64,000 bases of DNA from Thermodesulfovibrionia bacterium (GTDB taxonomy: Bacteria; Nitrospirota; Thermodesulfovibrionia; UBA6902). The translations under genes were made by a program, and so were the position numbers. This document shows positions 1-64,000 of this stretch, in pieces. The notes beneath the pieces are model-generated. The model saw nothing but the letters and a program-made list of their open reading frames with translations. It did not search any database and was not told the origin of the DNA. The stretch's first letter is position 1; each line of letters begins with the position of its first letter. The DNA is taken from assembly GCA_947259645.1 (NCBI GenBank), contig CAMYND010000019.1, positions 1 through 64,000 on the forward strand, given 5' to 3'.

Positions 1-390
1 TCCCCACTGCTGCCTCCCGTAGGAGTCTGGACCGTGTCTCAGTTCCAGTGTGGCCGATCAACCTCTCAGTCCGGCTACCCGTCTTCGCCTTGGTGAGCCG
101 TTACCTCACCAACAAGCTGATAGGCCGCAGGTCCCTCCTCAGGCGCCACGATTGCTCGCAGCTTTTACCTCAAGGCATTTCACCTCGGGGTCATATCCGG
201 TATTGGGCCCGATTTCTCGGGAGTATCCCAATCCTAAGGGCAGGTTACCTACGTGTTACTCACCCGTTCGCCACTAAGTTATAAAAATCCACCAACCGAA
301 ATCAGCTTTTTTAAATAACCCCGTTCGACTTGCATGTGTTAAGCGCGCCGCCAGCGTTCGTTCTGAGCCAGAATCAAACTCTCAATAAAA
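1..390 (-). rRNA. rrs: 16S ribosomal RNA, 5' portion (window starts inside the gene; 5' end near 382-390)
   Basis: Reverse complement of 1-60 contains ACTCCTACGGGAGGCAGCAG (the universal 338-357 region). Reverse complement of 363-382 is AGAGTTTGATTCTGGCTCAG (27F region). GAACGAACGCTGGCGGCGCGCTTAACACATGCAAGTCGAACGG is present. ORFs 48-284 and 50-277 fall inside this rRNA and are spurious. Confidence 0.93.
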
Positions 391-809
391 AATAATTGAC
401 TTGCGGGCCTACTTTTTAGTTCTCAAAGATCAGACAATATCTCTATAGATATTGTATAGCGGATTTGATGAAAAAGAAAGGCCATGTCAATACACAGCAA
501 ACTTTCTTACCGCACTCACGGTACAACAGTAAATGAGCTTGATAATTTAACCATAAATGATAATTGCAGTAAAACCCTGTATAAGGCAGATATCCGTTAC
601 TAGAATCAATTAATGCCTATTTACATCAATTATCTTTAGAATACTAAGAATTTCTATATTTATTCGATTATCGTGGTATCGCGCTGACTCCGTCTTATAA
701 CTACATGATATTAATCAACTAATGATAAATGGACAAATCAAGATTTTTCTTGTAATCCCATCGAGAAACCCGAACTGAATTGCTGTTTTCATTGCTATAA
801 CACAGGTTC

Positions 810-839
810 TTGACACACATTATTTCTTGTTGCTATAGT
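810..839 (+). promoter_or_regulatory. sigma70-type promoter of the hrcA operon (TTGACA-N18-TATAGT)
   Basis: TTGACA at 810-815 and TATAGT at 834-839, immediately upstream of the CIRCE element. Confidence 0.5.
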
Positions 840-866
840 ATAGCACTCTAAAGAGGAGAGTGCTAA
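840..866 (+). promoter_or_regulatory. CIRCE operator (HrcA binding site), aTAGCACTC-N9-GAGTGCTAA
   Basis: Inverted repeat TAGCACTC(841-848)-taaagagga-GAGTGCTAA(858-866) matches the CIRCE consensus TTAGCACTC-N9-GAGTGCTAA. The 9-nt spacer carries the AGGAG Shine-Dalgarno of hrcA. Confidence 0.85.
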
Positions 867-1927
867 TTGCTGTGAACAAACTGGATAATAGAGGCAAAAA
901 AATACTTTGGGCTGTAATTCAGAGCCATATAGATCTCAATGTTCCGATCGGCTCGATATTGATCACGAAACGATACCCGATCGGCCTGTCTCCGGCCACA
1001 GTCCGCAATGCCCTGTCCAAGCTGGAGGAATCGGGGTACATCATCCAGCCCCATACCTCGGCAGGGAGGGTTCCCACTGAAAAAGGGTACAGGTTTTACG
1101 TTGACACGCTCCTTGAGGAACAGTCGCTCTCAGTGAGCACTGCTCTGTCTGACCGGCTCTCCAGCAGGTTAAGGATTATTAAAGCTGACAACAAACTGCT
1201 CATAACAGAAGCGGCAAAAACACTTTCAACTTTTTCCCGTTATCTCGCACTGGCCACACCGCCGAGGATTGAAAACTTAATATTGAAGCGTGTAAAGTTT
1301 ATCAGGTATGAACAAAGGAAAGTCCTTGCGATACTGATTTCAGACGATGGGGTCGTTGAAAACAAAGTCATCGATCTGGAGCAGGCCCATACGCAGAAAC
1401 AGCTGGATAACGCGGCTAACCACCTCAACGAGGCGTTTTCCGGCCTCGCCATTAAGAAAGTCAAGGAAAAAATCGCATATCAATTATATAAGGAAAGATC
1501 TGAGTATGACCAGTTAGTGGCGAATCTGCTTTATGTATTCAGCGATATCATACCAAGTGAGGCTGATGCGACATCGTTAAACAGGTTTTCCGGAACCTCG
1601 AACCTCACAGAATTTGCAACAATGGTACAGATAAAAGCGATCCTGAAAGCGATCGAGGACAAACAGTTCATGCTTAAACTGCTGGAGCGCGTCAGTAAAT
1701 CCGAAGGCACGCAGGTCATTGTCGGAATGGAGCATATCCTTCCTTCACTAAAAGAACTGAGCATGGTGGTCTCTACGTATAACGGCAGCAAGTATGCTGG
1801 CGGAGCTATCGGTATCATCGGCCCTACGAGGATGAACTACCGGAAATTAATCCCCATTGTTGATCATACGGCAAAGGCCCTGACAGAAATATTATCAGAA
1901 GACAGAGGAGAATTAACATATGAATGA
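860..1927 (+). CDS. hrcA: heat-inducible transcription repressor HrcA (true start probably GTG at 872)
   Basis: N-terminal KILWAVIQSHIDLNVPIGS winged-helix region typical of HrcA. Sits directly upstream of grpE-dnaK-dnaJ and directly downstream of CIRCE. GTG at 860 overlaps CIRCE; the in-frame GTG at 872 has better SD spacing. Confidence 0.85.
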   Translation: MLIAVNKLDNRGKKILWAVIQSHIDLNVPIGSILITKRYPIGLSPATVRNALSKLEESGYIIQPHTSAGRVPTEKGYRFYVDTLLEEQSLSVSTALSDRLSSRLRIIKADNKLLITEAAKTLSTFSRYLALATPPRIENLILKRVKFIRYEQRKVLAILISDDGVVENKVIDLEQAHTQKQLDNAANHLNEAFSGLAIKKVKEKIAYQLYKERSEYDQLVANLLYVFSDIIPSEADATSLNRFSGTSNLTEFATMVQIKAILKAIEDKQFMLKLLERVSKSEGTQVIVGMEHILPSLKELSMVVSTYNGSKYAGGAIGIIGPTRMNYRKLIPIVDHTAKALTEILSEDRGELTYE

Positions 1928-2495
1928 CGAGCAGAATGACGAGCTAAATGAAGAAACAGAACAGATGAGTTCCGGCGAAGAGCCCTCTGAGGAGTCTGTC
2001 AGCGGAGGGGAAGACCCTGAAGAGCTCATAAAGTCTCTGGAGGAAGCAAATAATAAATACGTCAGGCTCTATGCTGATTTTGAAAATTACAAAAAAATAT
2101 CGGCAAGAAACAAAGAGGATCTTTTAAAGTACGCGAATGAAGAGCTGATATCTGACATTCTCACCGTAATTGACCATCTGGAACTTGCGCTTCAGCATGC
2201 ATCCGGGGATGAGACATCAAGCTCCCTGGCTGAAGGCGTGGAGCTGACATTAAAGGAACTGATGAACGTCCTCGAAAAGCAGGGGCTGAAAGTCATAGAA
2301 TCACTGGGCAAACCGTTTGATCCTGCAATGCATCACGCAATGTCACAGATTGAGTCGGAAGATGCGGATGAGAACACCGTTGTAAAGGAGTTTCGGAAAG
2401 GCTATATGTTGAAGGACCGAGTTATACGGGCAAGTATGGTCGGAGTTGCGGCCAGGCAGACTCAATCCGAATCAACGGGTACTGACAATTCTTAG
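1920..2495 (+). CDS. grpE: nucleotide exchange factor GrpE
   Basis: RLYADFENYKK motif and acidic N-terminus. Position is between hrcA and dnaK, with an 8-nt overlap with hrcA. Confidence 0.85.
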   Translation: MNDEQNDELNEETEQMSSGEEPSEESVSGGEDPEELIKSLEEANNKYVRLYADFENYKKISARNKEDLLKYANEELISDILTVIDHLELALQHASGDETSSSLAEGVELTLKELMNVLEKQGLKVIESLGKPFDPAMHHAMSQIESEDADENTVVKEFRKGYMLKDRVIRASMVGVAARQTQSESTGTDNS

Positions 2496-2567
2496 AATGA
2501 TACACGTAAAACTGAAGACAACAAGTAATCTATATACATTGCAGAATATTAGAGGAGGAGCACTAAC

Positions 2568-4487
2568 ATGGGAAGAGTAATCGGCATTGACCTTGGAACC
2601 ACCAATTCCGTAGTAGCTGTTATGGAGGGCGGAGAGCCGACAGTTATAGCAAACCAGGAGGGAACAAGAACAACCCCTTCCGTTGTAGCCTTTACAGACA
2701 AAGGGGAGCGTCTCATCGGACAGGTTGCAAAGAGACAGGCAATCACCAATCCGGAAAACACTATCTTCTCCATCAAGAGGCTGATGGGAAGAAAACTGGA
2801 TTCCACTGCGGCCAAGGATGCGCAGAAGAAGCTGCCCTATAAGATTGTAGGAGCGGCAAATGGTGACGCCCATGTAGAAGCCCACGGCAAAGCATATTCA
2901 CCACCCGAAGTTTCCGCAATGATACTTCAAAAGCTAAAGCAGGCTGCAGAGGATTACCTGGGGGAACCGGTAACCGATGCTGTCATTACTGTACCCGCAT
3001 ATTTTGACGACAGCCAGCGTCAGGCAACAACGGACGCGGGGAAAATAGCAGGGCTTAATGTCTTAAGAATAATCAACGAGCCAACAGCCGCCGCTCTTGC
3101 TTACGGCATGGACAAAAAGAAAGAAGAGAAAATCGCTGTCTATGATCTTGGAGGCGGAACGTTTGATATTTCGATCCTGGAGATTGGTGAAGGAGTCGTA
3201 GAGGTCAAGTCAACAAATGGCGATACCTACCTCGGCGGCGATGATTTTGATCTTGTGGTAATGGACTGGCTCGTAGATGAGTTCAAGAAAGACTCCGGGA
3301 TAGATCTTCACAATGATAAAATGGCCCTTCAAAGATTGAAGGAAACTGCTGAAAAGGCAAAAATAGAGCTCTCTTCAGCAATGGAAACTGAAATCAATCT
3401 GCCCTTTATTACAGCAGACGCCAACGGGCCTAAACACCTTGTGATCAAGTTGCCCCGTTCAAAATTCGAACAGCTTGCAGACGACCTTATTCAGCGAACA
3501 ATCGGCCCCTGTAAAACAGCCCTCTCTGACGCCGGCCTAAGCGCATCAGAAATTAACGAAGTACTACTTGTAGGCGGGCAGACAAGGACTCCGAAAGTCC
3601 AGCAGGTCGTCAAAGAGTTTTTCGGCAAGGACGCCTCGAAAGGGGTCAATCCTGATGAAGTTGTTGCTTCAGGTGCTGCGATACAGGCAGGAGTGTTAAA
3701 GGGAGAAGTCAAGGATGTTCTTCTTCTCGACGTCACCCCTCTCTCTCTTGGTATTGAAACCCTCGGCGGAGTGTTTACCAAACTGATAGAAAAGAACACA
3801 ACAATACCTGCCAAGAAAAGCCAGATATTTTCCACAGCAGCTGACAGTCAGCCCGCAGTCTCGATTAAAATATGCCAGGGAGAACGGGAAATGGCCTCTG
3901 ACAACAAGGTCCTGGGGAATTTCGAGCTCGTCGGGATCCCGCCAGCACCACGTGGTGTTCCCCAGATCGAGGTCACCTTTGACATTGACGCGAATGGGAT
4001 ACTCCATGTTTCAGCGAAGGACAAGGGCACGGGTAAAGAGCAGTCAATCCGGATTACTGCTTCAAGCGGACTCTCCGAAGAAGAAATAGACAAGATGACC
4101 AAAGACGCAGAGTCCCACGGGGAAGATGACAGAAAAAAACGCGCCCTGGCAGAGGCAAAAAATGAGGCTGACACCCTGATTTACTCCGTTGAGAAATCCT
4201 TGAAAGACTATGGTGATAAAGTTTCAGACGACGAAAAACAGCAGATTAACACCGCTCTTGAAAAGTGCAAAAATCTGAAAGACACCACAGCAGATGCTGA
4301 TGAACTGAAAAAGGCTGTGGAAGAGCTGACTACAGCTTCTCATAAAATTGCCGAAGAAATGTATAAAGAGGGAGCAGCCGGCGCAGAAGGCGCTGAGCAG
4401 TCTGCAGAAGGGACTGACGAGGACAAAGAAAAAGAGGATGTTGTTGAAGCAGAGTTTGAAGACACCGATAAAGATAAAAAGGAGTGA
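2568..4487 (+). CDS. dnaK: molecular chaperone DnaK (Hsp70)
   Basis: [18 protein letters not shown], and a C-terminal EEDK-rich tail. AGGAGG SD at about 2553. Confidence 0.97.
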
Positions 4488-4595
4488 TTTTTTTGCCACA
4501 GAGTTGCACAGACTGAAAAAAATATAAGGATGAATTACTTCACTATATACCTTGGTTTTCAGTCAGTGAATGTCAGTGGCGATTAAGAAATTAAA

Positions 4596-5705
4596 ATGAC
4601 AAAGGATTATTATCAAACATTGGAAGTAGACAAAAGCGCAACTGATGCTGATCTGAAAAAAGCATACAGAAGACTGGCGCTTAAATTTCACCCGGACAGA
4701 AACCCTGACGACAAGACTGCAGAAGACAGGTTCAAGGAAATTAACGAGGCCTACGCATGTCTCAGCGACTCGCAGAAAAGGTCGAACTATGATCAGTTCG
4801 GCACTGCAGACGGCGCCGGGGCAGGCTTTGGAGATTTCTCCGGAAATTTTGGAGACATCTTCGGGGAGATGTTCGGCGATATCTTTGGAGACTTTACCGG
4901 AAGAAGGAGAAACAGGCCTGCAAAGGGTCAGGACCTTCGCTACGACCTGGATATTGACCTAAAAGACGCTGTTTTTGGAACAGAGAAAAAAATTACGATA
5001 CCGCGGTCAGAGACCTGCTCCACCTGTGTGGGTTCCGGCTCCAAACCCGGAACAAACCCTGCAACATGCCAGACCTGCAGCGGCACAGGACAGACAAAAC
5101 TGCAGCAGGGATTTTTTGTTATCTCACGAACATGCAATAACTGCAGGGGAGAAGGCAAGATCATTACAGACCCGTGCACAAAGTGCAAGGGCCAGGGAAA
5201 GGTCAGAACAGAACGGAATGTATCACTGAAAATACCTGCAGGAGTTGATACAGGCATACGTTTGCGCGTAACCGGTGAAGGTGAAAGCGGAAGCCACGGA
5301 GGCCCGCCGGGCGATCTCTATGTAGTGATAAACGTTGAACCCCATCCCTACTTTAAGAGAAAAGGGAATGACCTTCTCTGTGAGGTCCCCATATCATTTG
5401 TTCAGGCTACACTGGGAAGTGAAATCGAGGTGCCGACAATTGATGGGAAAGCAGCTATCAAGATTCCTGCAGGAACTCCGTCCGGCAGAGTATTCCATTT
5501 GAGAGGAAAAGGCGTCCCAAAGCTGGGTTCATACGGCAAAGGCGACCAGTTCATTAACATCTTTATTGACGTTCCCAAAAAACTGTCGTCAAGACAGAAA
5601 GAACTGCTTGAGGAGTTTGCCGAGATCAGCGGTGATGAAGTTTCCAAAGGGTTTATGGACAAGATAAAGGACATGTTCCAACACCAGCATAAAGAGGCGA
5701 AGTAA
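4596..5705 (+). CDS. dnaJ: molecular chaperone DnaJ
   Basis: J-domain with HPD ([10 protein letters not shown]), a G/F-rich linker, and four CxxCxGxG zinc-finger repeats. Confidence 0.95.
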
Positions 5706-5736
5706 GGACAGCATTCAGCAATCAGCATGAAACGTA

Positions 5737-5768
5737 GGGGCGAACAGATGTTCGCCCTTTTTTATTAT
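5737..5768 (+). terminator. rho-independent terminator of the dnaJ operon
   Basis: GGGGCGAACAgatgTTCGCCC stem-loop followed by a TTTTTTATT run. Confidence 0.8.
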
Positions 5769-5806
5769 CTGGATATCCCATCAACTTCCATACGAGATAA
5801 AACCGG

Positions 5807-6484
5807 TCAGAATAAACGTGAAACAAGCTTCAGTACGGAACCGATGATATGATAATCATTGCTATGTGATGAGTTGTAAGCACTGCCTATTGTTTCCAGA
5901 GAGGAGGAATGCTCTTTCGCACGCTGTTTTTCCCTGCTCAATTTTTCAGCTTCCGCCATTTTTTTCCTCTGTTCATCCAGGATCTGGCCGCCTGCTTTTT
6001 TCCATTCCATGAGCCGCCTTAATTCTGAGCCTTCAAGCCAGATCCCGTCCGGTTTACAGTTGTCAATGATAACACCGCTGCCGGTCCCGAAATTTATCCG
6101 GTGCATGAGTTTCCTGCATATAGGGCACTTGCGATAGGCAACCCTGAAATTTTCTTTGCCAAGTTCATTTGAAAGGTTCTTTATTTTGTCGATATTAACA
6201 TGGAAGACATTGGAAACAGATTTTTCAAGCACTGACTCAAGTTCACCGGGATCAAAAAACATACCAAGGCACTGTTCGCACCTCTCTATGTAAAAGTTGC
6301 CTTCAAGTCCCAGGTCAAGAGTCTGTAACGGGATACCGCAGTTCGGACATATCCTCTCTGTACGGGGCTTATTAACCGTGTACTGGTGTACTCCTTTGAG
6401 GTCAACGTCACTTCTCTGCCCGCAATAGTTGCAGATATTCTTGTTCGGCGGCATCGGGGCTGAACAGGATTCACAGAGAGCCAT
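5807..6484 (-). CDS. tandem zinc-ribbon protein (two TFIIB-type Zn-ribbon/YfgJ-like repeats), YdjG-like
   Basis: Two CPxC...CxxC...(W/F)xDxGEL modules: CPNCG...CEQCLGMFFDPGELE and CPICR...CKPDGIWLEGSELRRL. Abuts the SPFH gene with zero gap. Confidence 0.6.
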   Translation of the reverse strand: MALCESCSAPMPPNKNICNYCGQRSDVDLKGVHQYTVNKPRTERICPNCGIPLQTLDLGLEGNFYIERCEQCLGMFFDPGELESVLEKSVSNVFHVNIDKIKNLSNELGKENFRVAYRKCPICRKLMHRINFGTGSGVIIDNCKPDGIWLEGSELRRLMEWKKAGGQILDEQRKKMAEAEKLSREKQRAKEHSSSLETIGSAYNSSHSNDYHIIGSVLKLVSRLF

Positions 6485-7522
6485 TTAGATCCTCCCCAGA
6501 ACGTCCTGTTTTTTAGCGCTGTATTCTTCTTCTGTTATGAGCTCCATCTCATACATCTCCTTGAGCTTTTGAAGTGTTGCCACAGGATCTTCAGGCTCAG
6601 ACCGGCTTTCAGGTTCCGCCTGCCGGGCTTCAGGCTGCTGCATCATATTTCCCATCGACCCGGCCATCATCTGGCCAAAGCCTACTCCAGCTCCCATTCC
6701 CATGCCGATTCCCGCGGCGCCACCCTCATTCTTTGCGGCATCTTTCATCGCGTCAAGTTGCTGCATTTGCGTATAGTTTATCCCTGCTGTCCTGGCGGCC
6801 TGGGCCTCAGCAGTTATATCTGCGATCCTGTTGATTCGGCGCATGGTATCTTCATCAAAGCTTGTTCCCTCTATTCTGAAATCAGTAATTTCAAAACCGA
6901 TTTTTTCAAATAATGGCTCCAGTTTTGTGTGTATCCCTTCAGCTATCTCTTCTCGCTTTGCATCAATTTCCGCATAAGAGAATTTTGATTCAGCAAGATA
7001 ATCTGTAAGAGGCTGTACAAGTCTGTCAACCATAACACTTCTCAGATCACTCACCGCAAAGTGTCCAGCACCGCCGACAATATTTACAAAAAATTCTTTT
7101 GGCTCGACGATTCTGACACTGTAATTTCCATAGGACCGAAGTCCGACCGGAAATTTGTATTGAGGGTCTTCATACTTGATGATGTTTGTTGTCCCCCATT
7201 TCTGGTCCAGTATTTTGGTTGTCCTGAAAAAATAGAGCCCCACCTTGTGCTCACTTTCAAAGGCCTGCATAAATTTCCTGATCGTTGTCCAGAACGGAAT
7301 GTTCGCCGTCTTTACGTCAACCATTATTTCACTGTCGTAAACAGCCTGAACCTTACCCTCATACACAAATATACATCCCTGCCCCGGTCCAACAATAAGT
7401 TTTGAAGCATTTTTAATTTCATCACCATTGTCTGTCCATTGATAAAACAGGTCATCAGGTAATGGATTATCCCACTCAACAACTGACCTTAACTGTCTTT
7501 TTATACCTTTCCAAAGTGCCAT
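6485..7522 (-). CDS. SPFH/band-7 family protein (COG4260, YdjI-like 'virion core protein' family) with C-terminal SHOCT domain
   Basis: N-terminus MALWKGIKRQLRSVVEWDNPLPDDLFYQW resembles the YdjI family. Gly/Met-rich linker. C-terminal LQKLKEMYEMELITEEEYSAKKQDVLG is SHOCT-like. Confidence 0.6.
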   Translation of the reverse strand: MALWKGIKRQLRSVVEWDNPLPDDLFYQWTDNGDEIKNASKLIVGPGQGCIFVYEGKVQAVYDSEIMVDVKTANIPFWTTIRKFMQAFESEHKVGLYFFRTTKILDQKWGTTNIIKYEDPQYKFPVGLRSYGNYSVRIVEPKEFFVNIVGGAGHFAVSDLRSVMVDRLVQPLTDYLAESKFSYAEIDAKREEIAEGIHTKLEPLFEKIGFEITDFRIEGTSFDEDTMRRINRIADITAEAQAARTAGINYTQMQQLDAMKDAAKNEGGAAGIGMGMGAGVGFGQMMAGSMGNMMQQPEARQAEPESRSEPEDPVATLQKLKEMYEMELITEEEYSAKKQDVLGRI

Positions 7523-7545
7523 AAACCCCTCCTTAAATAGTTCTT

Positions 7546-9087
7546 TTAACCTGCTGCAATCTCATTTTTTTCTTCTTCTGTATGCCTGGATTCAAATCCC
7601 TTTCGTTCAAATTTATCCCAACCCTTTTTCCCCTTTATGAAGTCTACAAGAGCCTTCATCCTCCACCAGACTGTCAGCTGCCTGTATCCCAGGTTTTCGA
7701 TAATCGCAGCGAAAACGAGCACTATAATTTCCCTGAAGTCCTGAAAATAGAGCAGAGATTTGCCCGTAATGTCCGTTTCTGAAGTCTTTTCAGGCCATAC
7801 GCTCATTATTACTGAAAGGACAGAAAGTAATATCCCCAAAACAATTGCAAAAAAGATAAATAGGAAAAGATAGGTATAATTCAAATTATCGAGATAAAAA
7901 AGGACCGGGAGAGTTATGTAACCCATCATTTCCACAGGCGCGCCTATCAGTTCAAATATAAAAAAATAGGGGAAGGCAAAGAGTCCGATCCGGCCGTAAT
8001 TTTTATTAAATAGCATCTTTCGGTAGTACAGCATTGTCTCGATTAACCCCCGTTGCCAGCGGTTTCTCTGTTTGGAGAGGCTGGCCAGATCTTCCGGTGC
8101 TTCAGTCCATGCGAGGGGGTGTGGAACATAGGCCACTCTCTTATTTAATTTCTTCTCCTTGATGTACCGCTGAATCCTGACGATGATCTCCATGTCTTCA
8201 CAGACTGTCTCTACACTGTTTCCGGTGTATTCAGCCGCTATTTTGGACGTTATATTCTTGGTTAAGTATCCTCCGACTTTCTGCACGAGGTCCTTGTTGA
8301 AGACCCCGAAAACTCCCGAGATGATCAGGATAGACTGAAGCCGGGAAAGAGCGGTTCTTCCCATTGAGAAGGACCGTATATATTCAACAATCTGAAACCT
8401 GACGATCCATTTCTTTGGGAGACGGGGCTGGATGACCTTTCCCTTTTGAACGACTGAGTCATTCACAATTGCAACCTGTCCTCCGATAGCAACGATATCA
8501 TTGTTGTCAAGAATCGTTCTGAAGGCCTGAAGAAGTGCTGCCTCATCAATAATCGAGTCAGCGTCAATAGATACAAAGTACGGGCAGAATGATGCATTTA
8601 TCCCCGCATTGAGGGCATCTGCCTTCCCTCCGTTTTCCTTATCAATGAGGACAAACCGCTGAATATAGTCCGGAAGGTCTGCTTTTGAGATATAGCAGGC
8701 CCTGACCGGGGCGGTGGTAATCCGATCAACATAGTTAACATCAACGCGTTTCATATGAAAGGCACGTTTCAAGACGTCCATAGTACGGTCAGTAGAGCCG
8801 TCATTGATGATAACTATTTCAAGTCTGGGAAATTTCAGTTTCAACAGCGATCTCACCGATTCCACTATGGTTTTCTCTTCGTTAAAGGCGGGAACGAGTA
8901 CAGAGAGCGGTGGGGTAAAGGGAGAGGACATTGCAATATCATTCCCCTCATATCCCCTGCTGATGACACGTCTGCGCACATCACAAACAGCGACAACCAG
9001 GAAGAAGAGGTTAATCAGATAAAATATACAAAAATAGAGAATGAAAAAATACTCAATCAGTTTGTACATGAATTCCAGTGCAGTCAT
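7546..9087 (-). CDS. processive family-2 glycosyltransferase, PgaC/IcaA-like polysaccharide synthase (membrane-embedded)
   Basis: N-terminal transmembrane segment. LSVLVPAFNEEKTI...IVIINDGSTDRT (DxD-type). DADS. QRNRWQRG (Q-R-x-RW motif of processive GT2 enzymes). C-terminal multi-TM bundle. Confidence 0.75.
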   Translation of the reverse strand: MTALEFMYKLIEYFFILYFCIFYLINLFFLVVAVCDVRRRVISRGYEGNDIAMSSPFTPPLSVLVPAFNEEKTIVESVRSLLKLKFPRLEIVIINDGSTDRTMDVLKRAFHMKRVDVNYVDRITTAPVRACYISKADLPDYIQRFVLIDKENGGKADALNAGINASFCPYFVSIDADSIIDEAALLQAFRTILDNNDIVAIGGQVAIVNDSVVQKGKVIQPRLPKKWIVRFQIVEYIRSFSMGRTALSRLQSILIISGVFGVFNKDLVQKVGGYLTKNITSKIAAEYTGNSVETVCEDMEIIVRIQRYIKEKKLNKRVAYVPHPLAWTEAPEDLASLSKQRNRWQRGLIETMLYYRKMLFNKNYGRIGLFAFPYFFIFELIGAPVEMMGYITLPVLFYLDNLNYTYLFLFIFFAIVLGILLSVLSVIMSVWPEKTSETDITGKSLLYFQDFREIIVLVFAAIIENLGYRQLTVWWRMKALVDFIKGKKGWDKFERKGFESRHTEEEKNEIAAG

Positions 9088-9088
9088 A

Positions 9089-12000
9089 TCAGACGGTCCT
9101 CAACAGTTTTATGGCCTCGTCCCGTATCTCAGGGAGGGGGTCTTTCGTTGCATTGCTCAGAAATTTCTGATCACTTCCCCTGCTTGTGACAGCGAGGATC
9201 TTAAATGCATGCATCCGTCTCTCACCATCGGAAGACCTGTTGAATATACTCAACATGTCCTGTTTGTCGCAGAGTTCACTGACTATATTGACAGCCAGGG
9301 AATCCATTTTATTGTAATTCTCATAAGACTCTCCGGCAGCATATTGAAGTCCTGACAGATGGGGCCGGAACTCGGGAAAGCTTTTTACTTTTTTCTGAAG
9401 AATGGAAATTGTGCTTTTGAGATCAATTTTGGCGAGGCCAATCACTGCCCTGGTCCTGACATAACTGTCAATGTCCTGGATTGCAGACCTGACAATTTCA
9501 TATGCCCTTTCACCGCCTATCGCAGCAACAGCATTCACAGCCGCTGCCCGTACCCGCTCGTTTGGATCATACACAAGTTTTTCTATGTTGCCTATGGACT
9601 GCTTTTTCTTGAATTTTCCCAAAGCTCCCAGCGCCGCAGCCCTGACATCAGGGTCTTTGTCGCCCAAAATATTGACGAGGAACTTCAGGGAGCCCCGTTT
9701 CCTGCTTTTCCCCATGAGCCAGGCCATGCCTATCTTTCGTGTCTTTGTCTCGGGCACACTCTTTACAAGTTCCGCTACTTTTCCCTGCTCTCCCGACAGC
9801 AGGTGTGACAGGGAATTGGTAACCACTTCCCGAAACTCACGGTCAGGTGTGTCAAGAACGTGAAGTAGCGCTTCCAGCGCCCTGGGATTTTTATACTCTC
9901 CAAGCAGTTCTGCGGCCCTGCTTCTCACGTCAGGTGCGGGATCCATCAAAGATGAGGAGAACGCTGTAATCGCTTCTTCCTCCCTGCCAATGGAGGCCAC
10001 CACATCCATGGCCTGTATCCGCACTTCACCATAGGGGTCTTTTTTCATAACATTCAGGATAGAGGTGAAAAGATCAGGGGTTGCGATGATTTTCAGCATT
10101 TCAATGACATTCATCCTGATAACCGGGTCAAGAGCCTCTCTTAATTTTTTCACAAGTTCATTAGCAAACATGTTGTCATTTCCGGCAAAGAGCAGCGAAA
10201 CTTCCAGGTTATTCAATTTCTTTGCCCTTGCCTTTATTTCCTCGATTACATGGGTCAACCGGAGGTCACCTGTTATGTTGATGATCTCTTTTTTGATTTT
10301 TTTCAGATTATTATGAGAATAAAAACTCTTGAGAAAAAGCGGGTCATGAAAACAGGCCAGAGCGATAAATGCTCCTGCAACGACTTTAAGGGAAGGATCA
10401 TCAAGCATCTTAAGTATAAGTGGCCTGAACTGTGAAAGCCCCGACGCACCAAAGGCAAGAATGAGGGCAAGACGTACATTCTCATCAGGGTCGTTTCCCA
10501 GGACCTTGGCTTTCTCAAGAAAAGCGTCATTCGAATTAGGACCGACGCAGGCAAGAACAATTGTACGGACTGAACGGGAGGGGTCGAAAAGGGCCTTTTC
10601 AAAAAGTGATTCATGTTCATCAAAACCAAAGACTGAAGCAGCGCGATAGGCTTCTTCCCTGAGGGTCTCATCAACACTTCCGGTAAAATCGATAATGTAA
10701 TTGTAGGCATCGTCGTCTTTCACAATAGATGCAATCTCGATGAGTGCTCCAACCGCATCGGTACCAAGATTCTGTGTATCCAGCAGAGAGAGAATCGAGT
10801 TAAAGTCCAGTGTATTCACCCGTCGCATATATTCAACGATTTCCCGCCTCAGATCAACCGTACAGAGCGCCAGCAGCCTGATAATATCAGGAAGAACTTC
10901 TGCGTCAACGATTGCTGCAAAATATCGGATTGCCTCTATTCTCAAGCCCTCAGAGGCCTCTGTGAGAACATTGAGCATCTTCTGCCTGTCGACTATTATC
11001 CCCAGTTCCCGCATAACTCTTACCGCCGTAGTCCTTACTTTCGGAGCAGGGTCGTATAACAGTTTCTCTATCTTGTCCCAATGGGATGACACCTTGAGCA
11101 TTGCAAGGGCACTGAGAGCCGCTTCACGCGCATAGGGATGGGGGTCATCCAGAATGGCGGCGATCCGCCCTGAATATTCTGAGGCTTCAAGTGTAGCCAG
11201 TGCCTCAACAGCAGAACGCCTCACCCAGTACTGGGAATCCTTTAGATTCTCGATCAGGAGAGGAACTGCTTCCTTCGCTCCTATCTTTCCAAGGCTTTGG
11301 ATAATGCGTGCTTTCAGTGTCCATTCTCTCTCGGTCCTGAGAAGATTAATGAGCGGTTCCGAAGCCTCCCGCGTGCCTGCCTCTCCAAGAAGTCGTACAA
11401 TGCGTTTTTTAATATTTCCTTCGGAGCTTTCCAGCTTCTCGCACAGACTCTCAACAACTCCTGCCTGAGCAACAAGGAACAGTATCTTGCGCAGTTCTGA
11501 TTTGTATTTTTCCTCGCTGTACTCATCGAGTATTTTTTCTACATAGCCGATTCTCTCCAGTGCAAGGGCCGCCCGCCTCCGCACCTCAGAATCATGGTCC
11601 TCCATTGCTACAAGCAGCGATGGAATTGACATTTCCCCAAGCTGTTCCAGGGCCTCAACAGCCCTTACCCTCACCCACCATTCAGGATCTTTGAGAATAT
11701 TTACCAGATAATGAATTACCGAGGGGTGTCCGATAGCTCCCAGTGCCTGGGATATGCGCGTTCTGACAAAGGGGATCGGTTCAGATATGAGCAGTTCTGT
11801 CAGTTTAATAATAGAGCGATCACTTTTTATTTTTCCCAGTGCACCTGCTGTCTTTGCCCTGACTTCAGGGCTCACATCAAAGAGAGATTCAATAAGCGCC
11901 TGGACCGCCTCTTGTGAATTAAGCCATCCAAGTATTTCTGCTGACCATCCCCGCCTGCTCTCACTGTCAAAATTGGTCAGCTCCTTTTTCAGATATTCTA

Positions 12001-13345
12001 CGGAATCATTCCCAATATTGACGAGAATTTCACCAATTCTCGGAGGTAGCCAGGTTTCGGGACTGCCAAGGGCTTCTACAAGAAATGGGATCGCCCGCCT
12101 GTCCTGTATCCTGCCAAGGGCACGGAGAGCGACACTCCTGACGTCTTCATCTTCGTCGTTTGTATCACGGATGATCTCAATCAGGTAAGGGACCGCTTTG
12201 GCTGATCCGATAAGCCCCAGTTTTTCTGTGGCAAAGGCCCGCTTTTTCCAGGAATTAGAATTTTTCAGGCTCTCAATATACCTGTCAGTAATACCGGTGG
12301 CATCATAGATTTCCTGTATATTGGTTCCGGCCTTTCCTGCCAGGGCCGCTGCCCGGTCTACGATAAATTCAATAAACTGCGTATTTCTGATCTTCAGAAG
12401 CTTTTTCGTAATATCATCCAGAGAGAATGACGAGTAATCTCCCTCTGCTATGGCATCAATTATATCTTTATTTCTTTTTATTAATCGCCTCACCTGAAGA
12501 TCCTGAAGAGTGCCCTTCTTCCTCAGAAATATCACTACAATAAACAGAACAGAAGCAACGAATATCGCAACAGCGCATAAGGTCAAAATAATATTCATTG
12601 TTGAAAACCCATTCTCCGGCCAGAGCTTTTTGATAAGGGAGAGGCTTTCTGTTTCAGAAATATTATGCTTCTTTTCAGGTGGAGTCGCTCTGCTCTGTTC
12701 TGAGTGGCGAACTTCAGGCTCATGACTGTTCAGAGGGCCAGGACCGGCCTTCAGCACCTTATCCTGATCTCCTGATTTACCAGCATCAGCGCGAGTATTT
12801 TTTCCCCTGACTTCGGGAACAGGCCCGGGCAGAGTTTCAGTCAGGTTTTTGCCACTGACAGGTTTCCTCTCATCACGGGCCACGTGATTTCTCTTGTCAA
12901 GGAGTGAGCCTGATTTTTGGGAATCACTGCTCATGAATGATATATATGCATCTTTGTGTCCGATAGCGGCAAGTTTATTCTTAAGAGGGACTGCCTGTTC
13001 TTTAGAACTGAATCGTCCGCAGCTTACCTTGAAAAGCCTTTTGCTTTGTTTCATTCTGCAGTCTATTCCCGATCCCCCCAGTTTATTGATAAACCCCTCG
13101 GCAGTTTCCTGTTTTCCATAGGCACCGATCTGAATTGTATAGACATGCTCTCCATAGGAATTGGTCAACGGGATAAAGAAGAGAAGAAAGATAAGCAGAA
13201 AAGTAAAAGCCCGTGGCCGCACATTATGAGTCCTGGCAGTTCTGCATGGGAGGGCAAAGTCAGGCTGACATTGTCTTATTTTACTGCCTGCTGCGATGGA
13301 ACGCTTTTTTAGAGTAAATGTCCAGTTCATACCGTTATTACACAT
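9089..13345 (-). CDS. giant SPOR-domain / transmembrane / HEAT-repeat (PBS-lyase-type) protein, 1418 aa (start possibly ATG at 13330)
   Basis: N-terminal hydrophobic segment. SPOR-like fold (YTIQIGAYGKQETAEGFINKL...LFKVSCGRFSSKEQAV). Pro/Ser-rich linker. TM helix (MNIILTLCAVAIFVASVLFIVVIFL). Over 25 HEAT-like repeats (DPEWWVRVRAVEALEQLG, DSQYWVRRSAVEALATL, and others). One-nucleotide gap to the downstream GT2 gene. Confidence 0.65.
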   Translation of the reverse strand: MCNNGMNWTFTLKKRSIAAGSKIRQCQPDFALPCRTARTHNVRPRAFTFLLIFLLFFIPLTNSYGEHVYTIQIGAYGKQETAEGFINKLGGSGIDCRMKQSKRLFKVSCGRFSSKEQAVPLKNKLAAIGHKDAYISFMSSDSQKSGSLLDKRNHVARDERKPVSGKNLTETLPGPVPEVRGKNTRADAGKSGDQDKVLKAGPGPLNSHEPEVRHSEQSRATPPEKKHNISETESLSLIKKLWPENGFSTMNIILTLCAVAIFVASVLFIVVIFLRKKGTLQDLQVRRLIKRNKDIIDAIAEGDYSSFSLDDITKKLLKIRNTQFIEFIVDRAAALAGKAGTNIQEIYDATGITDRYIESLKNSNSWKKRAFATEKLGLIGSAKAVPYLIEIIRDTNDEDEDVRSVALRALGRIQDRRAIPFLVEALGSPETWLPPRIGEILVNIGNDSVEYLKKELTNFDSESRRGWSAEILGWLNSQEAVQALIESLFDVSPEVRAKTAGALGKIKSDRSIIKLTELLISEPIPFVRTRISQALGAIGHPSVIHYLVNILKDPEWWVRVRAVEALEQLGEMSIPSLLVAMEDHDSEVRRRAALALERIGYVEKILDEYSEEKYKSELRKILFLVAQAGVVESLCEKLESSEGNIKKRIVRLLGEAGTREASEPLINLLRTEREWTLKARIIQSLGKIGAKEAVPLLIENLKDSQYWVRRSAVEALATLEASEYSGRIAAILDDPHPYAREAALSALAMLKVSSHWDKIEKLLYDPAPKVRTTAVRVMRELGIIVDRQKMLNVLTEASEGLRIEAIRYFAAIVDAEVLPDIIRLLALCTVDLRREIVEYMRRVNTLDFNSILSLLDTQNLGTDAVGALIEIASIVKDDDAYNYIIDFTGSVDETLREEAYRAASVFGFDEHESLFEKALFDPSRSVRTIVLACVGPNSNDAFLEKAKVLGNDPDENVRLALILAFGASGLSQFRPLILKMLDDPSLKVVAGAFIALACFHDPLFLKSFYSHNNLKKIKKEIINITGDLRLTHVIEEIKARAKKLNNLEVSLLFAGNDNMFANELVKKLREALDPVIRMNVIEMLKIIATPDLFTSILNVMKKDPYGEVRIQAMDVVASIGREEEAITAFSSSLMDPAPDVRSRAAELLGEYKNPRALEALLHVLDTPDREFREVVTNSLSHLLSGEQGKVAELVKSVPETKTRKIGMAWLMGKSRKRGSLKFLVNILGDKDPDVRAAALGALGKFKKKQSIGNIEKLVYDPNERVRAAAVNAVAAIGGERAYEIVRSAIQDIDSYVRTRAVIGLAKIDLKSTISILQKKVKSFPEFRPHLSGLQYAAGESYENYNKMDSLAVNIVSELCDKQDMLSIFNRSSDGERRMHAFKILAVTSRGSDQKFLSNATKDPLPEIRDEAIKLLRTV

Positions 13346-13661
13346 AACCTATATATACCTATGTTTATACGGATAATATGGCGATTAACTAAAATAGGGA
13401 ATCGGCCTCAGAGAAGAGTGAATACAGACAAAATCCGCCCACTTAAGCACAACTGACTAATTTATAAGCATATTCACAGCTATAACAGCTGAAATATGAT
13501 GAAACTTCTGCAACGTGAGATCTTGTGAGCGGACCCGTGACCGAGTATAATAAGTGCATTCATGCAGGCAGTTAATTTCATCCCATTTTCATATGTTCTT
13601 TGGGATCGGGCAGGCATCATATCACAAACGTTACGCAAAAAAGAGAGGCATTGTTTTTCCC

Positions 13662-14423
13662 ATGATTCGCATATTTCTTCCGGCTGAACAGCTCCGGTCT
13701 GAGCATATTGTAATAACAGGGGACAATGCCCGACATCTCGCGCTTGTTCTGAGAGTTCAGCCCGGTGAAATCATAACGATTTTTGACGGTCAAGGATACA
13801 GGTATGAATGTACTGTTAAGCAGGTTCACAAGAGAGAAATTACTGTTCAGATGAGCAGGAAAGAGCCCTACTCTGTAGAGTCTCCGATCTCTGTTGTCCT
13901 TGCACAGGGGTTACCCAAAGGAGATAAAATGGACCTGATAATTCAAAAGGCTACCGAGCTGGGGACTACCAGAATTATTCCTCTCATTACTGAGCGATCC
14001 CAGGTTAAACAGACGAATAAGCTGGTACGGTGGAAAAAGATCGCCCTCTCCGCTTCCCGGCAGTCAGGGAGAGACAGGATCACTGATATTTCTGAAGCTG
14101 TGACGTTCAGTGACTTCCTTGCCTCGCAGATGTCTCCGCCGGCGAAGGCGTATGTTGAGGATATCAAGGGGGCTACATTGAACGTGCTGCTTTCAGAAGA
14201 TTATAAACTCCGGAACCTGAAGGAGTTATTAAGCAGGAACAGCAGTGTTAAAGAAGTGGTCCTCATGGTTGGTCCTGAAGGCGGATTTTCCAGGACCGAG
14301 GTGCAGACCGCAACAGAAAAAGGATTTACAGAAGCATCATTGGGTCCGCGAATACTCAGAACCGAAACAGCCTCCCTTGCTGCGATCAGCATTATCCAGT
14401 ACACCCTGGGAGACATGGGATAA
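13662..14423 (+). CDS. rsmE: 16S rRNA (uracil1498-N3)-methyltransferase RsmE (ORF called from 13554; likely start ATG 13662)
   Basis: MIRIFLPAEQL...GEIITIFDGQGYRYECTV (PUA-like N-terminus) and a SPOUT C-terminal domain (MVGPEGGFS). SD AAAGAGAGG upstream of 13662. Confidence 0.8.
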   Translation: MIRIFLPAEQLRSEHIVITGDNARHLALVLRVQPGEIITIFDGQGYRYECTVKQVHKREITVQMSRKEPYSVESPISVVLAQGLPKGDKMDLIIQKATELGTTRIIPLITERSQVKQTNKLVRWKKIALSASRQSGRDRITDISEAVTFSDFLASQMSPPAKAYVEDIKGATLNVLLSEDYKLRNLKELLSRNSSVKEVVLMVGPEGGFSRTEVQTATEKGFTEASLGPRILRTETASLAAISIIQYTLGDMG

Positions 14424-14438
14424 GGGCATTACCCGGAC

Positions 14439-14789
14439 TTAAATGCCCTGTTTTTCTGACAGCAGGTCAAAGGCATAATCCAGAATTAGGTCTGTTGCCT
14501 CTCTTTCACGGTTCGTCAGCTCAACCCCGAAAAGGCACTTATTATCTATCTGTTCATCCCAGGTTACGTTCCCGGTCAGGGAGACAGCAGAGTCATATGC
14601 GGGCAGCTTTACCATTACTTCAACAGGTGTCTTTACCAGTGGAGTAATGTCCGGTGACTCAATGCAAAACCCGCCGGATGATATATTTTTAATTTCCCCG
14701 GCAAATAACTCTTCAGAATATTTTGATGCTTTAATCGCGACAGCGAGGGTAATGTCAAACCGTTCATTTTTTCTTCTCTCATGTACCAT
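14439..14789 (-). CDS. PilZ-domain c-di-GMP-binding protein
   Basis: RRKNER (RxxxR) and NISSGG (D/NxSxGG) PilZ signature motifs. Confidence 0.7.
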   Translation of the reverse strand: MVHERRKNERFDITLAVAIKASKYSEELFAGEIKNISSGGFCIESPDITPLVKTPVEVMVKLPAYDSAVSLTGNVTWDEQIDNKCLFGVELTNREREATDLILDYAFDLLSEKQGI

Positions 14790-14904
14790 ATTCCGTCTCC
14801 TTCATCCTGTGTGTGTCAACGTCCTGTTCTGTTGTTGCCTATCTTATCGAACTGAACCGGTTTTTTCTTTACTGCATATACCAATGGTCCCTGGACTCTC
14901 CTGC

Positions 14905-15117
14905 TTATTCAGCGGCCTGTATATTCACAACCCTGTCAAGAGGAATGATAACCCAGCCTGTCTCAGCCTGCAGGCTCACTTCACTTTCCCCTATCTCAAC
15001 AAGAACTCCCCGGTACAACGTCTCAACGGTTTGAACTTCTACTGCCTTGCCAACCAGTTCCTGCATAAGTTTCTCCTCCCGGGGCAATGTAATAAGCCCC
15101 TGTTTGAAACCATTCAT
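14905..15117 (-). CDS. small hypothetical protein (70 aa, DUF2642/Sm-like?)
   Basis: Co-oriented directly upstream of the PilZ gene. Beta-rich sequence GKAVEVQTVETLYRGVLVEIGESEVSL...IIPLDRVVNI. Confidence 0.35.
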   Translation of the reverse strand: MNGFKQGLITLPREEKLMQELVGKAVEVQTVETLYRGVLVEIGESEVSLQAETGWVIIPLDRVVNIQAAE

Positions 15118-15243
15118 TCACCATGCTTCATAACGTCTCAGTTCAGGATAATTCCTCTCTGATTCAGATCATACCTCACGTTCAATTATAAATTATCTTG
15201 TTACTCAAAATCATTATTCATATACTTTATCAGGAGGTCAGCA

Positions 15244-15378
15244 ATGATAGAATTATGTGCGTGTCTGGGATGTAACGTCGGATCAGATATTCCGGACTTT
15301 ACTCCGGAAACATACGAACCATCAAAAGGTGGCTTCAGTGAGATAAGCCTGAGAGCACTCAAGAAGACCAAGAAATGA
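15244..15378 (+). CDS. unlisted small ORF, 44 aa (MIELCACLGCNVGSDIPDFTPETYEPSKGGFSEISLRALKKTKK), strong SD
   Basis: Consensus AGGAGG at 15232-15237, six nucleotides before the ATG. Candidate TTGTTA-N17-TATACT promoter at 15198-15226. Lies in a 278-bp gap; below the 60-aa cutoff of the ORF track. Confidence 0.4.
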   Translation: MIELCACLGCNVGSDIPDFTPETYEPSKGGFSEISLRALKKTKK

Positions 15379-15395
15379 ACAATCCTGTTTTCAGA

Positions 15396-16205
15396 TCATT
15401 CTCTTCCTTTCAAACTGTTCACAAATTCTCCGCCTAAAAGAAATATACAGGAAAGGTAATACATCCACAGAAGGAACAATATAAAGGTTGTTAAAGAACC
15501 GTATATGGTGCCGATATAGGCTATATTTCTTACAAACCAGGTGAAGAGATGTTTGGCCAGCTCCCAGAGCACCGTAACCATCAGTGCTCCGGCAAAGGCG
15601 TGATTTGCATTGACCTTTACATGAGGCACGATTTTAAACACCGTAGTGAATGTCAGGAGAACAAGAACAAATGGAGCCACATATTTCAGGAGTATTGCCG
15701 CTTTATAACTTAACGCAACCCCAAAAAGGTTCACCGGATGCTGCATGAAAATGCCGGCGATTGAACTCACGGTAAAAGACATCAGCCAGAAGAAAATAAA
15801 GAGCGTTACAATAAGAATCGTCCAGAGCAGTGACAACAGGAAGTGCCTTTTCTTCGGCACCTTGAAAATCACATCCATGGCATGCTCTACAGAATAGAAC
15901 AGCTGAAGCGAAAGAAACCCGTAAATTATAAATGAGATTAAACTGATTCCTTTGTAGGTAATCACATTTCTGAGTTCATTGGTGATCCCGGCCGTTACCG
16001 CGGGGAAAAAATCGATCAGTTTTGAGAGGAGAAAATTATAAAGTTCCTGATTACCACCCAGCATGTACCCAAAAAGCGCGATAACAAGAAGAGTAAGCGG
16101 CACCAGGGAAACAATGAGGAAATAGGCTATTGATCCGGCCAGGTAAAAACACTCATCCTTAAAAAAAGAGGTCAGGCTGTTACTTATCGTCTTAATTAAA
16201 TACAT
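15396..16205 (-). CDS. yihY: YihY/BrkB family inner-membrane protein
   Basis: YLAGSIAYFLIVSLVPLTLLVIALFGY signature; six transmembrane segments. Confidence 0.8.
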   Translation of the reverse strand: MYLIKTISNSLTSFFKDECFYLAGSIAYFLIVSLVPLTLLVIALFGYMLGGNQELYNFLLSKLIDFFPAVTAGITNELRNVITYKGISLISFIIYGFLSLQLFYSVEHAMDVIFKVPKKRHFLLSLLWTILIVTLFIFFWLMSFTVSSIAGIFMQHPVNLFGVALSYKAAILLKYVAPFVLVLLTFTTVFKIVPHVKVNANHAFAGALMVTVLWELAKHLFTWFVRNIAYIGTIYGSLTTFILFLLWMYYLSCIFLLGGEFVNSLKGRE

Positions 16206-16322
16206 TGATTCCTGATAATTATGCTGGCAGTATTCATCTACTCTTATCGAATGCTCTTCATACAGCCTTTAGGCTGATTTTTCCTGAGGGTTCAAATCAG
16301 GGAATACAGACAGCCCGCGTAT

Positions 16323-17633
16323 TTATTTCTGCTTTCGCTGTCTCACATAAAAATCAACAGGGACCCCTTCAAAAGTAAATTTTTCCCGCAACTGTTTTTC
16401 CAGAAAACGTATGTACTGATCCTTTATTCCCTCTTTCTTGTTCGTGAACAACGTAAAACCGGGGGGACCTGTTTTAACCTGGGTAATATAGAAAATCTTG
16501 ACCCTGTTGCCGCGGTACAGGGGCGGCTCCTTTTTTTTCAGCGTCTCTCTCAAAAATATATTCAGTGCATGCGTGCTGATTCTTTTTTCGCTTTCAGCGA
16601 TTACTTTGTCGATAAGGGGAAAAAGCTTTGTTACCCGCTGCTTGTTAATTGCAGCAATAGTCAGGACCGGGACATGCCTCATAAACCAGAGTTTCTGATG
16701 GACCACATCCTGAACTTTCTCAAGGGAGAGAGCGTCCTTGTCTACCAGGTCCCACTTGTTAAGCACGATTATAGCTCCTTTTCGCGCAGCATGAACAACA
16801 CCTGCAATCCTCTGGTCAAGCTCCACTACCCCGTCCGGCGTATCAAGAACTATCAGTGCTATATCGCATTCCTCTATGTTTCTCAATGTCCTGATAAATG
16901 AGTATCTCTCGATGGTCTGTGCCATCTTGCCTTTTCGACGAATGCCGGCAGTGTCCACAAGGATATATTTTTTGCTGTAATATTTACAGACTGAATCCAC
17001 GGCATCTACTGTAGTCCCTGCCACCGGACTCACAATCATCCGTTCCTTGCTGAGAAGGCAGTTCACAAGGGTTGACTTGCCTACATTCGGCCTTCCGACT
17101 ATCGCTATCCTGGGAATATCAGATTTTTCTTCAACGCTCAAGGGCACCAATGTAACAACATTATCCATAAGCTCCTCGTATCCGTTGCCATTGAGTGCAG
17201 AGAGCGGATAAATATCAACGCCCAGAGCATAAAAGTCATACAATGTTTTTTCCTTTTTGGGGCCATCTATTTTGTTTACCGCATAGAAGGTTTTTTTTCC
17301 ATGCTTCCTGAGGGTTGCAATGAGTTCGATATCCAGTGGAAGCAGACCACTTTCACCATCCATAAGCATAATGATGATATCCGCCTCTTCAACTGCAGCC
17401 TGGACCTGGTTCTTTACCTCCTTGTAGATTTCCTCATCAGGCTCATGAAGAAAACCGCCAGTGTCAATAACAAGAAAATGCCTGTCTTCCCATGCTGCGT
17501 CACCATAAATCCTGTCACGGGTGATGCCGGGGTAGTCCTCTATAACAGCGCTCCGCCTCCGAATTAACCTGTTAAAGAGCGTGGACTTGCCCACATTTGC
17601 TCTTCCCACTATTGCTATAACCGGCTTAGCCAT
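16323..17633 (-). CDS. der: ribosome-biogenesis GTPase Der (EngA), two G-domains plus KH-like domain
   Basis: GRANVGKSTLFN and GRPNVGKSTLVN P-loops; DTGG/DTAG; NKWD/NKID motifs. Confidence 0.95.
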   Translation of the reverse strand: MAKPVIAIVGRANVGKSTLFNRLIRRRSAVIEDYPGITRDRIYGDAAWEDRHFLVIDTGGFLHEPDEEIYKEVKNQVQAAVEEADIIIMLMDGESGLLPLDIELIATLRKHGKKTFYAVNKIDGPKKEKTLYDFYALGVDIYPLSALNGNGYEELMDNVVTLVPLSVEEKSDIPRIAIVGRPNVGKSTLVNCLLSKERMIVSPVAGTTVDAVDSVCKYYSKKYILVDTAGIRRKGKMAQTIERYSFIRTLRNIEECDIALIVLDTPDGVVELDQRIAGVVHAARKGAIIVLNKWDLVDKDALSLEKVQDVVHQKLWFMRHVPVLTIAAINKQRVTKLFPLIDKVIAESEKRISTHALNIFLRETLKKKEPPLYRGNRVKIFYITQVKTGPPGFTLFTNKKEGIKDQYIRFLEKQLREKFTFEGVPVDFYVRQRKQK

Positions 17634-17963
17634 AAATCTATTACCTTCTTATCTCCTTACGTCTTTTAATGATAACCAATCTTATCTTTGGCGACACTGG
17701 CCATGATAAGATATGCATCGGGGTTTCATTGCGGTCTCTTCCATTCATCTCAAGTGAAAATATTACATTTACTCCATGCCAGAGTTCAGTGCCGCACCCT
17801 GAATATGCCAATAGAATTAAGCGCCAGCAAGGTCTGTTCCGGTGTTCATTATACCACAGCGGAAGCACCATAAGCGGCTGTCCCTGAAAGCGGCCCCTCT
17901 TTATCTCACTGAGAAAACAGTCATTAAATTGACTCTACCATCTGCAGGATGGTATTTTAAGAG

Positions 17964-18617
17964 ATGATGATAAAATCACTGATAGGTTCAATCATTATCA
18001 TCATCTGCTTTGGGGCCTCATCTCACGCTGATATTTTCTCCTATACTGATAAAGACGGCGTTACCCACTTCACAAACATTTCTCAGGGCAAAAATTACAA
18101 GAAAATAATAACAGAACCCCCCCGAACAAAGACCGAACGTTTCGAGCGCATCATAAGCAGTAAATCGGGCAAATACGGCCTGGAACCTGAAATAATCAAG
18201 GCCGTCATAACAGCTGAGTCCAACTGGAATCCAAAGGCTGTTTCCCGGAAAGGTGCCATAGGACTCATGCAGCTCATGCCATCAACCGCAAAAGAGATGA
18301 AAATTTCAGACCCGTATAACCCTGAGGAAAATATAGAAGCCGGAACACGATATCTCAGGCACCTTCTTGACAGGTTTGACGAAGACCTGGACCTTGCCCT
18401 TGCAGCCTATAATGCAGGGCCCGGCAATGTGGAAAAAGCAGGAGGGATTCCTGCATTCATTGAAACCAGAATGTTTGTAAAAAGCGTCAAGTCCTTCTAC
18501 AAAGACTTCTCTCTCAACAAGGTGAAACCGATATACAGGCTGACCCTTGATGACGGGACTGTCATGTTCACCAATACGCCCTCTCCCTACAAGCAGTACA
18601 ACCTTTCAAAATTCTAA
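17964..18617 (+). CDS. secreted lytic transglycosylase (DUF4124 N-terminal domain + SLT domain)
   Basis: Signal peptide. IFSYTDKDGVTHFTN (DUF4124). ITAESNWNPKAVSRKGAIGLMQLMPSTA (SLT catalytic motif). Confidence 0.8.
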   Translation: MMIKSLIGSIIIIICFGASSHADIFSYTDKDGVTHFTNISQGKNYKKIITEPPRTKTERFERIISSKSGKYGLEPEIIKAVITAESNWNPKAVSRKGAIGLMQLMPSTAKEMKISDPYNPEENIEAGTRYLRHLLDRFDEDLDLALAAYNAGPGNVEKAGGIPAFIETRMFVKSVKSFYKDFSLNKVKPIYRLTLDDGTVMFTNTPSPYKQYNLSKF

Positions 18618-18640
18618 AAAAAAGACTAAAATAATAGCCT

Positions 18641-19624
18641 ATGAGTGATTCAGAGCAGTTGCGCGACAAGATATTTGCGCTCAAGGAAAAGAAAAATGCC
18701 ATTATTCTGGCACACAACTACCAGAGGGAAGAGGTTCAGGATATCGCTGATTACCGGGGGGATTCCCTGGAACTTTCGCGCCTTGCAGCCACTACGGACT
18801 GTGATGTAATTGTGTTCTGCGGAGTGCATTTCATGGCGGAGAGTGCTTCTATTCTTTCCCCGGATAAAACAGTGCTGCTCCCGGAGATATCAGCAGGCTG
18901 CCCTATGGCTGACATGATAGCCGCGGGCAGCGCGAGAAAGGCAAGAACACAGTTCCCTGGCTTTGAGTACAGAGAAGAATTTACCTACCCTGCTGAATTT
19001 TCTCTCAAAGACATAAAGAAGCTCCACCCCGGCGCACCCGTCGTGAGCTATGTAAATACAACTGCGGAGGTCAAGGCTGAAAGCGATATCTGTTGTACAT
19101 CAGCCAATGGGGTCAAGGTAGTGGAGTCCCTTGAAAGTGACACCGTAATAAGTGTGCCTGACAAAAACCTGTCCGCATGGATCGCAAAAAATACGAAAAA
19201 GAAAATAATATCTTGGGACGGATTCTGCCATGTTCATGAACGGGCGACAGCAACGGATGTCGAGAGCTCACGTGAGGAACATCCTGACGCCCTTATACTT
19301 GCCCATCCTGAATGCAGAATGGAAGTCCTCGAACTGGCAGACCATGTGACCAGCACTTCCGGTATGCTCAGGTACGCGGAGAAATCAGATGCTCAGGAAT
19401 TCATTATAGGAACTGAAACCGGCCTTCTGTATAAACTCAGAAAAGACAACCCGGCAAAAACCTTTTATCCTCTAAGAAAAGACATGGTCTGCCCGAATAT
19501 GAAAAAAACTTCTCTCACCAGTGTTCTTCACTGCCTTGAAACAGAGACCTACAAAATTAAAGTCCCGGAAGAAATCAGGGTACCTGCCAAAAAGGCCCTT
19601 GACAGAATGCTCGAAGTGAAGTAA
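18641..19624 (+). CDS. nadA: quinolinate synthase NadA
   Basis: AIILAHNYQREEVQDIADYRGDSLELSR, conserved Cys ligands, and overall length. Confidence 0.9.
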   Translation: MSDSEQLRDKIFALKEKKNAIILAHNYQREEVQDIADYRGDSLELSRLAATTDCDVIVFCGVHFMAESASILSPDKTVLLPEISAGCPMADMIAAGSARKARTQFPGFEYREEFTYPAEFSLKDIKKLHPGAPVVSYVNTTAEVKAESDICCTSANGVKVVESLESDTVISVPDKNLSAWIAKNTKKKIISWDGFCHVHERATATDVESSREEHPDALILAHPECRMEVLELADHVTSTSGMLRYAEKSDAQEFIIGTETGLLYKLRKDNPAKTFYPLRKDMVCPNMKKTSLTSVLHCLETETYKIKVPEEIRVPAKKALDRMLEVK

Positions 19625-19798
19625 TTCACTCCTTATACTCTGTCTCGTTTAGAAAGAAATATCTATACCGACACTCAAGATTTATCCCGAAAACCCGATA
19701 GAATAAACAGGATTTAAAACAAACTGAGATAGCGACCATCAATATATTTCACTTAATATTGAGGTGTTACAGCACATATCTCAATTGAGGAGTACATT

Positions 19799-20764
19799 AT
19801 GAAAAATAAAATCAGGATCCTGCTTGTCGATGACGATGATGTTCTTCTTTCTGTCATTTCCATACAGCTGGGCAAGCACGATTTCGATATAACCACTGCC
19901 TCAAGCGGAGAGGAAGCACTAAATATTTTTCGCGAGTCATCTTTCCAGCTTCTTATCACTGATATAGTAATGCCCGGCATGTCCGGCATCGAACTGCTGA
20001 AAGAAGTCAAACGTATCAACCCTGAAACAGAGGTAATAATCATAACCAGCTATGCTTCCGTCGAGAATACGATCTCTGCACTCCGTTTCGGTGCCTATGA
20101 TTACCTGATCAAACCCTTTAAAAACCATGAGCTTGTTTCAGTCATCGTCAACCGGGCCGCTGAAAAGATCCGCCTTACCGCTGACAAAAAAATACTGCTG
20201 GACAATCTCATGGCATACAAAGAGGAGTTGGAATACCTCAACAAGGTTCTTCATAAACGTTCAATTTGTGACGGACTGACAGGACTTTATAACCATCAGT
20301 ACTTTCAAGAGGCGGGGGCAAAAGAATTAGCCAAATCCTCCCGATATGAACGACCTCTTTCTCTTATCTTCATTGATGTTGACTATTTCAAGGAATACAA
20401 TGATCAAAACGGTCATATCGCCGGAGACGACGCTCTTAAAAAAATCGCTGACCTGATCAAAAGACGCTTGAGAGATAGTGATATAATTGCCAGGTATGGT
20501 GGTGAGGAATTTGTTGCACTGCTCCCTGAAACAACAAAAGAGCAGGCCCTTATTATCGCTGAAACCCTGAGAGAAATGATCGCGGCATACCCCTTCCCCG
20601 GCAGCGAAAATCAGCCGAAAATGACTGTTTCGGTAAGTATGGGGATATCAGGATACCCTGATGACGGAAATGACCTGGCATCTCTTATTCGAGAGGCCGA
20701 CAATGCCCTCTACCGGGCAAAAGACTCCGGAAGAAATACAATATGCGAGGCAATAGATTCCTGA
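19799..20764 (+). CDS. response-regulator receiver fused to GGDEF diguanylate cyclase (PleD/WspR-like)
   Basis: REC domain (LLVDDDD...D). GGDEF domain with RYGGEEF active site and an RxxD I-site candidate. Confidence 0.85.
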   Translation: MKNKIRILLVDDDDVLLSVISIQLGKHDFDITTASSGEEALNIFRESSFQLLITDIVMPGMSGIELLKEVKRINPETEVIIITSYASVENTISALRFGAYDYLIKPFKNHELVSVIVNRAAEKIRLTADKKILLDNLMAYKEELEYLNKVLHKRSICDGLTGLYNHQYFQEAGAKELAKSSRYERPLSLIFIDVDYFKEYNDQNGHIAGDDALKKIADLIKRRLRDSDIIARYGGEEFVALLPETTKEQALIIAETLREMIAAYPFPGSENQPKMTVSVSMGISGYPDDGNDLASLIREADNALYRAKDSGRNTICEAIDS

Positions 20765-20903
20765 TATTCCACAGGAAAACCAGACATCAACCACACATAC
20801 ACTGATGCTCTCCACGGTCATTCAAGGCTGAAATAAAACATCGCTAAAGATTCAATCCCCTCGATCCGAAAAGTTAAGATATTATTTATTAACAGGTTAT
20901 AGC

Positions 20904-22814
20904 GTGGGGGATCGTTTTAAAATGTTTAAAAAATTTATTAGAATAATTACCTTTGTTGACCTTCCGATCAGAAAAAAATTCATGCTCTTTTCCATAGGTG
21001 TTCTGTTCTGGTTCATTGTGATGTTTGTCATCAGTATTTCAGCCAATCTTGACATAGACAAAAAAACAAATATGATCGTCAAGAACATCGTACCTGTTGA
21101 CAGAACAGTTCAGAAGATAACGAGAAAGCTCCAGAGCCTGAGCATTGACGCTGTTGAGATCGCCAATATTAATGACTACAACGAACTGGACCAGAAAATT
21201 ACCGCGTCAAACGCCCGCATCCTTGACATAAAGTCATTTCTAACAGCCCTGCATCTCGGTGGCCAGGTCAATGATATAAACAGAGAGAACGGAGAGCTCA
21301 TTGAAAGTTTTTCAGTATCCGCCCCCAGGGATCTCCCGGCGGCGGCAGAGTACGCGGAAAGGCTTGAGCCGCTGGTAAACAATATATCTCTGAACCTCCA
21401 GACCGTAGCTGATTTGAAAAAAGATACGTTGAATAAGAATGCGCAAAATCTAGCCCAGCTAACAGAAAGCCTCGCCGGCTACATGAAAATTCTTGCCTCG
21501 GCCATCTCGCTCTCAAATACCTTTTCTACGAGTATATCAAAATCATATCTTCACAACTCTGATCAAATCAGGTACGCGACGACATTTACTTTTTATACCT
21601 TCACCGGAGTCATGGTAATAGCCACGGTGCTTCTCCTGGTATTTACCATATCAATCACCCATGCCATTGAGATTCCGGTCAAATCTATCATTGGACAGAT
21701 CAGGTCTCTGGGGGCAGGAAAAGTGGACCTGACAAATCATATTGTTGTGCGGTCAAAAGACGAGATCGGGGTCCTCTCGAGAGATTTCAATACCTTGACC
21801 GAGGAGATACATGAAATTGTAACCTTTAAAAAAGTCATAGAAGAAGATTACAGCCTCGATGATGTCTATGCAAGACTGGGCAAGGCTTTCCATGAAAAGT
21901 GCGGTCTGGATCAGTTTATCATTTATGAGGTTTGGGGAAGCAAGAACAAGATGAACCCGGTATATCCGATTATATTAAACGAGAAAGAGATATACTGTAA
22001 TGAAGAAATTCTCACCAACTGCGAACAGTGCAAGGTGAACAAAACCGGCCATACAATAGCCTCTGATACATACACCGAAATATGCAAGCAGTTCAAGCCT
22101 GAGCTTCAGAAAAAGCATCTCTGTATTCCGATGATAATCGGCGGCTCAACCGGTGGGGTTGTTCAGTTCCTCTTTGATGAAGGCGGGTATAGTGAAAACG
22201 GGAATAACAAAAAGCTTTTCAGGGCAGAACAGTATATTAAAGAGTCTCTCTCTGTCATAGAGGCGAAAAGACTAACGAACACGCTAAGGGAATCTGCCCT
22301 GAAGGATTCCCTGACAGGACTTTACAACAGACGCTTCTTGCAGGAGTACACTGAAACACTCGTCGCCGGAGTACTGAGGCGGGGGAAAAATGTCGGCCTG
22401 ATTATGTGCGACCTGGATTTCTTTAAACAGGTCAATGACACCCATGGCCACAATGTAGGAGACACGATATTAAAAGAAACTTCAGATATCATTAAAAAAT
22501 GCGTCAGGTCCGCTGATATGGTCATCAGGTTCGGGGGCGAAGAATTTCTCGTGCTTCTCCTTGAAATTAAAAAAGATGAAGCAATGAAAATTGCTGAAAA
22601 GATCAGAAAGGCACTTGCCGGCACAAAACTTAAAACACCTGACGGGACCATCACAAAAACAATCAGCCTTGGCATCAGTGAATTCCCTCATGACACGGAC
22701 AGCTTCTGGCAGTCGATCAAATTCGCTGATGTAGCGCTGTATAAAGCCAAGGAGACCGGCAGAAACAAGTCTGTACGTTTTACTGAAGAGATGTGGGCGA
22801 AGGACCAGTTCTAA
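20904..22814 (+). CDS. membrane sensor diguanylate cyclase (TM - HAMP - Cys-rich sensor/GAF-like - GGDEF)
   Basis: Two transmembrane segments. HAMP (IIGQIRSLGAGKVDL...). Central Cys cluster CNEEILTNCEQCKVNKTGH...C...C. C-terminal RFGGEEF. Confidence 0.8.
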   Translation: MGDRFKMFKKFIRIITFVDLPIRKKFMLFSIGVLFWFIVMFVISISANLDIDKKTNMIVKNIVPVDRTVQKITRKLQSLSIDAVEIANINDYNELDQKITASNARILDIKSFLTALHLGGQVNDINRENGELIESFSVSAPRDLPAAAEYAERLEPLVNNISLNLQTVADLKKDTLNKNAQNLAQLTESLAGYMKILASAISLSNTFSTSISKSYLHNSDQIRYATTFTFYTFTGVMVIATVLLLVFTISITHAIEIPVKSIIGQIRSLGAGKVDLTNHIVVRSKDEIGVLSRDFNTLTEEIHEIVTFKKVIEEDYSLDDVYARLGKAFHEKCGLDQFIIYEVWGSKNKMNPVYPIILNEKEIYCNEEILTNCEQCKVNKTGHTIASDTYTEICKQFKPELQKKHLCIPMIIGGSTGGVVQFLFDEGGYSENGNNKKLFRAEQYIKESLSVIEAKRLTNTLRESALKDSLTGLYNRRFLQEYTETLVAGVLRRGKNVGLIMCDLDFFKQVNDTHGHNVGDTILKETSDIIKKCVRSADMVIRFGGEEFLVLLLEIKKDEAMKIAEKIRKALAGTKLKTPDGTITKTISLGISEFPHDTDSFWQSIKFADVALYKAKETGRNKSVRFTEEMWAKDQF

Positions 22815-22832
22815 CTCTGGCGTGCGATCGCA

Positions 22833-23219
22833 CTACCCCAGGCTATGCCCCACGATAATAAAAACAAGCCACAAGGCAAAGACGACCTGCTGGGTATGCA
22901 TAATCCGTAAATGCTTTTTCTTCAAGCCAAGGGAAACCTGGTAATACATCATTACTCCTGCAATCGTAAGCCATAGCGTCAACACCATGGTTATCTGCAG
23001 AATTAAATTTTTCTCATCAGGTTCCGCAAAATGCGCATGTATGATCACGAATAAAAAAGCAACGAGGTTTAATGCCGCATGGAGGTGAAGATATTGTTTA
23101 AAAAAACGGGTCATTTCTTTTGTCCAGGGACGATACTGTTTGGCAATTTCCTTTGCCGGATAATAGGCGTTTGCCGCAATAAATAGAAGTACTGCAAGAA
23201 ATCCGAATGTCTCACTCAT
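22833..23219 (-). CDS. small polytopic membrane protein with intramembrane His pairs (possible b-haem binding, DUF4405-like)
   Basis: Four hydrophobic helices with His in helices (HLHAALN, IIHAHF, GHSLG). Confidence 0.35.
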   Translation of the reverse strand: MSETFGFLAVLLFIAANAYYPAKEIAKQYRPWTKEMTRFFKQYLHLHAALNLVAFLFVIIHAHFAEPDEKNLILQITMVLTLWLTIAGVMMYYQVSLGLKKKHLRIMHTQQVVFALWLVFIIVGHSLG

Positions 23220-23484
23220 TTACACGTATCCTCACGTTCATACAGATCATTTTTCCCGCGTGCAGCTACCCTATTCAAGACCCCTCTACTGCCCGTGCGG
23301 CACTTGTAGCATACGTTCATATAGAAAAAGGCTGTTGTACACAAGGAGATCACTTCCGCGACCATGCTAATATTAACAATAATAACGACGAAACAGCAAT
23401 GCCTCTTGAAATTTATAAAATCATCGGATTTGATATTTTGATCGGAGGTCTTTAGACTACTTTTTATTTGAAGGCAGAGAGGGT

Positions 23485-24696
23485 ATGGAAACACTAAAAG
23501 ATATAATTATCCGGAGAATACAGAAGGAGGGATTTATCACCTTTGAAGCCTTTATGGATATGGCCCTGTATTATCCTGACCTGGGCTACTACTCATCTTC
23601 CAACAGGACCATAGGGCGGGAAGGGGATTTCTATACCGGCCCTCACCTGCATCCGATCTTCGGAGCGATGATCGGGAAACAGTTGATGGAAATGTGGGAC
23701 TTAATGGAGAGGCCCGTGAGTTTCTCCGCAGTTGAAATGGGCGCCGGGCTGGGGTATTTGTGTAAAGACATACTGGATTATCTGCAAAGGCCATCACAAT
23801 CATCATCACTGAATCAGAAGAAGTCCGATTTTCTCGCGTCCCTCAAATATATCATAGTCGAGCCGTTCAGGCATTTCAGGGAGAAACAGGGGAACATCAT
23901 TCAACACGGTTCACTCAATCCCATACGTCCGGACTCATCAGAAGAGAGGAGAGAGAGCGACAGCAGAAGTTTAGAGAAAGTCACCTGGGTGCATTCACTG
24001 CAAGAGGCCGGAGAGATTACCGGCTGTATCTTTTCAAATGAACTTGTCGATGCCTTTCCTGTTCATCTGGTCGAGATGGAGGACGAGCTGAAGGAAGTTT
24101 ATGTTGCCTTTGATGGAAAACGTTTTACCGAGGAGAAAGGTGCTGTCAGTACTGATGAGCTGGTCAGGTATCTCAACAACAGCTCAATTGATTTAAAGCC
24201 AGGCTACCGCACAGAAATTAACCTGAGAATATACCGCTGGCTGGAGGAAATCACGGCAGCACTGTCACGGGGTTTTGTGCTGACCATTGATTATGGTTAC
24301 TCGGCAAAGGAGTATTACAGTGATGAGAGGACAGAAGGGACGCTTATGTGTTACCACGAACATATGCTCAGTGACAACTTATACGAACGAGTTGGAGAAC
24401 AGGATATTACCGCACATGTGAACTTTTCCGCACTGGATATGTGGGGGGAAAGACTTGGCTTAACAACTCTTGGATACTGCCCCCAGGGGACATATCTCAT
24501 TGCTTCAGGCATTGATGAGCTGATTGTTGAGCTCTATGCTGATTCACCTGATTACATGGCCGAGACAGCAAAAATCAAGGGCTTGATCATGCCTCAGGGC
24601 ATGGGGGAATCACATAGTGTGCTAGCGCAGTATAAAGGGAAAGGGACGCCTGAGCTGGCAGGTTTTTCTCTGAGAAATCTCACGGGAAGTCTCTGA
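23485..24696 (+). CDS. class I SAM-dependent methyltransferase, MidA/NDUFAF7 family (DUF185)
   Basis: N-terminus FITFEAFMDMALYYPDLGYYSS is diagnostic of MidA. MGAGLGYL SAM-binding motif. Confidence 0.8.
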   Translation: METLKDIIIRRIQKEGFITFEAFMDMALYYPDLGYYSSSNRTIGREGDFYTGPHLHPIFGAMIGKQLMEMWDLMERPVSFSAVEMGAGLGYLCKDILDYLQRPSQSSSLNQKKSDFLASLKYIIVEPFRHFREKQGNIIQHGSLNPIRPDSSEERRESDSRSLEKVTWVHSLQEAGEITGCIFSNELVDAFPVHLVEMEDELKEVYVAFDGKRFTEEKGAVSTDELVRYLNNSSIDLKPGYRTEINLRIYRWLEEITAALSRGFVLTIDYGYSAKEYYSDERTEGTLMCYHEHMLSDNLYERVGEQDITAHVNFSALDMWGERLGLTTLGYCPQGTYLIASGIDELIVELYADSPDYMAETAKIKGLIMPQGMGESHSVLAQYKGKGTPELAGFSLRNLTGSL

Positions 24697-24697
24697 A

Positions 24698-25480
24698 TCA
24701 GGCATAGCCTTTCAGCCGTTCAAGGCTCTTCAGGGCGTTTTCCTGAGAATGGGCTTCCAGGGTATAGACACAGTCAATACCTTTGAGCTCTTTAAAGAGG
24801 GTGTCAAAGTCAAAATTGCCGTCCCCAATGGCCAAATGCTGGTCAGAGTGACCTGTATTGTCGTGGAGGTGAAGCAACTTTATGAAGTGCTTGGTCATTC
24901 CCAGCCATTCTGTAAGAGGAAGCTTTGAGAAAAGGTTGAAGTGTCCTGTATCAAAGCAGATGCCGAAATAGTCTGAATTCATCTCTTTACAGAGAAGCCG
25001 GAGATTTTCCGGGTCGTCTTCAAAGATGTTTTCCACCGCAATCTTCACTCCGATTTCCGCAGCTCTTTCATGTACCGGTGTCCATGTCTCAATACTGTTT
25101 TCAAGCCAGATTTCCACCCGGTTGTCATATTTCCACCTGTCATAGCCAGAATGAAAAACAACCACTTCCGGCTTGAGAACATCGGCAACCTCAAGTGTCT
25201 CAATGTACCGCTTAATCGTGACACCCCGTACCCGCAAATCAACCGCTCCGGGGGAGAGATCCATGAAAGGGGCGTGAATGGAAATACGGGGATTATAGTC
25301 AAGCTGTTTCTTAAGCTCCAGGATATCATCTGCTTTCAACGTATCAAAGCTTCTGGAACCGAAGTATATCTCAGGGTTTAATCGATGCTCTTTTAGAAAA
25401 GGAATGTATCGCTCAAAGGAATCATAGGGAACATGCACATGAGGCGCACTTATGCCTGAATACTTCAGGGGGTCCGGCAC
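24698..25480 (-). CDS. sugar phosphate isomerase/epimerase (xylose-isomerase-like TIM barrel)
   Basis: VVFHSGY...AVENIFEDDPENL...ICFDTGH metal-binding pattern. Confidence 0.7.
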   Translation of the reverse strand: MPDPLKYSGISAPHVHVPYDSFERYIPFLKEHRLNPEIYFGSRSFDTLKADDILELKKQLDYNPRISIHAPFMDLSPGAVDLRVRGVTIKRYIETLEVADVLKPEVVVFHSGYDRWKYDNRVEIWLENSIETWTPVHERAAEIGVKIAVENIFEDDPENLRLLCKEMNSDYFGICFDTGHFNLFSKLPLTEWLGMTKHFIKLLHLHDNTGHSDQHLAIGDGNFDFDTLFKELKGIDCVYTLEAHSQENALKSLERLKGYA

Positions 25481-25776
25481 TACTGGTTAACAGCCTTTTT
25501 CTTTGGTGTTTCAACGCTCTTTTCCGGTTTCTTTTCAGACTTCTTGTCCTTGCCTGAAACCGCTTTATCTTTAGCGTCCATGGCCTTTTTTCTGTCCGTT
25601 GAAGGATAATCAGTCACATACCATCCCGAGCCCTTCAAGACAAAGGACGTATTTGTTATCAGTTTCTTCAGCTCGCCTCCACAGGACTCGCATTTCTTCA
25701 GCGGTTCATCTGACATCTTTTGCAGGACCTCAATCTCATCACCGCAACTATTGCATTTATACTCATACACCGGCAT
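25480..25776 (-). CDS. FmdB-family zinc-ribbon protein (ORF called to 25926; real start MPVYEYKC)
   Basis: [12 protein letters not shown]...CESCGG; Lys-rich C-terminal tail. Confidence 0.7.
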
Positions 25777-25974
25777 ATCTGTAACCTCCCGAATTATAAA
25801 TCTTATTTCATTTGCATCGAGACAATTAATGAGCTTCCAGAACCACTGTTGATGACCTCGCAATGTCCGGAAATCCCTCTGACACGAACGCCCTTGAAAT
25901 TCCTCGATGCATATAAAATATATCATAATCAGCCACTTATTGACAAGGTTCTAACTATATGTTAAATAAGAATT

Positions 25975-26808
25975 ATGTGGGAATACACAGAGAAAGTCAG
26001 AGACCTCTTCCTCCACCCCAAAAATGTTGGTGAAATCAAGGACCCTGAAGGGATAGGTGATGTAGGGAGTATTGTATGCGGAGATGCGTTAAAACTTACT
26101 CTCAAGATTGACAGAAATACTGATACCATTACCGACGCAAAATTCCAGACCTTTGGATGTGCCAGTGCGATAGCTTCATCGTCAGCGTTAACAGAGCTCA
26201 TTAAGGGAAAAACAGTTGATGAAGCATTACAGGTCACGAATAATGACATTGCAGAGTATCTTGGCGGCCTCCCCCGGGAAAAGATGCACTGTTCTGTAAT
26301 GGGGCGCGAGGCCCTTGAGGCTGCTGTGGCAAATTACCGGGGAGAACAGCCCTCTGAAGTTGACGAAGGGACTATTGTGTGTCAATGCTACGGTATTACA
26401 GACACAAAACTGGAACATGTTATCCGGGAAAACAGGTTGCGAACAGCTGAGGATGTGACTAATTTTACGAAAGCGGGCGGCGGGTGCGGGAGCTGTATTG
26501 CTGACATTGAAAAAATACTTGACAACGTCTGGAATACAAAAGTCTCTGCTGAGCCGGCAAAGCCCGTCAGGCGACTCACAAATATCCAGAAGATTGCATT
26601 GGTGCAGGAAGTCATGAACAGGGAAATAAGGCCTCTGCTTCAAGCCGACGGAGGGGACGCGGAGCTGGTAGACGTTGACGGAAATGAGGTTATTGTGTCG
26701 CTGCGAGGCATGTGCAGAGAGTGTGTAATGGCTGAAGTCACAACAAAGAATATTGAGAAAAAATTAAAAGAACTGGTAAGCGAAGAAATTACCGTTAAAG
26801 CGGAATGA
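25975..26808 (+). CDS. nifU: three-domain NifU Fe-S cluster scaffold (IscU-like N-terminus, BFD-like [2Fe-2S], Nfu C-terminus)
   Basis: MWEYTEKVRDLFLHPKNVG...GDVGSIVCGDALKL...FGCASAIASSS. Central CQCYG...GGGCGSC. C-terminal CRECVM. Confidence 0.9.
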   Translation: MWEYTEKVRDLFLHPKNVGEIKDPEGIGDVGSIVCGDALKLTLKIDRNTDTITDAKFQTFGCASAIASSSALTELIKGKTVDEALQVTNNDIAEYLGGLPREKMHCSVMGREALEAAVANYRGEQPSEVDEGTIVCQCYGITDTKLEHVIRENRLRTAEDVTNFTKAGGGCGSCIADIEKILDNVWNTKVSAEPAKPVRRLTNIQKIALVQEVMNREIRPLLQADGGDAELVDVDGNEVIVSLRGMCRECVMAEVTTKNIEKKLKELVSEEITVKAE

Positions 26809-27965
26809 GAGTAATATACCTGGACAATAACGCCACAACTGCTGTTTCTGATGAAGTGAGAGAGGCTATGCTTCCCTATATCACTGAACTTTACGGCAAC
26901 CCTTCAAGCATGCACACATTCGGAGGACAGGTGCACAGGAAAATAGAAGTTGCCAGGGAGCATATCGCATGCCTGATAAATGCCGAACCGGAAGAAATTA
27001 TTTTCACGAGCTGCGGAACTGAGAGCGACAACACAGCCATAATGAGCGCCCTTGAATCAGAGCCCCGAAAAAAGCATATAGTGACGAGCAGAGTAGAGCA
27101 TCCTGCGGTATTAAGTTTCTGCAAGGCCCTGTATAGAAAAGGCTATAAGATATCGTTCATTCCGGTTGACAAAAAGGGCAGATTAAACCTGGAAGAACTC
27201 GAGTCCGCGATAACAGACGAGACAGCGATCGTGTCGATTATGTTTGGGAACAATGAAACAGGCGTCATATTCCCCATGGATACAATAGCTGATATCGTAA
27301 AATCAAAAAATGTTCTTCTTCACAGTGATGCGGTCCAGGCAGCAGGAAAGATCCCGATAGACGTAAAAAAACTCCCTGCAGACATGCTCTCCATCTCAGG
27401 GCATAAAATGCACGCATCCAAGGGTGTGGGAGCGCTCTATGTGAAAAGAGGGACCAGATTTTCACCATACATTATCGGAGGCCACCAGGAAAAAGGCAGG
27501 AGAGCGGGAACTGAAAATGTAGCGTCCATAATCGGATTTGGAAGAGCTGCTGAGCTTGCAAAAGAACATGTATTATCAGATGATACAACGGTAGATGAGT
27601 TAAGGGACAGACTCGAGAAAGGGCTGATGGATACCTGCCCCGGCGCGCGGATAAACAGTGACAGGGAGTACCGTCTGCCCAATACTCTGAATATAAGTTT
27701 TGAATATGTAGAGGGAGAAGCAATCCTTTTGCGGCTGAACGAGCATAATATATGTGCCTCTTCCGGATCAGCCTGTACATCAGGCTCGCTGGAGCCCTCA
27801 CACGTACTGAGGGCAATGGGCGTCCCCTTTACCGCAATTCACGGATCAGTCAGATTTTCCCTGAGCAGATATACAACAAAAGGTGATATTGATAGTGTGC
27901 TTGATAAAATGCCCGGGATTATTAAGGAACTGCGGGAACTGAGTCCTTATGTACAGAATGCATGA
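26805..27965 (+). CDS. nifS: NifS-type cysteine desulfurase (group I)
   Basis: SGHKMHASKGVGALYV (PLP lysine) and SSGSACTS catalytic Cys loop. Four-nucleotide overlap with nifU. Confidence 0.9.
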   Translation: MRVIYLDNNATTAVSDEVREAMLPYITELYGNPSSMHTFGGQVHRKIEVAREHIACLINAEPEEIIFTSCGTESDNTAIMSALESEPRKKHIVTSRVEHPAVLSFCKALYRKGYKISFIPVDKKGRLNLEELESAITDETAIVSIMFGNNETGVIFPMDTIADIVKSKNVLLHSDAVQAAGKIPIDVKKLPADMLSISGHKMHASKGVGALYVKRGTRFSPYIIGGHQEKGRRAGTENVASIIGFGRAAELAKEHVLSDDTTVDELRDRLEKGLMDTCPGARINSDREYRLPNTLNISFEYVEGEAILLRLNEHNICASSGSACTSGSLEPSHVLRAMGVPFTAIHGSVRFSLSRYTTKGDIDSVLDKMPGIIKELRELSPYVQNA

Positions 27966-28022
27966 TAGCAGGTGCCATATCTACTGATTGTAAAAACCTG
28001 TTTGTTGCGGCTGCTCCAGTCA

Positions 28023-28271
28023 TTAAACTAAACTACCTATAAAATCTAACCAAAAAGCGTGAAAGCCTGAAACCTTATATAAAAGCAGCAGCGCAAAAAT
28101 CAGTACAACTGATTTTCCCAGTTCTACAAATTCAAAAAATAGCTTGCGTACCAGCAGGTTATTCTGCATTTTTTCCGCTACCGGAAGGCTGCGCTTATCC
28201 GTAACATGATCTTCTTTAAATCTCTTTCCGTGCAGTTTATCCTGCTTTGCCAGTACTGATGTCGTGCTCAA
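28023..28271 (-). CDS. hypothetical small protein, 82 aa, TTG start with GGAGA SD
   Basis: ORF only. One hydrophobic helix. Plausible SD six nucleotides upstream. Confidence 0.25.
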   Translation of the reverse strand: MSTTSVLAKQDKLHGKRFKEDHVTDKRSLPVAEKMQNNLLVRKLFFEFVELGKSVVLIFALLLLYKVSGFHAFWLDFIGSLV

Positions 28272-28766
28272 TGGTACTCTCCTGTTCTCCGTGAAATACT
28301 GTCAGTTTTTCTATTATTAATTAATCGGGCGACTGCTCCACTATTAAGCAAGTTTCTTGCCATAGCCCTAACTCTCTAGTTTTAATATATTTTACTTATT
28401 AAAATCTGCCAAAACTGTAAATATTATTTACCTAAATGCCGGGTTGCCGTTAATAAGTGTAAACTATTACGACTTCGACTAAAGCTTAAGTAGATGATTA
28501 AAAAACAACAAATAACAGGTATCGCAATGGGGGCACCTGTAATGTTTTGTCTGCACAAAGATCCTCATCCACCCCTTGCGGCGCATCCGTCTCATATCAG
28601 TTCTACATGTTTTACAGACCAAGGTACCATAATAGATACCATATGTTTTTCCTCTTGTCAAATAAAAGATATTTATGCGGGGTATAAAAAATATTACTAA
28701 CTGGAAATATCAGCTGAATCCTGATAGACCCTGATGTAAAATTTCTCGATCAGGATAACAACGATG

Positions 28767-29966
28767 CTACAGGTAGTTCTCGGGAATCAGATTCCAGGCT
28801 TCAGGATCTTCATGGCATGCGACTTTGTCACTGTCCTGCAGTGATAGATCAATAACCCTTGGCATGATAAGCTTTTCTCTTTTTGTGTCATAGATAATTC
28901 TGACAACAGGGTGTATGAGGCTGCTTTCTCCATGCTCAAGTACGACACCGAGAAGACCACTCTCAAGGCGAACGAGAGAGCCAACAGGGTATATCCCGAC
29001 ACACCGGATAAATTTTTGCACAAGTTCGGGGTTATATGCGCCCCCCCATTCATAGAGCTTTTTCAGGGTTTCGGTTGGCTGAAACTGCTGCTGATAGCAC
29101 CGCTGTGATGTCATGGCGTCGTACACGTCCGCGATTGCTGCCATTTGACCGTAGATATTTATGCTGTCACCGCTCAGTCTGTCCGGATACCCGGTTCCGT
29201 CCACCCTCTCATGATGATGTGCCGCAACCATAATAGAGTTTGTGTGCATAGAAGGAGTATTCTCCAGAATAGTACGCCCCTCTTTGACATGCTTCCGTGC
29301 CTCGATGAACTCTTCTTCTGTTAATTTATTTATACTGGTAAGAATATCAACAGGGACATTGACTTTGCCAACGTCATGGAGAAGTCCCCCGACACCTATC
29401 TGCTTGATTAACTCGTAATCAAAACCGAGATGCTTGCCAAAAGATATCATAAGAACACCAACACTCACTGAGTGCATAAAGGTGTACTCGTCAACGCTCT
29501 TAATCCTGCCGAGGCTGGTAAGGGCGTCATTGTTTCTGAAAATTGACTCTATCATCTGCTCAACAACTCGGTCTACTTTCTCTACCTCTATCTGTTTTCC
29601 CAGCCGGACATCATTCATGAGGGTCTCGACTGTTTTCTTCGCCTCTTTTTTAACTTCCTTTGCCTTGTTGATCTCTTCACGCAAGGGGACTCTTTTGGGT
29701 CGGCTGATTTGGGGCTCAACAATCTTGTTTATCCCGGCGTCAATCTCCCTGGACACCTCTTCTTTGCTTGGAGCATCTGAAACATCCATTCCCTTATCTG
29801 TATCGATGTATACTTCACGCACACCATGGTCAATTATCTTCTCAATGGCTTTATCGGTATTGACCTTTATCCTGCTGTTGAGAAAGGGATGATCAAACCA
29901 GCCGCAGTTCATGTCGTGGATAAACATTCCCGGTTTTAACTGGCTGGTATTTATTTTTTTTATCAT
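28767..29966 (-). CDS. HD-GYP c-di-GMP phosphodiesterase with N-terminal DUF3391
   Basis: MIKKINTSQLKPGMFIHDMNCGWFDHPF (DUF3391). HDVGK...HHER(V)DGTGYP HD-GYP signature. Confidence 0.85.
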   Translation of the reverse strand: MIKKINTSQLKPGMFIHDMNCGWFDHPFLNSRIKVNTDKAIEKIIDHGVREVYIDTDKGMDVSDAPSKEEVSREIDAGINKIVEPQISRPKRVPLREEINKAKEVKKEAKKTVETLMNDVRLGKQIEVEKVDRVVEQMIESIFRNNDALTSLGRIKSVDEYTFMHSVSVGVLMISFGKHLGFDYELIKQIGVGGLLHDVGKVNVPVDILTSINKLTEEEFIEARKHVKEGRTILENTPSMHTNSIMVAAHHHERVDGTGYPDRLSGDSINIYGQMAAIADVYDAMTSQRCYQQQFQPTETLKKLYEWGGAYNPELVQKFIRCVGIYPVGSLVRLESGLLGVVLEHGESSLIHPVVRIIYDTKREKLIMPRVIDLSLQDSDKVACHEDPEAWNLIPENYL

Positions 29967-30155
29967 AGCTGAGTTGCCGATCCAGACGATAATTTACACA
30001 TGACTATACTTATGTATTGTTTCGTCACTCGGGCTGAATATCTTGAGGAAATTCTTACAGGTAAAATAATCCCACATCAGATTAAAAATGGCGGATTACT
30101 GCTCTTAAGACAGGGCAAACAGAAAGGACTGAAGGCAGGCAAATGATTGTGTGAG

Positions 30156-30533
30156 TCAGTCGGTCTCACCCAGCGACTCAGAGGAGAAAATCTCCTTGAT
30201 CTTGTTTTTCAGTTCATCAAAATTCGATGATTTGACTACATAGTGATCTGCGGCAACAGCAGAGAAGTCGCTTTTGTACACACTGTAGGCGGAACATATG
30301 ATAACCGGCAAGTCATAATCGGTTTCCCGTATTCTCCGCAAAACAGAAAGGCCGTCTTCCCCGGGCATTTTTATGTCAAGGGTTACCAGGTCAGGTTTTT
30401 CCTCTTTTATTTTCTCCAAAGCCTTTGCACCGTTTTCAGCGGTAATCACATCATACCCTTCGTCAGTCATTTCTTCCTTCAGCAGAAACCTGATATTTTT
30501 TTCATCATCAACAACCAGGATTTTCTTTTTCAT
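30156..30533 (-). CDS. single-domain CheY-like response regulator
   Basis: KILVVDDE...D54-equivalent in LDIKMPGEDG...K; 125 aa. Confidence 0.85.
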   Translation of the reverse strand: MKKKILVVDDEKNIRFLLKEEMTDEGYDVITAENGAKALEKIKEEKPDLVTLDIKMPGEDGLSVLRRIRETDYDLPVIICSAYSVYKSDFSAVAADHYVVKSSNFDELKNKIKEIFSSESLGETD

Positions 30534-31849
30534 TGTCTTTGGCCCTCTTGTTTCCCGTCATTCCACCGTTCAACCAGATAGGATTTCATCTGCTCAAAGG
30601 TTGTGCATTGTTCCTTGATGACCTCTTCAGCCTGATGCGTGTCCAGGTTCTCTGTTTTCTTTACGAACGTCGCTGTTTTGGCGTAGTAAACCGGGACAAA
30701 TGCTTCAATTATTTCTTGGGCACTCCGCCCATTTGCCACATTTCTGTGGGCAACCGCAAAATCAAAAAGAACCTTGACCCACAGTTCCACGGGCAGCTCA
30801 AAATACGCATCTTCCATCTTGGATACTTCCTGAATTTTCTGAAAATTCTCTTCTTCAAGAATTTCTTTCCAGAGGGGCATATACATTTCCGCGCCGTCCT
30901 TAAATATTTTGATCATGTTTCCAGAGTTTACATGAAGCGGTTTGGGCGATGCCTCTGATTCAAAACCGAATATAGCTGTGGGACGGCTGCCTTTCACTTT
31001 CAGCCACTTGTGCTGATAGATATCCATCAACTGAAAAATCGTCCCCACTACCTGCTTGAACATCGGGCTCAGGTCCTTGCCGGGATCTTTGTCGTCATGT
31101 ATTTTCGTGCCCATAAAAGACTGGCAGATCTTAAAATTTTCACAGATAGCCACAGTCGTCATCCATATGTCGATCCCAAAGCGCGCAATATCAGTTTCCC
31201 ACACATCCTTTGACAAAAGGCTGGCTATCAGCTCATCTGAAAAACCAAAATCCCCGCCGATAGGCTGGCGCACCCGCCTGCCATAGAGAGACCATGTCAG
31301 AGGGTAGGCAATCATATTAGTAATTGTACCATCATATTTATGCCTGCTGTAGTAGGGAGTAACAAAGCCAAATCCCTTCTTGATGACAGGGGCGAGCAGA
31401 AGTTCTATCCACTCCGGTGATATACTCCGCAGGTCTGAATCAAGCATGCAGCCGGCCTGGGCTCCCAGCATTCTGGCTGCCTCAAATATCGCCTTTATGG
31501 CGGTTCCTTTTCCTGAATGACCAACATACTTGGTCGCCACTATCTCTGTAATGATCCGTGGCTTGGAAATAAAAGCGGTATCAAAGTAATACTTGTCTTT
31601 CAGTGATTCAACAACTTTCTCGGTCTCTTCAATCTGGCCGCCTTCCGAAATCAGAATAACTCCTTTCCGTTTTGGAAAATACTTGGCCAGCCCGAGTTCC
31701 GCAGCCTTGATAACACGGCTGATTGTATCCGCGTTGTTATAACTGGGAATTCCTATGACTATATCCGCAGTACCTATCTGCTTCAGCACCGCAATGGTAC
31801 TCTCATTAATCGCAGTACATTTGTCAACAATGGAACCGCTGTCCAACAT
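30530..31849 (-). CDS. GT-A fold glycosyltransferase resembling mannosylglycerate/glucosylglycerate synthase (GT78-like)
   Basis: IVIGIPSYNNADTI. DSD (DxD). QPIGGDFGF and RFGIDIWMTTV blocks parallel Rhodothermus MGS QPLGGELLM and DWGIDTLYTFV (from memory). Four-nucleotide overlap with the downstream RR gene. Confidence 0.5.
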   Translation of the reverse strand: MLDSGSIVDKCTAINESTIAVLKQIGTADIVIGIPSYNNADTISRVIKAAELGLAKYFPKRKGVILISEGGQIEETEKVVESLKDKYYFDTAFISKPRIITEIVATKYVGHSGKGTAIKAIFEAARMLGAQAGCMLDSDLRSISPEWIELLLAPVIKKGFGFVTPYYSRHKYDGTITNMIAYPLTWSLYGRRVRQPIGGDFGFSDELIASLLSKDVWETDIARFGIDIWMTTVAICENFKICQSFMGTKIHDDKDPGKDLSPMFKQVVGTIFQLMDIYQHKWLKVKGSRPTAIFGFESEASPKPLHVNSGNMIKIFKDGAEMYMPLWKEILEEENFQKIQEVSKMEDAYFELPVELWVKVLFDFAVAHRNVANGRSAQEIIEAFVPVYYAKTATFVKKTENLDTHQAEEVIKEQCTTFEQMKSYLVERWNDGKQEGQRQ

Positions 31850-32081
31850 TCTTATTTCTCCTTAAGCAAAGCAATGATAGTGCCGCACATCTTTACTTTA
31901 ATATCCATCTGGCTGTTATTCATAATATCAGTTAATGCTATGTTTCCCTTCGGTATTAACAGGGAAATACTTAATATTTCACATGGTTCATTTTTAAAAG
32001 ATACAAATGAGACACTATCTCACCACTATGTTATGTTACCAGGATCTACTTCAGAAATCATAAAAACAGATCTGTGAACCC

Positions 32082-33473
32082 TCACTCAACAGCAGGAAGG
32101 GTAACCCTGAAAACAGTGCCTGTGCCCTCTGTACTCTCAACGTCAATGCTGCCATTGTGAGAAATTATTATTTTCTGAACAAGGGCAAGACCAAACCCGA
32201 TTCCCTGTTCTTTTGTTGTAAAAAAAGGAAGGAAAATTTTCTGTTTTATGTTCTCCGGGATACCGGAGCCTCCGTCTTTAACAGACACCTCGGCTTTGTT
32301 CCTCCCCCGGGAACGTATGCTGATATCAATCTCCCCGCCTTCAGGCATTGCCTCTGATGCATTAATCAGCAGATTTGAAAGGGCCTGCTTCAGGAGCACT
32401 CTGTCTGCATCCACAAAAACCGGGGGAGTTTTATTGATTGAAACATGCACCGGCTCATTACGGTCAGGAACTGTTTCAGCAGTTTCCCTGATCAGTTCAT
32501 TCAACTCCACTTTTTCAGTGTGAAGCACTGACGGTTTTGCAAATGCCAGCAGTTCTGAAATTATTGTGTTCATCGTGGATATCTCGAGGGAAATCGCATC
32601 AACTGTTGGACGTGCTGACGGTTCAACTTTCTTACTGAGGAGCTTCGCATAACCGGCAATGACCCCCATGGAGTTTCTCAGTTCATGGGATATCCCCGCA
32701 GACATCTCTCCCAGTTGAGTCAGCCTCTCTTTGAGTTCTACCTGAGACTGCAGCGCCTTTATGTCTGTCAGGTCCGTAAATACAAAGATAAAGCCGATAC
32801 CGTCCCCTGAACTATTTGTTAACTGGGAACTGGTTATGCCAAGCCATATACGTCTGCCGTCCCGCGTAGCATACTGGTACTCCCCTCTTGATACTTCCTC
32901 GTTCGTTCCCATTAATGAGGTCAGGGGCTCTGAAAAGACATCATTAATATTCCTGCCTGTCTCCTCTGCTGATTTGATACCTAATATGTTCTCGGCCGCC
33001 TGGTTTACGCTCTTTACCATCAACATCTTGTCAACACTGATCACTCCGCTTGGAACACTGTGAAGAATGTTCTCACTATAGGCCTCCATACTGCTCGCCT
33101 TGTCCTCTGCAGAGGATTTTAACTTCTCCAGCTCACGTTCCTTTTCCTTGAGCTTTGCTACAAGGTCATGGAATGTGTCAACAACAAACCCGACCTCTGA
33201 TCCTTTCTTTCCGGTTTCCGTTGATTTCAGGTTGTTTCTCTGTTTCGTAATATATATCCTCGCAAAAATTACGGACAGGGCTATGATCCCTGCCGCAAGA
33301 GCTCCAAAACCGAATACCGCACCCCTGCCTTCCATTGCCGGTACAAGCAGGACTCCTATAACCAGGCCCAGAAATAGAAATACTGTGACTATTAAATATT
33401 TCAGAGCAGGTTTATCCCCCATAGAGATACCATACAAGGATTTCCTGACCAAGTAGCAGACTAATGAGAGCAC
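32082..33473 (-). CDS. sensor histidine kinase (2 TM, PAS, HisKA, HATPase_c); start may be internal near 33422
   Basis: PAS (SVPSGVISVDKML...). H-box EMSAGISHELRNSM. N/G boxes at the C-terminus. The annotated 5' end overlaps the prepilin peptidase gene by 62 nt. Confidence 0.85.
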   Translation of the reverse strand: MLSLVCYLVRKSLYGISMGDKPALKYLIVTVFLFLGLVIGVLLVPAMEGRGAVFGFGALAAGIIALSVIFARIYITKQRNNLKSTETGKKGSEVGFVVDTFHDLVAKLKEKERELEKLKSSAEDKASSMEAYSENILHSVPSGVISVDKMLMVKSVNQAAENILGIKSAEETGRNINDVFSEPLTSLMGTNEEVSRGEYQYATRDGRRIWLGITSSQLTNSSGDGIGFIFVFTDLTDIKALQSQVELKERLTQLGEMSAGISHELRNSMGVIAGYAKLLSKKVEPSARPTVDAISLEISTMNTIISELLAFAKPSVLHTEKVELNELIRETAETVPDRNEPVHVSINKTPPVFVDADRVLLKQALSNLLINASEAMPEGGEIDISIRSRGRNKAEVSVKDGGSGIPENIKQKIFLPFFTTKEQGIGFGLALVQKIIISHNGSIDVESTEGTGTVFRVTLPAVE

Positions 33474-34200
33474 CCAGCGCCAGGTATGGACCGAAAGGAA
33501 TTCTGGAGCCCCACTCCCGCCCTTTCAGTTTGATCAGGGCAACACCTGCAATAGAACCTATCAGGCTTCCCGCGAAGGTAGTGAGAATGACACCCTTCCA
33601 GCCGAGGAGCCCTCCGATCATTGCCATCATCTTTATGTCGCCCCCTCCCATTGCATCTTTCTTAAATATCATCCTGCCGGCTATGGCAACAACATAAAAG
33701 AACCCGCCACCGGCGATAAGGCCGATCATAGCCGCCCTGAATCCAAGCATGTCTGCCCGCGAGAAAGGGTCAGGAAGAACGGTAGACCCCAGAAGCAAAG
33801 CCAAAGGGATTCCAGGATAGGTAATGCTGTTTGGAATAATCTGATGCTCAAGGTCGATAAAGAAAATAACAACAAGGGTTGACACAAAGAACAGATAAAT
33901 AATAAGCACCAGTATTGATTCAGTTCCGAAGCTGTTTAGGACCGCGACATAAAGCGCTGCGTTCAGAAATTCTACTAAAGGATATTTGGCTGAAACTCCC
34001 GCCCCGCAGTGCCTGCACCTGCCCATAAGAAAAAGATAGCTTAATAGTGGGATGTTGTCATAGAATTTTATGGGTGTATCACATGACGGGCATTTCGATG
34101 AGGGGCTGACTACGGATAAGTCCCGCGGCATTCTGTATATACAGACATTGAGAAAAGAACCTATGATCAGCCCGAAAAGAATAACCGCAAAGTAGTACAT
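33412..34200 (-). CDS. pilD: type IV prepilin peptidase (A24 family, PilD-like)
   Basis: N-terminal CxxC...CxxC zinc motif (CPSCDT...CRHCG) and polytopic A24 peptidase core. Confidence 0.85.
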   Translation of the reverse strand: MYYFAVILFGLIIGSFLNVCIYRMPRDLSVVSPSSKCPSCDTPIKFYDNIPLLSYLFLMGRCRHCGAGVSAKYPLVEFLNAALYVAVLNSFGTESILVLIIYLFFVSTLVVIFFIDLEHQIIPNSITYPGIPLALLLGSTVLPDPFSRADMLGFRAAMIGLIAGGGFFYVVAIAGRMIFKKDAMGGGDIKMMAMIGGLLGWKGVILTTFAGSLIGSIAGVALIKLKGREWGSRIPFGPYLALGALISLLLGQEILVWYLYGG

Positions 34201-34553
34201 TATTCCGGAAGCTTGTTCATGGTCTTTGCCTGCTCTCTGTAGTCAGTCACCGTCTCCTTTATGGACTTTATTTCATCGAGGGCATGCTGAACAATAAAAT
34301 CTTTAAACACATCGGGATCTTCCTGCTCACCCTTTTCCTTCAGGGCCTGAACTCTCTTACCGATATCACGGTACAGCTCGTCCATTTTGCTTTCCAGCTT
34401 GTTGCTCTCATAAAGGAATTTCCCTACCGAAGCCTCTGCCTTAGTCCTGTCAGCAACAAATCCGGCGATCCATTTAACGCGTGTTAAACCGGTTGTTAAG
34501 TTTTTTTTGACCTTGTCTATCATCTGTTCCTCCATTATGCCGCAGGTGCCCAT
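34200..34553 (-). CDS. hypothetical coiled-coil protein (117 aa)
   Basis: ORF only. One-nucleotide overlap with the pilD-like gene. No recognised motif. Confidence 0.4.
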   Translation of the reverse strand: MGTCGIMEEQMIDKVKKNLTTGLTRVKWIAGFVADRTKAEASVGKFLYESNKLESKMDELYRDIGKRVQALKEKGEQEDPDVFKDFIVQHALDEIKSIKETVTDYREQAKTMNKLPE

Positions 34554-34575
34554 CGCAATGAGCCCTGACGCGTTA

Positions 34576-36609
34576 TCAGCTTTTTATAAGTTCAAGCCTT
34601 CCCATCCATTTCCTCTCTAATCTGTCTTTCAAAAGAGGATGATTATCAAGGCCGCTGTCATCATTAATTAATTCAAACGCTTTTTTCCGCGCTGATTCCA
34701 ATAACCCTATATCTCTTATTATATTAGCAATTTTAAGATCAGGAATTCCTGACTGCCTTGTCCCGAAAAAATCACCCGGTCCCCTGATCGAGAGGTCCTC
34801 CTCCGCAATTCTGAATCCGTCCGCTGTAGCCTCCATCGCCTTGAGCCTTCTCTTCCCCTCTTCACTGAAGGGAGGATAGGCCATGAGCAGGCAGTGGGAG
34901 TCATAGCCACCCCTGCCGATCCTCCCCCTGAGCTGGTGAAGTTGAGAAAGACCGAACCTCTCTGCATGTACAATCAGCATAAGGGACGCGTTGGGAACAT
35001 CAATGCCAACCTCGATAACGGTTGTGGCCACAAGCATATCCAGTGAGCCATCCTTAAAGCTGGTCATGACGCTTTCCCGTTCACCCTGATGCATTTTACC
35101 ATGTACAAGGCCTATTTTCCTTTCAGGAAACTTTACCCTGAAGGCCTCTGCCCCGTCAATCGCAGATTTCAGATCAAGCTTCTCAGACTCCTCAATCAAG
35201 GGATAGACCACATATACCTGCCTGCCCTTTGAGAGCTCCGCGGTTATCAAAGAATATACTCTGTCCTTCTGGGAAGGGAAGAATACTTTTGTGATTATCG
35301 GCTTCCGTCCTGCGGGCAGTTCATCTATAATCGAGATATCAAGATCTCCGTAGAGGGTCATCGCAAGGGTCCTTGGTATGGGTGTCGCTGTCATGACAAT
35401 AATATCCGGATTCTGCCCTTTCTTTCTTAGTGCAGCACGTTGCACAACACCAAAGCGGTGCTGCTCATCAATTATTGCGAGACCCAGTTTTTTAAAGCTT
35501 ACATTTTCCTGGATAAGGGCGTGGGTACCAATGACTATCTGAGCGCTTCCCCCTGCAATCTCATCTACGGGCCTGTCCTTTCTGCCTGATGTCAACAGTA
35601 CAACCTTGAGGCCGATCGCCTCCACCATCTTGTGTATATTTATGAAGTGCTGTTCCGCGAGAAGCTCTGTGGGAGCCATCAGGCAGGCCTGGTATCCGTT
35701 CTCAACGGCCAAGAGCATTGAAAGGAGAGCCACAACTGTTTTTCCGCAGCCTACGTCGCCATGGACAAGCCTGTTCATCGGTGCGCTCTTTTTCATGTCA
35801 TCCCTGATTTCAGTGAGAACACGATCTTGAGCGGCAGTGAGCTTAAAGGGCAGGGCCTGAAGAAACCGTTCAGAAAGTTTACCGGAGGTACTGAAGCTGA
35901 TCCCCTGCTGCGCAACCTCTCTTTTCTTCAGCAGCGCCAGTCCAAGCTCGAGGAGGAAAAACTCATCAAAAACAATGCGCATATGAGATGGACTAACTCC
36001 CCGGTTGAGTATGTCTGTATCTACAAACTCTTCCGGAAAATGCGCCTCTCGTAAAGACCATTCAAGTGACTGCAATCCCTCACTCTCAAGAATCTCCCGG
36101 GGCATGTAGTCTTTTATCACTGACGAATAGTTACGCACTGCATTGAACATAAACGTTCTTATCTGTTTGGGGGACAGGCCTTCCGTTGCCTTATATACCG
36201 GCACAATCCGCCCTGTGTGGACAAGCGCGTCATCACCAGAAAGCAGTTCAAAATCAGGGTTTTCCATTTCTAATCCAATACCGGAATAGGGATTGCCCTT
36301 TACCATGCCGCTGAGAACGATCTTTTGTCCTTTCTGGAAAAGCTTTTTCAGGTATGCCTGGTTAAACCACCTGGATTTCAGCGTTCCTGTTTCGTCAGCA
36401 GCGGTAAGCTCAAGAATATTTTTTCGGTCTTCGTAGCGCCAGGGGAAATAATACAGGATATCTTCAAGTGTGTGTACACCCAGTTTCCCGAAAAGCCGGG
36501 CCCGGGCCGGGCCTACACCCTTTAGGTACTGAACAGGAGTGTCTCTTGATAGTTGTCGTGTGAAACTGGATGACTCCCTGTTGGTGAGTTGCTTACTCTT
36601 GCTGTTCAT
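34576..36609 (-). CDS. recG: ATP-dependent DNA helicase RecG
   Basis: Wedge-domain N-terminus (YLKGVGPARARLF...FPWRYEDR). Helicase motifs GDVGCGKT and DEQHRFGV. Confidence 0.92.
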   Translation of the reverse strand: MNSKSKQLTNRESSSFTRQLSRDTPVQYLKGVGPARARLFGKLGVHTLEDILYYFPWRYEDRKNILELTAADETGTLKSRWFNQAYLKKLFQKGQKIVLSGMVKGNPYSGIGLEMENPDFELLSGDDALVHTGRIVPVYKATEGLSPKQIRTFMFNAVRNYSSVIKDYMPREILESEGLQSLEWSLREAHFPEEFVDTDILNRGVSPSHMRIVFDEFFLLELGLALLKKREVAQQGISFSTSGKLSERFLQALPFKLTAAQDRVLTEIRDDMKKSAPMNRLVHGDVGCGKTVVALLSMLLAVENGYQACLMAPTELLAEQHFINIHKMVEAIGLKVVLLTSGRKDRPVDEIAGGSAQIVIGTHALIQENVSFKKLGLAIIDEQHRFGVVQRAALRKKGQNPDIIVMTATPIPRTLAMTLYGDLDISIIDELPAGRKPIITKVFFPSQKDRVYSLITAELSKGRQVYVVYPLIEESEKLDLKSAIDGAEAFRVKFPERKIGLVHGKMHQGERESVMTSFKDGSLDMLVATTVIEVGIDVPNASLMLIVHAERFGLSQLHQLRGRIGRGGYDSHCLLMAYPPFSEEGKRRLKAMEATADGFRIAEEDLSIRGPGDFFGTRQSGIPDLKIANIIRDIGLLESARKKAFELINDDSGLDNHPLLKDRLERKWMGRLELIKS

Positions 36610-37723
36610 CCTCAGAGGTGAGTTCCTCTTCGCCTAATTCACTGTTACTGAGCTCGCCAAGCTGTTCCTCGGCTTCACCCTTTCTCATTTTGTTATATTC
36701 AGTTTCGCTGATTATATCAATGTCCCACCCGGTAAGTTTCATGGCCAGCCTTACATTCTGCCCCTTTTTACCAATGGCAATAGAAAGCTGCTGATCATTC
36801 ACAACAACCATAGCGGATTTTTCCTCTTCATTTATTCCGATGCTTTCCACTGCAGCAGGGCTTAAGGCCTTCGCAAGGAGCACTCTCGGGTCTTCTGACC
36901 AGGGGATTATATCAATTCGTTCCCCTTTTAATTCTCTCACAATAGACTGGACACGGGTACCTTTCATTCCCACACAGGCGCCTACGGGGTCTACCATCGG
37001 GTTTGTTGAAGAGACGGTAAGTTTCGTTCTTTCGCCTGCTTCTCTCACGATTCCCTTGATTATTACAAGTCCTTCATAAATTTCGGGGATTTCCATTTTG
37101 AACAGCTCCGCAACAAAATTAGGGTGTGCCCGGGACAACAGTATGAGGGGGCCCTTGGAGGACACCCGGACCTCTTCGATATATGTCCGCACTGTCTCGC
37201 CCCTCTTCAGGTTTTCCGTCGGAAGTGTGCTTTTGATCGGGAGAAGAGCCTCAGCTCTGCCAAGGGCAACGAAATAACTGCCCTTTTCCCTGCGAATTAC
37301 GACTCCGCTGATTATCTCTCCTGCGCGGTCCTTGAACTCCTCGTATATAGCCTCTTTTTCCGCCTCCCTGACTCTCTGGAACAGGACCTGTTTGGCTGTC
37401 TGTGCCGCAATTCTCCCAAAATTCTCAAGGGATATGGGAGATTCTATCGTCGTATCGATCGTTGCCTCCGGATCTATCTTCCGCGCCTCCTCCAATGATA
37501 TTTCTTCCCTGGAGTCTTTCACTTCAGCTACTACTTTCTTCAGCGCCTTGATCGCAATCTCGCCTGATTCGTCGTCTATTTTTATATCGATTTCCAGATC
37601 AAGACCATACTTTTTCCTCACAGCTGAAAGAAGGGCGGACTCCAAAGTCAAAAGAATAGACTCTTTTGGGATGCCCCGCTCCTTACTCATCTGTTCTATG
37701 ATATGAATGAGCTCTCGATTCAT
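36593..37723 (-). CDS. nusA: transcription termination/antitermination factor NusA (short form, no AR repeats)
   Basis: MNRELIHIIEQMSKERGIPKE. S1 and KH domains. Acidic C-terminal tail. Confidence 0.92.
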   Translation of the reverse strand: MNRELIHIIEQMSKERGIPKESILLTLESALLSAVRKKYGLDLEIDIKIDDESGEIAIKALKKVVAEVKDSREEISLEEARKIDPEATIDTTIESPISLENFGRIAAQTAKQVLFQRVREAEKEAIYEEFKDRAGEIISGVVIRREKGSYFVALGRAEALLPIKSTLPTENLKRGETVRTYIEEVRVSSKGPLILLSRAHPNFVAELFKMEIPEIYEGLVIIKGIVREAGERTKLTVSSTNPMVDPVGACVGMKGTRVQSIVRELKGERIDIIPWSEDPRVLLAKALSPAAVESIGINEEEKSAMVVVNDQQLSIAIGKKGQNVRLAMKLTGWDIDIISETEYNKMRKGEAEEQLGELSNSELGEEELTSEDEQQE

Positions 37724-38193
37724 TATATTTCTACCTCCAGTCTTGCCCGTGAAATATTATCGTAAGGCACTGCGACCGTTCTGTTTTTCTCCAGTACAAC
37801 CGATATCTCCCTGTCTCCCGCAGAGTCCAGCCTGCCGACAAAGTGGTTCTGGTTATCTATGGGATGAAGAGTAATGACCTTTACGGTTTTACCAACATAC
37901 CTCTTGTAGTCGGCAACTGATTTAAGCGGTCTGTCCAGGCCGGGAGAAGATACCTCAAGCACATAGGAATAAGGAATGGGGTCTTCCACGTCAAGAACCC
38001 CTTCTATTTCACGGCTTACACGCTCACAGTCTCTGATCTGCACCCCTTGATCCTTGTCAATATACACCCTCAGAAGTGCTTTACCGGGCATTTTTTTCAG
38101 TTCAATATCCACAAGTTCAAGTCCAAGGCTGTTTATCACAGGTTCTATAAATCCTTGAATACTGGTTTGTAACGCCTCATTACTCATTTTCAC
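37723..38193 (-). CDS. rimP: ribosome maturation factor RimP
   Basis: LELVDIELKK...LRVYIDKD...SSPGLDRPL; directly upstream of nusA. Confidence 0.9.
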   Translation of the reverse strand: MKMSNEALQTSIQGFIEPVINSLGLELVDIELKKMPGKALLRVYIDKDQGVQIRDCERVSREIEGVLDVEDPIPYSYVLEVSSPGLDRPLKSVADYKRYVGKTVKVITLHPIDNQNHFVGRLDSAGDREISVVLEKNRTVAVPYDNISRARLEVEI

Positions 38194-38373
38194 CTATAAA
38201 AACAAAAGAGTGGGGGAAACCCACTCTTCATTCAATAATACCAAGGTATGATAAAGCATCTTCAGGATAGCACTTCTGCTACAAAAATACAAGAGGGATG
38301 CCGCATCAGGAATAACGGGTTGGGCCTGTCTTTCCGGACGCTCGGATAATAAGGATCCAGGCAGATAATAAAA

Positions 38374-38451
<78 letters not shown>

Positions 38452-38546
38452 ATATTTTATTATATATATGAGATGCGGTGTTGTCTGTTTATTCCTTGCA
38501 AATAATGCCGATGATTTCTTGGAGACCGGGGGTATAAAAAAGTGGA

Positions 38547-38954
38547 CTACAACAGATGCATCTGTGATCCATCCTCTTTATTTACGATTCGCGGTTTTGG
38601 TTTATCATCATTTTTATTCATAATATCCAATATGTCTTTCAGTTTCTTCTTCACTTCATGAATTGTGTGCATTGAAACAGAATTTTTTCTCAGACTATGT
38701 TCGCCGAATTTTTTCCTTACTCCGGCAATGGTATATTTCTCTTTATATAGAAGGTTTCTTATCTGCAGTACAAGTTCCATATCCTTCCTGGTGTAGACAC
38801 GCTGACCGGTTTTATTCTTCCTCGGTTTGAGAAAAGAGAACTCTGATTCCCAGTATCTCAAAACATGCGGTTCGATCTTCGCAATTTCACTGATTTCGCC
38901 AATTTTATAAAAAAGCCGTTCGGTACTGATCTTTTTGCGAGGTGAAGACCTCAT
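38547..38954 (-). CDS. MerR-family transcriptional regulator
   Basis: N-terminal HTH YKIGEISEIAKIEPHVLRYWESEF. Immediately downstream of ihfA. Confidence 0.75.
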   Translation of the reverse strand: MRSSPRKKISTERLFYKIGEISEIAKIEPHVLRYWESEFSFLKPRKNKTGQRVYTRKDMELVLQIRNLLYKEKYTIAGVRKKFGEHSLRKNSVSMHTIHEVKKKLKDILDIMNKNDDKPKPRIVNKEDGSQMHLL

Positions 38955-38960
38955 AGATCG

Positions 38961-39239
38961 TTACACCTTCTCTACAAGAGCTTTGAACTGCAGACTCGGT
39001 TTAAAGGTAACAACTCTTCTCTGCTCTATTTCCAGCTCGTCGCCTGTTTTGGGGTTTCTTCCCTTACGAGAGCTTTTTTTCCTGACCAGGAAGGTACCGA
39101 AACCTGTAATCTTGATGGACTCACCCTCAGCAAGAATGCTCTTCATCGACTCAAATAGTGTTTCCACCATTGCAGTTGCTTCCTTCTTGGGAAGCCCAAT
39201 CTTCTCATAAAGCCTGTCAGCTAAATCAGCTTTTGTCAT
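38961..39239 (-). CDS. ihfA: integration host factor alpha-like (HU/IHF family)
   Basis: MTKADLADRLYEKIGLPKKEA...GFGTF...RNPKTGDEL signature. Confidence 0.85.
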   Translation of the reverse strand: MTKADLADRLYEKIGLPKKEATAMVETLFESMKSILAEGESIKITGFGTFLVRKKSSRKGRNPKTGDELEIEQRRVVTFKPSLQFKALVEKV

Positions 39240-39347
39240 AACTACCCTCCTATCATTTTTTTTAAATTATAAGAGGACATAGCCCCATTGTCAAGATCAG
39301 ATTCATAAAAAATGAAATATTATTTGTCAAGCCTTCCCCCAGAATGA

Positions 39348-40376
39348 CTAAAACACAACCCAGGGCTGTGGCATAAAATTCTGCTCATACAACATAATCG
39401 CAAACCTGTCAGTCATGCCTGCAATAAAGTCACAGACCATCCTCTCTTTATCCTTAACCATTTCCTTAGGAAATTCTTTAAAGATTTCCTCGGTATGTTC
39501 CATATAGTAATTATACAGATCAAAGAGAATTTTCCGTGCTTTTTTAAATTCTTTTTTAGACCTGTCACTCTCGTACACATTTTCATACAGGAAATCTCTT
39601 AATGCATAGGTGATGTTTGTTATCTCCTCACTCATCCTGATTTCCTCTAATTCTGAATCCAGCGTGCGATATATTAAGTCTTTTACCATCGCGTCAATCC
39701 TTCGGGATGGTGTGTCCCCGATTACAAGAAGTTCCCGGGGAATTATGGAGCGTTTGAGCACACCTGCCCGAATAGCATCATCAAGGTCGTGATTTACATA
39801 GGCAATAATGTCAGAAACCCTGACAATCTGGCCTTCAAGGGTCTCGCCCTTTCTGTTTTGAGAAAATATCCTGCCCTTTCCCTTTGAGTGCTTTACAATG
39901 CCGTCCCGTACTTCAACGGTTAAATTGAGTCCGCGCCCGTTTCTCTCCAGGGTCTCAACAACGCGCAAACTCTGGTTAAAATGATTAAACCCGCCGGGAT
40001 AAATTTCGCGCAGTATGTCCTCCCCGGCGTGGCCAAACGGGGTGTGCCCCAAATCATGGCCAAGTGCGATCGCCTCGGTAAGGTCCTCATTCAACCGTAA
40101 TGCCCTGGCAATCGTCCGGGCAATCTGTGACACCTCAAGTGTATGAGTAAGGCGGGTCCTGTAATGATCTCCTCTGGGTGCGAGGAAAACCTGGGTCTTG
40201 TGCTTTAACCTTCTGAATGATTTTGAGTGGATAATCCTGTCCCGGTCTCGCTGGAAGCAGGTCCGTATTTGCTCTTCTCGTTCTTTTCTTTGTCTCCCTC
40301 TGCTCTGTGAACTGAGGCATGCCCTGGGGTGGAGGGTCGCTTCTTCGATTTTTTCTGTCTGTTCTCTGATCTTCAT
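39348..40376 (-). CDS. dgt: dGTPase-like HD-domain triphosphohydrolase
   Basis: [44 protein letters not shown]. Confidence 0.85.
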
Positions 40377-40425
40377 GGGCCTGACTATACCTCAGCGGCT
40401 TTACAGTTTCAACTCTCTGATAATA

Positions 40426-41388
40426 TCACCGTTCCGCAACCATCAACACCCCGTCAGGCACAGTTACTTTTTTTACCGTGCTGAATCCGGCCTTTAGCAG
40501 CCATGTTTTCATCTCTCCCGGCGTATAGGTTCGGCCGCCATCCGTGTGGACAAGCATATTAATGGCAAAGAGCGCGCTCCAGAGGGGTTCAGTCTTCTTT
40601 TCGTTGACAAGAAACTCATGAATCACCACCCGCCCTTTTCCACGAAGCGCTTTGCGGCATTTTCTCATAAGCATGATATTTTTTCTCTCTGAATAGGCAT
40701 GGCAAATCTGGCTAACCAGTATAAGGTCATACTCTTTGCCGATATCATCTGAAAAGAAATCCCCGCCCACAAATGTAATGGCACCCGTTTTCAACCCCGC
40801 GCTTCGAATCACTTTTTTCGCGTACTTTTCTGTTTCAGGTGCGTCAAACAGGGTAATCTGAATATTTTTTTTAGCCATTTCTATGGCATAGGTTCCCGGG
40901 CCGCCGCCAAGGTCGAGGGCTGTATTGACGCCCCTGAGCCCAATCGCACTCAGCACCTTTCCCGCCTTCAACTCAGACAGGTTGTGCATCCCGAGAATAA
41001 AGGACTCATGGTCCCGTTTGCCCCTGCAGGGTTTTCCTGTTTTTATGACTCTGTCAAGATTTGACCAGGAGTCCCACATCCGGTCTGCATGCCTGATGAT
41101 GTCCCCCTGGTAGTATTCACTTGTAGACACAAGGAATTTCGAGGATGAAGGAGTGTTTACATAGCCGCTCTTTTCTTTTCTGAGGAGCCCCATCCCGGTA
41201 AGGGCATCAAGGAGAATTTCGGTTGCCCGGCGGTCAGCGCGAATTTTATGAGCGAGGGCGCGCGCGTTCATTCTGTCTTCAAGGTGATCGAAAACGTGGT
41301 AATTGCTGGCAGTAAGGATCACCCTGGATGACATGAAACCGCTCCAAATTTTCTTTATCCCCTGTGACTGCTGCAGTATGCTCGCCAT
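40426..41388 (-). CDS. class I SAM-dependent O-methyltransferase-like protein (dimerisation domain + MTase)
   Basis: LDLGGGPGTYAIEMA glycine-rich SAM motif; acidic motif II. Confidence 0.7.
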   Translation of the reverse strand: MASILQQSQGIKKIWSGFMSSRVILTASNYHVFDHLEDRMNARALAHKIRADRRATEILLDALTGMGLLRKEKSGYVNTPSSSKFLVSTSEYYQGDIIRHADRMWDSWSNLDRVIKTGKPCRGKRDHESFILGMHNLSELKAGKVLSAIGLRGVNTALDLGGGPGTYAIEMAKKNIQITLFDAPETEKYAKKVIRSAGLKTGAITFVGGDFFSDDIGKEYDLILVSQICHAYSERKNIMLMRKCRKALRGKGRVVIHEFLVNEKKTEPLWSALFAINMLVHTDGGRTYTPGEMKTWLLKAGFSTVKKVTVPDGVLMVAER

Positions 41389-41429
41389 GTTTTATCCTGG
41401 TTCTGACATGCTAAATCTTCAGCCTGCCG

Positions 41430-41708
41430 CTAGAGCCCCATTTTTTTCAATGCTTCCTCAGCAGGGTCTTTCACTGCGGGACCTTCTCCGGGCAAATACA
41501 GCATCACTCCGCCTTTAACAGGCCTGACAATTATCTTCTGCGCCTGGGAAAGCTGGGTCACCGCGTCAACAGGATTATCACCATCATAGTATTTTTTAAA
41601 GGCACTGTTGAATCCTGAGTACACCGAGTGTATCCCCTTGTAACCTTCCTTTCTCAACGATTGGATGGCTTTTTTCACAAACTCCTCATGGCTTAATTTC
41701 TCTGACAT
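41430..41708 (-). CDS. hypothetical protein, 92 aa, consensus AGGAGG SD
   Basis: AGGAGG five nucleotides upstream of the ATG. No recognised domain. Confidence 0.5.
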   Translation of the reverse strand: MSEKLSHEEFVKKAIQSLRKEGYKGIHSVYSGFNSAFKKYYDGDNPVDAVTQLSQAQKIIVRPVKGGVMLYLPGEGPAVKDPAEEALKKMGL

Positions 41709-41818
41709 AATACCCTCCTTTAATTATACTGTTTTCAGCTGTCACATGAATCTCATGTGTAATTCTTTCCTGATACGTTTACAAACTATATATCAAAAGA
41801 ATTCTTATCAATAGCCGG

Positions 41819-43126
41819 TCACAGAGTATCATTTAAGCCAGCAGCATCGGAGTCAATGGGTTCTACGTTTTGTTTTCTCAGGTCATCAATCTTTCGCAAA
41901 GGCCGTTCAAGCTGGTTGACCCGTGTTGTGGTAAGTAAATCGTATTCTTTCTTTGCAGAATCAAGCCTCTCCCCCATGACCCTGAATTTATCTTTGTATG
42001 CTTTCCACTGTTTGGAAAAGTCTCCAAGGAGCTGTATCATTTCAGAGGCGGTCTTCTCGATGCTAAAATTTTCAATAGCCTGCCTGATGACTGCCAGGAC
42101 CGCATAGAGCGTAAAGGGGGAGCAGAGGACAACCTTCTGTTTCAGCGCCTCATCCATCAGTGTAAGGTCCGATTCATTGAGAAAGCCGTACACCTGTTCG
42201 TTCGGAATGAAAATAAGAACATAATCAACAGTGTTGTCAGCGGGGTTAATATAGTCACGTGTTGTGACCTGCTTGATCATCAATTTCGTGTTTTTCAGCA
42301 GCTCATCCCGGTACCGTTTTCTGTCATGGTCAGTTTGAGCGTCGAGATAGTGGATGTAGTTATCAAGGGGGAATTTTACATCCATGTTGATCTTCAGTTT
42401 ATTTGGCATCAAGAAGGTATAATCAGGCCTCCCTGATGAGCTGTCCAGTGTTTTCTGTTTGGTGTAGTTCACTCCCTCAACCATGCCGACCAGGTTAATA
42501 ATATCCTCGGCCATGCGCTCTCCCCACTCACCTCTTTTCTTCGAACTTGCCAGTGCCTGTCTGAGATGATCAGCGGTATCTTTCAGCTTCAAGGTAATGT
42601 CCTCATGCTTTTTAATGAGGGTGGAAACCTCAATATTCCCCTTCCCCACATCTTCGATCTTCATTTTCACCTCGGAAAGGGTCTTGTCCATCTCTTTCAG
42701 GCTGTTATCGATAAGATCTTTCTTGACCTCCAGTTCCTTAGTACCCTCAATTGTCTGGGATTTCAGTCTTTCACCGGCAAGCTTCAGAAACGTCTCGGAA
42801 CTCCTGTCCAATGCTTCTGATGAGAGTGACTTAAACTTGTCCAAAAGCTCTTTTTCCATGGCCAGTAAATTTTTTTCAGTCTCATGATACCGCGCTTCAC
42901 TTGCTGCCCGAATCTCTTTCTCATACTGAAGATCAGTCCGGACATCCTCAAGTTTTCTCTCAAGGTCTTCATTCTGTTTTCTCAATTCACCGTTGACAGC
43001 GTCGGAACTGCCGGCCTTCCCTTCAAAGAATGAGATTTTTTTCGAAAGTATGATATAAAGGATAAGCGAAGCCAGGGCCGCGCCGATTACAAAGCCCGCT
43101 GCGATGAAGCTGATCTCTGTTGCCAT
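41819..43126 (-). CDS. rmuC: DNA recombination protein RmuC
   Basis: N-terminal transmembrane segment, long coiled coil, C-terminal VLIFIPNEQVYGFL RmuC core. Confidence 0.85.
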   Translation of the reverse strand: MATEISFIAAGFVIGAALASLILYIILSKKISFFEGKAGSSDAVNGELRKQNEDLERKLEDVRTDLQYEKEIRAASEARYHETEKNLLAMEKELLDKFKSLSSEALDRSSETFLKLAGERLKSQTIEGTKELEVKKDLIDNSLKEMDKTLSEVKMKIEDVGKGNIEVSTLIKKHEDITLKLKDTADHLRQALASSKKRGEWGERMAEDIINLVGMVEGVNYTKQKTLDSSSGRPDYTFLMPNKLKINMDVKFPLDNYIHYLDAQTDHDRKRYRDELLKNTKLMIKQVTTRDYINPADNTVDYVLIFIPNEQVYGFLNESDLTLMDEALKQKVVLCSPFTLYAVLAVIRQAIENFSIEKTASEMIQLLGDFSKQWKAYKDKFRVMGERLDSAKKEYDLLTTTRVNQLERPLRKIDDLRKQNVEPIDSDAAGLNDTL

Positions 43127-43197
43127 AATTATTCCCTGATTATCCTGTCCATGATAATTGTTATATCTAAATATCTATTCATCGTTACGGTAACGGG

Positions 43198-43662
43198 CTA
43201 CTGAATCATGTCCGGTTTCATAAAGCCTTCCACAGACCAGATGCCATTCTCTGATCTGCTCAGGCACAGGACAGAACCCATCGCAAAATTGATTACGTTT
43301 TTTTCACTGTTGCCGCAGAGAAGCAGTCCCGTTAGCTTAGAAAGATGAGGCAGGTGCCCCACAATCATAAGGTCATCATCTGCTTTCCCCAGGCGCTCAT
43401 ACCAGAGATCAGGATCGTCCATTGGCGCCAGTCCGTCCGACTCAACCACCTCCATGGTCCCAGCATTCTGTTTTGCCAGTATCTGAGCTGTCTGATATGC
43501 GCGGGCCTTACCGCTATGCACTGCCCGCGTGGCCGATGCACCCAGTTCTGAAATGTAGTGAGCAACTCTGGTAATGTCGTCAATGCCCCTTTGAGACAGA
43601 CTCCGCTCCGGGTCCTCTCCCTTGCTTAATGCTTCAGCATGCTGCACCAGATAGAGAAGCAT
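43198..43662 (-). CDS. sixA: phosphohistidine phosphatase SixA (histidine phosphatase superfamily)
   Basis: LYLVQHAEA...RGH motif arrangement; about 154 aa. Confidence 0.75.
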   Translation of the reverse strand: MLLYLVQHAEALSKGEDPERSLSQRGIDDITRVAHYISELGASATRAVHSGKARAYQTAQILAKQNAGTMEVVESDGLAPMDDPDLWYERLGKADDDLMIVGHLPHLSKLTGLLLCGNSEKNVINFAMGSVLCLSRSENGIWSVEGFMKPDMIQ

Positions 43663-43693
43663 GTCCCTCCTTTATGAGATGAGAAATTAACTG

Positions 43694-45562
43694 TCACGCT
43701 ATTTCCTTACGCGATGAGACAACCGGCATGCGGTCAAAATATTTTTTCACTTCCTCTATATCATGCACTATTTCCATATCCGGCAATGAAGAAATGATCG
43801 ATTTTCCATAGGAATTTTTTACTAATCGTGTATCAAGCAGCGCAATCACACCTTTTTCATCTACCCCTCTGATGAGACGTCCGAAGCCCTGTCTCAGCGT
43901 CAAGATCGCGGAGGGCAGAGCCAAGTCAGGAAACCAGCGGTCTCCCAAACGACGGCACCGTTCATCATAGACCGGGTCTCCGGGTGAACCAAAGGGCATC
44001 TTAACAATAATCACCATGCTCAAGGCATCACCTTTAATATCTATCCCCTGCCAGAATGTTGCCGTAGCAAGCAATACAGCGTTTGCCCTTTTTTTAAACC
44101 ATGATATCAGCCGTGCCGGCGGCATTTCCCCCTGGGATTTTACCGGATATTCAGTGTTGAGGTTCTCTCTCACATAATTGAGGTGGCTGTATGAAGTGAA
44201 CAGCACCAGGGCCCTCCCCCTGGATGCGGCTATCAGATTTTCTATAACTTTCAGGCTCTGTTCCTCGAACTTGACTTTGTTTTGTTTATCAGGCTTCGGC
44301 AGGTCTCTGTTTATATACACAATGGCCTGTTTCCTGAAGTCATAGGGCGAGCCGATCATCCGTTCCCTGAAGGGAGAACCTTCATCAAGGCCGAGCCTCG
44401 CTTTAAAAAAACCGAAGTTCCCCCCTGCGGTTAACGTGGCAGATGTCAACACAGTACTTTCAAAACTGTTCAGAAGGTCACAAAAAGAGGTGCGGCACTC
44501 TACAAGACTGCTGCAGAGTTCAACCCCTCTCTTGCTCCCTGTCATGAAGTAAACCTTTTCATCATTTCCCTGGTCAATTAAGTCATCCATAACAAACGCC
44601 AGTGACTTGATATAGGTAACAGTGGTATCAACCCGGTCTCTCATTTCATCATTTTTCTGCAAATCACTGTCAGAAGTTATTCGTTTAATGATGTTGTCAA
44701 AGGCAAACAAGTCCTTCAAGTTCTTCAAAGCTTCAACAACTGACTGGGGAACGGGATAAACTGTGCGATAGGAGATGTCCTTTCTTTTAAAAAAAGTCTC
44801 CACCGGTTCGAACAGGCCCTCAACAGCCACCTTTAAACCCTTCAGGCGGTAGAGGACCCACATCACTTTTGTGTAATTCAGGGTGCTGCCGGCAGTGTTG
44901 CAGATGACATCTTCGATCTTGTGGGCCTCATCAATAACGAGTTGAGAATGAAAAGGCAGCACATTGGCTTCAGAGAGAAGGTCATATACAAGGAGGTGAT
45001 GGTTCACTATCAGCAGATCTACGTTAAAAAGGCTTCGGTAATGAGAATAATAATAACAGTCAGTATAATCAGGGCACTGCCCGGCACTGCAGTCATCTGA
45101 ATCACCACAGACGCTGCCCCAGAAATCAGGGATAAAGGACAGTTCATTTCTGTCGCCAGTCACTGTCTCGGAAACCCATGCAGCGAATTTCTCATATCCC
45201 TTTCCGAGTTCAGGTTGAAACTCTCTCCCCCTTTTCAGGCAGAGATAATTGTTCTTGCCCTTGAGCAGGGCAAAAGAGAATTTCTGTGGAAGTATCTGCT
45301 GAAGCAGCACAAGGTCTTTATTGACGAGCTGGTCCTGAAGTGCTAATGTGGCTGTTGACACAACCGTCTTTTCCTTGGACACTATGGCTGGAATAAGGTA
45401 TGCGTAGGACTTTCCGATTCCTGTTCCGGCCTCTATGAGAAGCCGCTCTTTGTTGCGCAGGCACGCAAGAACCTCCTCAGCCATACTGATCTGCTGGGGA
45501 CGTTTTTCATATCCGGGAAGGTTTGTCTGTAATGTATTAAAAGCAGATGAAATCTCGCTCAA
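43694..45562 (-). CDS. dinG: DinG/XPD-family Fe-S DNA helicase (Rad3-like, no exonuclease domain)
   Basis: EAGTGIGKSYAYL (motif I). Four-Cys cluster (C..CGDSDDCSAGQCPDYTDC) between motifs I and II. VIDEAHKIEDV (DEAH). Confidence 0.8.
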   Translation of the reverse strand: MSEISSAFNTLQTNLPGYEKRPQQISMAEEVLACLRNKERLLIEAGTGIGKSYAYLIPAIVSKEKTVVSTATLALQDQLVNKDLVLLQQILPQKFSFALLKGKNNYLCLKRGREFQPELGKGYEKFAAWVSETVTGDRNELSFIPDFWGSVCGDSDDCSAGQCPDYTDCYYYSHYRSLFNVDLLIVNHHLLVYDLLSEANVLPFHSQLVIDEAHKIEDVICNTAGSTLNYTKVMWVLYRLKGLKVAVEGLFEPVETFFKRKDISYRTVYPVPQSVVEALKNLKDLFAFDNIIKRITSDSDLQKNDEMRDRVDTTVTYIKSLAFVMDDLIDQGNDEKVYFMTGSKRGVELCSSLVECRTSFCDLLNSFESTVLTSATLTAGGNFGFFKARLGLDEGSPFRERMIGSPYDFRKQAIVYINRDLPKPDKQNKVKFEEQSLKVIENLIAASRGRALVLFTSYSHLNYVRENLNTEYPVKSQGEMPPARLISWFKKRANAVLLATATFWQGIDIKGDALSMVIIVKMPFGSPGDPVYDERCRRLGDRWFPDLALPSAILTLRQGFGRLIRGVDEKGVIALLDTRLVKNSYGKSIISSLPDMEIVHDIEEVKKYFDRMPVVSSRKEIA

Positions 45563-45573
45563 TAAAAACTCCC

Positions 45574-46146
45574 TTAGCCAGGCTTTTTCAATTGTTCATA
45601 TACCCAGATTTTACCGCGATCGGACATTGTTTCCGCTCTTTTGACAAGCCTTTTTTTGTATAAATTCAGGAGCCTGGTTCCGCTTGTGTTAGCGGCGAGC
45701 TGAATGGCTTCCGAGAGTTCCTTAGCTGTTATTTTATCTTTTTTTATAATAATATCAAGCGTTTCTTTCAGGTAATTGTTCAGCGTCCCCATCAGCCGCT
45801 GTTTTCCATTGCTCATTTCAGCCATTACAGCAAGACCCTTTCGCTCGAGAGCAACGACAACATTTTCTCTCTGATGCTCATTAAGTCCGCATAAAATAAT
45901 GAATTTATCGCCATACTCATTGCTGATCAACCGGGACATCAGTTTGGCAATAATCTCATCTGCACAGGAATAATCCACTATTCCTATGCGGGTAAAATCA
46001 AGAGAAATAATTGTTCCTGCTTTTTCCTCTATGATTTTCTCTTCAATGCGTTCCCGGACCAGTTTGCCTGATTGCCGCGTCACAAGGTCAGACGAACTGT
46101 TTTTCAGTGCCTTCTCAAGAATACTGTATAAGTCATATGTTGCCAT
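45574..46146 (-). CDS. STAS-like (DUF4325-like) domain protein with C-terminal wHTH-like segment
   Basis: ISLDFTRIGIVDYSCADEIIAKL resembles STAS/DUF4325. C-terminal ITAKELSEAIQLAANTSGTRLLNLYKKRLV resembles a winged HTH. Eleven-nucleotide gap to dinG. Confidence 0.45.
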   Translation of the reverse strand: MATYDLYSILEKALKNSSSDLVTRQSGKLVRERIEEKIIEEKAGTIISLDFTRIGIVDYSCADEIIAKLMSRLISNEYGDKFIILCGLNEHQRENVVVALERKGLAVMAEMSNGKQRLMGTLNNYLKETLDIIIKKDKITAKELSEAIQLAANTSGTRLLNLYKKRLVKRAETMSDRGKIWVYEQLKKPG

Positions 46147-46287
46147 AATCGATTATCTTCGTCTCATATATACTGCATGCTCTCGTACGCAGGCAATGAA
46201 TGATGCGTTGTGCACAGCACAGTTAGGTGAACGTCGTGGCAGGGGGCAGGAAACCAGAAATGATAGCACACCCGGGTCGTTACACTG

Positions 46288-46506
46288 CTACATATAAAAG
46301 CTGTCCCACTCAGACTCTATCTCTTTGTATGCTTCACACACGATGATCTGCTCGCAGTCAGGGCAGAACCCGTCACAATCACAGTCGTCATCGTCGTCAC
46401 AACCGAAGAGAGACGCGTCAATGGCATGATCATGAGATTGTTGAAACTGAAAAAAGTCATTTAATATATCCAGATACCTCCCCGCAAAATCTTTGAGTGA
46501 AGCCAT
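46288..46506 (-). CDS. small acidic Cys-rich protein (about 72 aa; CDDDDDCDCDGFCPDCEQIIVC)
   Basis: AGGAGG SD four nucleotides upstream of ATG 46506; seven Cys in a D-rich cluster. Confidence 0.5.
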   Translation of the reverse strand: MASLKDFAGRYLDILNDFFQFQQSHDHAIDASLFGCDDDDDCDCDGFCPDCEQIIVCEAYKEIESEWDSFYM

Positions 46507-46557
46507 CACCCCTCCTTATTTAGGGTTAACCGGTAATGATATTAAATGTCGCTACTG

Positions 46558-46585
46558 TTCAATTGGTTCAATTGAACCAATTGAA
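46558..46585. promoter_or_regulatory. perfect 28-bp palindrome TTCAATTGGTTCAATTGAACCAATTGAA (3x CAATTG) in a divergent promoter region
   Basis: Read directly; lies between the minus-strand gene starting at 46506 and nfo starting at 46648. Confidence 0.8.
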
Positions 46586-46647
46586 TCATAATTACCCTTT
46601 TTTGTCAAGAAATAATTACACTTATAAATTGTATACTTTAGGTTCTC

Positions 46648-47553
46648 ATGAACGCGCGAAAAAAAGAAAATCACAATTACAGGCTTGGGGTCCATACATC
46701 CATTGCCGGAGGGATACCTCAGTCTCTGGAGCGTGCCGCTGTGCTCAACTGCTCTGCCATGCAGATATTCTCCCACAGTCCGCGACAATGGAAAAAAACG
46801 CCTGTCAGTGCTGAGGAAGCTGCACAGTTCGCATTGTTGCGGAAGCAATATGATATTAACCCTGTCTATATCCATGCGTCATACCTGATTAACCTTGCAT
46901 CTCATTCTGATGATGTCCTGGCAAAATCAATCGACCTGCTCTCCTATGAGCTTCAGAATGCCGACAGACTGGGGGTTGAATATGTTGTACTCCACACTGG
47001 CAGCGCTCAGGGGGCAGACGGAAAAACAGCGAGAAAAAGGGCGGCAAGGTCGATACTGGAGGCTGTGACCGAAGGGTACAACGCTTCTATTCTGCTGGAA
47101 AATGCAGCCGGGTCCAGAGGCAGCTTAACATCAACAGTTGTATCACTCTCCGAGCTTCTCAACGGGTGTGACGGACAAGGAGTTTCAGGGGTCTGCATTG
47201 ATACCTGTCATGCCTATTCAGCAGGTTATGATTTCACCACAAAGGATGGAGCGAAAAATTTCATTGATGAGATAGAACAGCATATCGGGCTGGACAAGCT
47301 CAAACTGATCCACCTGAATGACTCAAAAAAACCTCCCGGCTCCGGGGTTGACAGACATGAGCACATTGGAAAAGGGTTTATCGGGACCACCGGTTTCAAA
47401 AACCTCCTGTCAGACAGGAGGATATCCTCTGTTCCGATCATTCTGGAGACCCCGAAAAAAACCGAATATGATGATATGAAAAACCTTGAATCTGTCAGAA
47501 AAATACTGGCTTCCTGCGGCGGGGCAAAAGGGACAAGGGCCAAAAAGATTTAA
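46648..47553 (+). CDS. nfo: endonuclease IV (AP endonuclease family 2)
   Basis: LGVHTSIAGG, HASYLINLAS, HTGS, and conserved His/Asp/Glu metal ligands. Confidence 0.9.
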   Translation: MNARKKENHNYRLGVHTSIAGGIPQSLERAAVLNCSAMQIFSHSPRQWKKTPVSAEEAAQFALLRKQYDINPVYIHASYLINLASHSDDVLAKSIDLLSYELQNADRLGVEYVVLHTGSAQGADGKTARKRAARSILEAVTEGYNASILLENAAGSRGSLTSTVVSLSELLNGCDGQGVSGVCIDTCHAYSAGYDFTTKDGAKNFIDEIEQHIGLDKLKLIHLNDSKKPPGSGVDRHEHIGKGFIGTTGFKNLLSDRRISSVPIILETPKKTEYDDMKNLESVRKILASCGGAKGTRAKKI

Positions 47554-47566
47554 CCACCGGCATCCA

Positions 47567-48328
47567 TTAAATGGTTAATATGCCCGTTGCCTCATAGCGG
47601 CTGGCGGTATACAACGTAAGGTCCTGCCTTCCAATTTCACGATGAGTCTTCAACGCTGTTTCCGGGTTATTGTTATTGTTCGAAAGATGAGCAAGGCATG
47701 CCCACTTCAGCCGATCACCTGCCTGGAGCAGTTCAGCTGCCTCCCTGTTTGAAAGGTGTCCTTCCGGCCCCTGGATACGGCGCTGCAAAGAGAGTGGATA
47801 GGGGCCCCGTACAAGCATGTCCGGGTCATAGTTGCTCTCGATAAATACTGCGTCCAGCATCGGCATCTCAGCATGAAGATCTCTAAAGGCATGGCCCAGG
47901 TCAGTCCAGATACCCAGCCGTTTTTCGCGGGAGGACAGCACAAAAACCGCCCCGTCTACACCATCGTGGGGAGAAGGGATGGTCTGCACTGAAACGCTCT
48001 CAAAACAGAGAGTATCTCCGGCCTGAAAGTAGTGAACAGTATCCATTTTGCCCAGATTATGTCTTTTCGACGCCCTCTGCAGGGTCCTCGGAGTAACATA
48101 AACCGGCAGGCCGAACTTCCTTCCGTATACTCCGGCATACCGGGAGTGATCTCCATGGTCATGGGAAAGGATTAAGGCGTCCACATCTCTTATGTTGCGG
48201 CCAAATCCCTCAAGACGCTGTTCAGCTCTAATGCCGGATATTCCTGCATCAAAGATAAGTTTAACACCCCCTGTTTCAACATACAGACAGTTTCCATTGC
48301 TGCCGGACTGAAGTGATATAGCGATCAT
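47567..48328 (-). CDS. MBL-fold metallo-hydrolase (ORF called to 48430; likely start ATG 48328)
   Basis: ILSHDHGDHS (HxHxDH) motif. Confidence 0.75.
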   Translation of the reverse strand: MIAISLQSGSNGNCLYVETGGVKLIFDAGISGIRAEQRLEGFGRNIRDVDALILSHDHGDHSRYAGVYGRKFGLPVYVTPRTLQRASKRHNLGKMDTVHYFQAGDTLCFESVSVQTIPSPHDGVDGAVFVLSSREKRLGIWTDLGHAFRDLHAEMPMLDAVFIESNYDPDMLVRGPYPLSLQRRIQGPEGHLSNREAAELLQAGDRLKWACLAHLSNNNNNPETALKTHREIGRQDLTLYTASRYEATGILTI

Positions 48329-48387
48329 TGCTCTTATCCTTGCATAGAGAAGTGGAAGATTACAAGGTGTGGTACATATCTTTATGA

Positions 48388-48495
48388 AAACCACGGAGAC
48401 ACGGAAACAGAGAGAATAAAGAATATTCAAGGAAGTTGGTTGTCTAATAATCAGATCTTTAGTGTTTTTCTCCGTGCCTCCGTGTCTCCGTGGTT
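48388..48495. repeat. long inverted repeat: AAACCACGGAGACACGGA (48388-48405) and its reverse complement (48478-48495)
   Basis: Eighteen-bp perfect arms with about 70 nt between them. Sits between the MBL gene start and the YkgJ-like gene end. Confidence 0.7.
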
Positions 48496-48505
48496 TACTT
48501 ACATT

Positions 48506-49000
48506 TCACGCCAGGAGCTTTCCCCTTACTAAAGTCAGCTGCTGATAGGAGTAAATGAACTCCCGATAGAGACGGGGCTTTTCCTGACTGAAACTTTCAA
48601 GCAGGGGCTCACAGAAGTAAAAGGTACAGCGGTAGGGCCTTTTCCATCTTTTAAGTGAGCAGCCTCTTTTACTCATGTGCCTGCAGGGGTCTGTCTCTTT
48701 CCGGTCCGGGGTATAGGGATATATGCCCTCGCCAAGGGCTGAGAGAAAGATAATATCATTCATACTGTAGAAACTGTGCCTGTTTATACAGCATACTTTG
48801 GGGCATTCCGGGCAAACCAGAGTTGTATGTGTTTCAATGAATGGACTGATCTCCTGAAACAGACGTTTCAGTTCCTCGGCAAGTCCTCTCCGGTCGGAGC
48901 CATCGATAATGTGGGGCCGTGAACTTTCCTGTGTCATACTGCTATCTAATCCTCCCCTTCGGTGCAGGTGACAGTGTCCCTCATCCATATATAACTGCAT
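48506..49000 (-). CDS. YkgJ-family Cys-cluster protein (CxxCxxCC putative Zn/Fe-chelating domain); start likely 49000 or 48988
   Basis: CPECPKVCC motif plus additional Cys (CTFYFCEP). Confidence 0.6.
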   Translation of the reverse strand: MQLYMDEGHCHLHRRGGLDSSMTQESSRPHIIDGSDRRGLAEELKRLFQEISPFIETHTTLVCPECPKVCCINRHSFYSMNDIIFLSALGEGIYPYTPDRKETDPCRHMSKRGCSLKRWKRPYRCTFYFCEPLLESFSQEKPRLYREFIYSYQQLTLVRGKLLA

Positions 49001-49005
49001 CCCTG

Positions 49006-49860
49006 TTAGTTCTGCACCTCCGGCAGCATAATATGTATTTGTGAGCCGGGAAAGGGGGCAAGATTTACTACTTTCTTTTTTCCGAATGCCCACTCGGGAA
49101 CAACCGCGACTTTAGCAGTACCGGAGCGAATGGTTATCTTGCCGCTCCACTGTTCCACAAACCTTCTGACCCCTGCGAGTCCATGTCCCCGCCCCTTATC
49201 AGTATATCTCGAAAATCCCTGGAGCAATGCCTTCTGCAAAGCATCACAGTCGTCTGAAACGGTGACCCTTTCGGAAAGTGACTCGCGGAACCCGATGCCG
49301 AGATCCATTACCGCGATTTTGACCACATTCAAATCGAGCTTCTTAAAATAATATTTCTGAATACCGACCATCCCGGAGTTCTTGCTGTGCTCAACAATGT
49401 TCTGGCACACTTCAGAGAGGGCCACGATAAACCCGCTTATAGCGCGGTCATCATAGTGAAGATGCCGTTCCAGAATCGTATGGGCACGCTGTTTGACTTT
49501 GTCCACGATAAAATGGATATCATCTGACTGGTAAATCGGTGTAATCTCGAGGAGCACGTCAGAGAAATCGCTTCTCAAATGCTTATCAGAAAAATCAGGG
49601 GCTGGCTCAAGATTAAAGTAGCGGTCAGCATACCTGAAAAAATCCATCCGCTCGAGGTATCTCAGAACATCAGGAGACCGCGGCAGCAACAATGTCCTCT
49701 TCTCTCCCTTTGAAAGCAGAGAGCGGCCTGTCTCCAGTATCCCGACCATTCCATAGGGATCAATAAATGCCACGTTCTGAAGATCGAAAAAGTCCTGACG
49801 AGAAATCTGCGACAGAAAAAGTTCAAAGGTGTCATCAGACAGCTGATGTATTGCTGTCAT
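49006..49860 (-). CDS. fusion protein: N-terminal STAS-like (anti-sigma-antagonist-like) domain plus C-terminal GHKL ATPase/Ser kinase (RsbW/SpoIIAB-like)
   Basis: N-terminus VAFIDPYGMVGILETGRSL...LLLPRSPDVLRYLERMDFF. C-terminal N-box EVCQNIVEHS, G1 MDLGIGF, G2 GRGHGLAGV. Four-nucleotide overlap (ATGA) with lolD stop. Confidence 0.55.
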   Translation of the reverse strand: MTAIHQLSDDTFELFLSQISRQDFFDLQNVAFIDPYGMVGILETGRSLLSKGEKRTLLLPRSPDVLRYLERMDFFRYADRYFNLEPAPDFSDKHLRSDFSDVLLEITPIYQSDDIHFIVDKVKQRAHTILERHLHYDDRAISGFIVALSEVCQNIVEHSKNSGMVGIQKYYFKKLDLNVVKIAVMDLGIGFRESLSERVTVSDDCDALQKALLQGFSRYTDKGRGHGLAGVRRFVEQWSGKITIRSGTAKVAVVPEWAFGKKKVVNLAPFPGSQIHIMLPEVQN

Positions 49861-50546
49861 CCCATGATCTTTCCGTCCTTCATTTTCACGATACTATGAC
49901 ATTGTGCAGCAAGACTTTCATTATGGGTAACCATAATAAAGGTTACACCACCGGCATTCAACTCCATTAACAGTTCAAGCAGGTTTTCACCTGACTGTGT
50001 ATCAAGGTTTCCTGTGGGCTCGTCAGCAAAGACAACATCGGGATCAAGCATCAGGGCCCGTGCCACTGCAGCCCTCTGCTGCTCGCCTCCGGAGAGTTCG
50101 CCCGGTTTATGGAGCACTCTGTCTGACAGACCCACGCGGTCAAGCAGGCGGCCTGCTTTCTGGCGTGCCTCCCTGTGACTTACTCCGGCTATGAGCGCAG
50201 GCATAATGGTGTTTTCCATGGTGTTAAATTCAGGCATGAGATGATGAAACTGAAATATAAAGCCGATCGTCCTGTTTCGAAATCCGGCAAGCTCTTCATT
50301 GGGCATTAAAAATACGTTTTTCTCCTCATAAGTGACTTCACCTGATGTCGGCCTGTCAAGGGTGCCCATAATGTGAAGCAATGTGCTTTTGCCGGCGCCT
50401 GAAGGTCCCATCAGCGCTGTGATTTCCCCTTTATTAAAACTGAAGTTAATGTCTTTCAGCACATGAAGGCTGCCGCCTGGCGTTGAAAAAAACTTGTTCA
50501 GTCCCTCTATTCTTATCAATGAGCCCATTTTTGAATTATTTTTCAT
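49857..50546 (-). CDS. lolD: lipoprotein-releasing system ATP-binding protein LolD
   Basis: Walker A GPSGAGKST, ABC signature LSGGEQQR, Walker B DVVFADEPTGNLD. Confidence 0.9.
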   Translation of the reverse strand: MKNNSKMGSLIRIEGLNKFFSTPGGSLHVLKDINFSFNKGEITALMGPSGAGKSTLLHIMGTLDRPTSGEVTYEEKNVFLMPNEELAGFRNRTIGFIFQFHHLMPEFNTMENTIMPALIAGVSHREARQKAGRLLDRVGLSDRVLHKPGELSGGEQQRAAVARALMLDPDVVFADEPTGNLDTQSGENLLELLMELNAGGVTFIMVTHNESLAAQCHSIVKMKDGKIMG

Positions 50547-50778
50547 CCTTATCCGAGCTTAAGGCATCGCTTATTTTATCGATGTTTTCACGGACCTCAC
50601 TGCTTCCCTCTATGAAATTGTCAACACTGTCGCCGAATTCCGAGAAGGATTTGCCCATAATTTTCAGTCCGTCCCCTACCCACCGAAAAGGCTCCCCGCC
50701 CTTCCAGAGAGCCACAGCTACTGTCAAAAACACAAGAAATACAGCCAGCGTTATCACTTTAAAAAATAACTTAAACAC
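50536..50778 (-). CDS. small membrane-anchored protein (80 aa, GTG start, GGAG SD) inserted between lolC and lolD
   Basis: N-terminal transmembrane helix FKVITLAVFLVFLTVAVAL. Acidic tail. Overlaps lolD start. Confidence 0.45.
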   Translation of the reverse strand: MFKLFFKVITLAVFLVFLTVAVALWKGGEPFRWVGDGLKIMGKSFSEFGDSVDNFIEGSSEVRENIDKISDALSSDKDEK

Positions 50779-50825
50779 CGCTCTTCTCCCTTCTTAAAGC
50801 ACCCTGACCAGCGCCCTGATTTGAA

Positions 50826-52091
50826 TTATTCATATCTCAGCGGTTCAACAGGGTCCACTTTTGCTGCCTGCCACGACGGATAAAGCGTAGCAAGAAAACT
50901 TATGGTTATCGCCGCTGTCGAGACCGCGATGAAGTCCAGAGAATCAACCTTTACCGGCAGATAACTCAGGTAGTAAACATCAGCCGGAAGTGATATGAAT
51001 TTATAGTTTTTCAGCAAACCGCACAGCGCATACCCGCTTGCAGTGCCGATAGCTGTACCGGTAATACCAATAATGAGCCCGTGAATCATGAAGATAGACA
51101 TTATACCCCTGCTTGTCGCACCCATTGCCTTCATTATGGCAATTTCCCTGCTTTTTTCAATGACGATCATAATAAGGTTGCTGACAATATTAAATGAAGC
51201 AACCAGCACAATAAGTGTGAGAATAATAAACATCACCAGTTTCTCAAGCTTGAGTGCTGAAAAAAGATTTCTGTTCATCTGCATCCAGTCTTTGGCATAG
51301 TATGACGCGCCCCGGAAGATCCCGTCTGCACCGTTGTCAGTGTCCGAAACAGCCAGCTCTATCTGCTCCGCGATACTTTCTGCTTTATAGATATCATCAA
51401 CTCTCACTTCAATCCCGGTAACCGCATCCTTATAACCGAAAAATTTCTGGGCGCTGAGAAGATCAATAAACCCGAGACTGGAATCATATTCATACATTCC
51501 CGCCTCAAAATACCCGACAACCCTGAATTTTTTCATTTTAGGGATCATGCCGAGCGGCCCGACCTCTCCAACAGGAGATATCATGTCAATCATATCGCCC
51601 ACAAATATTCCCAGCATCCTCATGACCTCTCTGCCGACAATTATACCGGACATGCCGGTCTCGCTCCTCAACTCTTCTATACTCCCCTCTTTAAGGCTGT
51701 TCAGAATATTGGTAGTACCTGTGCCCGTTGCAGGATCAATGCCCCGCACAACAACACCATGGACCCGCTTGCCATGTCTGAGCATGACCTGACCATAGAT
51801 AAAGGGGGAAGACGTGGCAACTCCCTGCACAGCATTGATTTTCGCGCTGAGGGACTCATAATCCGAAATACTGTTCTTGTAGCTTAAGGTGACGATATGG
51901 GCATTTACACCAAGTATCTTTTCCTGAAGGTCTTCATGAAATCCACTCATGACTGATATCACTGTTGTCAGCGTCATAACGCCAAGGGCAACACCTGCAA
52001 TCGAGATAAACGTATTGAATGAGATACCATTGTGCTTTTTCTTCGATTTAAAATAACGGAGGGCTATAAAGAAATAGTAAGGGAGATTCAT
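50826..52091 (-). CDS. lolC: lipoprotein-releasing system permease LolC/LolE (FtsX-like)
   Basis: MNLPYYFFIALRYFKSKKK...FISIAGVALGV; periplasmic loop; three C-terminal transmembrane segments. Confidence 0.88.
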   Translation of the reverse strand: MNLPYYFFIALRYFKSKKKHNGISFNTFISIAGVALGVMTLTTVISVMSGFHEDLQEKILGVNAHIVTLSYKNSISDYESLSAKINAVQGVATSSPFIYGQVMLRHGKRVHGVVVRGIDPATGTGTTNILNSLKEGSIEELRSETGMSGIIVGREVMRMLGIFVGDMIDMISPVGEVGPLGMIPKMKKFRVVGYFEAGMYEYDSSLGFIDLLSAQKFFGYKDAVTGIEVRVDDIYKAESIAEQIELAVSDTDNGADGIFRGASYYAKDWMQMNRNLFSALKLEKLVMFIILTLIVLVASFNIVSNLIMIVIEKSREIAIMKAMGATSRGIMSIFMIHGLIIGITGTAIGTASGYALCGLLKNYKFISLPADVYYLSYLPVKVDSLDFIAVSTAAITISFLATLYPSWQAAKVDPVEPLRYE

Positions 52092-52144
52092 AGTTAAATT
52101 TGATCTGCTTTCAGCAGCTGACTTTTCATTCTCTTTCTTTTTTT

Positions 52145-52175
52145 GCTGACAGCTGAGAGCTGACCGCTGAAAGCT
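52145..52175. repeat. heptamer tandem repeat (GCTGANN)x4: GCTGACA-GCTGAGA-GCTGACC-GCTGAAA-GCT
   Basis: Read directly in the lysS-lolC intergenic gap. Confidence 0.8.
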
Positions 52176-52176
52176 A

Positions 52177-53676
52177 CTATAACTGCTCCGGCCTTAACTG
52201 CGGGAACAGAATAACATCCCGTATTGAGGCTGTATTCGTCAGTATCATAAAAAGCCTGTCAATGCCGATTCCCTCACCAGCCGCGGGCGGCATTCCGTAT
52301 TCAAGGGCCCTGACAAAATCTTCGTCCATGTAATTCGCCTCTTCATCTCCCTCTTCCCTGGCCCTGACCTGTTCCATAAACCGCTCTCTCTGGTCAACAG
52401 GGTCATTCAGTTCTGAAAAGGCATTTGCAACTTCCCGGCCGCCGATAAAGAGCTCAAACCTCTCCACAAAGTCAGGGGCATCTTTTTTACGTTTGGCAAG
52501 CGGTGAAAGCGCCACAGGATAATCAGTGATAAAAACGGGTTGAATAAGAGTTGGTTCAACTTTTTTCGAGAATATTTCATCAAGAATTTTGGCGTGATTA
52601 GCCTTCTTTTCTATGTTGATCTTGTTGTCATGGGCGTATTCTCTTGCCCTGGACAGATCTTTAAAAACTGCCGGGTCCACACCCTCTTTCTCCATAGCAT
52701 CCATCATGGTCAGGCGAGGCCATGGCGGTGCCATATTAATAACTTCGCCTTTTCCGTCTTCATCCTGATCTCCGAAAGGAACTTCAAGCCCGCCATTTAT
52801 TTCCTGGCACACAAAGGGGATGAGCTCTTCAGTAAAGTCCATCAGGTAGGTATAGTCCTTATAGGAAATATAAAATTCAAGCATGGTAAATTCCGGATTG
52901 TGCTTTGCTGAAATCCCTTCATTTCTAAAATTCTTGTTAATCTCATAAACTCTCTCATACCCCCCGACAAGAAGCTTTTTCAGATAAAGCTCCGGAGCAA
53001 TCCTTAAAAACAGGTCAAGGCCAAGGGCATTGTGGTGAGTCTGAAAAGGTCTTGCTGTTGCCCCGCCCGGAATCTGGTGCATCATCGGTGTCTCAACTTC
53101 AATAAAATCCCGCTCATCAAAAAAGTTCCTGATAGCCTTGATCAGCTTGCTCCTCTTCAGAAAAAGTTCTCGCACGTGAGGGTTCACTATCAGGTCAACA
53201 TAACGCTGTCTGCAGCGGGTCTCGATGTCCTTTAAGCCGTGCCACTTCTCAGGCAGCGGCCGAAGTGATTTACACAGCAGGGTGTAGCTGCCGGTCTCTA
53301 TTGTCAGCTCATCGGTCCTGGTCCTGAAGAGCGTGCCTCTGACTCCGATAATATCGCCGATATCGAGGCCCTTGAAGAGGTCCTTGTTGCCGGTAATTAT
53401 ATCCTTGCTGAAATAGATCTGTATCTTACCTGTATCATCCTGGACATGAGCAAACGCGGTCTTTCCAAAATCCCTCAATGATATAATACGGCCTGCAATG
53501 GAGCAGTCCTGTTTTTTTAATGCAAGCTCATCTTTATTTAAGGGGCTGAAGTTTCGTGCGATATCCGCGGCCTTGTCCGTGGCATCAAAGGCTTCACCAT
53601 AGGGGTTAATACCTGAATCTCTGAGTCTCCCCAGCTTTTTTAATCTTTCCTGTATCAGTTCATTTGTTTCTTCCAT
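52177..53676 (-). CDS. lysS: lysine--tRNA ligase (class II)
   Basis: N-terminal OB-fold (anticodon-binding). Class II motifs and the GGGIGIDRL end motif. Confidence 0.95.
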   Translation of the reverse strand: MEETNELIQERLKKLGRLRDSGINPYGEAFDATDKAADIARNFSPLNKDELALKKQDCSIAGRIISLRDFGKTAFAHVQDDTGKIQIYFSKDIITGNKDLFKGLDIGDIIGVRGTLFRTRTDELTIETGSYTLLCKSLRPLPEKWHGLKDIETRCRQRYVDLIVNPHVRELFLKRSKLIKAIRNFFDERDFIEVETPMMHQIPGGATARPFQTHHNALGLDLFLRIAPELYLKKLLVGGYERVYEINKNFRNEGISAKHNPEFTMLEFYISYKDYTYLMDFTEELIPFVCQEINGGLEVPFGDQDEDGKGEVINMAPPWPRLTMMDAMEKEGVDPAVFKDLSRAREYAHDNKINIEKKANHAKILDEIFSKKVEPTLIQPVFITDYPVALSPLAKRKKDAPDFVERFELFIGGREVANAFSELNDPVDQRERFMEQVRAREEGDEEANYMDEDFVRALEYGMPPAAGEGIGIDRLFMILTNTASIRDVILFPQLRPEQL

Positions 53677-53809
53677 TGCTCGCCTTTCTGAACGCGGGGA
53701 ATACTGAAGACAGCTGAATCACCTGGTCCGGGTTACCGGCTCTCGTGACAAACATTTCCTGCGCTGTAGTTTTATCATCACACCTGTCTGCCACGTTGCC
53801 TGACTCGAA

Positions 53810-54085
53810 TTAATCAATGAGCGAGGACAGGATTTTTGTCTTTTCCTCAATCAGCCTGTCCAGATCTTTCTGCTCCATTCTGACTTTGAACAGTTCGTCA
53901 GCAATGCCAAACGCGGCCATAACAGCAGCCTTTCCCTGGTTCACATTCGGGGCGACGCTGTAGATCTCTTTCAGCTTTTCGTCAACATACCGTGCAAGAG
54001 ACCTTATATACTCGTCGTCCTCATCTGTTTTTATTGAATAGCTCTGGCCAAGTATCTGGACTTCTACAGAACGCATCTGCACCAC
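53810..54085 (-). CDS. zapA: cell division protein ZapA
   Basis: VEVQILGQSYSIKTDEDDEYIRSLARYVDEKL; 91 aa. Confidence 0.8.
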   Translation of the reverse strand: MVQMRSVEVQILGQSYSIKTDEDDEYIRSLARYVDEKLKEIYSVAPNVNQGKAAVMAAFGIADELFKVRMEQKDLDRLIEEKTKILSSLID

Positions 54086-54104
54086 CTGATATGAATTCTG
54101 AGAA

Positions 54105-54374
54105 TTATAATTCTACGGAATCAAGTTCCTGAATTAAATTCTCCACCTGTGACTTTACTTTTGCACGTTCGTTGTTGAGTCGGTCAACATCAATTCTTAA
54201 AGATTCTGAATTTTTCATTTCCCGTTTGGATTTGATCAGCTCATCCTCTTTCTTGTCCATCTCTTCCTTGAGTTCTCTGAGTTGACTCTTCAAAACATTA
54301 TTTTCTTCAGTAACAGATTTTATTTTATCAATGACTTTCGTGATTTTTTCTTCAAGCATCTCTATTTTTTCCAC
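54105..54374 (-). CDS. zapB: ZapB-like coiled-coil cell-division protein (ORF called from TTG 54392; GTG 54374 with GGAGG SD more likely)
   Basis: Entirely heptad coiled coil; directly upstream of zapA. Confidence 0.6.
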   Translation of the reverse strand: MEKIEMLEEKITKVIDKIKSVTEENNVLKSQLRELKEEMDKKEDELIKSKREMKNSESLRIDVDRLNNERAKVKSQVENLIQELDSVEL

Positions 54375-54529
54375 TACTGAATCCTCCTTCAAATGTTAAG
54401 GCTGCCCTTTCATTTCAGGTTGTAACTTATCAAAAATTAAATGAAAAAGTAAAGCCTGCCCTTCAACTTACCGACATAAATTATTGTATTATATGGATTC
54501 CCCGTCATGAAATTGCCGAAACCAGCTTT

Positions 54530-56665
54530 TCACAGCCCCTGTATGGGAAGGCCGTTTATGCGGCGGTACTGCCAATAGCTTTTCATTACTTTTTTCACAT
54601 AGTTTCTCGTTTCCAGATAGGGAATATTCTCTATAAATTCAGACATATCTTCGCTGCTGAACCGTGTCAGCCAGTCTCTCAGCCTGTTTTCTCCCGCATT
54701 ATAGGCAGCAACTGCAAGAGGTATCTCCTTGAATTCATTGAGCAGTTTGGACAGGTAATGTGATCCCAGGGTAATGTTTTTCTTGCTGTCATGAAGCTCA
54801 AATCGTCCCTTAAAACTTACCCCCGCGCTCCTCCCCATTCTTTTGGCTGTTGCCGGCATTAACTGCATGAGTCCGATAGCTCCTGCCCAGGACCTCACAT
54901 TACGGTCAAAACGGCTCTCTTCCCGAATCAAAGCGGCTATAAGATAGGCATCAAGGCTTTCCTCTTCAGCCGCACTGTTAATTGATGGCCAGTATGCACG
55001 TGGATATGAATAGGGAAGCAACTCCTGTTCAGCACGGGATTCAGCAAATGCTATCATTCTCTTATATACTTCAAGCTCCATTGCGCGCGATGACAGGTAC
55101 ATATACTCATCATATTGCTTTCCCCAGCCAAAAGACCGGGATAGTTCCTTCGCGGCTTCTTCCTTCATCCCGAGCAGCATAAGCGTCTCTATCCTGTCGT
55201 AAAGCTCCCCAACAGGTTTAACCGGTACGGGAGGGAATATTTTATCGGACACCTCATTTATCCCGGCATTAATCCTGATGAGATAGCCGTAATAAGAGTC
55301 ATCAAAAGGCAGTCCTTTAAAAAAGTTTTCATTTGCTTTTTCGCAGGTTATGTCCCCGGATACGATTCCTGTTTCCAGGCACCCATCATACATCTTTTTC
55401 TTAACGCTGGCGGTCCAGTAGAGGTACTTATACTGGTTGCCCTTGTGCGGCAGGGAGGTCAGGCGTGAAAAGTACTCCACAGAACGGCTGTAATCTGCAG
55501 CGGTAAAGTGCATCCAGGCAAGCCCCCATAAGGCCTGTTCAGCACTATCAGGGTAACTGGTCAAGACTTTCCGGTACGTATCATCAGCTTCTGTAAACAG
55601 CCCTTTTCTCCTGAACTCATTCGCTTCCATGATATAGAGAAGGGCAAGTTTTGTGTCACCCGGTGATCTCTGTTCCAGTTCCTTCTTTGTTTTTTCAAAG
55701 CCTTCCCTGTCATCGATCCTGTAAAAGGAGCGGGCCCTCCAGTAGAGAGCCTCCGGGGTGGAGAGAAGCCCGAATGTGCGAGCTGATTCAGTATATTTTT
55801 TCTGCCTGAACTGGCTCATCCCAAGTTTAAAGAGAATGTTTCTCTTACCCTTTTCAGTGTATAATTTTAAGAGAGACTGATATGCTGCCTCAGCTTTTTT
55901 GTAATTAAAGTTTTTAAATTGACTATCCGCTTTTTTCAGCTGTTCTTTTTTATTTAATGATGTTGCCTTGAGTTCCTTCATTCTCGCGAAAGCATATCCG
56001 GAAACAGGCGCGTTATGGATGTAAAGGTTCCTATAGAGACCTATAGCTTTGTCTCTCTTTCCCTGCTCTTCAAGAAGACGTCCCAGCATCAATTTGTAGT
56101 CCCAGTCATCAGGATAGTTCGAAACATAGTCAGTTAATTCCTTCACTGCTTCCCTGTCTTTCTTGAGGCTGAAGAGTGCCTCAATTGCAGACTTGCCCGC
56201 ATCCTGCCGCAAGAGCTCACTCTGTACACGCCTCGATGTGGCAAGAGCTTTTTCATAGTTCCCGGAAGATCTGTACGTATCAATCAGCAATATGAGGGCA
56301 TAATCCCTGAGCAGAGGATTTTTTTCCGCGACCCGGGTCAGGTATTCTTCAGCTTTGTCAAATGCCCCTTCTATATGATAGATCTTGCCCAGCAAAAAAC
56401 CAGCCTCCCCATTGCCTGGCTCGTCAATACCCGCTAAAGGCAGCAGGACCTGCTCAGCCTCTTTATACAACGTCCGGTCCATGAGATAAACAGCACGCGC
56501 GATCTTTGTTATTCTTTTCTCTCTGTATTCGCCGGGATGAACTTCATGGACGCTCTGAAATTTCACATGGGCCGGAAGAGGGCTGAGTGAACAAAATACC
56601 AGCGCCAGGGCAGTTATCATGACTGAGAGCACCCTGTTTTTTAACGGGCTATGATTCATAGGCAT
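54530..56665 (-). CDS. slt: soluble lytic murein transglycosylase (Slt70-like: signal peptide, TPR/superhelical domain, C-terminal SLT domain)
   Basis: C-terminal ALIREESRFD...SWAGAIGLMQLMPATA (SLT Glu/motif). Long alpha-helical repeat N-terminus. Confidence 0.85.
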   Translation of the reverse strand: MPMNHSPLKNRVLSVMITALALVFCSLSPLPAHVKFQSVHEVHPGEYREKRITKIARAVYLMDRTLYKEAEQVLLPLAGIDEPGNGEAGFLLGKIYHIEGAFDKAEEYLTRVAEKNPLLRDYALILLIDTYRSSGNYEKALATSRRVQSELLRQDAGKSAIEALFSLKKDREAVKELTDYVSNYPDDWDYKLMLGRLLEEQGKRDKAIGLYRNLYIHNAPVSGYAFARMKELKATSLNKKEQLKKADSQFKNFNYKKAEAAYQSLLKLYTEKGKRNILFKLGMSQFRQKKYTESARTFGLLSTPEALYWRARSFYRIDDREGFEKTKKELEQRSPGDTKLALLYIMEANEFRRKGLFTEADDTYRKVLTSYPDSAEQALWGLAWMHFTAADYSRSVEYFSRLTSLPHKGNQYKYLYWTASVKKKMYDGCLETGIVSGDITCEKANENFFKGLPFDDSYYGYLIRINAGINEVSDKIFPPVPVKPVGELYDRIETLMLLGMKEEAAKELSRSFGWGKQYDEYMYLSSRAMELEVYKRMIAFAESRAEQELLPYSYPRAYWPSINSAAEEESLDAYLIAALIREESRFDRNVRSWAGAIGLMQLMPATAKRMGRSAGVSFKGRFELHDSKKNITLGSHYLSKLLNEFKEIPLAVAAYNAGENRLRDWLTRFSSEDMSEFIENIPYLETRNYVKKVMKSYWQYRRINGLPIQGL

Positions 56666-57016
56666 AGACTATATTAGCCCATATCATTCTGCCACGCAAT
56701 ACTTCCTCCTGCTGTTCCCGGGCAGACCCTGAGAAATCTTCAAAATGGCTCCCCTGCTGGATAAGAACGCGCAAATATAGCATAATAGCCTGTTAAATAA
56801 TGGTTATTTAGAATTCAGCATTGAGCAGGTTGTGAGGAAATCTACAATAATCACACTGTTGTCATGCTGGCAAAAAAACCTGTCAACAGCCTACTGGCTA
56901 TTAAATTTTATCATTAAATATACTGTTTTTATATCCTTAAGTAATGGTTCTTCAGTACCGTATAAATAACTACATTGATGCAGTATTAAAATATTGATTT
57001 CAAACCTCCTGGACAG

Positions 57017-58147
57017 GTGGACATGTACAGAGTCGTAATACAAACATATTCCCGAACAACACAGATATTCAATTTTATGCTCGTCCTCATTTTTTCGCTC
57101 TTTATGCTTGTCACTGCAGTGTCGGCAGATCAGTCAGGACCGGATGAGTGCATAGGATGCCATGAAGACGTTTACCTGAAGGCTATTTCGAACAAATATC
57201 AACATAGCATCCTGAGAGAAAAATGCACCTTTTGCCATGTACAGGAAAATCCTGAAGGGGAACTTGAATTAATGCGTAACTTTAAAACCCTTCAGCAAGA
57301 CCAGATCATTTACTTAAAAGACCTCAGCAAAGACCAATTGTATGGCGCAGAAATATCAGCAACAGGATATTACGGAGCGCGGAGCCAGCCAAGGAGTTAT
57401 AATCTGTCCCCGGGGTCTGTACTTATCCATGAACAGCTGGAGACGGTGAACCAGATCTCGGACATATCTGTTGATGAGATACAAAAAGGCGCTTTTGTCC
57501 GGGCTGTGATTTCCTGGAACACAGACTCATTCTCGTCGTCTGAAATAGAATACAGTGCTGATGGCAATAGTCCTTACCGGTTTATCTCACGGGACATATA
57601 CACGACAAGACATCGTATTGTCCTGAGAAGACTAAAAGGGAACAGCATTTATAGCTTTAAAGTCATCTCAAGGGACCTCCACGGAAATAGTGTTGAATCA
57701 GCGGATTATTCAATTGACACATCACAAAATTTCACCGCTCCGGACAACTACTATGGAGAGCCACTCTCAATCGACCACATGCAGGCCTTTCGCGTAGTGG
57801 GGAGAGAAGGGCTGTTTCTGAAAGTTTCTGCCAACAGGCCTTCAGAACTGCGGTTGCGGGTCACGCAGGTAAAGGAAATGGATCCGCGGCATGGCTTCGG
57901 TCTGCTTCCTGCGCGGCATATCAGAATCGATGTGTGCGTCTCCTGCCACCCACGGGGCACATCCCATCCGGTTGGCGTAAGAAGTGAAGGCAAAAAAATC
58001 AGAACTCCCGATGAACTCCCGACCATTGAAAATGGTGTAATCACCTGCGTTACATGCCATATGCCACATGGCGGCAGCAGAGCATACTTCAACCGCTACG
58101 ACCGAAACAGGGACATATGCGTACTCTGTCATATTGGGGGCTATTAG
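57017..58147 (+). CDS. pentahaem c-type cytochrome with central FN3-like beta-sandwich domain
   Basis: Five CxxCH motifs: CIGCH, CTFCH, CVSCH, CVTCH, CVLCH. N-terminal signal/anchor. FN3-like block VISWNTD...YSFKVISRDLHGN. Confidence 0.8.
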   Translation: MDMYRVVIQTYSRTTQIFNFMLVLIFSLFMLVTAVSADQSGPDECIGCHEDVYLKAISNKYQHSILREKCTFCHVQENPEGELELMRNFKTLQQDQIIYLKDLSKDQLYGAEISATGYYGARSQPRSYNLSPGSVLIHEQLETVNQISDISVDEIQKGAFVRAVISWNTDSFSSSEIEYSADGNSPYRFISRDIYTTRHRIVLRRLKGNSIYSFKVISRDLHGNSVESADYSIDTSQNFTAPDNYYGEPLSIDHMQAFRVVGREGLFLKVSANRPSELRLRVTQVKEMDPRHGFGLLPARHIRIDVCVSCHPRGTSHPVGVRSEGKKIRTPDELPTIENGVITCVTCHMPHGGSRAYFNRYDRNRDICVLCHIGGY

Positions 58148-58191
58148 ACTCTGCATACTACTCTCACAGACATGAAAAACCAGGAATGTTC

Positions 58192-58749
58192 ATGAGGAAT
58201 ATCCACGGCAGAAAACTGCTCAATTTTTCGATAAAACGCAATTTCCAATTACGGCTATTAGGAAAGGTCCTTGGTATCGCTATTATAGGGATAGGAATAA
58301 TGGCCGCGGTGTTTTATTTCTACAGCAACAGGGAGATAACTGAAAGCTACCGGCAGTTTCATGTAGAGGCCAAAAATTTTCTGGACTACCTCTGGCCGGC
58401 AGTATTCATGTCACTGATTCTCGCGATCATTGCCGCTGTCGCGATCACGCTCTTTTTCCCTCAGAAAATTGCAGGGCCGCTCTACCGGATAGAAAATGAC
58501 TTAAAAGAGAAAATCTGCAAAGGCGACCTTTCGCACACCATTAAACTGAGGAAAGGGGATGAGGTAACTGACCTGGCAGAAGCCCTTAACATGACCATTC
58601 ATGAAATACGTCAAAAGATAGAGAACATCAGAGAGCCGGCAGTTGAACTGGAATCAAAGCTCAATGCACCGGGAAAGAACATCAGCAAAGATATCGCAGA
58701 TCTGTCTCGTAAAATAAATGACGCACTGCGGGCGTTTAAGCTGCAGTAA
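58192..58749 (+). CDS. membrane-anchored HAMP-domain-only protein (ORF called from 58054; likely start ATG 58192)
   Basis: Two transmembrane segments flanking a short loop, then a HAMP helix pair (GPLYRIENDL...GDEVTDLAEALN). No output domain. Confidence 0.6.
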   Translation: MRNIHGRKLLNFSIKRNFQLRLLGKVLGIAIIGIGIMAAVFYFYSNREITESYRQFHVEAKNFLDYLWPAVFMSLILAIIAAVAITLFFPQKIAGPLYRIENDLKEKICKGDLSHTIKLRKGDEVTDLAEALNMTIHEIRQKIENIREPAVELESKLNAPGKNISKDIADLSRKINDALRAFKLQ

Positions 58750-58762
58750 TATCATTAAAGAA

Positions 58763-58805
58763 CTCAGCAGTCAGGTATCAGCGGTCAGCATTCAGTTTCA
58801 GTGCA
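58763..58805. repeat. heptamer tandem repeat, minus-strand reading (CTGAAA-CTGAAT-GCTGACC-GCTGATA-CCTGACT-GCTGAG)
   Basis: Read directly; follows the stop of the HAMP gene. Confidence 0.7.
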
Positions 58806-58914
58806 AAAAAACTGTCTGCCGGTGGCTCATATCACGAATAAAGCCCTCGTTTCGAAGTTCCTTGTGAATGAAAATTCTTGTTATATTGAGGCAGAAGTCA
58901 GAGATTTTTTTTGT

Positions 58915-58949
58915 GGCTGATAGCTGATAGCTGAAAGCTTATCGCTGCC
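58915..58949. repeat. heptamer tandem repeat GGCTGATA-GCTGATA-GCTGAAA-GCTTATC-GCTGCC
   Basis: Read directly; immediately 3' of tRNA-Cys. Confidence 0.8.
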
Positions 58950-58964
58950 TTTGGTGCGTAAAGA

Positions 58965-59040
58965 TGGAGGCGGCGAGCGGATTCGAACCGCTGCATAAAG
59001 GTTTTGCAGACCTCCCCCTTAGCCACTTGGGTACGCCGCC
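58965..59040 (-). tRNA. tRNA-Cys (anticodon GCA)
   Basis: Manual cloverleaf: acceptor GGCGGCG/CGCCGCC, discriminator U, anticodon loop CUGCAAA, T-arm AGCGG-TTCGAAT-CCGCT, CCA encoded. Confidence 0.85.
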
Positions 59041-59053
59041 GCAAAAAAAAGCA

Positions 59054-59107
59054 ATCAGCATAGAGCTGTCAGCGATCAGTTTCTTTCACTGACAGCTCTA
59101 TGCTGAT
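59054..59107. repeat. 19-bp perfect inverted repeat (ATCAGCATAGAGCTGTCAG ... CTGACAGCTCTATGCTGAT) forming a hairpin between tRNA-Cys and tRNA-Gly
   Basis: Read directly; 16-nt loop. Contains GCTGA-type motifs related to the heptamer repeats. Confidence 0.8.
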
Positions 59108-59124
59108 CGCTCATCGCTGTCTTA

Positions 59125-59199
59125 TGGAGCGGGAGACGGGGTTCGAACCCGCGACAACCACGTTGGCAACGTGGAGCTCTACCACTGAGCTACTCCCGC
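59125..59199 (-). tRNA. tRNA-Gly (anticodon GCC)
   Basis: GCGGGAGTAGCTCAGTGGTAGAGC...; anticodon loop UUGCCAA; T-loop GGTTCGAAC; CCA encoded. Confidence 0.88.
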
Positions 59200-59265
59200 A
59201 AGACTAGTTACATTAAAAGTCGAAAATCGTACTACCGGATCTTGACAATATCAGTAAGCGCGTAT

Positions 59266-59294
59266 TGCCATACGCCCCTGCAACGTCTATAATA
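59266..59294 (+). promoter_or_regulatory. sigma70 promoter for trpE (TTGCCA-N17-TATAAT)
   Basis: TTGCCA at 59266-59271 and TATAAT at 59289-59294, with exact 17-nt spacing. Short leader (about 35 nt), no leader peptide. Confidence 0.55.
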
Positions 59295-59334
59295 GACACC
59301 TAAAATAGTAATTAAAAAGGGGCAATTTTGTCAA

Positions 59335-60819
59335 ATGCTGTATCCGAATCTCAAAGAGTTTAAAGAATACGCGAAAAAAGGCAATCTCATCCCTATATAC
59401 AAGGAAATTCTTGCTGACCTGGACACACCCCTGTCCGCATTTCTTAAACTCAAAAGCAAGGCCTGCTTTCTCCTTGAAAGCGTTGAGGGCGGCGAAAAGT
59501 GGGGGCGTTACTCCTTTATCGGGAGCAATCCCTCAGTTATTATTGAGGGGAGCGGAAAGTCCCTGACCATCAGAAAAGGCAGGCACAAAGAGAAGTTCGA
59601 GGCCAGGAAAGACCCCCTTGAAATTATATCCACTGAATTAAAAAAATATAAACCCGTAATTGTGCCTGGACTGCCCCGTTTTTTTGGCGGCTTTGTCGGA
59701 TATATCGGCTATGACACGGTACGATATTTTGAAGAACTGCCTGATCGCAAGCTCGATGGGCTCGGTCTGCCGGACATCTTCCTGATGCTCACCGACACGC
59801 TTGTTGTATTTGATAACCTGACCCACAAGATAAAGGTGATCTCAAATGCCCATGTGGAAGGCAGACCTGAAGTCGCTTATAAAAAGGCGCTCAGCAAGAT
59901 TGATCTCATTGTAAAAAAACTCAGATCCAGAACTGTTATGCCGAAGACAGCCAATGCTCGCTCTTCACGAAAACCACAGGGGAAGAAGACATTTTCATCT
60001 AATTTCACAAAAAGAGCCTTTATCAAGGCGGTGGAAAAGACAAAAGAATATGTAAAGGCAGGTGATGTGATCCAGACAGTAATATCACAGAACTTTGAGA
60101 AAGAGACAGAGGTCACCCCCATAAATGTCTACCGGGCTCTTCGCGTTATTAACCCGTCTCCCTACATGTATTATATTGAAACGGGGACCAGCACCATTGT
60201 AGGGACGTCGCCGGAAATCCTTGTTCGAGTCGAGGGAAAGGCCCTTGAACTCAGGCCGATAGCAGGAACGAGGAGGAGAGGAAGAACCCCTGAAGATGAC
60301 ATCTATATGGAAAATGAATTAAAAGAAGACCCAAAGGAAATAGCCGAACACATCATGCTTGTTGACCTCGGGAGAAACGACCTCGGCCGGGTCGCGGTCA
60401 CAGGCTCAGTCAAGGTCACAGAGCTGATGAATGTTGAGAGATATTCCCATGTCATGCACCTGGTGTCAAACGTGGTTGGGACGCTGAAGAAAAAACATGA
60501 CGCCTTTGATGTTCTCAGGGCTTCATTTCCGGCAGGCACCGTGACAGGGGCCCCGAAAATCAGGGCAATGGAAATCATCGAAGAGCTTGAACCCACAAAA
60601 AGAGGTCCCTATGCGGGGTCAATAGGATATTTTGATTTCTCAGGAAATATGGATACCTGCATCACAATAAGAACGATCATATTTAAGGGCAACAAGGCCT
60701 ACATTCAGGCAGGCGCCGGAATTGTGGCGGATTCTGATCCGGAACTGGAGTACAAAGAAACGGTCAACAAGGCCAAGGGTATGTTCCGTGCAATTGAAAT
60801 GGCGGAAGATGAGTTATAG
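59335..60819 (+). CDS. trpE: anthranilate synthase component I
   Basis: [18 protein letters not shown]; GTRRRG; [17 protein letters not shown] chorismate-binding signature. Confidence 0.93.
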
Positions 60820-60875
60820 TGTCCTGTCGCAGGGGCTTATTGCATTATGCCTCTGCATTGAAAGGAGTTAGACAA

Positions 60876-61448
60876 ATGTTACTAATGATCGACAATTATG
60901 ATTCTTTTACATACAACCTTGTCCAGTATTTAGGGGAGCTGGGCGAAGACATACGGGTCTTCAGGAACAATAAAATTTCAATAGCTGAAATAGAGAAACT
61001 CAAGCCTGACAGGATCGTCATTTCCCCGGGTCCGTGCACGCCGAAGGAGGCCGGCATATCTGTAGACGTGATCAAACAGTTCGCCGGACGAGTTCCGGTC
61101 CTCGGGGTCTGTCTTGGCCATCAGTCAATAGGTGCTGCATACGGCGCAAAAATTGTAAACGCTCCACGGCTCATGCATGGAAAAACTTCCATGATTGAGC
61201 ATGATGGCAAAACAATTTTCAAGGACCTTCCAAACCCTTTCGAGGCAACACGGTATCATTCGCTGATTATAAAGAAAGAGACCCTGTCAAAAGATTTTGT
61301 AATCAGCGCCTGGACAGACCAGGGCGAAATCATGGGCATACGGCACAAAAAACTGCCCATTGAAGGCGTGCAGTTTCATCCTGAATCGATCCTTACAAAA
61401 GCTGGAAAAGATCTGCTGCGCAATTTTTTGCGTATCAAGATGGCCTGA
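60876..61448 (+). CDS. trpG: anthranilate synthase component II (class I glutamine amidotransferase); ORF called from 60819, AAAGGAG SD favours ATG 60876
   Basis: [15 protein letters not shown]; GVCLGHQ (catalytic Cys); HPES. Confidence 0.92.
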
Positions 61449-61624
61449 GCCACAGGGCTTTGGAACTTCATATCCAGCGTGCGTATCCGGGCAGGCCTAA
61501 GGTGATTTTTAAGGGCAAATCTGTTAAACTACTGAAGTTAAAGATTGATGCATAAGGGATCACTACAGGCATTTAATTGGCTGTTTTTCGCGGTTCATAT
61601 TTTAAGAGTTGGCCCTATCAGAAC

Positions 61625-62095
61625 ATGAAACTCCCCTATCACATTGCTGCTTCAACAGCTGTTTCAGGAGCATTATACCTGACCTTCAGGTCATGGGGCC
61701 TGGCTGCCGCCAGTTTCATCGTGGGAATATTTATAGACCTTGATCATCTGTCTGATGTCATGCGGGAACATGGGAAGTCAGTAAGCATAAAAGATTTTTT
61801 CCGCATTTGTGAGACTGCCCAGTTTAACCGCATAGTCCTCATCTGCCATGGATGGGAATGGCTTGTCCTCGGAACAGCCGCAGCCTGGTTTGCAGGCTGG
61901 AACCCGTGGGCTGTGGGCGCCCTGATCGGACTTGCCCATCACCTGGCATTAGACGCAGTCCATAACAGCTCTGACCCGCGAAGTTACTTCCTCTTGTGGC
62001 GGTGGAAAAACAACTTTGATTTTGACACCTGCTTCTCAAAAATGACTGAATGCAAATATGGCTCAGTGAGCTACTCCCCAAAAGATATCAATTAA
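61625..62095 (+). CDS. membrane-bound metal-dependent hydrolase, YdjM/DUF457-like (ORF called from 61577)
   Basis: Hydrophobic helices with His/Asp positions (IDLDH, CHGWEW, AHHLALDAVH). Confidence 0.5.
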   Translation: MKLPYHIAASTAVSGALYLTFRSWGLAAASFIVGIFIDLDHLSDVMREHGKSVSIKDFFRICETAQFNRIVLICHGWEWLVLGTAAAWFAGWNPWAVGALIGLAHHLALDAVHNSSDPRSYFLLWRWKNNFDFDTCFSKMTECKYGSVSYSPKDIN

Positions 62096-62220
62096 AACTG
62101 TCCGCCCATCTCTGATGAAACTCATTCCTGAATATTTTATCGTTCCCTATGATACAATGAGGCATTTCTGCAATAGCACACAGGAACCATTCAGGTCGAT
62201 CATTATCTCAGGAGGAACAT

Positions 62221-63231
62221 ATGCTAAAAAAAGCGATTAGTCTGGCCGTGGAAGGCAAGGATCTGTCAACAGACCAGATGGCAGATGCTATGAGAGAGAT
62301 CATGGGAGGCAAAGGGACTGATGCCCAGATCGGCGCCTTTCTGACCGCGCTGCGCGTAAAAGGGGAGAGTATTGACGAAATCACCGGAGCAGCAACGGTT
62401 ATGAGGGAAAAGGTCTCAGCTATAAAAGCCCCTGCCTTCACTATTGACACCTGCGGAACAGGCGGTGACATGTCTCATACCTTTAACATTTCAACAACTG
62501 CCGCTCTTGTCGCGGCTGCATGCGGCGTTCCCGTAGCAAAACATGGGAACCGTTCTGTCTCCAGCAGCTGTGGTAGCGCTGATGTTCTTGAGGCACTGGG
62601 TGTCAAAATTGACCTGGAGCCTGCAAAAGCTGAAAAATGTCTGGAGTCCACGGGTTTCGCTTTTATGTTTGCTCCCCTGTTTCACCCTGCGATGAAATTC
62701 GCTATAGGGCCTCGTAAAGAAATGGGAATAAGGACCATATTCAACATCCTCGGACCGCTCACAAACCCGGCAGGCGCCCAACGGCAGGTGCTGGGAGTGT
62801 TCAGCGATCACCTTACAGAAGTAATGGCACATGTGCTCCTTAACCTGGGCACTACACATGCATTCGTTGTCCATGGGGAAGACGGTCTGGACGAGATTAC
62901 CAACACTGACAGGACACGGGTGTCTGAACTCAGGGAGGGAACGGTCAAGACATACTCTATCTCTCCTGAAGACTTTGGTTTAGCGAAATGCGGCAAAGAA
63001 GACCTTGTCGGTGGAAATGCAGGGGAAAACGCAAAGATAACCCTGAATATTCTTGATGGTCAGAAAGGCCCCGGAAGGGACATTGTCCTCATGAACGCGG
63101 CTGCCTCTCTGGTGGCTGCAGACAAGGTCAAGAATTTCATTGAGGGCGTAACCGCGGCATCCCGGGCTATTGACTCAGGGGCAGCGAAAAAGAAACTGGA
63201 AGAAATAAAAGAGGTTAGTAACAGGTTGTAA
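62221..63231 (+). CDS. trpD: anthranilate phosphoribosyltransferase
   Basis: GAFLTALRVKGES; DTCGTGGD; NRSVSS; GPLTNPA. Confidence 0.93.
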   Translation: MLKKAISLAVEGKDLSTDQMADAMREIMGGKGTDAQIGAFLTALRVKGESIDEITGAATVMREKVSAIKAPAFTIDTCGTGGDMSHTFNISTTAALVAAACGVPVAKHGNRSVSSSCGSADVLEALGVKIDLEPAKAEKCLESTGFAFMFAPLFHPAMKFAIGPRKEMGIRTIFNILGPLTNPAGAQRQVLGVFSDHLTEVMAHVLLNLGTTHAFVVHGEDGLDEITNTDRTRVSELREGTVKTYSISPEDFGLAKCGKEDLVGGNAGENAKITLNILDGQKGPGRDIVLMNAAASLVAADKVKNFIEGVTAASRAIDSGAAKKKLEEIKEVSNRL

Positions 63232-63233
63232 GG

Positions 63234-63260
63234 AAGCTATCAGCTATCAGCATTCAGCTT
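63234..63260. repeat. heptamer tandem repeat, minus-strand reading (AAGCTGAAT-GCTGATA-GCTGATA-GCTTCC)
   Basis: Read directly; immediately 3' of trpD. Confidence 0.75.
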
Positions 63261-63404
63261 AAAAAATGTAGCAAGCCTTATTTTAGAGAGCAAATGCTTC
63301 AGTAAAATTGATTTTATAATCAATCCTCTCGTCATCTTTTTTATAGATTTATAAACTGCAGCGCTGATCGCTTACGTTGATTATTTAATTAATCTTTGTT
63401 TCTA

Positions 63405-63439
63405 AACTGATAGCTGAATACTGACAGCTGACGGCTTCC
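63405..63439. repeat. heptamer tandem repeat AACTGATA-GCTGAAT-ACTGACA-GCTGACG-GCTTCC
   Basis: Read directly; just upstream of dnaE. GCGCTGATCGCTTACG at 63361-63376 is related. Confidence 0.75.
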
Positions 63440-63481
63440 TCCCGTTTGACTAATCGACAAACAATATTCTAAAATTTTCTC

Positions 63482-64000
63482 ATGCATGCCGATTATGTTC
63501 CCCTTCATTTACACACCGAATACAGCTTACTTGATGGCGCAATAAGGATAAAAGATTTAATAGAAAAAGCCCAGGAGCACAAGCTTGCGGCTGTTTCCTT
63601 GACCGACCACGGGAACCTCTACGGTGCAATTGATTTCTATAAGAAAGTTTCTAAGGCCGGGCTGAAGCCCATCATCGGCTGTGAGGTCTATATAGCGCCC
63701 GGCTCACGTCATGATAAGGGAAATTCACCCAGCATATCCGAATCAGCATTTCACATGATTCTGCTCTGCAAAGACATTGACGGATACAGAAACCTGACCC
63801 GCCTCGTCAGCAGCGCTTTTATCGAGGGCTTTTATTACAAACCAAGAATAGACCGTGACATCCTTGAACAACACAGCGGGGGACTGATAGGGCTCTCTGC
63901 CTGCCTCAAAGGAGAAATTCCTCATTACCTCATGGCAGGGATGATTGACAAGGCCAGGGAGACCGCCCTTGAGTACAGAAGAATCTTTGGCGCTGAAAAT
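63482..64000 (+). CDS. dnaE: DNA polymerase III alpha subunit, N-terminal PHP domain (partial; continues past window end)
   Basis: Frame from ATG 63482 translates MHADYVPLHLHTEYSLLDGAIRIKDLIEKAQEHKLAAVSLTDHGNLYGAIDFYK...PIIGCEVY... and runs stop-free to 64000. Absent from the ORF track because no stop falls within the window. Confidence 0.85.
   Translation, partial: MHADYVPLHLHTEYSLLDGAIRIKDLIEKAQEHKLAAVSLTDHGNLYGAIDFYKKVSKAGLKPIIGCEVYIAPGSRHDKGNSPSISESAFHMILLCKDIDGYRNLTRLVSSAFIEGFYYKPRIDRDILEQHSGGLIGLSACLKGEIPHYLMAGMIDKARETALEYRRIFGAEN

What the first reader, a model, noticed from the sequence alone, without database searches (positions are those of the whole stretch)
52145..63439. Dispersed family of intergenic (GCTGANN)n heptamer tandem repeats at five or more loci
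Five intergenic sites carry 4-6 tandem copies of a 7-nt unit with a conserved GCTGA core: 52145-52175, 58763-58805, 58915-58949, 63234-63260 and 63405-63439. The hairpin at 59054-59107 and GCGCTGATCGCT at 63361 carry related motifs. All lie immediately 3' of genes (lolC, the HAMP gene, trpD) or flank tRNA genes, in either orientation. This 7-nt periodicity does not match classical REP/BIME, Chi or MITE signatures. It could be a protein-binding array, a replication/recombination hotspot, or a genome-specific short sequence repeat family.
Basis: seen in the sequence. Interest (0 to 1): 0.6.

Follow-up and report, generated by a model that had tools for sequence, protein, structure and literature searches.

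The report
Paired heptamer-repeat elements at gene boundaries
The repeats are real: short runs of a 7-base unit (GCTGA plus two free bases), usually in inverted pairs at the edges of the gaps between genes, and the same element occurs in more than ten bacterial phyla and in tailed phages, with no description found in the papers searched and no known function.

Summary
The pattern CTGA-N3-CTGA-N3-CTGA gives 12 matches against 0.49 expected, and all arrays lie outside genes. There is a further array at 5706-5726.

The arrays are not loose repeats. They are arms of polar modules, 5'-(nnTCAGC)3-6, spacer, (GCTGAnn)3-6-3', with the GCTGA strand reading outward toward the neighbouring gene and usually 0-10 nt from a stop codon or 0-30 nt from a start codon.

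The family is not genome-specific. Hits came from Acidobacteriota, Chloroflexota, Planctomycetota, Verrucomicrobiota, Nitrospirota, Cyanobacteriota and others. A second scan hit the same limit in viral contigs, including tailed-phage head operons with a module in nearly every gene gap.

Four related Nitrospirota keep the trpD-dnaE module. Core identity there is 0.93-0.97, against 0.27-0.50 for the two free bases.

Best reading (confidence 0.4): REP/BIME-like cis elements that form bulged stem-loops at cistron boundaries. Polarity, unpaired arrays and the shared core remain unexplained. The nearest description is the TAACTGA heptamer repeats of Beggiatoaceae.

The parts
5706..5726 (-). It starts at the base after the stop of ORF 4596-5705(+) and is followed 7 nt later by a GTAG-tagged hairpin with a T6 tail.
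52111..52121 (.). Minimal inverted pair of one unit each, TCAGC-A-GCTGA, 23 nt from the 4-unit array. It pairs with part of that array in the predicted fold.
52145..52175 (+). Array GCTGACA GCTGAGA GCTGACC GCTGAAA GCT, preceded by a T-run. Its 3' end is 1 nt from the stop codon (52177-52179) of the LysS-like gene on the minus strand. It lies 53 nt upstream of the LolC/E-like gene start (52091).
58762..58803 (-). Left arm of a long-spacer module. Six units read on the plus strand as acTCAGC agTCAGg taTCAGC ggTCAGC atTCAGt ttTCAGt. It begins 13 nt after the stop of ORF 58054-58749(+) and is followed by A7.
58804..58915 (.). Spacer of about 110 nt bracketed by the two arms, starting with A7 and ending with T8. 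Its interior is unrelated to the other long spacer.
58916..58950 (+). Right arm: GCTGATA GCTGATA GCTGAAA GCTtATC GCTGcCT. It ends 14 nt from the 3' end of tRNA-Cys (58965-59040, minus strand).
59043..59119 (-). Short-loop module between tRNA-Gly and tRNA-Cys. On the transcribed (minus) strand it forms a hairpin of 27 predicted pairs built from related units, followed by U8, so it looks like an intrinsic terminator. MFE is -50.8 kcal/mol, z = -10.3. A counterpart lies at the same place in relative L122.
63235..63258 (-). Left arm of the trpD-dnaE module: AGC taTCAGC taTCAGC atTCAGC, starting 4 nt after the trpD stop (63229-63231). The position is conserved in L121, L122 and L124/L125.
63259..63405 (.). 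Spacer of about 145 nt between the arms. It is poorly conserved among relatives and contains the solitary unit GCGCTGATCGCT at 63361.
63406..63436 (+). Right arm: aCTGATA GCTGAAT aCTGACA GCTGACG GCT. It ends 9 nt before the -35 box of the dnaE promoter-like site.
63446..63475 (+). TTGACT-N18-TAAAAT promoter-like site for dnaE. TTTGACTAA is invariant in all relatives, including one that lacks the arrays. This is context for the module, not a repeat unit.

Best explanation
These are members of a widespread family of polar heptamer-array gene-boundary elements.

Shown: each arm is 3-6 units of GCTGA plus two free bases. Arms grow and shrink by whole units or pairs of units (slippage). They sit at the very edge of an intergenic gap, with the GCTGA strand reading toward the neighbouring gene. 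Two arms usually face outward around a spacer, and the five core bases are held constant over evolutionary distances at which the two free bases and the spacer have diverged far more (0.27-0.54 pairwise identity, against 0.93-0.97 for the cores).

Inferred: a transcript (or single DNA strand) that crosses a module folds into a long stem of 5-6 bp helices interrupted every 7 nt. Because every unit has the same core, the arms can pair in any register. This would explain why unit gain and loss are tolerated and why the two free bases need not match.

Most likely function (inferred, not shown): a cis-acting stem-loop at cistron boundaries that works as REP/BIME elements do in E. coli. It would define and protect the 3' end of the upstream message, separate neighbouring cistrons, and terminate where a U-tract follows, as after tRNA-Gly here. 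As a by-product or second role, the arm next to the downstream start codon puts UGA in all three frames, because 7 = 1 mod 3.
For: Arrays are significant and strictly intergenic.

Inverted pairing is far above chance. 40% of seed arrays in genomes have an inverted partner within 200 nt, against 0.4% expected from local density. Neighbour pairs are 87 in the TCAGC...GCTGA order, 8 in the opposite order and 12 on the same strand.

All 68 modules with spacers of 60 nt or less fold with z < -3. The median MFE is -42 kcal/mol and the median z is -7.2 (examples).

Arms abut ORF ends. Stop codons lie mostly 0-10 nt away, often fused as TAGC-nn-TCAGC. Start codons lie 0-30 nt away, with a Shine-Dalgarno sequence in between.

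The dominant context is between co-directional genes (42 ES, 7 SS, 3 EE), including phage head operons that must be read through.

The orthologous trpD-dnaE module is kept in four Nitrospirota. Core identity is 0.93-0.97, NN 0.27-0.50, spacer 0.54 and the adjacent promoter 0.76.

At the same two positions, relative L443 carries an inverted pair of GTAG-tagged REP-like palindromes instead, which suggests functional equivalence.

One module in the window, and its L122 counterpart, is followed by a U-run, like an intrinsic terminator.

NN identity between units (0.19 for adjacent units, 0.28 for units two apart, 0.087 expected) shows growth by unit duplication.

The same 4+4-unit inverted architecture exists with another core, CGAAAnn, in L438.

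For comparison, REPs sit close to stop codons and stabilise messages in E. coli (PMC12306157).
Against: The two free bases never co-vary between arms (N1 identical in 37 unit pairs against 46 expected, N2 in 68 against 59).

Flanks beyond the arrays are not partner-complementary (outer z = 0.2, inner z = 2.5).

There is no wobble-type asymmetry between 5' and 3' arms, and no difference between sense and antisense folding energy (P = 0.25). Nothing therefore shows that RNA, rather than DNA, is the folded species.

Loops are long and variable (-2 to 147 nt). A hairpin alone does not predict the 87:8 preference for one arm order.

About 165 arrays have no recognisable partner and do not fold alone, yet sit just as close to ORF ends.

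Only 2 of 78 oriented modules have a U-rich tail, so most are not canonical terminators.

The arm-length correlation (r = 0.35) was not corrected for between-genome differences.

A pure structure model does not explain why the same GCTGA core, with C2 almost invariant, recurs across phyla.
Confidence: 0.4

Rival explanations
1. Sequence-specific heptad binding. Each GCTGA unit is a binding site for a multimerising protein on double-stranded DNA (as omega repressor dimers bind contiguous WATCACW heptads in direct and inverted orientation) or on single-stranded RNA (as MacGregor proposed for TAACTGA repeats, naming S1, Csp or CsrA). Hairpin potential would then be a by-product of two outward-facing arrays.
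For: The core is more conserved than the neighbouring promoter, while NN is free. C2 is almost invariant (4 variants in 714 units), which is more than its pairing partner G4. The variant spectrum follows the GCTGA strand identically in both arms. Single arrays are common and unstructured. There is polarity toward ORFs. The same core occurs in many phyla and in phages. The right arm of the trpD-dnaE module sits at about -45 to -75 of a conserved promoter. The omega heptad precedent is from memory; the TAACTGA proposal is in PMC4679880.
Against: No candidate protein was found. A factor conserved from Patescibacteria to Acidobacteriota and usable by phages would be remarkable. Arrays occur at 3' ends, at 5' ends and inside operons, with no common promoter geometry. 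Other cores with the same architecture exist. The strong coupling of arms would need an extra assumption.
Confidence: 0.22
2. Frame-independent stop arrays (translational insulators). Because 7 = 1 mod 3, three units of GCTGAnn put UGA in all three frames. The complementary strand, nnTCAGC, cannot contain a stop in any frame whatever NN is. Arrays pointing into genes would then stop any incoming ribosome just before a start codon, or before it enters the antisense of a gene. This would allow reinitiation and leave stray transcripts untranslated.
For: The frame arithmetic follows directly from the sequence. Arrays have at least 3 units, typically 4-5. The arm next to a start codon is in the sense orientation. 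The commonest variant, G4>A, gives TAA, which is still a stop. The commonest unseeded degenerate heptamer cores all carry TGA or TAG: ATGAA, ACTGA, GACTA, AGTGA, TGAAT, AATGA. So does TAACTGA (PMC4679880).
Against: G1 and C2, which are outside the stop codon, are as conserved as TGA or more so. Families without a fixed stop exist (CGAAA, GTCGA). Half of the arrays guard only the antisense strand of a gene's 3' end, where the selective benefit is doubtful. Arm coupling is not predicted.
Confidence: 0.12
3. Selfish REPIN/MITE-like elements. The modules are non-autonomous mobile DNA spread by a transposase acting in trans, and they persist because they are harmless in intergenic DNA.
For: Presence is patchy among close relatives with the same synteny: L126, L441 and L443 have none, while the window has seven arrays. 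Some phages have extreme density. In L443 a REP-like pair occupies the same niche. L001 carries a tandemly duplicated module.
Against: There is no target-site duplication. Spacers are unrelated between copies. The arms of one module are not copies of each other. There are no near-identical copies. The trpD-dnaE module is orthologous and old. No transposase was linked to the arrays, though this was not testable without whole genomes.
Confidence: 0.1
4. Neutral slippage products: ordinary heptanucleotide microsatellites (the 'LSSR' class) with no function.
For: Perfect (GCTGAGT)n, (GCTGAGG)n and (GCTGATT)n arrays of up to 23 units exist in the same scans. There is evidence of unit duplication. 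Heptanucleotides are reported as the commonest long simple-repeat class in prokaryotes (Mrazek 2007, as summarised in PMC4679880).
Against: Neutral decay would hit all seven positions equally, but cores are 93-99% conserved while NN is near random, both within arrays and between orthologues. Size is narrow (mostly 4-5 units). Placement, polarity and pairing are strict.
Confidence: 0.05

Closest known systems
TAACTGA heptamer direct repeats of marine Beggiatoaceae, some Cyanobacteria and Bacteroidetes (MacGregor 2015, PMC4679880)
   Same: Both have a 7-nt period, a CTGA tetramer in the unit and 2-6 copies per set. Both are almost all intergenic, abut ORF ends, and have the CTGA strand reading toward the ORF. 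Both put stop codons in all frames on that strand and have an open complementary strand. Single arrays are predicted to be unstructured. Both have a scattered, multi-phylum distribution and unknown function.
   Different: TAACTGA units are identical, with no free positions, and only one inverted pair was found among 170 sets. They mostly point to start codons (147 of 170). Here two positions are free, 40% of arrays have an inverted partner, and arrays point to stop codons as often as to start codons. The taxa are largely different, and tailed phages carry these arrays densely.
REP / BIME / REPIN elements (repetitive extragenic palindromes; PMC12306157, PMC2817692; GTAG-tagged palindromes, Di Nocera 2013)
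   Same: Both are short, dispersed and strictly extragenic. Both often occur as inverted pairs, lie between co-directional or convergent genes and sit close to stop codons. Both can form stable stem-loops in transcripts. In relative L443 a GTAG-tagged REP-like pair sits exactly where the heptamer arms sit in the window.
   Different: A REP unit is itself an imperfect palindrome with a GTAG or CGTC tag and is species-specific in sequence. Here an arm is a non-palindromic tandem array that does not fold alone and has no GTAG tag, and the same core is shared across phyla. No RAYT transposase link was established.
Cyanobacterial STRR heptamers and prokaryotic long simple-sequence repeats (Mazel 1990 from memory; Mrazek 2007 as cited in PMC4679880; Nostoc heptamers, bioRxiv 10.1101/2022.06.06.494920)
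   Same: Both are tandem heptanucleotides in non-coding DNA near promoters or start codons. Copy number is variable and the function is unknown.
   Different: Those are simple repeats of identical units, often long, and are not described as outward-facing inverted pairs with a conserved 5-nt core plus 2 free bases.
Omega repressor heptad operators of pSM19035-type plasmids (from memory)
   Same: Both are contiguous 7-bp units with a conserved 5-bp centre and variable edges, arranged in direct and inverted orientation, 7-10 per site.
   Different: Those are plasmid promoter and centromere sites for one known ribbon-helix-helix protein. Here there are many chromosomal and phage sites at gene ends, and no protein is known.
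Intercistronic processing and stabiliser hairpins of phage operons (T7 RNase III sites; from memory) and intrinsic terminators
   Same: Both are bulged stem-loops between genes of polycistronic phage operons. One window module has a U8 tail, like a terminator.
   Different: Those are not built from tandem heptamers. Here only 2 of 78 modules have a U-rich tail, and no cleavage data exist.

Membership tests
REP/BIME (REPIN) | The unit is a 20-40 nt imperfect palindrome that folds on its own | tested here: not met
   Single arms fold no better than shuffles (z from -2.8 to +2.4).
REP/BIME (REPIN) | Conserved GTAG or CGTC tetranucleotide at one end | tested here: not met
   Arms end in AGC/GCT. 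GTAG-tagged palindromes do exist in the window (5734) and in L443, but they are a different element.
REP/BIME (REPIN) | Extragenic, dispersed, frequently in inverted pairs | tested here: met
REP/BIME (REPIN) | A cognate RAYT (Y1 transposase) gene in the genome | not testable with these tools
   Only a 64-kb window of the source genome is available.
TAACTGA / STRR-type heptamer direct repeats | Head-to-tail 7-nt units in intergenic DNA, a few copies per set | tested here: met
TAACTGA / STRR-type heptamer direct repeats | Units identical in sequence (a simple repeat) | tested here: not met
   Positions 6 and 7 are near random. 198 of 290 four-unit arrays have 3 or 4 different NN.
TAACTGA / STRR-type heptamer direct repeats | The strand carrying the stop-codon triplets points toward the adjacent ORF | tested here: met
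   This holds for all seven window arrays. Among single arrays it is 95 against 56, and it is enforced in pairs.
Intrinsic (Rho-independent) terminator | Stable stem-loop followed directly by a U-tract | tested here: not met
   Only 2 of 78 oriented modules have at least 5 T in 8 nt after the 3' arm. The feature is met only by window 59043-59119 (minus strand) and its L122 counterpart.
MITE | Terminal inverted repeats flanked by a target-site duplication, with a shared interior in many near-identical copies | tested here: not met
   No direct repeats flank the 92 modules, and spacers are unrelated.
Integron attC site | Outer core sites RYYYAAC ... GTTRRRY around an imperfect palindrome 3' of a cassette ORF | tested here: not met
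   Outer ends are AGC...GCT. The modules sit in housekeeping operons such as trpD-dnaE, xseB, rpsI and atpC.
Any Rfam family | Match to a curated covariance model | tested here: not met
   Only tRNA and 16S reach the gathering threshold. At E <= 10 the hairpin gives only chance miRNA-like hits below threshold.
Omega-type heptad operator | Bound cooperatively by a ribbon-helix-helix dimer, one per heptad | not testable with these tools
   There is no binding assay and no candidate gene.
Plain microsatellite | All positions decay equally; copy number is broad | tested here: not met
   Cores are 93-99% conserved against near-random NN. Size peaks at 4-5 units.

The most novel reading that the evidence does not exclude
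The GCTGA heptads are read sequence-specifically by a conserved, still unidentified factor that binds DNA or RNA one heptad at a time. The outward-facing arrays would then form a shared punctuation code for gene boundaries, used from Nitrospirota and Acidobacteriota to Patescibacteria and exploited by their tailed phages in nearly every gene gap. The TAACTGA, ACTGA and other TGA-containing heptamer families would be dialects of the same code.
Probability: 0.15. Interest if true: 0.85.

Novelty: new variant of a known kind. Interest (0 to 1): 0.62.

Why it matters
Short intergenic repeats such as REPs shape mRNA stability, termination and genome plasticity, but they are known almost only from Proteobacteria and are species-specific. 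This is an element with a simple, searchable grammar: a 5-base core plus 2 free bases, 3-6 units, in outward-facing pairs. It recurs in more than ten mostly uncultured or little-studied phyla and in their phages, and it has been kept in place for long periods. If it is functional, it offers a handle on how operons are subdivided and insulated in Acidobacteriota, Nitrospirota, Chloroflexota, Planctomycetota and others. It would also be a marker for gene boundaries in metagenome annotation, and a possible link between phages and hosts. It also gives a concrete test case for the unexplained excess of heptanucleotide repeats in prokaryotes.

Tried and rejected
Rfam at gathering threshold and at E <= 10 gave no family.

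An exact look-up of the window's TrpD failed twice. The source contig itself could therefore not be retrieved, and no whole-genome census or replication-strand analysis was possible.

The test for compensatory NN between arms was negative.

The test for wobble-tolerant substitutions specific to the 5' or 3' arm of oriented modules showed no asymmetry. The sense-versus-antisense folding energy test also showed none. The RNA-versus-DNA question stays open.

The test for partner-specific complementarity of flanks found none on the outer side and only a slight signal on the inner side.

The target-site duplication test was negative. Single-arm folding was not significant. The U-tract test found 2 of 78, so the general terminator reading was rejected.

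Control cores in viral contigs (GTCGA, GACTG) also gave many hits, but these are mostly perfect microsatellites. The raw hit count alone is therefore not evidence; the excess of degenerate NN is.

A search for a cultured relative of the array-rich phage L162 found only terminases of 50% identity or less.

Literature searches for GCTGANN-type strings, STRR, LSSR and heptamer repeats found no description of this family. They found only the TAACTGA paper and cyanobacterial heptamer reports.

These ideas were considered and dropped for lack of any supporting feature: Chi sites, sigma-54 or sigma-70 promoter mimicry, primase initiation sites (CTG/CTA), K-turn or C/D-box motifs, integron attC sites and CRISPR.

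One idea is kept only as a speculation. Each GCTGAnn unit matches the G(-10) Y(-1) G(+1) elemental pause consensus. This is my own arithmetic, and the consensus is recalled from memory.

Full report
1. THE OBSERVATION

Tandem Repeats Finder reports period-7 arrays at 52145-52175, 58916-58947 and 63235-63259. A chain search for CTGA or TCAG at 7-nt spacing recovers all five arrays and the hairpin, and nothing else of that strength in 64 kb.

The pattern CTGA-N3-CTGA-N3-CTGA, allowing one mismatch, has 12 matches against 0.49 expected from dinucleotide-preserving shuffles, and none of 100 shuffles reaches 12. The bare pentamers are not unusual (124 GCTGA, 138 TCAGC). An unbiased lag scan finds period-7 self-similarity only at these arrays.

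Genes and RNA genes cover 86.6% of the window, and every array lies wholly outside them. Five of 36 intergenic gaps are occupied. One of the weaker matches, at 5706-5726, is a true extra member. It is three units beginning at the base after the stop codon of ORF 4596-5705, followed by a conventional hairpin with a T-run.

Gene labels needed correction. The gene that ends at 52177 is a class II aminoacyl-tRNA synthetase. The FtsX/MacB (LolC/E-like) gene lies downstream of the array, not upstream. The 'HAMP gene' has no significant Pfam match here. tRNA-Cys and tRNA-Gly are confirmed.

2. ANATOMY

The unit is GCTGA plus two variable bases. Arrays end in a partial unit, GCT.

The arrays are not independent. 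58762-58803 (TCAGC on the plus strand) and 58916-58950 (GCTGA) face each other across about 110 nt. 63235-63258 and 63406-63436 face each other across about 145 nt. The hairpin between the two tRNA genes is the same arrangement with a 10-nt loop. In all seven window arrays, the strand that reads GCTGA runs 5' to 3' toward the adjacent gene.

3. THE ELEMENT ELSEWHERE

An exact scan of one genome per species (596 Gb) for four cores in register should give about one hit by chance under equal base frequencies. The record titles name many groups:
- about 45 Acidobacteriota;
- Chloroflexota, Planctomycetota, Verrucomicrobiota and Nitrospirota/Thermodesulfovibrionia;
- Cyanobacteriota, Bacteroidota, Gemmatimonadota and Omnitrophota;
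- Patescibacteria, Poribacteria, Desulfobacterota and others.

About a third of the hits are perfect microsatellites such as (GCTGAGT)n. The rest look like the window's arrays: an invariant core, variable NN and mostly 4-5 units.

Two control cores of the same composition gave mostly perfect microsatellites (99 of 140 and 68 of 78).

Three viral contigs are tailed-phage head operons, with terminase, portal, MuF, prohead protease and capsid genes. They carry a module in nearly every gene gap. The layout is stop codon, 2-10 nt, (nnTCAGC)3-9, 10-30 nt, (GCTGAnn)3-6, Shine-Dalgarno, start.

In other phyla the arrays abut housekeeping genes: leuA-like, xseB, rpsI, thymidine kinase, atpC and a LolC/E-like gene.

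4. STATISTICS OF THE FAMILY

- Arm order. Neighbouring arrays within 200 nt are in the order TCAGC...GCTGA 87 times, in the opposite order 8 times and on the same strand 12 times.
- Arm coupling. In genomes, 40% of seed arrays have an inverted partner within 200 nt, against 0.4% expected from the density of arrays elsewhere in the same loci.
- Unit composition. Core positions are 93-99% conserved. Position 6 is near random, and position 7 is A in 44% of units.
- Unit history. Units within an array share NN more often than chance (0.19 for adjacent units, 0.28 at distance two, 0.087 expected). Arrays therefore grow by duplication of one or two units.
- Distance to ORFs. The outer end of an array lies a median of 8 nt from a long ORF boundary. 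Stop codons are often fused to the terminal AGC (TAGC-nn-TCAGC).
- Gene context. Of 94 modules, 42 lie between co-directional genes, 7 between divergent genes and 3 between convergent genes. The rest have at least one flank unresolved.
- Folding. All 68 modules with spacers up to 60 nt fold far better than shuffles (median -42 kcal/mol, z -7.2). The stems are 5-6 bp long and interrupted every 7 nt.

5. CONSERVATION AND TURNOVER

TrpD places the source among Nitrospirota, and the relatives retrieved are Thermodesulfovibrionia-type MAGs.

Four relatives at 75-79% TrpD identity keep trpD-dnaE synteny and both arms of the module. In the alignment the cores are 0.93-0.97 identical, NN 0.27-0.50, the spacer 0.54 and the dnaE promoter region 0.76. 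Arms differ by whole units. This contrast cannot come from neutral decay, so the cores are under selection or are continually homogenised.

Other modules of the window are not shared. L126 has the same lysS-lolC and tRNA-Cys/tRNA-Gly/trpE synteny but no arrays. L122 has the tRNA hairpin but not the pair next to it.

L443 keeps trpD-dnaE and the promoter but has no heptamers. Instead, an inverted pair of GTAG-tagged palindromes (TGTAGGGGCA...TGCCC) sits in the same two places, and this element has five copies in 21 kb. Two unrelated repeat families therefore occupy the same niche. This is the strongest hint that the heptamer modules work as REP-type elements do.

6. WHAT THE TESTS DID NOT SHOW

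- The two free bases are not complementary between arms.
- Flanks are not complementary in a partner-specific way.
- Substitutions show no arm-specific wobble pattern.
- Sense and antisense strands fold equally well.
- There is no target-site duplication.
- Only 2 of 78 oriented modules have a U-rich tail.
- Single arms do not fold, yet 165 arrays have no recognisable partner.

The data therefore establish a polar, paired, conserved element. They do not establish the molecule on which it acts.

7. MECHANISM

My best reading, at 0.4, is a register-tolerant stem-loop element at cistron boundaries. Because every unit has the same core, any unit of one arm can pair with any unit of the other. Slippage then changes length without destroying the stem, and only the core is constrained. 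This accounts for the invariant core, the free NN, whole-unit indels between orthologues, arm coupling and the equivalence with a REP pair. It is also compatible with read-through in phage operons.

The proposed function is protection and definition of the 3' end, separation of cistrons, and termination where a U-run follows, as after tRNA-Gly. This is inferred by analogy with REP/BIME (PMC12306157).

This reading does not explain the 87:8 arm order, the single arrays, or the recurrence of one core across phyla. Two features may bear on polarity. First, the GCTGA strand carries UGA in all three frames within three units, while the complementary strand can never contain a stop; this follows directly from the sequence. 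Second, each GCTGAnn unit fits the G(-10) Y(-1) G(+1) pause consensus; this is my arithmetic, and the consensus is recalled from memory.

The rivals are sequence-specific heptad binding (0.22), pure stop-codon insulators (0.12), selfish REPIN/MITE-like DNA (0.10) and neutral microsatellites (0.05).

8. COMPARISON WITH WHAT IS KNOWN

No Rfam family matches.

The closest description in the searchable literature is the TAACTGA heptamer direct repeats of Beggiatoaceae, some Cyanobacteria and Bacteroidetes (PMC4679880). These have the same period and the same CTGA tetramer, 2-6 copies per set, an intergenic location, an orientation toward ORFs and unknown function. They differ in having identical units and essentially never occurring as inverted pairs.

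Cyanobacterial heptamers near start codons have some reporter evidence for a regulatory effect (bioRxiv 10.1101/2022.06.06.494920).

A de novo scan of the fetched loci shows other families built on the same plan of five conserved bases plus two free ones: CGAAA in inverted pairs, and ATGAA, ACTGA, GACTA, AGTGA and AATGA. The present family is thus the most widespread member seen here of a broader, poorly described class. No paper naming GCTGA-type arrays was found. This is absence from the library searched, not proof that the family is undescribed.

9. VERDICT

The finding is real and more structured than reported. It is not genome-specific, and its function is unresolved. It is a new variant of known kinds (heptamer tandem repeats and REP/BIME-like extragenic elements). 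Its cross-phylum and phage distribution would surprise a specialist and can be tested directly.

Noticed in passing
window 5734-5768 (+); L443 5185/5318, 9015, 11008/11111; L122 6896; L442 17598: There is a second repeat family of GTAG-tagged palindromes (GTAGGGGC...GCCC). In the window it forms a terminator-like hairpin with a T6 tail. In relative L443 it occurs as inverted pairs about 100-130 nt apart, once exactly where the heptamer arms sit in the window.
   Followed up: partly
window 63446-63475; alignment A1 columns 234-269: The promoter-like site TTGACT-N18-TAAAAT upstream of dnaE is conserved. TTTGACTAA is invariant in five relatives, including one without arrays. The right heptamer arm ends 9 nt before the -35 box.
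   Followed up: partly
L438 1324-1395 and 4689-4782; L292, L307 and other viral loci: Other degenerate heptamer families share the plan of five conserved bases plus two free ones. CGAAAnn occurs in 4+4-unit inverted pairs. Others are ATGAAnn, AATGAnn, ACTGAnn, GACTAnn and AGTGAnn. The commonest unseeded cores all contain TGA or TAG.
   Followed up: partly
L095 3801-3961; L002, L005, L046, L065, L113: The same unit also exists as true microsatellites. One has 23 units with a 14-nt super-period, (GCTGACAGCTGATG)n. Others are perfect (GCTGAGG)n, (GCTGAGT)n and (GCTGATT)n arrays of 11-19 units, some at contig ends.
   Followed up: no
L162 5790-5888: A 32-codon hydrophobic ORF sits between two modules inside a phage head operon. 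Its start codon directly follows GCTGAAAGCTT, and its stop lies 5 nt before the next arm.
   Followed up: no
window 1-389 (-): The window begins inside a 16S rRNA gene (its 5' end, on the minus strand). The 470-nt leader region at 390-859 carries no heptamer array.
   Followed up: no
window 57017-58147 and 58054-58749 (+): Two long ORFs overlap by 94 nt: a multihaem cytochrome-like gene (Paired_CXXCH) and the so-called HAMP gene. In relatives the second gene is called shorter (182-185 aa), so its real start in the window is probably downstream of 58054.
   Followed up: no
L072 (Candidatus Sulfotelmatobacter), array 2264-2291: A four-unit GCTGA array lies 6 nt upstream of a LolC/E-like gene in an acidobacterium. 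The window also has an array upstream of its LolC/E-like gene, but in the opposite orientation, so this is probably coincidence.
   Followed up: no
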